Part shown: one piece after another, positions 1 through 32,000 of the stretch
How positions within the stretch are numbered: the first letter of the stretch is position 1
Layout: the number at the start of each line of letters is the position of its first letter
Source: Promethearchaeota archaeon
GTDB taxonomy: Archaea; Asgardarchaeota; Lokiarchaeia; Sigyniarchaeales; Promethearchaeaceae
Reading direction: 5' to 3'
Assembly: GCA_016933055.1 (NCBI GenBank)
Contig: JAFGBS010000034.1
Span: 30,001-62,000, forward strand
Length of the DNA stretch: 32,000 nt
The notes under the pieces: generated by a model
Seen by the model: only the letters and a program-made list of their open reading frames with translations
Databases searched by the model: none
What the model was told of the DNA's origin: nothing
Translations under genes and position numbers: made by a program

Positions 1-2
1 GA

Positions 3-1160
3 ATACTTCCATTTCCCGAGTTAAATTATATTGGATTAACCTATTTTTTTCTTATACCCGATGAACTGGCGCGAGGGAAATCGAAGGCAGCAACTGCAAC
101 TCTGGTATTAAAAGAAACAGATGACCATTTCCTTTATAATAATATCCACATACTTCGCATTTTATTTGATAATGCTAGGTTAACCCTAAGAAAAAACCAC
201 GAACTATCAACCATTAAAGAAACCATTGAGGACCTACGACAAAATATACTAAAAATATGGGATTATAATCAAAAGAATTCTAATTCAAACCAATTGAAAA
301 TTGTATGCACCGGATTAGATAATGCGGGGAAAACAAGTTATATCGAGATAATTAATTCTGAATTTTCAGAATTGTTGAATGTTGCCCCAAATGAGCAAAA
401 CTCAAAACATACAGTTTCCCTCATTAAATGGGATTATAAACCAAAGGAAAAATATCATAAATCGTACTTCGAAAATGCGAATTTATATCTATATAACGTT
501 GACGTGTTGATGTATCTTATTGATGCTCAAAATCCTGACAGATTTGAGGAATCCATGGATCTTTTAAGTAGAATTTTCCATACTCTAGATAAATTAAAGG
601 TCCATCCTGAAATCCAAATAATTCTGCATAAATTTGATCCAAATATTAATTCTTCCATCAGCAGCAAGATTAACCAATTCAAGAGAACGATATCACAGAT
701 TCATTCGAATTGGTCCTTACAATTTTTTTACACATCAAAATATGATTCTAATTCGATTAAAAAGAGTTTTATTCATGCAATATCTATTTTTACTTCTGAA
801 AAGGAACCGTTTTCATCATTAATCCAGCGATTCGTGCGAAAAGTAGATGGTCATTCCGGTACATTTTTAACGCAATATGGTTTGGTGTTGGGTAAATATA
901 GTAAAACTTCTGAATGGGAGCATTTAACTTGGAATTTAAAAGATGATTTATTCAATATGTTTCAACATAGTGAAGATTTACAAATTCCCTATCTAAAGAT
1001 CCAATTTAATGGTATTACCCTATATTATTATAAAATCCAAATCAATTCTCATGAATTCCATCTAGTATTTGACTCCCCAAAGGATAGGAAAAAAATAAGA
1101 AAAAATATCGATCTTTTCATTACCCAAACCACTCCTCTTGTCCAAGACAATCTAGATTAA
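3..1160 (+). CDS. 5'-truncated multi-domain Arf/Rag-like small GTPase: N-terminal longin/uDENN-like segment, GTPase domain, C-terminal roadblock-like segment
   Basis: The frame of ORF 294..1160 has no stop back to position 3 (ILPFPELNYIGLTYFFLIPDELARGKSKAATATLVLKE...NSNQ-LKIVCT), so TTG at 294 is internal. Motifs: G1 GLDNAGKT, G4 HKFD, G5 TSKYD. The C-terminal FSSLIQRFVRKVDGHSGTFLTQYGLVLG fits a roadblock helix/hairpin pattern. Confidence 0.8.
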   Translation: MLPFPELNYIGLTYFFLIPDELARGKSKAATATLVLKETDDHFLYNNIHILRILFDNARLTLRKNHELSTIKETIEDLRQNILKIWDYNQKNSNSNQLKIVCTGLDNAGKTSYIEIINSEFSELLNVAPNEQNSKHTVSLIKWDYKPKEKYHKSYFENANLYLYNVDVLMYLIDAQNPDRFEESMDLLSRIFHTLDKLKVHPEIQIILHKFDPNINSSISSKINQFKRTISQIHSNWSLQFFYTSKYDSNSIKKSFIHAISIFTSEKEPFSSLIQRFVRKVDGHSGTFLTQYGLVLGKYSKTSEWEHLTWNLKDDLFNMFQHSEDLQIPYLKIQFNGITLYYYKIQINSHEFHLVFDSPKDRKKIRKNIDLFITQTTPLVQDNLD

Positions 1161-2416
1161 TCCTTTTTTTTAGACCGTTTGTGAATCATTCCAGTACTTA
1201 AAAGTGCTATAATTATTGAACACGCAACAATGAATGTCCCAGTGTGAAAAGGAATTGATTGAGGGGTTTTATAGTCTACTTCGAGATATGTAATATCTAT
1301 GGAGAGCGACCATCTGATATCGTTTGGATTCGAGGTTTTTATATATGGTATAAACCCCCACTCGACAACCGAGCCCTCTATCGATGGTTGAACTCCTCCC
1401 CCTAAATTTTCTCCAATGCAGACAGGAAGATGGATATAATCCATATAATTCCTATATTTTGGATTAGTCTGGGACCATGTTGGATCCATACTAATAAATC
1501 CATACCCCGGAATATAATATTCTACCCAAGCATGGCCTGGGATCGTGCCTATAGTTTCTCCGGAGGAAGTAGTTCCATAGTAGTAGGAAATTTGATATCC
1601 TGCTTCTTTTTTGGTAGCAAGGTAACCATCATCCATAATGACTAACCCGACAACTTTCCGAGCAGGGATTCCTTGGATTCGTAATAGTGTGGTAAATAAA
1701 GTTGAAAAATCACTGCAATCCCCTAATTTCAAAAGATAGGTTAAATAAGCTCCTCTAGAAACCGTTGCATCTTCATCATATTCAATATTTTTCGTAATCC
1801 AATCTAAAATTGCATCCACCTTATCAATAATCGAATTTTTGCCCTCGCAGAGACTGTTCGACAAACTAATTAAACTGGGGTTTTCCACTTGTAGATTATT
1901 CTCCGCCCCAGTTAGATTCTGATAGAGAGGATCAGTAGTATCATAAACCCCTTCATTTCTTTCTCTCAGTTTCCACAAGGTTTCTTTTAATGTAATCTCA
2001 TAACTGATGTTATACACCAGTTCGGAATCCGAATTTAGAGTACCAGCAACGTATTCCATCGTGTTATTAAAATCATCTTGAGGATCATAGAAATAGGTTG
2101 CAGAGGGATCGCAAGAATTGCTCAATATTTTCACTGACTGAAGAGGTGCAACACCTGTCATATATGGATGCGTATGATTGGAAAATCTATGAATCCACAT
2201 TTTAACACTATTTGCATCACTTCTTGACCACATTTTCCACTCATAATTCATTTGAATTTTTATTGTACTCCACTGGGAATATCCAGAAGATGGGGTTGAG
2301 AAAGAAACAGGATCTATTCCAAAAACAGGATTTATCGTTGAACTATATACCAAAATGAATAAAAATGATGTGTATAAAAAACATAGTTTTTGTTTTCGAT
2401 TGTGAAAAAGTCTCAT
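1157..2416 (-). CDS. Secreted, C-terminally membrane-anchored transglutaminase-like (TGc) domain protein
   Basis: Cys-His-Asp triad motifs GDCSDFSTLFTTLLRIQGIPAR, GHAWVEYY and SMDPTW. Basic plus hydrophobic N-terminal signal. C-terminal TM helix followed by KRSKKKD. Confidence 0.88.
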   Translation of the reverse strand: MRLFHNRKQKLCFLYTSFLFILVYSSTINPVFGIDPVSFSTPSSGYSQWSTIKIQMNYEWKMWSRSDANSVKMWIHRFSNHTHPYMTGVAPLQSVKILSNSCDPSATYFYDPQDDFNNTMEYVAGTLNSDSELVYNISYEITLKETLWKLRERNEGVYDTTDPLYQNLTGAENNLQVENPSLISLSNSLCEGKNSIIDKVDAILDWITKNIEYDEDATVSRGAYLTYLLKLGDCSDFSTLFTTLLRIQGIPARKVVGLVIMDDGYLATKKEAGYQISYYYGTTSSGETIGTIPGHAWVEYYIPGYGFISMDPTWSQTNPKYRNYMDYIHLPVCIGENLGGGVQPSIEGSVVEWGFIPYIKTSNPNDIRWSLSIDITYLEVDYKTPQSIPFHTGTFIVACSIIIALLSTGMIHKRSKKKD

Positions 2417-2487
2417 CTAATTTCTATAAAAATTGTTTGCTTAAATCTTTAAGTTTAATCCCTTAATACAAAAATAACATTTAATCG

Positions 2488-3141
2488 ATGATAACTTTGA
2501 TTTATTCAATCATACTTGTAGACGCTGATTCCGGGATTTTGTTATTGGAAAAGAAATTAAAAATTCAAAAGGAAAACAATGTCCCCGCAGATGCGTTGGC
2601 AAATTTTTTTGGGGAACTGAACAACATGATTGATGATATTCAAAAGTCTATGAAAAAGGGGCAAGACCTTACACAAAAAACTCGAGTTGTTGCGAGTGAG
2701 AACTCATCGATCACATTACATTTTCAACCTAATGCACGGATATTGATCTGTGCGATTTCTGATCCCGATGATGATACAGAAAAGATTACGAATAATTTGA
2801 AAATTGTGGGAAAACGATTTTGGTTAAAACATAAAACAGATCTGGAAATCTTCCGGAAGGAAAACTTACGAGATATTTTCAATCCCTTTGGGGTGGATAT
2901 TGAAACAATTACCTTAGGTGGTAAAATTGGGGAGAAATTTCCAAAATTACTTATTGCTGAACCAGCTCTTGAGCGAATAAAAATGATGGGAATTATTAAT
3001 CACAATGAATATAATGTAGCAAATATGTGTGATGGAAAAACTTCTGCATTCAAAATCGCTAAAAATTTGAATATCAGTTCAGATGAAGCAAAAAAAATAT
3101 TGAACAAATTAGATGAATTGGATGTTGTAAAAGTCCCGTAA
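2488..3141 (+). CDS. Longin-like domain protein with C-terminal winged helix-turn-helix
   Basis: N-terminal IYSIILVDADSGILLLEK hairpin, helix LANFFGELNNMI, strands ITLHF/ILICAISD and helix EKITNNLKIVGKRF follow the longin topology. C-terminal CDGKTSAFKIAKNLNISSDEAKKILNKL is a wHTH pattern. Confidence 0.7.
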   Translation: MITLIYSIILVDADSGILLLEKKLKIQKENNVPADALANFFGELNNMIDDIQKSMKKGQDLTQKTRVVASENSSITLHFQPNARILICAISDPDDDTEKITNNLKIVGKRFWLKHKTDLEIFRKENLRDIFNPFGVDIETITLGGKIGEKFPKLLIAEPALERIKMMGIINHNEYNVANMCDGKTSAFKIAKNLNISSDEAKKILNKLDELDVVKVP

Positions 3142-4086
3142 TCACGGATTCAATTCACTCTTCTTTTTAGCTAGCCACTCTTTATACACACTAGATTCTT
3201 TTCCTCGCCAAATTGCATTTTTTCCAGTCTCCTCGTTGTACAATTTATGAAGGTCTTCCGTGGATAAAGTTTCAATCGGTTTGGATGAATCTTTTGGTTT
3301 GGTTTCTGTTTTTTCCTTAGGTACTTCTTCAGTTTTCGATTTAGTTTTTTCTTTTAGTCTCTCTTTTTCCGATTCATCTATTCCAAGGGCTTTCTTCTTT
3401 TTAGCTAACCATTTCTTATACACACCGGATTCTTTTCCTCGCCAGATTGCATCTTTCCCGGTTTCTTCTGTGTACATTTTATGAAAATCTTCTGTGGAGA
3501 ATTTCTTTGAACTTGGTTCCTCCTTCATTGGAAGTTTTTCTTCAACTTTTGGTTTCGTCTTCGCAAGCTTCTCAGTTTGTAGAGGTTCTGCTTTCTCCTT
3601 TTCGATCTTTGTTTCTGGTGTTTTTTCAGCAGGTTTAGGTGCGGGTTTAGCTTTTTTAGGTTCAGGTATTTTTTCAGCAGGTTTAGGTGCAGGTTCAGCT
3701 TTTTTAGGTTCAGGTATTTTTTCAGCAGGTTTAGGTGCGGGTTTAGCTTTTTTAGGTTCAGGTTGTTTTGTTTCAGGTTTTGGAAGATCTTTTTCTTGTC
3801 CTTGTTTCTTCGGTTTAGTGGGTTTTGTTTTCTTCTGTTTTGTTATTTTAGCTTTTTCTGTTTCCTTTGCACGTTCAACTTGTCTAGTCAGATCATATTT
3901 TTCCATTAGATATTCAATATTCTGTTCATATTCTGACTTTCGACGTAAATCTACGGGTATTCCCAAACTTCGTGCTTCTCCAATATTTAATCCCACAGCT
4001 TTTATTTCCTTTAAAGAGTAACCGTGTCCGGGTCGGTAGCTTTTGGTCCGTGCTTTTTGAACGAGAATGTTCTTATGTTTAACCAT
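3142..4086 (-). CDS. rpl13e: 50S ribosomal protein eL13 (L13e) with long Lys/Glu/Pro-rich C-terminal extension
   Basis: N-terminal RPGHGYSLKEIKAVGLNIGEARSLGIPVDLRRKSEYEQNIEYL matches the archaeal L13e signature. ATG at 4086 is preferred because the track's GTG start at 4095 lies within an SD-like AAGTGAT. Confidence 0.85.
   Translation of the reverse strand: MVKHKNILVQKARTKSYRPGHGYSLKEIKAVGLNIGEARSLGIPVDLRRKSEYEQNIEYLMEKYDLTRQVERAKETEKAKITKQKKTKPTKPKKQGQEKDLPKPETKQPEPKKAKPAPKPAEKIPEPKKAEPAPKPAEKIPEPKKAKPAPKPAEKTPETKIEKEKAEPLQTEKLAKTKPKVEEKLPMKEEPSSKKFSTEDFHKMYTEETGKDAIWRGKESGVYKKWLAKKKKALGIDESEKERLKEKTKSKTEEVPKEKTETKPKDSSKPIETLSTEDLHKLYNEETGKNAIWRGKESSVYKEWLAKKKSELNP
3160..3498 (-). repeat. 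Two dispersed copies of a 35-aa motif within the eL13 tail (3394..3498 and 3160..3264)
   Basis: STEDFHKMYTEETGKDAIWRGKESGVYKKWLAKKK vs STEDLHKLYNEETGKNAIWRGKESSVYKEWLAKKK: 29 of 35 residues identical. Confidence 0.95.
3621..3763 (-). repeat. In-frame 48-bp tandem repeat, 3 copies (PEPKKA[K/E]PAPKPAEK[I/T])
   Basis: Unit ttttttcagcaggtttaggtgc(g/a)ggtt(t/c)agcttttttaggttcaggt(a/t) starts at 3621, 3669 and 3717. Confidence 0.97.
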
Positions 4087-4195
4087 TGGTATCACTTATT
4101 CTGCAATACGTTTTTGAATATGAGCTTCTATATCAATTTTTTGGGATTTCTCAGATTGAAATATATTTACCTTCTTGTGACTAACCTAATGTATA

Positions 4196-4693
4196 ATGGA
4201 ACACTCTTACTGGATATTTCGATCACCAGAACACAATGTCTCAATTGAAAAAGTTCCCATTTATTTTCAGCAAGTGGATTTACAAGGGGATTCTAAAGCG
4301 GGTAAAGTTATATTCGAGTCATATAACCAAATGGAAGAAATATTTGGCCCTGATGCCATCATAGAAGTATATTGGGAAACCATCGATCGTTCTATATTTC
4401 ATCAAGGTAACAGAGTTCAACAATCTTTTGATATGTATAATGCCATTGAAGTCAATATCACTAAGAAAGAAACCAGATGGAATCGATCTCACGAAAATTC
4501 CTATTGGTACGGCACAAGAAAGCAAATAATACAGAAACGATTTTATACTTCCAAACACATTCACTGTATTGTGTTATGCGACCTAACCGACCGTGTTTTT
4601 GAAATACATGCGAAAATTATTGCAAATCTGTATCCTAATTATGAAAACCTAGTACAAGAGACCATTGCGTCTCTTTTATGCCATGAAGTTTAA
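4196..4693 (+). CDS. Hypothetical soluble protein (165 aa)
   Basis: Fills the gap between eL13 and the methyltransferase with protein-like composition. No family recognised; Cys/His cluster in the C-terminal third. Confidence 0.7.
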   Translation: MEHSYWIFRSPEHNVSIEKVPIYFQQVDLQGDSKAGKVIFESYNQMEEIFGPDAIIEVYWETIDRSIFHQGNRVQQSFDMYNAIEVNITKKETRWNRSHENSYWYGTRKQIIQKRFYTSKHIHCIVLCDLTDRVFEIHAKIIANLYPNYENLVQETIASLLCHEV

Positions 4694-4702
4694 AAAACGT
4701 CA

Positions 4703-5440
4703 TCATTTAAGACTCATCAACAAGAAATAATTGATTCCAGCGTTCTTACCCATATTCTGGACATTAAGTTGTATAACATGAAAAAACTCCTCGAAGATTT
4801 TTAATTCATTGAATGAGTAGAGATGATAAATTCGGGGTTTTCTTTCTATCCGATTGGATTTTGTAATAACCGTCCAAGGTACTAATACATTATTTTCCCC
4901 TAGTTGGAATCTTTCATGAGCTGAACAACTATCCACAATCGTTTTGTGTGATATTCTTCTGTGATAATTTGTTCTTTTTAGAACATTTTCGTTCTTTCCT
5001 TTATAGGCACCCCACAAAGATAGGATCATTATTCCATCGGGTGCTATAATTTTCGTAATTTTCCGCATAACATTCCGTAATTGGTATTTATATAAAATAT
5101 GATGAAATACTGCTACTGATACAATAATTTGAAGGCTTTTGTCTCGGAAAGGGAGTAAATTTACATCGCATGCAACCCAATTATGTATTTTATGAACATC
5201 TTTTCGATCCCGCGCAATCCGTAATAATTGATACGAAATATCTGTTCCAATATATTTATTCCAGAATTCTGTTAAAACTGGCAAATGTCGACCATTACCC
5301 GTTCCCAAATCGCAACATATACCCTTATTAATGCTCCTTTGCACCAAATCAGTGTTTTTAATCGTTTGTACAAAATTAACGAAAGCATCCCAAGGTTTCC
5401 ATCTTTTATTGGAGAAATCTTCCGCAAATTCATCGTACAT
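4703..5440 (-). CDS. Class I SAM-dependent methyltransferase, Trm9/ALKBH8-like (putative tRNA wobble-uridine methyltransferase)
   Basis: Motif I DLGTGNGRH, IGTDIS, VACDVNLLPF, SVAVFHH. Trm9-like elements: N-terminal YDEFAEDFSNKRWKPW, VLVPW, RIYHLYSFNEL. Confidence 0.75.
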   Translation of the reverse strand: MYDEFAEDFSNKRWKPWDAFVNFVQTIKNTDLVQRSINKGICCDLGTGNGRHLPVLTEFWNKYIGTDISYQLLRIARDRKDVHKIHNWVACDVNLLPFRDKSLQIIVSVAVFHHILYKYQLRNVMRKITKIIAPDGIMILSLWGAYKGKNENVLKRTNYHRRISHKTIVDSCSAHERFQLGENNVLVPWTVITKSNRIERKPRIYHLYSFNELKIFEEFFHVIQLNVQNMGKNAGINYFLLMSLK

Positions 5441-5463
5441 TCTATCGATTAGATATAATACGA

Positions 5464-5476
5464 TTTATATAAAAAT
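5464..5476 (-). promoter_or_regulatory. Probable TATA box of the methyltransferase gene (leaderless-type spacing)
   Basis: Minus-strand TTTTTATATAAA lies about 25-35 nt upstream of ATG 5440; an in-frame stop at 5465-5467 excludes an earlier start. Confidence 0.45.
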
Positions 5477-5968
5477 TGTGGTTGATTGAATAAACTTCAT
5501 TGATTTCTTAAGAGGTATATGGATTTTGAAGTGATTTTTTTCTTTTAATATAAAGAACATTTTAGACTTTCATGAAGAAAACGTCATCTGATTATTCTTC
5601 ATGAGTTGGTTTTGATTAAAAGAATTTAGAAGCAAGTCAGAACATGATACCAGATGACCCGATTACGTAAGTTCTAATACCAATGCAAAATGAAGCAACA
5701 ATTCTTTACCCATATAATGCATACATTAATCCTTATAGAAAATTTACTATAAGCTTACTACATATATATTAATCCCACTATTACATAATAGGTTTTAATA
5801 GTGTTATAAGCTATAATTCATTTGGAATTAACAAACACAAAGAACTATCATAGGTTATAAGGGGCGCTGAAAATTAGGATCCACGACAAGACCGCTGAAA
5901 TATTTATCGCTCACTTTCCTACATTAGGGGAGAGAATCCATAATCGAATCTATTTATACTTAGAAGAG

Positions 5969-8347
5969 ATGCTTTACAACAATGACATCGATTTGGATGC
6001 TACAATCGACTATAGCACTGATGATTATCAGGAAGTTCTCTCCCGTATTGTGAGTTTGCTGCGTACTGGATTGAATAATTTGGGAGTTGGAATCAATCGT
6101 ATCAATTCGGAATTTAAAAAGGAAAACCGGCATTTTAAACGCGCCACCGAACTTCTTAACTATAAAGAATGGGTATATCGTAAACTCAATAAAACGATTG
6201 ACTCTTTACTATACAGTGAATTGCTCACCTATTTTGTAGATGATGAGAATTCAATACTAAACCATTTTATTGAAATGGGGTTATTTGATGCAGATATACT
6301 TGAGCGGTTCGACGAAATAAAGAAACGATATCCCAATCTTGTTATATATCTTAACTGGGATCACCGACTGAAAGAAAAATTAAGCGAAAAACTATATACG
6401 GAACAAAACTTTGAGAAATTATTTAAATTCGAAGATACTGAGGCAGATCTCCAAAATTTATTTTCATTGTATAATATGGCACAAAACCTTGCTATGCCCA
6501 CAGTGAATATTTCAGATGCGATTGATTATTTAATGAAAAAAACTAATTCATGGAGCGCTATTAATGAGAACGTATCTATTCTACGCCCTCTTACTCTTTT
6601 CGCAGGTGTACAACTGGCCATTCAAAATGGTATCTCAATTGATACCTCCATCTGTTCTGATGAATTATTCACACTCATCCATGCAATTGTGAATGTACTA
6701 AAAGATCCTATCTTTTCAGACCCCTATAAAGTGTACTATATCGTTAACGCTGCCAAACTTTTGGGCATAGAATTCACGGAAAACATCATTAACGGATTAA
6801 TCTCCCTAGATTATAATAGTGTATCCAAAGAAAATTTAGAACTTCATACTACAGACCGATTAGCATTAATTTTATTAATCTTTAAAGAGCTAGGACGCGT
6901 GAATAAGTTACCAGAGACTGCACGATATGTCATTTTAGACATTATAAACGAACGAGCTCAAAACGAGTCTGCATTCTGGAAAATGGAATCGATTTGGGGT
7001 TTATTGAATATAATGATAGAGACCAAATCCATCGAAGTAGACACAATTGGAGATATCTTGGAATTTACAATATCCCGTATGCATGAATTAGCAGAAAATA
7101 TTTCACTTGATGATGTAAACGGTATCGCAAAAATTTTCCTTGGTACAAGGATAATGAAAACCATTAGTTATCATTTCAATACTGATATGGTTAAGGGACT
7201 AGAACAGTATCTATTCAATGAATTACGACTTCAACATAAGACAATTCCAAAAGATATGATCGAATCATTAATAAAAGATGTTGAAAAACCTAAAGGCCCC
7301 ACAATCAAAGTAAGGGATCTGGGTTTAGCTGATACGTTTACGTCTGAATTGGAAAAATTACAGCAAATTCAACAGAAAAAGCAGCAAATTAAAGGCTCAA
7401 ATGAATTAATTGAATCTTATGATTTACAAAAACAAAAAAACCAATTAGAAGAAAAAATATTAGATAATTCTCCTCAATTGATTATTTCCTATTTGGTTCA
7501 TCCCGTCGGGATATCAAAGAATTATCTTGATAAAATTAATTTTAATTATGAGGCAATCGTGAATCCTCCAAATCATATCTATGATTCCCTTCAGAAACTC
7601 CATGAATATGTGACAATAGAACATTTACTTAAACTAGGACATCATTTCACAAAAAAAGAGGTGTTAAATGTCACTAAACCCTTCTTAAAAGGCAGTGCTT
7701 TTGGGGAAAAGGATGCATCTACACCTGATGTTGTCAGCACGTACTATGGATTGTCAATTTACCGGGATTACAATATGTTGACATTGTTAGATTTGAATGG
7801 CATCCATTATTTTCTGATGAAGGAATTGAAAGATTTCAATCCATTGAACTTGTATCAGAATGAGAAGTTATTCCTTTCTCTAAAATTGTTGGAGCAAGAA
7901 AAAATCAAGATAAGCAAGTTCCCGGAGCTCATTAATAAAATTTTGAATACAGACTTCACTGACTACCAAGATTTTAATCCATTATTGGAAACATTTGGAC
8001 AAGTTCTTGCATTAGATATGATTGGAGAAGATATCAATCGATCTCAATTAGAATCGCAGTACATGGATTTGGTTATTTCAGAAATTGATGAAGAGGGATG
8101 TATTAAACAAACAATCACGGATACAGCCAAGGTGCTTATTACTATTGGATTATTTGGAGACTATGACCGTTATTATGAAATCTGTGAGCAAATGGTAAAT
8201 TTTATAGTTGAGAAGGGGGTGTATTTTGATCCCGATCAGGTCGAACGTACATCTTCATGGGCAAATGAGAACATTGAATACGAAATCGAACTGACGAAAA
8301 GTTATTGGGCTTTACTTGCTTTAATGGCATTTAAACCTGTAAATTGA
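5969..8347 (+). CDS. Large alpha-helical protein with prenyltransferase/squalene-oxidase-repeat-like (alpha/alpha toroid) C-terminal region
   Basis: GSAFGEKDASTPDVVSTYYGLSIY and similar helical units (QTITDTAKVLITIG, IELTKSYWALLALM) resemble toroid repeats. Q/K-rich coiled-coil linker near aa 460-495. Confidence 0.55.
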   Translation: MLYNNDIDLDATIDYSTDDYQEVLSRIVSLLRTGLNNLGVGINRINSEFKKENRHFKRATELLNYKEWVYRKLNKTIDSLLYSELLTYFVDDENSILNHFIEMGLFDADILERFDEIKKRYPNLVIYLNWDHRLKEKLSEKLYTEQNFEKLFKFEDTEADLQNLFSLYNMAQNLAMPTVNISDAIDYLMKKTNSWSAINENVSILRPLTLFAGVQLAIQNGISIDTSICSDELFTLIHAIVNVLKDPIFSDPYKVYYIVNAAKLLGIEFTENIINGLISLDYNSVSKENLELHTTDRLALILLIFKELGRVNKLPETARYVILDIINERAQNESAFWKMESIWGLLNIMIETKSIEVDTIGDILEFTISRMHELAENISLDDVNGIAKIFLGTRIMKTISYHFNTDMVKGLEQYLFNELRLQHKTIPKDMIESLIKDVEKPKGPTIKVRDLGLADTFTSELEKLQQIQQKKQQIKGSNELIESYDLQKQKNQLEEKILDNSPQLIISYLVHPVGISKNYLDKINFNYEAIVNPPNHIYDSLQKLHEYVTIEHLLKLGHHFTKKEVLNVTKPFLKGSAFGEKDASTPDVVSTYYGLSIYRDYNMLTLLDLNGIHYFLMKELKDFNPLNLYQNEKLFLSLKLLEQEKIKISKFPELINKILNTDFTDYQDFNPLLETFGQVLALDMIGEDINRSQLESQYMDLVISEIDEEGCIKQTITDTAKVLITIGLFGDYDRYYEICEQMVNFIVEKGVYFDPDQVERTSSWANENIEYEIELTKSYWALLALMAFKPVN

Positions 8348-8386
8348 CCATTTTTTCATTTTTTAAAGATTCTGAGATCATTTGGA

Positions 8387-9040
8387 ATGGAACAACGAAT
8401 AGAATTAGCAAATAATTTGAATGTATTAAGATTTACGTGTACAAAATGTGGTAAATGTTGTAAAGATCCGAATACTTTTATAAATGTCACCTATCATGAT
8501 ATATTGCGCTTGAGAAAGGGGCTTAAGCTTTCATTAGAGGAAATTTTGGAAGTTATTGGTTTTTACACCTTTAGCAAGGTAAATATCGAAAAATTCATGA
8601 GTCAAATGGTATATGCCCCCATTCAAACAGAACAAGGTCTTGCATTTATCGGATTGTTGAAAAAACAAGATTCTCGATGCACTTTTCTTGGTGAAGATGA
8701 CACTTGCACAATATATGAACATCGACCCGCCATATGTCGTACATTTCCATTCACTTTTCTTATGAGTGAAGATGGAAAGAAAATTACCAATAAAATTGGA
8801 TACACTAAAAAAGGTATAGATTACTGTCCCGGCATTAAAAAAACAGCCCCTATCGTAAAAAAAAAGAAAATAGGGATTAAATTAACCACCTCCTTAGCAG
8901 AGATTGCTTCAGATGCCAAGATGGTGGAAAGTTGGAACAAAATGGTCGAAAATAAGCAAATTCAACCGAAAGCAGCAAAATATATCGCATCTATTTTATT
9001 GATGGAAGACAAACTAAAGGAAGAAAAATCCCATAATTAA
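8387..9040 (+). CDS. YkgJ family cysteine-cluster protein (CxxCxxCC)
   Basis: FTCTKCGKCC, CTFL...CTIYEHRPAICRTFPF and CPG motifs. Confidence 0.9.
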   Translation: MEQRIELANNLNVLRFTCTKCGKCCKDPNTFINVTYHDILRLRKGLKLSLEEILEVIGFYTFSKVNIEKFMSQMVYAPIQTEQGLAFIGLLKKQDSRCTFLGEDDTCTIYEHRPAICRTFPFTFLMSEDGKKITNKIGYTKKGIDYCPGIKKTAPIVKKKKIGIKLTTSLAEIASDAKMVESWNKMVENKQIQPKAAKYIASILLMEDKLKEEKSHN

Positions 9041-9065
9041 GTATTTTTAGAATATTTTCCATTGA

Positions 9066-9791
9066 TCATGAATTCTCTTGGTGTAATAGCAAATTAAGTA
9101 TTTCTGATAAAGAAGCGATAATCGTACAATCACAAACTCTTCCTTTATTGGGATCCAAGAGAATTGGAGTTATACCGGAATTCTTAGCTCCGATAGCGTC
9201 AAATATGTATGAATCTCCTACATGAAACACGTTGTTTGGGGAATTAACATGCAATTCCTCCAGAGCTATTTTAAATATTGCCGGATTAGGTTTTGCTACT
9301 CCACGTTCACCTGATAATACTATGGAAGAGAAAAATTCGGTTAACTTGGAATGATTCAGCATCTTATATCGATCTTGCACATGCTTTTTGGGCAAATTCG
9401 ACACGAGTCCTAATTTTATCTCGTTTTTCCGGAGGACTTCAAGAGTGGATATTGCATCGGGGAATATTTTATAATGATGCATTTTACGGGCAAGAAATCG
9501 TTTAGCAAGGATTTCCTTCGCTTCAGTCGAGTGGATACCCACAGTTTCCAGGAGAATTTCATCCCCTCTTCTCCAATCTTGATCCGTCATCCAACCAGTA
9601 GAATACTCTTTTTTCTGTAATAAAAGCGTATGAATATATTCTTCTTGCTTCTGAAATGCGATAGATAAGATGGGATCCGTATCTTGAATGTTTTTGCCAA
9701 ACTGACGTGCTACACTTCCAAGAATGGAGTAATTAGAGGGATAATAATCAAACAACGTCCCCCCAAAATCAAACAATACAGCATCTACCAT
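9066..9791 (-). CDS. HAD-superfamily hydrolase, subfamily IA
   Basis: Motif I LFDFGGTL, motif II LVSN, motif III KPNPAIF, motif IV HVGDSYIFD. Confidence 0.9.
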   Translation of the reverse strand: MVDAVLFDFGGTLFDYYPSNYSILGSVARQFGKNIQDTDPILSIAFQKQEEYIHTLLLQKKEYSTGWMTDQDWRRGDEILLETVGIHSTEAKEILAKRFLARKMHHYKIFPDAISTLEVLRKNEIKLGLVSNLPKKHVQDRYKMLNHSKLTEFFSSIVLSGERGVAKPNPAIFKIALEELHVNSPNNVFHVGDSYIFDAIGAKNSGITPILLDPNKGRVCDCTIIASLSEILNLLLHQENS

Positions 9792-9890
9792 AACAATTAA
9801 AAAACCCTATCTTATTTCAAAATTGAGGTAGGATTATTTTTTTAAACAGAGAGTATTTACCTAAGCATATTCAGTATATAGGTTTTCAGC

Positions 9891-11006
9891 GTGTCAAATT
9901 ATTATCTCATTACCTTTGCGGATTTTTCTGAAATTCTTAAAACTCTGATTCGGGAAAAAATCGTCGATAAAGTCATTTCTGGAGAGGGTAAACGGAATAG
10001 ATTTCAGATTTCCCCTTTACTAGAATCTGATCCGAAGAAATTGGAAGAATTTCCATTGTCATCTTTATTCATTTATAATTTCGACCGTATAAACAGTGCA
10101 TCGAAGTTTCTCCATAAAAAGGCAGGAGGAGCTCTTACGGAAAAGATTGCTATGATCGGGCATCCTGCCGATGCTAGAGCCCTTATTGAATTAGGTAAAC
10201 GGCTACAGGTTGAGCTAAATAATGTTTTTGTGATCGTTCTGGAAAATATCGGAACAATTCAAGCCAATGATGTCATAAATTTACTTAAAGAAGAAGGAAT
10301 TGATCCGGAATCAGTAGAAGATGATTTCCTGACGGATGAAGAATATCAGATCAAACTGAAGGATGGAACGATTAAAAAATATCCTCTTGGAAAAAAGATC
10401 GATATCACCGATAATGATAAACGGGCGGACATTAAAAAATTAGACCAGAATTTTGATTTAGGCATCACATGGATTACACTTGAACCATTTTCTCATGAAT
10501 TAATACTACGAATTGGTAGTGAGAAAGCTAAAGATCTATTTTCCAAGTTGACTATTAAAAAAGTTGAGGTAAACACAAAAAAACTCGATGTATTATTGAA
10601 AAAGCAATCCGAAATCATGGAAAAGGCACGGATCCAAAAAGAGAAGGATATTTCAGAATATCTTTCCCGACCAGATCGAATTAACGAACTCGCAAAATGC
10701 ACCATGTGTGGGGTGTGTATCAATGCATGTCCCGTTTGTTTCTGTACAGATTGTATCTTGCAAAAACAGCGGAAAGAAAAGAACATTGACAATTTGACTT
10801 ATCAGATGACTCGTGTAGCCCATATCGGGGATTCTTGCGTTAATTGCGGGAAATGTGACATAAATTGTCCCACCCATCTTCCATTATCCCTTTATTTTTA
10901 TTCTGTAACCACTAAAATAAAAAACGAATTCAAATACGAAACAGGAATGAAAAAGAAAGAACCTATTCCTCGTTCTTGGACTGCTTTGGAACGAGGAACC
11001 ACATGA
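9891..11006 (+). CDS. FdhB/FrhB-family (F420 hydrogenase/dehydrogenase beta subunit-like) protein with C-terminal 2x[4Fe-4S] domain
   Basis: PADARALIELGKRLQVELNNVFVI corresponds to the FdhB PCDAxAIxELAKxxQIxLDNVYMI segment. C-terminal CTMCGVCINACPVCFCTDC and HIGDSCVNCGKCDINCP. GTG start. Confidence 0.8.
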   Translation: MSNYYLITFADFSEILKTLIREKIVDKVISGEGKRNRFQISPLLESDPKKLEEFPLSSLFIYNFDRINSASKFLHKKAGGALTEKIAMIGHPADARALIELGKRLQVELNNVFVIVLENIGTIQANDVINLLKEEGIDPESVEDDFLTDEEYQIKLKDGTIKKYPLGKKIDITDNDKRADIKKLDQNFDLGITWITLEPFSHELILRIGSEKAKDLFSKLTIKKVEVNTKKLDVLLKKQSEIMEKARIQKEKDISEYLSRPDRINELAKCTMCGVCINACPVCFCTDCILQKQRKEKNIDNLTYQMTRVAHIGDSCVNCGKCDINCPTHLPLSLYFYSVTTKIKNEFKYETGMKKKEPIPRSWTALERGTT

Positions 11007-11012
11007 CTTTTA

Positions 11013-12233
11013 TTATTTACGTAATTTATTGACGGATTCTTCTAACGCAATTTTTATTCTTTTTATATGATCTGATGTCGTATATCTACCCGTGGATATA
11101 CGTAGAGTGCCTTGTTGATATTCAGAAGGCAATCGAAGAGCTTCAATGACATGACTAACCTCATCCGATTGTGCGATGCATGCAGAACCCGTACTAACAG
11201 CAATTTTGCGCTGATCCAATTCTGTCAGCAAGTCAAATCCGTTCACATTCTTAAAACTGAAGTTATTATGGCTTGCTAAACGGTTGTTCGGATGACCATT
11301 TAATCGTGAATCCGGAATAGTACTTAAAACAAAACCCGTTAATTCTTGTTGAAATTCTCGTAATCGATTCATTTCTTCGTTACGAACTTCCTCCATGATT
11401 TCATAAGCTTTCGCAAAACCGACAATACTTTGCACGTTTACGGTAGCGGGTCGTAATTTATTTTCTTGTCCACCTCCGAACATGATCGGTTCCAGAAAGA
11501 AATCTTCTTCATCAGGCTCTTGTTCATTCCAATCATCAATTGGGGTCCTTCGACCCGAATTTTTAATATAAAGCAATCCGATGCCCTTTGGGCCATATAA
11601 TTTATGAGCTGATGCAGATAGCATATCCAACTTCATTTCGTTTGGGTCAATGTAAATTTTACCAAAAGATTGAACGGTATCGGAATGAAATAGGATATTC
11701 TCATCTTTCGCCAATTTCCCGATTTCTTTGATCGGTTGAATTGTTCCTAATTCATTATTTACATGCATTATGGTTATGAGTATTGTGTTTTTTGTGATAG
11801 ATTCTTGAATTTTTTTTACTGCGACTATTCCATCTGACTCCACAGGAACATATGTAACATTTACCCCGAGTTTTTCTAAGTATTCACATGATTTCCAGAT
11901 TGCATGATGTTCGATAGCACTAGTTATAATGTGTGGCCGCACTCCCGGATTATCCCGCATGAATTTACGAGTAACTCCTAATGTAGCAATATTGTCCGAC
12001 TCGGTACCCCCACTCGTAAATATTATTTCCCTCGGATGCACATTCATAGATTCTGCAAACATTTTCCGAGACATTTGGAGTTGTTCATGGGATTTAAACC
12101 CAAAATCATGTACGGATTCTGAATTCCCATATTGTTGAAATGAATTATTCATAGCCTCCAATACGCGCGGATCTATAGGAGTAGTTGCAGCAAAATCCAG
12201 ATAGATACTTTCTTGAGAACTCAAGCTTATCAA
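11013..12233 (-). CDS. iscS: Cysteine desulfurase, IscS/NifS type (PLP, class V)
   Basis: YLDFAATTP, SGGTESDN, DTVQSFGK, SAHKLYGPKGIG (PLP Lys), GGGQE..LRPAT.N, STGSAC (catalytic Cys). Confidence 0.92.
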   Translation of the reverse strand: MISLSSQESIYLDFAATTPIDPRVLEAMNNSFQQYGNSESVHDFGFKSHEQLQMSRKMFAESMNVHPREIIFTSGGTESDNIATLGVTRKFMRDNPGVRPHIITSAIEHHAIWKSCEYLEKLGVNVTYVPVESDGIVAVKKIQESITKNTILITIMHVNNELGTIQPIKEIGKLAKDENILFHSDTVQSFGKIYIDPNEMKLDMLSASAHKLYGPKGIGLLYIKNSGRRTPIDDWNEQEPDEEDFFLEPIMFGGGQENKLRPATVNVQSIVGFAKAYEIMEEVRNEEMNRLREFQQELTGFVLSTIPDSRLNGHPNNRLASHNNFSFKNVNGFDLLTELDQRKIAVSTGSACIAQSDEVSHVIEALRLPSEYQQGTLRISTGRYTTSDHIKRIKIALEESVNKLRK

Positions 12234-12438
12234 TCAGACAAGCTATGTAGAAAAAATAAATTTTATGTTTTTTCTGAATTTTTTCCCTCTTAATCTTAAC
12301 ATTTAAAATCATAAAAAGAGCATGCATCCCACGTATTGGATTTATTAAAAAATAGGGGAAAGCTTTAGAAGACAAAAAGAAAATCAATAAAAATCTCAGT
12401 TAATAGATTTCTGTGTAGGTAGCTTTAATGCTTTACGG

Positions 12439-13365
12439 ATGATTAACATGACAGAAACCGTGTATGATGTAATAGTGATTGGGAGTGGACCAGCCGGTAT
12501 TACTGCGGCAATATATGCTCAAAGGTACGCATTAAAGACAGCTTTGATAGGGAATTCTTGGGGGGGTGCAATTTCTAAAACACATGTCATTGAAAACTAT
12601 CCTGGATTCAAAACTGCTAGTGGATTCGACTTTATGCAAAAATGGAGGGAAAATATAGAATATTTAGGAATTGAAGAAATCCCTGATAACGTTACCAAGA
12701 TTGAACATTTAGATGACGGACGATTCCGTGTGCTTATGGATTTTGGGACACCTCTAATTGCTTTAACAATTATTTATGCTTTAGGAATGGAGGAAAGGAA
12801 AATGGGAGTGCCTGGGGAGGAGGAGTTATTGGGACGAGGGGTCTCATATTGTGCAACTTGTGATGGTCCATTTTTTAAAGGAAAAAGAATCGGTGTTATA
12901 GGAGGGTCGGATACTGCAGCAAAAGAAGCACTATATTTATCACAATTAGCCGAAAAAGTCTATATGATTTACCGAAATCAAGAGATCAGACCCGAACCGA
13001 TTAATAAGAAGCGAGTAGAAGCGAATCCAAAAATAGAAATTATTCCCAACACCACAATAACCTCTATAAACGGAACACAAAAAGTAGAATCAGTTACTTT
13101 CCATACTGGAGAAAAATTTCCATTAGATGCAGTTTTTGTCGAAATTGGTGCCGATCCGCGCTCGAAAATGGCAAAGGAATTGGGGGTGCTTATAAATAGC
13201 AAAAACGAGGTCATCGTGGATGAACAAATGCATTCAAATATTCCCGGATTTTTTGCGGCGGGTGATGTAGTTAATCGAAGGGAAAAACAAGTGATAGTTG
13301 CTTCAGGACATGGAGCGATTGCAGCTTTTTCAGCGTATGATTATGTACAAGCCAAAAAACCATGA
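12439..13365 (+). CDS. trxB: Thioredoxin-disulfide reductase
   Basis: GSGPAG FAD motif, GVSYCATCDG redox CxxC, GGSDTA NADPH motif, FAAGDV. Confidence 0.93.
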   Translation: MINMTETVYDVIVIGSGPAGITAAIYAQRYALKTALIGNSWGGAISKTHVIENYPGFKTASGFDFMQKWRENIEYLGIEEIPDNVTKIEHLDDGRFRVLMDFGTPLIALTIIYALGMEERKMGVPGEEELLGRGVSYCATCDGPFFKGKRIGVIGGSDTAAKEALYLSQLAEKVYMIYRNQEIRPEPINKKRVEANPKIEIIPNTTITSINGTQKVESVTFHTGEKFPLDAVFVEIGADPRSKMAKELGVLINSKNEVIVDEQMHSNIPGFFAAGDVVNRREKQVIVASGHGAIAAFSAYDYVQAKKP

Positions 13366-13375
13366 ATAGATAGGT

Positions 13376-13936
13376 TTACTTCAATTCATACATATATAAT
13401 GTACAGTTTTTTACTCTTCTTAATGCATCAATAATCCGTTCTCCTGTAATATAGTATGCTAGTAAAGCCAGATTTTCCCGATGGGTAACCACTAATAATT
13501 TAGAATCTTTTGGATAGGTTTCTTTTATAAATGTAATAAAATCTTCACATCTTTTAGCTAGTTTTTCGGTGGATTCTCCTCCCGGAGGGCAAAAATCAGG
13601 ATCTCCTCGTATCCATTTCTCATAATCCTCAGGAAATTTCTCTTTAATTTCATCGAGTGTCATACCTGAAAAAATTCCCACATTCCGGGAATTTAACAGT
13701 TTATTATATAGTATTGTTTTATTCTGGTCTCCACAAATCAATTCTGCCGTCATTTTTGCACGCTTTCGATAGGAACTAAAAATAATATCGTAAGATTCGG
13801 ATGTGTTTTTTAATTGTTCACCCAATCGCTTAGCCTGTTCTATCCCTTCTTCGTTTAAAGGCGGATCGGCTTGGCCTTGTATTTTCTTTAAAGAATTCCA
13901 CGTAGTAGTCCCATGTCGAACGATCGAAATATACAT
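13376..13936 (-). CDS. Histidine phosphatase family protein (PGM/CobC-like)
   Basis: VRHGTTTWN, QGQADPPLNEEG, PPGGES and LVVTH motifs. Confidence 0.92.
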   Translation of the reverse strand: MYISIVRHGTTTWNSLKKIQGQADPPLNEEGIEQAKRLGEQLKNTSESYDIIFSSYRKRAKMTAELICGDQNKTILYNKLLNSRNVGIFSGMTLDEIKEKFPEDYEKWIRGDPDFCPPGGESTEKLAKRCEDFITFIKETYPKDSKLLVVTHRENLALLAYYITGERIIDALRRVKNCTLYMYELK

Positions 13937-14124
13937 ATTAGTACCTAATCCGAAGAAATTATGAAGTTATTCAAAATCAATTGTAACAGAGTGACAAACA
14001 TTTCTTGATTCTAATAACCAAAAAAATCGCTATTCTTTCCTTTTATTTCACAAAATCTCCATTAGTTTATAATTTACATCAAGAACTCTTAATTAAAAGT
14101 TTTCAAAAGTATACTTGGTTAGGT

Positions 14125-16830
14125 ATGAGTAAAGATACCAAAAAAGAAAACAATACACGTGTAAATTTGAATATAAGTGGCATGACATGTGCGGCGTGTG
14201 CGTTGAAAATATCGGATAAATTGAATTCCTTAAAGGGAGTCAAGGACGCAGAAGTAATTCTAACCACTGAAAGTGCAACGCTGGAAATAGATGAGTCCCA
14301 AATTGAGTTGGATGATATATTACAATCAGTAAAATCCATCGGTTATAGAGCTAATCTATCCAGAACGACTTTTCAATTAGAACAACCAATCTCTGAAGAA
14401 GTTCATCAAAATATTATCGATATATTGGAAGGCTTACACGGAACGAAAAAAATTCAATTTAATGAAGGTAATCGAGTTTCAGTTACATTTAATAGTGGTA
14501 ATATATCTGAAAATCAAATTCTACGGTTATTAAAGGATACAGGATTCCAAGTTAAGAAGAGTAAGGGTAAATTGGAAGAAGAACAAGATCTCTTTAATAA
14601 GGAGATACAGCACCGAAAACGATTACTATATACAAGCTTGACATTAGCCTTACCTGTAGTAATTCTCACTCAATTGAATCGTTATACAAGTCTATTCGCT
14701 AATTTTGAAATGGGTTTATTATACATACTTTTTGGACTCTCCACTATTACTCAACTATTAGTGGGAAGTTATTTTTATAAAAATGCATGGCGAGCCTTGC
14801 GAAACTTTACTGCGAATATGGACACACTGATAGCAATTGGATCAGGAACTGCCTATATTTATAGTCTTCTTACGACTTTTTTTATTGAAGGAAAGGAATT
14901 CTTTGAGGCATCTGTTTTAATATTTTCATTTATTTTATTGGGTAAATTTTTTGAAATGTTAGCTAAAGGTCGAACTTCTAAAGCATTGACCAAGCTGATG
15001 GAACTCCAATCCTCTCAAGCATCTGTAATACGTAATGGTGAGGAAGAATTAGTAGACATTGATGAAATAGATGTTGATGATATTGTGATTATACGACCGG
15101 GAGAAAGTGTTCCGATTGATGGTAGAGTCACAGAGGGTAAGACACGAATTGACGAATCAATGCTTACGGGAGAAACTTATGCAGTAAAGAAAGAACCGGG
15201 CGATATTGTAATTGGGGGGACCGTAAACCAAAACGGTGTTATAAAAGCCAAAGTAGAACGTATTGGAAATGATACGGTATTACAGAGGATTATTGAATTG
15301 GTTCGCAGTGCCCAATCACAAAAAGCACCTCTTCAGAGAATTGCAGATAAAATGAGCAGGATTTTTGTTCCGATTGTAATCTCATTAGCGTTACTTACAT
15401 TCCTCTATTGGTTTTTCCTTGCGAATTTTACATTTGAAGAATCTTTGTTACGATTTGTAGCAGTTGTTGTAATTTCCTGTGCTTGTGCCATGGGACTGGC
15501 AATACCTACTGCAGTGATGGTGGGAACGGGTGTTGGAGCAAAATCCGGAATATTGATCAAAGGAGGAGAAAGCCTAGAAGCCATTCATAAAATCAAGAAA
15601 ATCGTGTTTGATAAAACGGGAACCCTAACAGTGGGCAAACCACAAGTCATAGATATCGTTCCCAATAAGAATCACTCAGAAATAGAAATATTATCTATTG
15701 CCGCTTCGGTAGAAAGGGGATCTGAACATCCACTTGCAAATGCAATTGTAGAAAAAGCAAGAGAACAAGAAATTCCCCTAAAACCCATAGCAGATTTCAT
15801 GAATCATCCGGGATTTGGAGTAGAAGCTATCTTAGAAGGGGTTAATATCCTAATCGGCAATCCATCATTTGCTAACGAGCGTAACATTGACATCCAATCC
15901 CAAATTGAAATGATTTCGCTGTTTCAAAATCAAGGAAAAACAGTAGTTTTAGTCATGAATACGACTGATTTAATTGGATTCATAACAATATCTGATGAAA
16001 TCAAACCATATGCAAAATCCGTAATAAATAGATTGTATGAAATGGATATTGAACCTTATATTTTAACAGGTGATAATGAAAAAACTGCAAAAGCGATCGC
16101 AAATAGGCTTGGAATATCCAAATATTTTTCGGAAGTGCTTCCGGCTCAAAAACTGGAAATAATTGCATCATTGAAAAATAAAGGTGATGGAATGGTTGCA
16201 ATGGTCGGAGATGGTATTAATGATGCCCCTGCTCTATCCAAAGCTGATGTTGGAATAGCTATAGGCTCAGGAACGGATATAGCAATTGAATCTGCGGATA
16301 TCGTTCTTATTCGTGGTGATTTGCGAACTATCCTAGCTGCATTACATTTATCGAAAAAAACATATAATAAAATGCTTCAAAACCTGTTTTGGGCATTTAT
16401 TTATAATATTATAGGGATTCCTTTCGCTGCAGGTTTGTTCTATTATCTTGGAGTGCCATTTTTACCCCCATCCATTGCATCTTTATTTATGGCATTTAGT
16501 TCAGTTTCGGTTGTCGTATCTGCTTTATTACTGTATAGAGTGAATTTACAGAAGATAATAGATGAAATTAAAAAAGATGTAGAAGAGGAAGAATCTATAG
16601 AAAAATCATCAAAAGAAAAAGGAGATGAGGAAATAATGGCGTCTAAATTAGTGTGTGAGGAATGCGGGTATGAAGAAGCCCTTCCTAAGCATTGTGGACG
16701 AGACATGATTCCAAGAGATGGAAAACTTGTGTGTTGGATGAACCTACCCAAAGAAGAAGGGGGAATGGGCATTCAATGCGGAGAACAACCCATTTCTGAA
16801 CACCATGGAATCCCAATGAAAGTCGTATAA
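14125..16830 (+). CDS. copA: Cu(+)-type P1B-1 ATPase with N-terminal HMA domains and fused C-terminal Cys/His domain
   Basis: GMTCAAC HMA, TGE, DKTGTLT, SEHPLA, GDGINDAPAL, and TM signatures YN and MAFSS. The start is placed at ATG 14125 (MSKDTKK) rather than TTG 14005 because the upstream 40 codons lie in the divergent promoter region. Confidence 0.93.
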   Translation: MSKDTKKENNTRVNLNISGMTCAACALKISDKLNSLKGVKDAEVILTTESATLEIDESQIELDDILQSVKSIGYRANLSRTTFQLEQPISEEVHQNIIDILEGLHGTKKIQFNEGNRVSVTFNSGNISENQILRLLKDTGFQVKKSKGKLEEEQDLFNKEIQHRKRLLYTSLTLALPVVILTQLNRYTSLFANFEMGLLYILFGLSTITQLLVGSYFYKNAWRALRNFTANMDTLIAIGSGTAYIYSLLTTFFIEGKEFFEASVLIFSFILLGKFFEMLAKGRTSKALTKLMELQSSQASVIRNGEEELVDIDEIDVDDIVIIRPGESVPIDGRVTEGKTRIDESMLTGETYAVKKEPGDIVIGGTVNQNGVIKAKVERIGNDTVLQRIIELVRSAQSQKAPLQRIADKMSRIFVPIVISLALLTFLYWFFLANFTFEESLLRFVAVVVISCACAMGLAIPTAVMVGTGVGAKSGILIKGGESLEAIHKIKKIVFDKTGTLTVGKPQVIDIVPNKNHSEIEILSIAASVERGSEHPLANAIVEKAREQEIPLKPIADFMNHPGFGVEAILEGVNILIGNPSFANERNIDIQSQIEMISLFQNQGKTVVLVMNTTDLIGFITISDEIKPYAKSVINRLYEMDIEPYILTGDNEKTAKAIANRLGISKYFSEVLPAQKLEIIASLKNKGDGMVAMVGDGINDAPALSKADVGIAIGSGTDIAIESADIVLIRGDLRTILAALHLSKKTYNKMLQNLFWAFIYNIIGIPFAAGLFYYLGVPFLPPSIASLFMAFSSVSVVVSALLLYRVNLQKIIDEIKKDVEEEESIEKSSKEKGDEEIMASKLVCEECGYEEALPKHCGRDMIPRDGKLVCWMNLPKEEGGMGIQCGEQPISEHHGIPMKVV

Positions 16831-16840
16831 TCGGAAAGAA

Positions 16841-16854
16841 TTTACTTTTTTTTC
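16841..16854 (+). terminator. Oligo-T tract, probable archaeal terminator after copA
   Basis: tttactttttttt(ct) begins 11 nt after the TAA. Confidence 0.45.
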
Positions 16855-16865
16855 TCTACGTTAAG

Positions 16866-16876
16866 TATTTATAATT
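16866..16876 (+). promoter_or_regulatory. Probable TATA box for the DUF3795 gene
   Basis: TATTTATAATT centred about 26 nt upstream of ATG 16897. Confidence 0.45.
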
Positions 16877-16896
16877 CTGATTATGTAACCATACAC

Positions 16897-17319
16897 ATGC
16901 AAAATCGAGGATATTGTGGTTATAATTGCAGTATCTGTCCTGCTCAATCAGATGATATAAAGGATCGGGAACAGTTAGTATCAATCTGGAAGAACTATTT
17001 TGGACACCAGAATTATACACCCGAGAATGTTCGTTGTGATGGATGCAAAGAAGGGGGACGAATAGCAGATAAAAACTGCGAAGCACGACCTTGTGCCATA
17101 GAAAAAGGATTTGAATTCTGCATGGATTGTGAAGACTTTCCATGCGATAAAGTGCGAAAACTAATGGCAACCAAGGAGGGAATGATCCTTTTTCCCCTTC
17201 CAAAAACATATGACTTATCTGAAGATGAATACACTCATGGAATGGCTCAATTTGCTTCTATGCCGTTTATTTTAGACTATCTGATAAGAAATGGCAAATT
17301 GAAGAATTGGAATAATTAA
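16897..17319 (+). CDS. DUF3795-like Cys-rich protein
   Basis: YCGYNCSICPA...CDGCK...CEARPCAIEKGFEFCMDCEDFPCDK pattern. Confidence 0.85.
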   Translation: MQNRGYCGYNCSICPAQSDDIKDREQLVSIWKNYFGHQNYTPENVRCDGCKEGGRIADKNCEARPCAIEKGFEFCMDCEDFPCDKVRKLMATKEGMILFPLPKTYDLSEDEYTHGMAQFASMPFILDYLIRNGKLKNWNN

Positions 17320-17348
17320 TCCTATATTTCGATCTCCTTTCTTTATAA

Positions 17349-17654
17349 CAGTGTTCTGTATGCTCTGACTTATTCGACCAATCTGAGAGTCGAATAAAAG
17401 GAAATCATATTTCTACAGGATTTTTAGAACGTAAAAATTCACATAAATGGCTTATTCGGGAAAGTTTTGTTGTATTTAAGGAAAAAGCAAGATGCTATGA
17501 ATCAATGGAGTGTTCAAATGAAAAACACAAAATTTTGTTTACTGAGTACCATGCAAAACACAATTTTATGGGGATTTATATATCCGTTGGGTATGGATTA
17601 GCAGAAAAGAAAAAAAAAGATGAATGTCATCCCAATTGGGGGAAATTGATATGA
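17349..17654 (+). pseudogene. Cryptic 101-codon open frame lacking an early canonical start (gene remnant or unusual start)
   Basis: Stop-free from 17349 (after TAA 17346-17348) to TGA 17652-17654: QCSVCSDLFDQSESRIKG...HPNWGKLI. The first ATG is at 17505. Confidence 0.35.
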
Positions 17655-17689
17655 AATAGGCCTGTTTAAAGGAATTAAATTATAGCTGA

Positions 17690-19873
17690 TTAATACAATA
17701 ATTCCGTTGGTTCTCCAATAACTTCCACATTTTTGAACAAGACTTTTCTACCCGTGAGTTTTTCACTCACTTCATCCGGTTGGGATCCTCCAATGTATAT
17801 CCTAAATGATCCCGGTTCTAAAATTCGTTTTCCCTGTTCCGTTATGATGCTGAATTGTTGTGGTTTAATTTTGAATTTCACCGTTTCGGATTGACCCGGT
17901 TTGAGAGAAATTCGTTCGAATCCTTGAAGGGACCATCGTGGTATTTTTACAGATGCTTCAAGATCCTGAATATAAAGTTGAACTACCTCATCTCCCTCCT
18001 TTTTTCCTTTATTTTTTACATCTACCGAGACTATGAGGGGGTCTCCCATGTGTATTTCGTCCGAATTAAGGTAGAAATTGTCATAAGAAAAATCAGTGTA
18101 ACTTAAGCCGTATCCGAATGGATATAATGGTTTTTTCTGCATGTACCGATAGGTTCTATTTTCCATACGAAAATCCTCAATTGGGGGGATATCATCGACT
18201 GATTTAGGAAAAGTAACTGGGAGACGACCCGAAGGATTATAATTTCCAAAAATCACATCAGCCACACCTACACCACCTTTCTCTCCAGGATACCATACTT
18301 CTAGGATCGCATCCACATTATGTTGTGCCCAATTTATAGCTAAAGGAGACCCATTCACTAAAACTAGTATTATGGGTTTTCCGAAGTCATGAATCTTGTT
18401 CATAAACTCTATTTGATGCGCGGGGAGACTTAAAAATTGTCGATCTCCATTCCCTCGTAGTAATTTTTCTTCGCTTTCAAATTCTTGCCCAATTCCCATA
18501 ACCATAATCACTACATCACAATCCTTGACAATTCTTTTAGAGATGAACTCCCCCAGTCGATATCTTCGCTTTCGGTAGCAACCCTTAGAATATTTAATCG
18601 TTGTATCATCGTGTACTGCTGATTTTATACCATTTAGGATAGAAATGATTTCATATGATTTTTTGACATAGTTTCCTAGCAATACGTTATTTCCTGCTGC
18701 ATTGGGACCGATAACCGCAATTTTTTTCAAATTTTTCTGTAAGGGCAGAATATTATTTGCATTCTTCAGCAGAACTATTGATTGCTGAACCGCTTTAATT
18801 GCGAGATCTTGATGTTTTTTACTATTCACGACTTCGTAGGGGATCGATCGATGGGGTACCAACTCGGGAGGATCAAATTCACCTAATTTCATTCGTGCAA
18901 GGAATAATTTAGTTACGGCTTGGGTGATTTCCTCTTCGGAGATGAGATGTTGTTCCACAGCTTGATTCAAAAAGATTTTGTAAGTAAGTCCGCAGTTCAA
19001 TTCACACCCATTTCTTACTGCTATTGCAGCTGCTTCAGATCCCGTTTTTACGTACTTATGGTCTTTATAGATATTTCGTATTGCTCCGCAATCGCTGACC
19101 ATGTATCCGTCAAATCCCCACTCAATACGCAAGATTCTCTGCAACGTGGGACTCGCACAACAAGGTTCGCCATTCAAACGGTTATAGGCTCCCATAATAG
19201 AATACGCTTTCGCCTCGATTATGCAATCTCTGAATTGAGGAAGATAAGACTCATACAAGTCTTTATTTGACATCATAGCATTGAATTGGTGGCGCCCTTG
19301 TTCAGGACCGCTTCCTGCTGCAAAATGTTTTGGAGTCGCGATCAGTTTCAAGTATGTGGGATCATCTCCCTGCAATCCTTTTACAAACGCCACTGCTAAT
19401 CTTCCTGTCAAGTAGGGATCTTCTCCATAGGTTTCTTGTCCTCTTCCCCATCTTGGGTCCCTAAAAAGATTGACATTGGGGCTCCAAAAAGTCAATCCGC
19501 CCGTAAAGGGGCTGCCATAAGGGTAATAGGTGTTGTTGATTGCTCGTGCTTCATCCGAAATGGCAGATGCTATTCTAAATTGAAGGTTTCTATTAAACAT
19601 CGCAGCAAGACCAATGGATTGAGGGAATATTGTAGCCTTCTTCTTGGTCATGACTCCGTGTAAGCATTCAGACCACCAATTATACTTGTATATACCCAAT
19701 CGCTTAATCTCGGAAGAGCAATGAACCATTTGGGAGATTTTTTCCTTCAATGTCAACCGAGAAACTAAATCTTCTGCTCGTTCCTCGAATGATTTTGAGG
19801 TATCTAAATAGATGGGCGACTCAAGTTCCATATGGATAATTTGCAGTTCAACCCACTTATAGATTATGCTCAT
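17690..19873 (-). CDS. GH3 glycoside hydrolase (beta-xylosidase/beta-glucosidase type) with C-terminal Fn3-like domain, no signal peptide
   Basis: WWSECLHGV, FWSPNVNLFRDPRWGRGQETYGEDP, KHF, YMVSDCGA (nucleophile Asp), FESEE (acid/base region), YPGEKGG, PSGRLPVTF, YPFGYGLSYT. Alternative start at ATG 19831. Confidence 0.95.
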   Translation of the reverse strand: MSIIYKWVELQIIHMELESPIYLDTSKSFEERAEDLVSRLTLKEKISQMVHCSSEIKRLGIYKYNWWSECLHGVMTKKKATIFPQSIGLAAMFNRNLQFRIASAISDEARAINNTYYPYGSPFTGGLTFWSPNVNLFRDPRWGRGQETYGEDPYLTGRLAVAFVKGLQGDDPTYLKLIATPKHFAAGSGPEQGRHQFNAMMSNKDLYESYLPQFRDCIIEAKAYSIMGAYNRLNGEPCCASPTLQRILRIEWGFDGYMVSDCGAIRNIYKDHKYVKTGSEAAAIAVRNGCELNCGLTYKIFLNQAVEQHLISEEEITQAVTKLFLARMKLGEFDPPELVPHRSIPYEVVNSKKHQDLAIKAVQQSIVLLKNANNILPLQKNLKKIAVIGPNAAGNNVLLGNYVKKSYEIISILNGIKSAVHDDTTIKYSKGCYRKRRYRLGEFISKRIVKDCDVVIMVMGIGQEFESEEKLLRGNGDRQFLSLPAHQIEFMNKIHDFGKPIILVLVNGSPLAINWAQHNVDAILEVWYPGEKGGVGVADVIFGNYNPSGRLPVTFPKSVDDIPPIEDFRMENRTYRYMQKKPLYPFGYGLSYTDFSYDNFYLNSDEIHMGDPLIVSVDVKNKGKKEGDEVVQLYIQDLEASVKIPRWSLQGFERISLKPGQSETVKFKIKPQQFSIITEQGKRILEPGSFRIYIGGSQPDEVSEKLTGRKVLFKNVEVIGEPTELLY

Positions 19874-19911
19874 CCTCCGTACTAAAATCTGGAATTAGGA
19901 CTGATTATCAA

Positions 19912-19939
19912 AAGGGAAGAATTAAATAGTTTTTCCCTT
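19912..19939. promoter_or_regulatory. Inverted repeat bracketing a TATA-like core in the GH3/paralog-1 divergent promoter
   Basis: AAGGGAAGAA-TTAAATAG-TTTTTCCCTT; 9 of 10 arm positions are complementary. Confidence 0.4.
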
Positions 19940-19976
19940 AACAGTCTTTCAAAAAACTCTTTATAGATGATTATAG

Positions 19977-21689
19977 ATGGCAAAACAAAGATTCGCAACG
20001 GTAGATTTTCTTCGAGGTTTGGCAATATGGCTGATGCTTTTTATTCATGTATTGATGAGATGGGTGGATAGAGAGGATATTGCAAATAATATGTCTGATT
20101 ATTCTCTTTTCGTCATCATTTTTATGCTTGCTGCTTTATTTCTCGGAGGTTGGCCAGGATTTTTTCTTCTCCAAAATGCTATTGGAAATATGATAAGTAT
20201 GCATAAGAATTTTCAACGCACTCAAAAAGTTCGGCAAATTATCTTCAAGCAAATAATTGGTGGCTCTATATTGCTTTTTTTTGCCGTACTATGTGAAGCC
20301 TTGATTGGGTATAAAGGTGCAATTGGAAATTGGGCATCTGGAAATCCAATGTGGGATCAAATATTCTGGCGAGGGTTTCACACCGAAACTATACATACTG
20401 TTGGCTGGTGCGTAATATATAACGCACTAATTCATTGGATTCTGTCTATAAAGGAAGGGTTCCGTAAAGTCAAACGTAATATTATCATCTACTTCGTATT
20501 AGCCATAATCGTGGTCGCAATTACACCTTTAGTGTATTTTTTAGCTGAATTAGCTGTTCCAGGATATCCATATGCTACGTATGAATTTGTCCATATTGTA
20601 TTTGGAAAATACAGAGTAATGGAGATACCCATACAATATGGGTTTTTGGGATATACTCCCTTCTGGAAACTAGTATATTTATGGTTTTTAGCTCCTTTAG
20701 CAGGACAAGTGGAACCAATTTTTCCCTATCTGGCGGTTAGTTTCATTGGATCTGCAATAGGATTATTTTTAGTGAAAAACCAGCAAGAGTCGTCAGAGAT
20801 TCCGACTAAGATCCCCTCAACGCGGCCTTTGACTTGGGGTATGGTAATCGGATTTATTATGTTTTTAATTGGTGCTATGGGGACTATCGGATTTGCTATT
20901 TTCGATATAAATGGTGCTTTTGAGGCTATAATGTCCTACACCTATGATATCCGGTATATGTATGCAAGTGGAGTTTGGCTATTTTGGTTTCTTCTGGTTG
21001 TGGGTGCACAAATTGGAGCCACATGCTTGATCATCCGTCTGGTAGAGTTTAGAGCAAAGGCAAAACCCTTCGGACGTAAAACCCTCCACTTCCGACGATT
21101 TGGATTCGTCCCTTTCTCATTATATTGTTTTGAGTATGTTGATGTGACCATGGTATTGCTCTTGTCTCTCATCCCAACGTTTCCTGAAGCAATCGTTCAA
21201 AATACGTGGGGGGTTTACCATATCTGGCCATTAATTATCTTAGTATTTGTCCAATACGAATTGATTCTCCAAATCTGGCAAAGAGTACATTTTGTGGGGA
21301 GTTTGGAGTGGATGATCGCTAAGATTGCTGAATTTGTGATTCCATTAAAACGGAAACAAAAAGATATTACCCTACCATGGTGGAGATCTAGTAAAATTGA
21401 TGTGAAAAGTGCTCTACTGGGTCCTGAATGGATTAATATTGTTACCGAATCCCAAATGAAAATTCACCATGAGAAGCTGGTGGATTCAAAACTCGCAGCT
21501 AGATTAAGTTGGGTGGGATTACTCGTTTCCCCTATTGCACCCGTTACTCTTGCAATTTCTAGAACATCTCGAAAAACTGAGGGAAAAAATAGATATAATC
21601 AAAGAGCTATGATTATATCCATTATATCGATACTATTTGCAACCGTCGTGTTCTTCGGATCCATGTTCATATATGGAGTTTCGTTCTAA
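19977..21689 (+). CDS. Polytopic membrane protein, DUF1624/HGSNAT-DUF418 acyltransferase-like clan, paralog 1
   Basis: RFATVDFLRGLAIWLMLFIH, EPIFPYL, RRFGFVPFSLY, GSLEWMIAK; many hydrophobic helices; DUF4190-like tail. Confidence 0.75.
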   Translation: MAKQRFATVDFLRGLAIWLMLFIHVLMRWVDREDIANNMSDYSLFVIIFMLAALFLGGWPGFFLLQNAIGNMISMHKNFQRTQKVRQIIFKQIIGGSILLFFAVLCEALIGYKGAIGNWASGNPMWDQIFWRGFHTETIHTVGWCVIYNALIHWILSIKEGFRKVKRNIIIYFVLAIIVVAITPLVYFLAELAVPGYPYATYEFVHIVFGKYRVMEIPIQYGFLGYTPFWKLVYLWFLAPLAGQVEPIFPYLAVSFIGSAIGLFLVKNQQESSEIPTKIPSTRPLTWGMVIGFIMFLIGAMGTIGFAIFDINGAFEAIMSYTYDIRYMYASGVWLFWFLLVVGAQIGATCLIIRLVEFRAKAKPFGRKTLHFRRFGFVPFSLYCFEYVDVTMVLLLSLIPTFPEAIVQNTWGVYHIWPLIILVFVQYELILQIWQRVHFVGSLEWMIAKIAEFVIPLKRKQKDITLPWWRSSKIDVKSALLGPEWINIVTESQMKIHHEKLVDSKLAARLSWVGLLVSPIAPVTLAISRTSRKTEGKNRYNQRAMIISIISILFATVVFFGSMFIYGVSF

Positions 21690-21919
21690 GCATGTGTTAA
21701 AAATCTAATACCTCTTTTTTATTGATGATTCGATCCCATTTTCATAAGCAGAATGGGAAAAAAATTACATAACCCAATAAAGAACTGTGTATCAGCTGTT
21801 CTCATTCTACTCGATTAAATACCTTTAAAAAGGAAGTACAACCACATTTATTTAACTTTCAAACAATAAAGATTGAACGTTGAATAAAAGTATAAAATAA
21901 AAATTAATGAGGATTTAAG

Positions 21920-22402
21920 ATGAGTTCAAAAAAATCTAGTGGTTCTTCATCCACTTGGGATACTTTAGAACCAATCGTAACTTTTGCTGGCAAATGGGCT
22001 TGGATTTACGGCATAATAGCGGGTGTTATATACATAATTACAGCTATTCTGTCAATCAGAGCGGTAAATATTGCGAAAGAATGGTGGAGTTTATATGGTG
22101 TAGGTCCATATACTGGTCCTGGTTATGGTGTTGCAGTTTGGCAATTCATAAATGCGGCTGTATTGATAGTGGTTTCCATTTTATGGGTTCGACCCAAATT
22201 TAGCGTACCTTGTGGTGAGAAAGAATGGGAAAAACTATTAAGTGACGTATTAGTACTCGGAAATGTGCAAATCCCATGGATGTTAATTATGGGTGTTCTT
22301 CTGGAAATCTTCGGTTATGGATGGGGCGGTCTGGTAGTGTTAGTCTGTGCCTTACTCATAATTTTCTTAGGTCCCAGAAAATTCGAATGGAATGTAAAAT
22401 AG
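21920..22402 (+). CDS. Hypothetical small integral membrane protein (about 4 TM)
   Basis: Four hydrophobic stretches and a Gly/Tyr/Pro-rich loop; followed by a T10 tract. Confidence 0.8.
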   Translation: MSSKKSSGSSSTWDTLEPIVTFAGKWAWIYGIIAGVIYIITAILSIRAVNIAKEWWSLYGVGPYTGPGYGVAVWQFINAAVLIVVSILWVRPKFSVPCGEKEWEKLLSDVLVLGNVQIPWMLIMGVLLEIFGYGWGGLVVLVCALLIIFLGPRKFEWNVK

Positions 22403-22407
22403 AATCA

Positions 22408-22428
22408 TTTCTTATTTTTTTTTTCTTT
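22408..22428 (+). terminator. Oligo-T terminator-like tract
   Basis: tttcttatttttttttt(cttt) immediately after TAG 22400-22402. Confidence 0.5.
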
Positions 22429-22635
22429 ATATCCGTTAGTATTTTCCCTCGTTTACAATTGCATCAGAAAATAATCCTTATACTTTACTTCTTAAAAAAT
22501 GAAATCCATACACAATGCTATGCCTATGATCATAATTGCGGAAAATTTTCGATTATAGCAGTCCAACGTGGCATCTATTCTATTTAATAGGTTATTTCCA
22601 TAGCTATTAAATTCTTAAAACCAAATATTTGAACT

Positions 22636-23778
22636 ATGTTGGTAAAAAAGGTGAGTAAAGTATTTTTTGCGGATGCTTTTGCGAAAGATTATAGAACCAG
22701 CCTCTTAAATAAGATTGAATTGCTCTGGGAGACTGCGGGATTTTCGAAATTGATCAAAAAAGGGGATTTAGTTGCCATAAAAGTACATTTCGGAGAGATT
22801 GGAAACAACACCTTTATTCCCCCTTGGTATGTACGAGTAGTAGTCGACAAAATAAAAGAAAACGGCGGAAAACCATTTATAACCGATTGTAATACGGTGT
22901 ATGTGGGTTCAAGACGATATGAACCAGATCATATACAAAATGCGTATCTTCATGGATTTACATACTCTACTACCGGCGCTCCTGTAATAATTGCAGATGG
23001 TTTGAAAGGACGGAACTACGAATCGCTAGAAATTAATAAAAAGCACTTCAAGAGTGTCAAAATCGGTAGCGATCTGGTGCATGCCGATGCATTAATAGTC
23101 ATTTCCCATTTTAAGATGCATCTTATGGCTGGATTCGGGGGTGCAATCAAGAATATAGGTATGGGGGCCGGATCTGTTCAAGGGAAGAAAGAACAGCATG
23201 CAATAAAACCATTCCTTGCTGATGAGGAGAAATGTACGGGATGTGGAACTTGTAAAACCCAATGCCCTACCGATGCGATCCTAATAGTGGATAAAAAATA
23301 CACTGTTGATGAGAATAAATGTATTGGATGTGGTACATGTGTAGGTGTTTGCCCCGAAGATGCTCTAGCATTCAATTGGGGTGAAGAGATTGCACCGTTT
23401 ACTGAACGGATGACAGAATATGCTTATGGAGTATGGAAACATCATCAAGGCAAAATTGGATTTTTCAATTTTGCGATTAACATTACCCCTGAATGTGATT
23501 GCTTCGGAACTTCAGAACCTATTGTCGTTCGAGACATTGGAATCTTCGCTTCCACAGACCCGGTAGCAATTGACAAAGCTTGCTATGATGCCGTCAATAC
23601 ACAAGAGGGATTGAAATCCAGTCGGTTAAAAAAGGGTTTTAAACCGGGCGAAAATAAATTTACAGGCGTTCATGAGGGCACAAAAGGACATATTCAGTTT
23701 GAATATGGGGAAGAATTGGGAATGGGAAATCAGAAATATGAAAAAATTGAGGTAAAACCTCCCGAATCTGAAGAATAG
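22636..23778 (+). CDS. DUF362-domain protein with inserted 2x[4Fe-4S] ferredoxin domain
   Basis: VAIKVHFGE, PFITDCNTVY, SHFKMH...GGAIKNIGMG, CTGCGTCKTQCP, CIGCGTCVGVCP, ITPECDC. Possible start at GTG 22651. Confidence 0.9.
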   Translation: MLVKKVSKVFFADAFAKDYRTSLLNKIELLWETAGFSKLIKKGDLVAIKVHFGEIGNNTFIPPWYVRVVVDKIKENGGKPFITDCNTVYVGSRRYEPDHIQNAYLHGFTYSTTGAPVIIADGLKGRNYESLEINKKHFKSVKIGSDLVHADALIVISHFKMHLMAGFGGAIKNIGMGAGSVQGKKEQHAIKPFLADEEKCTGCGTCKTQCPTDAILIVDKKYTVDENKCIGCGTCVGVCPEDALAFNWGEEIAPFTERMTEYAYGVWKHHQGKIGFFNFAINITPECDCFGTSEPIVVRDIGIFASTDPVAIDKACYDAVNTQEGLKSSRLKKGFKPGENKFTGVHEGTKGHIQFEYGEELGMGNQKYEKIEVKPPESEE

Positions 23779-23889
23779 GTTTCATATACTAATTTTTTTT
23801 CATGTTCATCTCTAACAATTATCTGATTATAACGACGAAGATTGGAAATTATGAAAAAATAATAAAAAAAATTTGAAATAAAAGTAGAT

Positions 23890-25722
23890 TTACAGAGCAA
23901 TTCCTTTAAACACAAATAGTAATGCGATGATAATCGCAGATAATGCAACGGCAATGATGGAAACGATTAACCCGCGTTTACTATATTTATTTTTTCCTTC
24001 AGTTTTCAGGGCAGTCCGAGAGATTCCCAAAGAGACCAAGGATAACGGCGGGATGACTATCCCCAGCCAGCATAATTTACTTGCAAATTTAGAGTCCACT
24101 AAATCCTCGTGTTGCACTTTATCATAGGGGACAATTTCAATCCATTCAGGTGTGATAAGACCCTTCTTTGGGTTTAATCGTTCTGTTCGGAAGAATCCTT
24201 CTCGTACTCGTTCTTTGCGTTTGGATGGAATGAGGAAATTCGCCATTTTTGCGATTGCCCACTCTAATCCTCCCGTGTAATGTGCTTTCTCCCATAATTT
24301 TAGGAGTACTTGATGAACCAGAAACACACCAGCGATTAAAAACCAAATATGGATAGGTCCAAAAGCGGTGAATGCTCCTGCATCAAGATCCAACGTCCCA
24401 TTAGATAAAATGGCTGCGTATCCATTTGGTACTTGATTTGCTCCCGGAATACCCAAAACGGGGAAAATATAACCAACAAGAGCAAAGATCAATACCATAA
24501 TTATATCTACGAATTGATAATTATAAATGCTGAATGGTACATGTCCAAATCGCCGAAAATAAAGCGTCTTGCGTCCGAATTGTTTTGCCTTTCCTCGAAA
24601 CTCGACTACACGTATTAATAAGGTTAAACACCCCAGTTGAGCTCCTGTAACCATCAAAAACCAGAACAGCCATAAGAATGAATAGGAGTTCTTCCAGAAC
24701 GGTGCACCCCCCCCAAACACTAAGCCGTCTTCGTATAACCGACGTACATCATAATGATGGGAAATAATTTTGGGAACTATCTCTAAATTCGAGAAAACTG
24801 CTAGTAAAGCGACACCAATTAGTCCTATCAAGAAGAGGATAAATGAGAGTATCATTCCTTTTGTAAGAGGACGTGTTGAGGGCAGTTTTTCCGGATTTTC
24901 TTCCCGCTCTTCCTGTTTTTTGGTCAAATAGAGACCCACAACCGAACCAACAAAAGAAACTGCAAGGAAAGGGAAAATAGGTTCTGGTCCACCTGCTAAA
25001 GGCATCAAGAAGAATAGTTTCGTTAACTGCCAGATAGAATCATAACCGAGATATCCATACTGAACACCATTGTCAACTTGGAGATATTTTCCGAAGATTC
25101 GATATACAAATTCTCTTTGCTCAAAAGGATATCTAAAGCCCGGTACAAGCATATCTACACCCTCCCAGACGAAAACAGACGCTAGAATAACCAAGATAGC
25201 AAGCACAATATATATTCGTATATTTCTCTTTGTTTTTTTCCAACCGTTGTTAATAGATAAAATTCCTTGAACTAGTGCGTTTAAAATGACACAAACGGCC
25301 ACTGTATGAATTGTTTCCATGTGGAAACCTCGATATAGAACTATATCCCATTTGTTCAAGTTTCCAAGAGCAATTTCACCAAGATACCCATGATACCCTA
25401 ATACAGATTCGGTTAATATCGCAAAGAAATACAATAAAATTCCCCCGATCACTTGTTTCAAAATCACATCCCCCGGTCGACCTAACCGTTTAGTGGATCT
25501 ATACATCGAAACCATATTGCCAACTGCCGAGATCATTAAGAAAAATCCTGCCCAGCCTCCAAAAAATATCGCAGCCAGTAGGAATACGAAAATAAACATA
25601 GGTAACTGATCTAGCATCCCGCTAATTGTGTCTTGATCAGCCCAGCGCATGAGCGTATGTACGAAAACCATCATCCAAATGGCATATCCGCGTAAAAAAT
25701 CAATACTCGCAAATCTTTTCAT
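23890..25722 (-). CDS. Polytopic membrane protein, DUF1624/HGSNAT-DUF418-like, paralog 2
   Basis: RFASIDFLRGYAIWMMVFVH, FHMETIH, EPIFPFL, RRFGHVPFSIY, GGLEWAIAK. Confidence 0.75.
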   Translation of the reverse strand: MKRFASIDFLRGYAIWMMVFVHTLMRWADQDTISGMLDQLPMFIFVFLLAAIFFGGWAGFFLMISAVGNMVSMYRSTKRLGRPGDVILKQVIGGILLYFFAILTESVLGYHGYLGEIALGNLNKWDIVLYRGFHMETIHTVAVCVILNALVQGILSINNGWKKTKRNIRIYIVLAILVILASVFVWEGVDMLVPGFRYPFEQREFVYRIFGKYLQVDNGVQYGYLGYDSIWQLTKLFFLMPLAGGPEPIFPFLAVSFVGSVVGLYLTKKQEEREENPEKLPSTRPLTKGMILSFILFLIGLIGVALLAVFSNLEIVPKIISHHYDVRRLYEDGLVFGGGAPFWKNSYSFLWLFWFLMVTGAQLGCLTLLIRVVEFRGKAKQFGRKTLYFRRFGHVPFSIYNYQFVDIIMVLIFALVGYIFPVLGIPGANQVPNGYAAILSNGTLDLDAGAFTAFGPIHIWFLIAGVFLVHQVLLKLWEKAHYTGGLEWAIAKMANFLIPSKRKERVREGFFRTERLNPKKGLITPEWIEIVPYDKVQHEDLVDSKFASKLCWLGIVIPPLSLVSLGISRTALKTEGKNKYSKRGLIVSIIAVALSAIIIALLFVFKGIAL

Positions 25723-25960
25723 TGTAATTTTCCACCAGTGGAGGTTTTATTCGAAACCTTTTTCAGTTTTATATTCGCTGTAAATATTCGACGAATTTTG
25801 CTAGTTTAATGTGAGATGTTACTATAAATATCTTGTTTTTTTCGACATAAATGGGTAAGAAAACAGCAGTAATGGAAGAATCCATGCATCTAATCTATTA
25901 AAATTAGCTAGTCTTTATAATAAATAGTGAAAAAAAGGAAAATAAGAAAATTAGTTTAAT

Positions 25961-27727
25961 TTAAAATAATCCTAATGCAGAAATGGGTAAGAAAAAGGAT
26001 GCAATAAAAATAGATACTGCAATCCCTAATCCAATGAGTGAAACTATCAATCCACGTTTGTTATATTTGTTTTTTCCCTCAGTTTTCATTGAATTCGACG
26101 CAATGCCCAGAGAAACAAAGGAAATCGGTGGTATAAAAATCCCAATCCAGCATAATTTACCCGAAAGTTTCGAATCCGCAAGAGATGTGTGTACACTTTC
26201 CCCTGGAACGATTTCAATCCATTCAGGGTTATAAATACCCCCATTTACATCCAATCGTATAGTTCGGAAGAAACCTTCCTTTTTTTTTAATTTTCGTTGG
26301 GAGGGAATAACTACACCCGCTATTTTTGCTATAAACCACTCATAGCCCAGTGTAAAGTGCGCTTTTTCCCAGAAACGAATTAAAATTTCATATATTACAA
26401 ATATCAAGATGAGAAGTGGCCAGATCTGATATACATCAAACATATTTTCCGGCACAGATCCGAAATACGATGACCATGTAAGAGACGGAAACCACGGTAT
26501 CAGGGTTAGTAGGTATACCGCTAAAATATCCACAAATTGATACGCATATATAGAAAAGGCAACGAATCCATATCTTCTAAAATAACGGGTTTTCCTACCG
26601 AACGGTTTCGATTTTCCACGGAATTCTACGGTTCGAAGGATCAAACATATCGCTCCGAACTGAGCTCCTGTGACCATTAAGAACCACGGCAACCAAATAA
26701 AGGAAAAAGGAATAAAACCGAATACAAAGTCTGATCCGTAACTTTCCAATCCCTCCACATACATATGAATCACGTCGAAATGATGAGGTAAAATTATATT
26801 ATCGATTGCACTGGGACGTTGAATAACAAATAATCCTGTTCCTATTAATCCGATCACAAATAGCACTAATCCAATGATCATACCGTATTTTAGCAATTTA
26901 GTCGAAACTGGTTTATTTTCTTCCATTTCTTGTTGTTTTCTCATTAAAAATAATCCGATTATGGAACCGATAAAACTAATGGCCAAAAACGGAAAAATTG
27001 GTTCATGTTTTCCAGCAAGGGGGATCAAAAAGAATTTCCATACTAATTCAAAAAAGGGATCGACCCCCAGTACTCCATATTGAATATCGAGATTTTTAGA
27101 AACACCGAATATGTCTACAACTCTATCAGCAAATGGATATCCAGGAAGTAAAGTTCGAACACCCTGCCATACAAATACAGTTCCCACGATAACAACGATT
27201 GCGAGTATAGAGTAAATTATTATATTCCGATTTATCTTTTTCCAACCGCCATTGATCGAAAGGATTCCTTGTATTATTCCATTCAATATAATACACCATG
27301 CAATTGCATGTATTGTCTCCATATGATATCCACGATAGAAAATATGCGTCCACCAATCGTTCTTACCAAGAACCAGTTCCCCAAGTGCGGCATGATATCC
27401 CAAAACCGACTCTACTAACACTCCACAGAATAATAGGAGAGTACCACCAAGAACTTGCTTTAGAACCATATCTCCCACTTTTCCTGACTTTTCAACGCCT
27501 TTATACATCGAAATCATGTTGCCAGCGGCAGAAACCATTAAGAAGAATCCTGCCCATGCCCCTATGAAGATTAACCCCAGCATAAGCCATAGGATAATAA
27601 GCCGGTAATCGTTTATATTGGATTGTACAGTATCTCGATCTATCCATCTCATGAAAGTATGGACAAAAACCATTAGTAAAATTGCCAGTCCGCGCAGAAA
27701 GTCAATACTCGCAAATCTTTTTGACAT
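25961..27727 (-). CDS. Polytopic membrane protein, DUF1624/HGSNAT-DUF418-like, paralog 3
   Basis: RFASIDFLRGLAILLMVFVH, YHMETIH, EPIFPFL, RRYGFVAFSIY, LGYEWFIAK. Confidence 0.75.
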   Translation of the reverse strand: MSKRFASIDFLRGLAILLMVFVHTFMRWIDRDTVQSNINDYRLIILWLMLGLIFIGAWAGFFLMVSAAGNMISMYKGVEKSGKVGDMVLKQVLGGTLLLFCGVLVESVLGYHAALGELVLGKNDWWTHIFYRGYHMETIHAIAWCIILNGIIQGILSINGGWKKINRNIIIYSILAIVVIVGTVFVWQGVRTLLPGYPFADRVVDIFGVSKNLDIQYGVLGVDPFFELVWKFFLIPLAGKHEPIFPFLAISFIGSIIGLFLMRKQQEMEENKPVSTKLLKYGMIIGLVLFVIGLIGTGLFVIQRPSAIDNIILPHHFDVIHMYVEGLESYGSDFVFGFIPFSFIWLPWFLMVTGAQFGAICLILRTVEFRGKSKPFGRKTRYFRRYGFVAFSIYAYQFVDILAVYLLTLIPWFPSLTWSSYFGSVPENMFDVYQIWPLLILIFVIYEILIRFWEKAHFTLGYEWFIAKIAGVVIPSQRKLKKKEGFFRTIRLDVNGGIYNPEWIEIVPGESVHTSLADSKLSGKLCWIGIFIPPISFVSLGIASNSMKTEGKNKYNKRGLIVSLIGLGIAVSIFIASFFLPISALGLF

Positions 27728-27897
27728 TTTTGTAACCTTGAACTTTTTATTTTGTACCTAACTAACAGTTATCGTCTTAATTTCGTTCTTAGGTTTTTTT
27801 AAGGTTCTCTTTTCAATAAGTTAAATCCGTGTATAGTTCAAAACAAGTAATGTTAAAAAAACCGCTAAAAAATATAAAAAATATTTGAAAAAAATAA

Positions 27898-29886
27898 CTA
27901 GAAACTAATTCCAAAAACAAATATAGTCCCTATTAAAATACTAACCGATAATATAGCACCAATGATGGAAATTATTAATCCGCATAAATTGTAGGCATTT
28001 TTTCCCTCGGTTTTACGGGCGGTTCGAGTCACACCTAAGGATATTAATGAAATAGGTGCAATTATCAATCCCAACCAACATAATTTGAACGAGAATTTAG
28101 AATCTACGAGCTTTTCTCTAGGAATTTTATCCTCTGATATAATATCAACCCATTGGGGACTTACTAGCCCATCTTTCACATTAAGACGATTAGATTGCCA
28201 CCATGGGAGGGGACCATTAATTTGTTCATTTTCTATTCTTTCTTTGCGCTTAGATGGGATTATTAGATTTGATATTTTTGCTAAAAACCATTCAAATCCA
28301 AGAGCAAAGTGTGATCTTTGCCATAGCCTTAGTATCCCCCAATACATAAGAATAATCAAACCAAGTAAAATCCAGATTCCGTACACACCGTACTGATACA
28401 ATCCAAATCCAGGAAAGATAAATCCATTTCTGGAGTATTGGTCTGTTATGGGAATGAATGAACCGATTAAGCTAAGAAAAAGTGCTGGGATAACATCGAT
28501 GAACTGATAATTGTAAATGCTGAAGGGAACGAAGCCAAAACGCCTTAGAAAAAGAGTTTTTTGACCGAATTTATGGGTCTTCCCACGAAATTCGGTAACT
28601 CTTAATAATAAGAAAAATGCTCCGATTTGTGAGCCCGTTACTACACAGAACCACCATAACCAGGTTCCAGTTTCATATAAGGCTCTGACATCATAGGTAT
28701 AAGCTAAAATCATATCGATTGCCGTTGGATCTCCCCCCATGAATACAACCAATCCCACTCCTATTAAACCAATGACAAATAAGGCGAATCCTATTAGCAT
28801 CCCAATTTTTAATGGTAGTGTCGCGTGTTTATACTCATTTTCAATATTTTCTTTTTTTTTGATATAATAGAACAAAATTCCCAATAAAGCAAAAATTAGG
28901 AAAGAGAGTATCATATATTGCATAAATTTGAAAGGATTTCCAATTGGGCTAAATAACCATAATGCAGTAAATGAGATAAAAGACATAGTTGAGGTAAACC
29001 AGAGAAATACCGTTAATCTCTTAAACCATACTTCCGGGGTTTTCATGACCGAGACATCGTATTCGATAAATCCCTCCTTCTCTTTTTGCTTACGGATTAG
29101 AAATAAAGCAATGATACTGCCCGTATAGGATACTGCCAAAAATGGAAAAATAGGTTCCACTTTCCCGGCAAGAGGACCTAAAAAGAACCTTATCGTTAAC
29201 TCCCAAATGGAATCATGAAATAGAAATCCATATTGGGTAATTTCTGTTACAGGTATAGACTTTCCGAAAATTTCCCAAACAAATGTTCTTTTCGCATCCG
29301 GATACCCTTGTATAACTTTTTGTGCAAAATTCCAAACAGATGGAGTTAATGCAACAATTACGATGATTAAAATTAAATAAATTACAATATTCCGATTTAT
29401 TTTTTTCCATCCACCTTTTCTTGAGAGTATTGCTTGTGTAATGCCATTAAGAATTACGCACCACGCTACAGCATGTATTGTCTCAAAATGATAGCCTTTA
29501 TAGAAGATCAAAGTCCATTTATCAATATTTCCAAGTGCAAGATTTCCAAAATACCCCCCATAACCGGTTGTACTCTCAGTTAGAATAGCTGCACCAAGTA
29601 ATAATATCCCTCCGACGATTTGTTTTATTATCGTCTGCCTAACCGAATTTCTTTGAAATCCATTGTACATGGAGATCATATTTCCAGTGGCGCTAACCAT
29701 CAAGAAAAGACCACACCATCCCCCTAAGAATAATGTGGCCAAAAGAAATATAATTACGAAAAGGGAGTAACTGCCCATATCGGTGTAAATAGGATCTCGC
29801 CATACCCATCGCATTAACGTATGGACGAAAATCATTAAAAAAATTGCCAACCCTCGCAGAAAATCAATAGACGCATATCTCTTCAT
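27898..29886 (-). CDS. Polytopic membrane protein, DUF1624/HGSNAT-DUF418-like, paralog 4 (with an extra 2-TM insertion)
   Basis: RYASIDFLRGLAIFLMIFVH, YHFETIH, EPIFPFL, RRFGFVPFSIY, LGFEWFLAK. Confidence 0.75.
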   Translation of the reverse strand: MKRYASIDFLRGLAIFLMIFVHTLMRWVWRDPIYTDMGSYSLFVIIFLLATLFLGGWCGLFLMVSATGNMISMYNGFQRNSVRQTIIKQIVGGILLLGAAILTESTTGYGGYFGNLALGNIDKWTLIFYKGYHFETIHAVAWCVILNGITQAILSRKGGWKKINRNIVIYLILIIVIVALTPSVWNFAQKVIQGYPDAKRTFVWEIFGKSIPVTEITQYGFLFHDSIWELTIRFFLGPLAGKVEPIFPFLAVSYTGSIIALFLIRKQKEKEGFIEYDVSVMKTPEVWFKRLTVFLWFTSTMSFISFTALWLFSPIGNPFKFMQYMILSFLIFALLGILFYYIKKKENIENEYKHATLPLKIGMLIGFALFVIGLIGVGLVVFMGGDPTAIDMILAYTYDVRALYETGTWLWWFCVVTGSQIGAFFLLLRVTEFRGKTHKFGQKTLFLRRFGFVPFSIYNYQFIDVIPALFLSLIGSFIPITDQYSRNGFIFPGFGLYQYGVYGIWILLGLIILMYWGILRLWQRSHFALGFEWFLAKISNLIIPSKRKERIENEQINGPLPWWQSNRLNVKDGLVSPQWVDIISEDKIPREKLVDSKFSFKLCWLGLIIAPISLISLGVTRTARKTEGKNAYNLCGLIISIIGAILSVSILIGTIFVFGISF

Positions 29887-30053
29887 AGTATTTTACCTTA
29901 AGTAAATTATTAATATAATCAGTAATTGGTTGAACTATTTTATTTTACACTTTTTATAGCTTTAGCTTCGATGGTAGTGAGCTTAAAAAAAGATGAAGTG
30001 TAAAGAAAAGAATACATATCTTCAACAATATACTCTATAGATTTGACAACCTC

Positions 30054-31133
30054 ATGAAAATCTTTATTACGGGTGCTACGGGGCAATTAGGACATAGTTT
30101 GATCCGAGAACTTATAAAAGGAGATATGTTAAGTATTAATTCACCGCAAGAAATTGTTTGCTTAGTTAGAAATCCCGAACAAGCTGGAAATTTGCATGAC
30201 ATGAACATCACTATTGTTCAAGGCACCCTTAAGGATAAAAATTATCTCAAACACATCCTTTCTGAACATAAAATTGATATTATCTTTCATTGTGCGGCCA
30301 TTTCTAACCCAAGTGCGGATAAGGAACTATTATTTTCCACAAATATCGACGGATCCAATAACCTATTGGATGCTTTCGTAGAATCCCCCCAAACTCACAG
30401 TTTTGTGTTCAGTAGCTCGATTAGTGTTTACGATTCTTATTTGAAATCTGATGGAACCCCCCTTACTGAGGATGCAAAGTTTGGAAGTCTGACAAAAGGA
30501 GATCCCTATGCAATCTCAAAACGCATGATTGAGCAAGAAATAACGCATTTGCAGAAACTTCATCCAGAAAAGCGATTTTATATTGCACGGATCGGTCCTA
30601 TGAGTGGAACCCATGATCGGATCATCCTTCCGATGTTGATAACTTTAATGTCTAAACAAAGATTGCCAAAATTAATTGGAAAAGGTCGCAAGAAAATATC
30701 CATCATTGCACCAGAAGATGCTGCTCGTGCTATGGTGTTTCTCACTCAGAATTCGAAAAAAGATTCAAATCATGTCTACAACGTGACCGGGAATATGATA
30801 AGTTACAAAGAAATGTTTGACTGTGTTGCCTCTTATTACGGCATAGAATATTCCAATTTTTCCATTCCATACTGGTTGTTCCGAATATTACGACCAATAA
30901 TTTGGTTAATACGAATCTTTTTTCCTAAAAATAAGTTTGTTCAAATGGTTTTCTCGGAGACAGCTCTTGCCTTTTTCAATAATTCCTATGAATACGACAG
31001 CAATAAGATTCAAAATCTCGGATTTAAATTTCTCTATTCTCCATTGGAATCCATCCGGATGGGTTTAGAAACCATGGACCATGAAAAAGAACTGATCGCT
31101 TCGAAACAAGATAATTGTAAAACGGACAATTAA
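30054..31133 (+). CDS. NAD-dependent epimerase/dehydratase family (extended SDR, 3-beta-HSD-like)
   Basis: FITGATGQLG Rossmann motif, FSSSISVY, YAISK (YxxxK), and a C-terminal hydrophobic patch. Confidence 0.88.
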   Translation: MKIFITGATGQLGHSLIRELIKGDMLSINSPQEIVCLVRNPEQAGNLHDMNITIVQGTLKDKNYLKHILSEHKIDIIFHCAAISNPSADKELLFSTNIDGSNNLLDAFVESPQTHSFVFSSSISVYDSYLKSDGTPLTEDAKFGSLTKGDPYAISKRMIEQEITHLQKLHPEKRFYIARIGPMSGTHDRIILPMLITLMSKQRLPKLIGKGRKKISIIAPEDAARAMVFLTQNSKKDSNHVYNVTGNMISYKEMFDCVASYYGIEYSNFSIPYWLFRILRPIIWLIRIFFPKNKFVQMVFSETALAFFNNSYEYDSNKIQNLGFKFLYSPLESIRMGLETMDHEKELIASKQDNCKTDN

Positions 31134-31236
31134 CAACTGAATTAACAGATTCAATTATCTTTACTTAACATTTGATCGAAATGATAGCACAGAACGGAAC
31201 GCTAGATTAATGAACAAGATAAACTAACTTTCTTAT

Positions 31237-31701
31237 ATGTCACCACAAAATGTGTTGGATGGAATTGAGCACTTGAAGGAATATCAAGGAAAGGAAATGG
31301 GTCCCTCGAAATGGGTCAAAATAACACAAGATAAGATTAATATGTTTGCGGAGGCGACCGGTGATCACCAATGGATCCACGTAGATGTTGAAAGAGCGAA
31401 AAAAGAATCTACCTATGGTGGTCCAATTGCACACGGTTATTTGACTCTATCATTGATTCCTGATTTATTTTGGGATGTTTTAGAAGTTAAAGGCTTTAAA
31501 ACTGTAATCAATTATGGGACAAACAAGGTCAGATTTCCGGCTCCGGTACCTGTTGATTCAAGTGTCTGCATGAAAGTAACTCTCGCAAATATCACAGAAA
31601 TAAAGAATGGTGTGCAATGTGAATTTAAATGCGTGTTGAATACCGAGAGTGGAGAAAAACCTGTGTGCATTGCTGAAATTGTGTTTCTGTTGATGAACTA
31701 G
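31237..31701 (+). CDS. MaoC family (hotdog-fold) dehydratase, NodN-like
   Basis: FAEATGDHQWIHVD, IAHGYLTLS, NYGTNKVRFPAPV. Confidence 0.93.
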   Translation: MSPQNVLDGIEHLKEYQGKEMGPSKWVKITQDKINMFAEATGDHQWIHVDVERAKKESTYGGPIAHGYLTLSLIPDLFWDVLEVKGFKTVINYGTNKVRFPAPVPVDSSVCMKVTLANITEIKNGVQCEFKCVLNTESGEKPVCIAEIVFLLMN

Positions 31702-31709
31702 CAGTTGAT

Positions 31710-32000: not shown

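What the first reader, a model, noticed from the sequence alone, without database searches (positions are those of the whole stretch)
3142..4086. Ribosomal protein eL13 carries a ~245-aa appendage
Seen: a ~65-70 aa eL13 core continues without a stop into a K/E/P/T-rich linker and two copies of an apparently globular motif (314 aa total). Established: many archaeal eL13 proteins are little more than the core, while eukaryotic eL13 has an unrelated C-terminal extension. Inference: a flexible tether displaying two binding modules on the large subunit, like a built-in stalk or adaptor, or an eL13 paralog repurposed off the ribosome.
Basis: partly seen in the sequence, partly recalled or inferred. 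Interest (0 to 1): 0.7.

Follow-up and report, generated by a model that had tools for sequence, protein, structure and literature searches.

The report
Asgard eL13 arm with swapped end-domain
This archaeon's only gene for ribosomal protein eL13 does carry a long flexible arm ending in two small folded modules, but such arms are normal for Asgard eL13; what is unusual is that the usual end-domain has been replaced by an undescribed 42-residue module that the same group of archaea also attaches to RNA polymerase and an initiation factor.

Summary
Window 3145-4086 (- strand) encodes a 314-aa protein with an eL13 core (aa 1-71), a disordered Lys/Pro/Glu linker (aa 72-194, including a 48-bp x3 in-frame repeat), and two copies of a 42-aa helix/beta-hairpin/helix module. 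It is the only eL13 found in the genome. Independent metagenome contigs show no stop after the core.

The reading is partly supported. Long tails are routine on Asgard eL13. In 21 of 28 further orthologs sampled the arm ends in one or two helix-hairpin-helix (HhH) domains. This scan noted that before on another genome (e1-5396716).

Here, and in nine metagenomic relatives forming one clade, HhH is replaced by a module with no Pfam family. The module was found only in this order of Lokiarchaeia (58/58 good genomes of families f1+f3, 0/92 other Asgard genomes). It sits on RpoA' nearly order-wide and on many unrelated proteins.

In this genome it also replaces the HhH that sister lineages carry on aIF2-gamma. 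These two independent swaps, the Lys-rich linkers and a local match to the RNase H1 hybrid-binding domain make a tethered nucleic-acid-binding anchor my best guess (about 50%). A protein-hub or localisation tag is the main rival.

The parts
3145..4086 (-). Complete eL13 coding sequence, 314 aa (stop codon at 3142-3144)
   Evidence: ORF list and translation. Pfam L13e E 8e-10. Only significant eL13 match in the genome.
3874..4086 (-). eL13 core, aa 1-71
   Evidence: Pfam and NCBIfam matches. Best solved relative is eL13 chain 9e6q_AH, E 5.5e-10. AF2 pLDDT 75-83.
3505..3873 (-). Lys/Pro/Glu/Ala-rich disordered linker, aa 72-194, net charge +17
   Evidence: Composition. pLDDT under 50. Length and sequence vary among homologs but the K/P-rich character is kept.
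3613..3763 (.). 48-bp tandem repeat of 3.1 copies inside the linker, encoding a 16-aa KPAPKPAEKIPEPKKA-type unit
   Evidence: Tandem Repeats Finder, 94% matches. Independent contigs break here. P0002 and P0003 differ by the copy number of an analogous repeat.
3379..3504 (-). Module copy 1, aa 195-236 (helix, beta-hairpin, helix; ETGK-x-AIWRGK motif)
   Evidence: Alignment A1. AF2 pLDDT 86-90. Module profile E 1e-24.
3271..3378 (-). Second linker, aa 237-272, K/E-rich and neutral
   Evidence: Composition. pLDDT under 50 for aa 244-266.
3145..3270 (-). Module copy 2, aa 273-314, at the C-terminus
   Evidence: Alignment A1. AF2 pLDDT 88-90. Module profile E 1e-24.

Best explanation
This is the genome's single, functional eL13 gene.

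Like most Asgard eL13 proteins it consists of the ribosome-embedded core, a long disordered lysine-rich linker, and a small folded end-domain that can roam around the large subunit.

In most Asgard lineages the end-domain is one or two helix-hairpin-helix (HhH) domains. In the clade of this organism the HhH was replaced once by a 42-residue helix/beta-hairpin/helix module, which was later duplicated in the P0001/P0002 branch.

The module was found only in one order of Lokiarchaeia. There it is a promiscuous terminal domain. It is nearly universal on the C-terminal tail of RNA polymerase subunit A', and it also occurs on aIF2-gamma, MetAP, ABC and AAA+ ATPases, small GTPases, LRR and signalling proteins, and many tiny proteins.

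My inference is that the lysine-rich linker and the module together form a tethered, sequence-unspecific nucleic-acid anchor, most likely for structured RNA or duplex. It would keep the ribosome next to a nucleic-acid partner, or keep a partner next to the ribosome, doing the same job as the HhH it replaced.

Shown: the anatomy, single copy, conservation, distribution and the domain swaps.
Inferred: the ligand.
For: Anatomy and authenticity.

Fusion conserved: nine homologs have core + K/P-rich linker + one or two modules. They form one clade in a core tree (UFboot 95 / SH-aLRT 97).

Tails are the Asgard norm:
- eL13 frames range from 70 to 400 aa.
- 19 of the first 20 sampled loci, from 14 families, carry HhH-type ends. 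Pfam HHH_5 was confirmed on all 6 tested (E 1e-3 to 5e-15).
- Same-family genera g3 and g6 also have HhH-like ends where the frame is complete.

Module distribution:
- 153/161 genomes of the class.
- 58/58 genomes at or above 90% completeness in families f1+f3, against 0/92 other Asgard genomes.
- 302 cluster representatives in 1.84 billion proteins.
- Hosts include RpoA', LRR, beta-helix, response regulators, Ras/Roc and MetAP, and ABC_tran and AAA_5 proteins.

Second independent swap: most Lokiarchaeales aIF2-gamma proteins have an N-terminal extension of about 110 aa. In family f3 it is HHH_5 plus a K-rich linker. In f1 genera g4 and g5 it is a bare histone-H1-like K/S/T tail. In one genome it is a Cys-rich, zinc-ribbon-like piece. 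In this genome it is the module plus a K-rich linker.

Interchange with HhH, poly-Lys tails and a zinc-ribbon-like piece points to polyanion or nucleic-acid binding.

Local similarity to the RNase H1 hybrid-binding domain:
- Pfam Cauli_VI matches 9/16 module copies, best E 1e-3, 20.6 bits against a cut-off of 21.
- The module profile scores human and yeast HBD at 11-13 bits, and 0 of 2000 shuffles reach that.
Against: - No binding was measured or modelled.
- The HBD match covers only 16-20 residues (hairpin plus the Trp helix start). It is below Pfam's cut-off and lacks the HBD's second half, which holds several of its nucleic-acid contacts (my knowledge of the 3BSU complex).
- Fold searches gave no convincing nucleic-acid-binding match (best Z 4.1).
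- The module also sits on membrane proteins, ABC/AAA+ ATPases, LRR and Ras-like GTPases, some through acidic linkers. There a nucleic-acid anchor is not the obvious need, and a protein or localisation tag fits better.
- The module itself is only mildly basic (net +1 to +5).
- HhH domains can also mediate protein contacts, so the swap argument is not decisive.
Confidence: 0.5

Rival explanations
1. The module is a protein-protein docking or localisation tag. It would bind one common hub of these cells, such as a scaffold protein, cytoskeletal filament, membrane surface or chaperone/protease adaptor, and so place many unrelated proteins, including ribosomes and RNA polymerase, at the same site.
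For: - The hosts are extremely diverse, and the module is always terminal on a flexible linker. This is typical of docking modules.
- It occurs at the C-terminus of Ras-family GTPases, where eukaryotes place membrane anchors (and my knowledge).
- Some linkers are acidic.
- Proteins with 3-8 copies exist.
- Most invariant residues (T15, G16, A19, G23, T/S26, W32) look structural rather than ligand-specific (inference).
Against: - No candidate hub was identified.
- On eL13 and aIF2-gamma the module replaces HhH and alternates with poly-Lys tails, which are nucleic-acid-type elements.
- The villin-headpiece (F-actin) resemblance that I suspected by eye is not supported: the profile score is about 0 and 500-706 of 2000 shuffles do as well.
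Confidence: 0.3
2. Modules bind each other. The two copies on eL13 would then recruit module-bearing RNA polymerase and aIF2-gamma to the ribosome, coupling transcription, initiation and translation.
For: In this genome the only four module proteins are eL13 (two copies), RpoA', aIF2-gamma and one unknown protein. That is a suggestive set.
Against: - In the large sister family f3 the module is on RpoA' but eL13 and aIF2-gamma carry HhH. Homotypic recruitment to the ribosome therefore cannot be the general role.
- Nothing indicates self-association.
Confidence: 0.07
3. The tail is not functional. It would be an assembly or annotation artefact (lost stop, chimeric contig), or a decaying low-complexity extension, or the gene is an off-ribosome paralog.
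For: - The independent short-read contigs break inside the 48-bp repeat, so the exact repeat number is unverified.
- The genome is 91% complete, so a second eL13 cannot be fully excluded.
Against: - Contigs from two studies match both sides with zero differences, and the repeat unit is a multiple of three.
- Nine homologs conserve the fusion, and the modules are far more conserved than the linker.
- Both modules fold confidently.
- Only one eL13 match was found in the genome.
Confidence: 0.03

Closest known systems
Ribosomal protein eL13 (Pfam PF01294; NCBIfam NF008914; best solved relative PDB 9E6Q chain AH, 157 aa)
   Same: The core aa 10-71 aligns with eL13 of archaea and eukaryotes, including the G-x-G-[FY]-S and VD-x-RR-[KR] motifs. 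It is a single-copy gene.
   Different: The core is followed by 243 residues unrelated to the eukaryotic C-terminal helices. It scores below NCBIfam's equivalog cut-off (58 against 96 bits) because only part of that model is matched.
Asgard eL13 with HhH arm (core + charged linker + one or two HHH_5 domains). This scan noted it earlier on another genome (e1-5396716). I found no paper describing it.
   Same: Same architecture and same position: core, disordered charged linker, and one or two small end-domains.
   Different: The end-domain here is not HhH. No HHH_5 hit occurs on this protein. Instead there are two copies of the 42-aa module. Other f1 genera use yet other ends.
RNase H1 N-terminal hybrid-binding domain (Pfam Cauli_VI, PF01693; PDB 3BSU, 1QHK)
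   Same: A local motif of the form A-[IV]-x-R-G-[KR]-x-[TS]-G-x-[YF]-x-x-W spans a beta-hairpin and the start of a helix with identical spacing.
   Different: - Only about 20 of 44 positions match, just under the Pfam cut-off.
- The module has an extra N-terminal helix and lacks the third strand and last helix.
- A circular permutation does not improve the score.
- No canonical Cauli_VI was found in 151 Asgard genomes.
Lysine-rich RNA- or ribosome-binding extensions of eukaryotic translation factors (eIF2-beta K-boxes, MetAP2 N-terminal Lys blocks). Cited from my own knowledge.
   Same: Basic flexible extensions on initiation-factor and MetAP homologs. Here they are K-rich linkers on aIF2-gamma and MetAP that end in the module.
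   Different: No sequence relation. Here a folded module caps the linker. The eukaryotic K-boxes are on eIF2-beta, not eIF2-gamma.

Membership tests
Ribosomal protein eL13 (PF01294 / NF008914) | Score above the curated Pfam gathering threshold | tested here: met
   39.3 bits against a 24.9 cut-off, E 8e-10, aa 16-112.
Ribosomal protein eL13 (PF01294 / NF008914) | Score above the NCBIfam equivalog cut-off for archaeal L13e | tested here: not met
   58.2 bits against 96, with profile positions 21-72 of 83 matched. None of 400 Asgard genomes reaches this cut-off, so the model is too strict for the phylum.
Ribosomal protein eL13 (PF01294 / NF008914) | Sole copy in the genome, so it must serve the ribosome | tested here: met
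   One significant match in a genome 91% complete. The second hit has E 0.17 and internal stops.
Ribosomal protein eL13 (PF01294 / NF008914) | Physical presence in the large subunit | not testable with these tools
   Needs ribosome proteomics or cryo-EM.
Asgard eL13-HhH arm | C-terminal HHH_5 domain(s) after a charged linker | tested here: not met
   No HhH family matches this protein at E<=1. Orthologs do match, with HHH_5 E 1e-3 to 5e-15.
RNase H1 hybrid-binding domain (Cauli_VI, PF01693) | Score above the Pfam gathering threshold over the whole 44-position domain | tested here: not met
   20.6 bits against 21, with positions 4-23 only. 9/16 module copies match, best E 1e-3.
RNase H1 hybrid-binding domain (Cauli_VI, PF01693) | Similarity beyond chance to solved HBDs | tested here: inconclusive
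   11-13 bits to human and yeast HBD, and 0/2000 shuffles reach it, but over 16 residues only. PDB profile search gives E 0.16 and 0.43.
RNase H1 hybrid-binding domain (Cauli_VI, PF01693) | Same fold (three strands, two helices) | tested here: inconclusive
   The model is helix-hairpin-helix. HBD chains are not among the listed fold matches.
Villin headpiece (F-actin binding) | Sequence similarity to HP35 / VHP | tested here: not met
   Module profile against HP35 scores -0.1 to -0.7 bits, and 500-706 of 2000 shuffles do as well. No VHP hit in Pfam at E<=10 or in the PDB.
New 42-aa 'ETGK-x-A-x-W-x-G-K' module family of Lokiarchaeales | Match to the module profile, terminal position on a flexible linker, and lineage restriction | tested here: met
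   Two copies at E 1e-24. The family has 302 cluster representatives. It was found in 58/58 f1+f3 genomes and 0/92 other Asgard genomes.

The most novel reading that the evidence does not exclude
The 42-aa module is an order-specific address tag that brings RNA polymerase (A' tail), the ribosome (eL13), initiation factor aIF2 and dozens of other proteins to one common cellular ligand. That ligand could be the supersized rRNA expansion segments of Lokiarchaeia, the nucleoid or a cytoskeletal element. If so, it would be a prokaryotic system for spatially organising gene expression, built from swappable end-domains on flexible arms.
Probability: 0.15. Interest if true: 0.8.

Novelty: new variant of a known kind. 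Interest (0 to 1): 0.55.

Why it matters

This work shows three things:
- eL13 in Asgard archaea routinely carries a mobile arm with a small end-domain.
- The end-domain is exchanged between lineages (HhH, the new module, and others).
- The same exchange happens on aIF2-gamma.

It also defines a previously unnamed domain family that marks one order of Lokiarchaeia and decorates RNA polymerase nearly order-wide. Finding it would say what these ribosome and polymerase arms are for.

Tried and rejected
- Villin-headpiece homology, suspected by eye from the TEDF start and the W...KK..LGL end, was rejected.
- A circular permutation of the RNase H1 HBD adds no score over the unpermuted domain.
- Fold searches of the module model found nothing convincing. 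Foldseek against the PDB gave nothing at E<=0.001. VIA-align wide gave best Z 4.1 with unrelated helical hits. The ESM Atlas returned only other module-bearing Promethearchaeota proteins.
- Complex prediction on two copies of the module gave no answer (score 0.02). This is not evidence either way.
- Canonical Cauli_VI domains were not found in 151 Asgard genomes.
- For expression, no RNA holder was listed. The two metatranscriptome runs of the same study held none of the stretch.
- Literature searches found no paper on an eL13 HhH tail or on this module. The 9E6Q preprint does not mention eL13.
- A Pfam scan of the C-terminal part of the 303-aa module protein found no family.
- The C-terminal domain of eL13 in genus g4 gave only a weak Mnd1 winged-helix hint (E 0.11). 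The SAP-like end in g5 is by eye only.
- The position of the eL13 C-terminus relative to ES9/ES39 could not be established from the papers read. Those papers place eukaryotic eL13 in the domain I cluster, with its C-terminal helix near the L1-stalk side.

Full report
**1. What is there**

- The - strand ORF at 3145-4086 (stop 3142-3144) gives 314 aa from the ATG at 4086. An in-frame GTG at 4095 would add three residues. Homologs start M-x-K-[RH]-[QK], which fits the ATG.
- Pfam Ribosomal_L13e matches aa 16-112 above its cut-off (39.3 against 24.9 bits). NCBIfam's archaeal L13e model matches aa 10-61 (E 4.5e-16).
- The best solved relative is an archaeal eL13, chain 9e6q_AH (E 5.5e-10). The eukaryotic eL13s follow it.
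- A whole-genome search with PF01294 finds only this gene. The second hit has E 0.17 and internal stops. The genome is 91% complete.

**2. Anatomy of the tail**

- aa 72-194 is a K37/P24/E20/A13-rich linker with net charge +17.
- It includes a 48-bp tandem repeat of 3.1 copies at 3613-3763, which encodes a 16-residue KPAPKPAEK-type unit.
- Two 42-aa modules (aa 195-236 and 273-314) are 71% identical to each other. They are separated by a 36-aa K/E linker.
- AlphaFold2 on the module alignment gives helix 4-15, a beta-hairpin at 20-25 and helix 27-40, with mean pLDDT 85.
- The full-length model gives pLDDT 75-83 for the core, under 50 for both linkers and 86-90 for both modules.

**3. Is the fusion real?**

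- Contigs assembled independently from two metagenome studies (a sediment sample and a hot-spring sample) match 3000-3650 and 3734-4250 without a single difference. They break only within the 48-bp repeat. The core-to-linker junction near 3874 is therefore confirmed.
- The repeat number cannot alter the frame, because 48 bp is 16 codons.
- Nine homologous proteins from metagenomes keep the order core, K/P-rich linker, one or two modules. The modules are far better conserved than the linkers.

**4. Are long tails unusual?**

They are not.

- NCBIfam L13e hits in 283 of 400 Asgard genomes lie in reading frames of about 70 to 400 aa.
- I fetched 20 loci from 14 families. In 19 of them the core is followed by a charged linker and one or two domains of the type L-x-G-[LI]-G-x-x-T-x-x-K-L. 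The remaining one (L020, family f18) has an acidic, low-complexity tail.
- Pfam calls these domains HHH_5 in all six that I scanned (E 1e-3 to 5e-15).
- Within the window's own family, genera g3 and g6 also have HhH-like ends where the frame is complete.
- Genus g4 has a K/T/P linker plus a different domain of about 70 aa, with only a weak winged-helix hint.
- Genus g5 has a K-rich linker with a short helical end.
I reached it here independently.
- I found no paper that describes it.

**5. The swap**

In a maximum-likelihood tree of the core, the nine module-tailed eL13s form one clade (95/97 support). The two-module forms are sisters. The simplest history is one replacement of HhH by the module, followed by a duplication.

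**6. What is the module?**

- It has no Pfam family.
- A profile of 16 copies finds 302 cluster representatives among 1.84 billion proteins.
- It matches 153 of 161 genomes of the class.
- Among genomes at or above 90% completeness, it matches 58 of 58 in families f1+f3 and 0 of 92 in all other Asgard families.
- Names attached to relatives, and Atlas taxa, say Promethearchaeia / Lokiarchaeia.
- The best-conserved host is RpoA'. Its frame is 882-915 aa in other Asgard archaea, 975-1040 aa in f3 and about 1190-1200 aa in f1 genus g4. The extra part is a linker plus one to three modules.
- Other hosts are MetAP, ABC and AAA+ ATPases, Ras/Roc GTPases, LRR and beta-helix proteins, response regulators and kinases, a SWIM protein, membrane proteins and many proteins of 50-140 aa.
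- In this genome only four proteins carry it: eL13, RpoA', aIF2-gamma and a 303-aa protein of unknown family.

**7. A second, independent swap**

- Most Lokiarchaeales aIF2-gamma genes have an N-terminal extension of about 110 aa that is absent in the outgroup families.
- In f3 it is an HHH_5 domain plus a K-rich linker.
- In f1 genera g4 and g5 it is only a histone-H1-like K/S/T tail.
- In one f3 genome it is a Cys-rich, zinc-ribbon-like piece.
- In this genome it is the module plus a K-rich linker.
- The module therefore stands where HhH stands in relatives on two different proteins, once at a C-terminus and once at an N-terminus.

**8. Relation to known domains**

- Pfam Cauli_VI (the RNase H1 hybrid-binding domain) matches 9 of 16 module copies just below its cut-off.
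- The module profile scores the human and yeast domains at 11-13 bits, which none of 2000 shuffles reach. The match covers only the hairpin and the Trp at the helix start.
- A circular permutation adds nothing.
- A resemblance to the villin headpiece that I suspected by eye is not supported.
- Fold searches were uninformative.

**9. How it most likely works**

Shown: a ribosomal core with a long disordered basic arm and two folded end-modules, conserved in a clade, and end-domains exchanged among HhH, the module and other small domains.

Inferred: the arm is a tethered anchor for a polyanion, most likely structured RNA or duplex nucleic acid. Three observations point that way.
- The module replaces HhH twice.
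- It alternates with bare poly-Lys tails.
- It shares a local motif with a duplex-binding domain.

I put this at about 50%. The main rival, at about 30%, is a protein-hub or localisation tag. That reading is favoured by the very diverse hosts and by the acidic linkers on some of them. Homotypic coupling of polymerase and ribosome, and artefact, are unlikely.

**10. Verdict**

The finding is real but less singular than it looked, because tails on Asgard eL13 are routine. The value lies in three things: the domain swap, the newly delimited order-specific module family, and its presence on RNA polymerase, aIF2-gamma and eL13.

Noticed in passing
L003:2001-5093 (G000 C22:22083-25175): RNA polymerase subunit A' of this genome has a C-terminal tail of about 140 aa: a Lys-rich linker plus one module. 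The tail is order-wide (frames of 975-1040 aa against 882-915 aa in other Asgard archaea). One same-family genome (G012, L051) has three modules joined by acidic linkers.
   Followed up: partly
L004:2001-3593 (G000 C22:158421-160013); L042-L050: aIF2-gamma of Lokiarchaeales carries an N-terminal extension of about 110 aa whose end varies by lineage: HHH_5 in f3, a histone-H1-like K/S/T tail in f1 g4/g5, a Cys-rich zinc-ribbon-like piece in G024, and the 42-aa module here.
   Followed up: partly
L005:2001-2909 (- strand; G000 C17:413697-414605): A 303-aa protein has an N-terminal module, a strongly acidic linker and a C-terminal part of about 170 aa with no Pfam match.
   Followed up: partly
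L054, L053 (G012, G014) and L052 (G015): In same-family genera, eL13 ends in other domains. One is a conserved domain of about 70 aa with a weak Mnd1 winged-helix hint (E 0.11). The other is a short end, LTKLKKADLLAMLK, that looks SAP/HeH-like by eye only.
   Followed up: partly
L028-L031 (genus g6 of family f1): These eL13 genes seem to lack the N-terminal part of the core. The alignment starts at the F-S-L-K-E motif, which hints at a shortened core or a misplaced start.
   Followed up: no
window 3-1157 (+), 1157-2416 (-), 2488-3141 (+): The neighbours are a Gtr1/RagA-like small GTPase, a transglutaminase-like protein with an N-terminal hydrophobic segment, and a 217-aa protein with a weak C-terminal winged-helix hit. 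The stop of that 217-aa gene abuts the eL13 stop in convergent orientation. eL13 is not in a ribosomal-protein operon.
   Followed up: partly
window 5969-8347 (+) and 4196-4693 (+): ORFs of 792 aa and 165 aa have no Pfam family at E<=0.01.
   Followed up: no
P0001 and P0002 (alignment A1): The first module of P0001 resembles the second module of P0002, and the second resembles the first (F-x-K-M-Y against L-H-K-L-Y types). This suggests independent duplications, rearrangement or gene conversion.
   Followed up: no
P0002 and P0003: Two otherwise identical eL13 homologs differ only in the copy number of a PKPEPVKVKET-type linker repeat. Linker length therefore varies between close strains, as the 48-bp repeat here would allow.
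   Followed up: no
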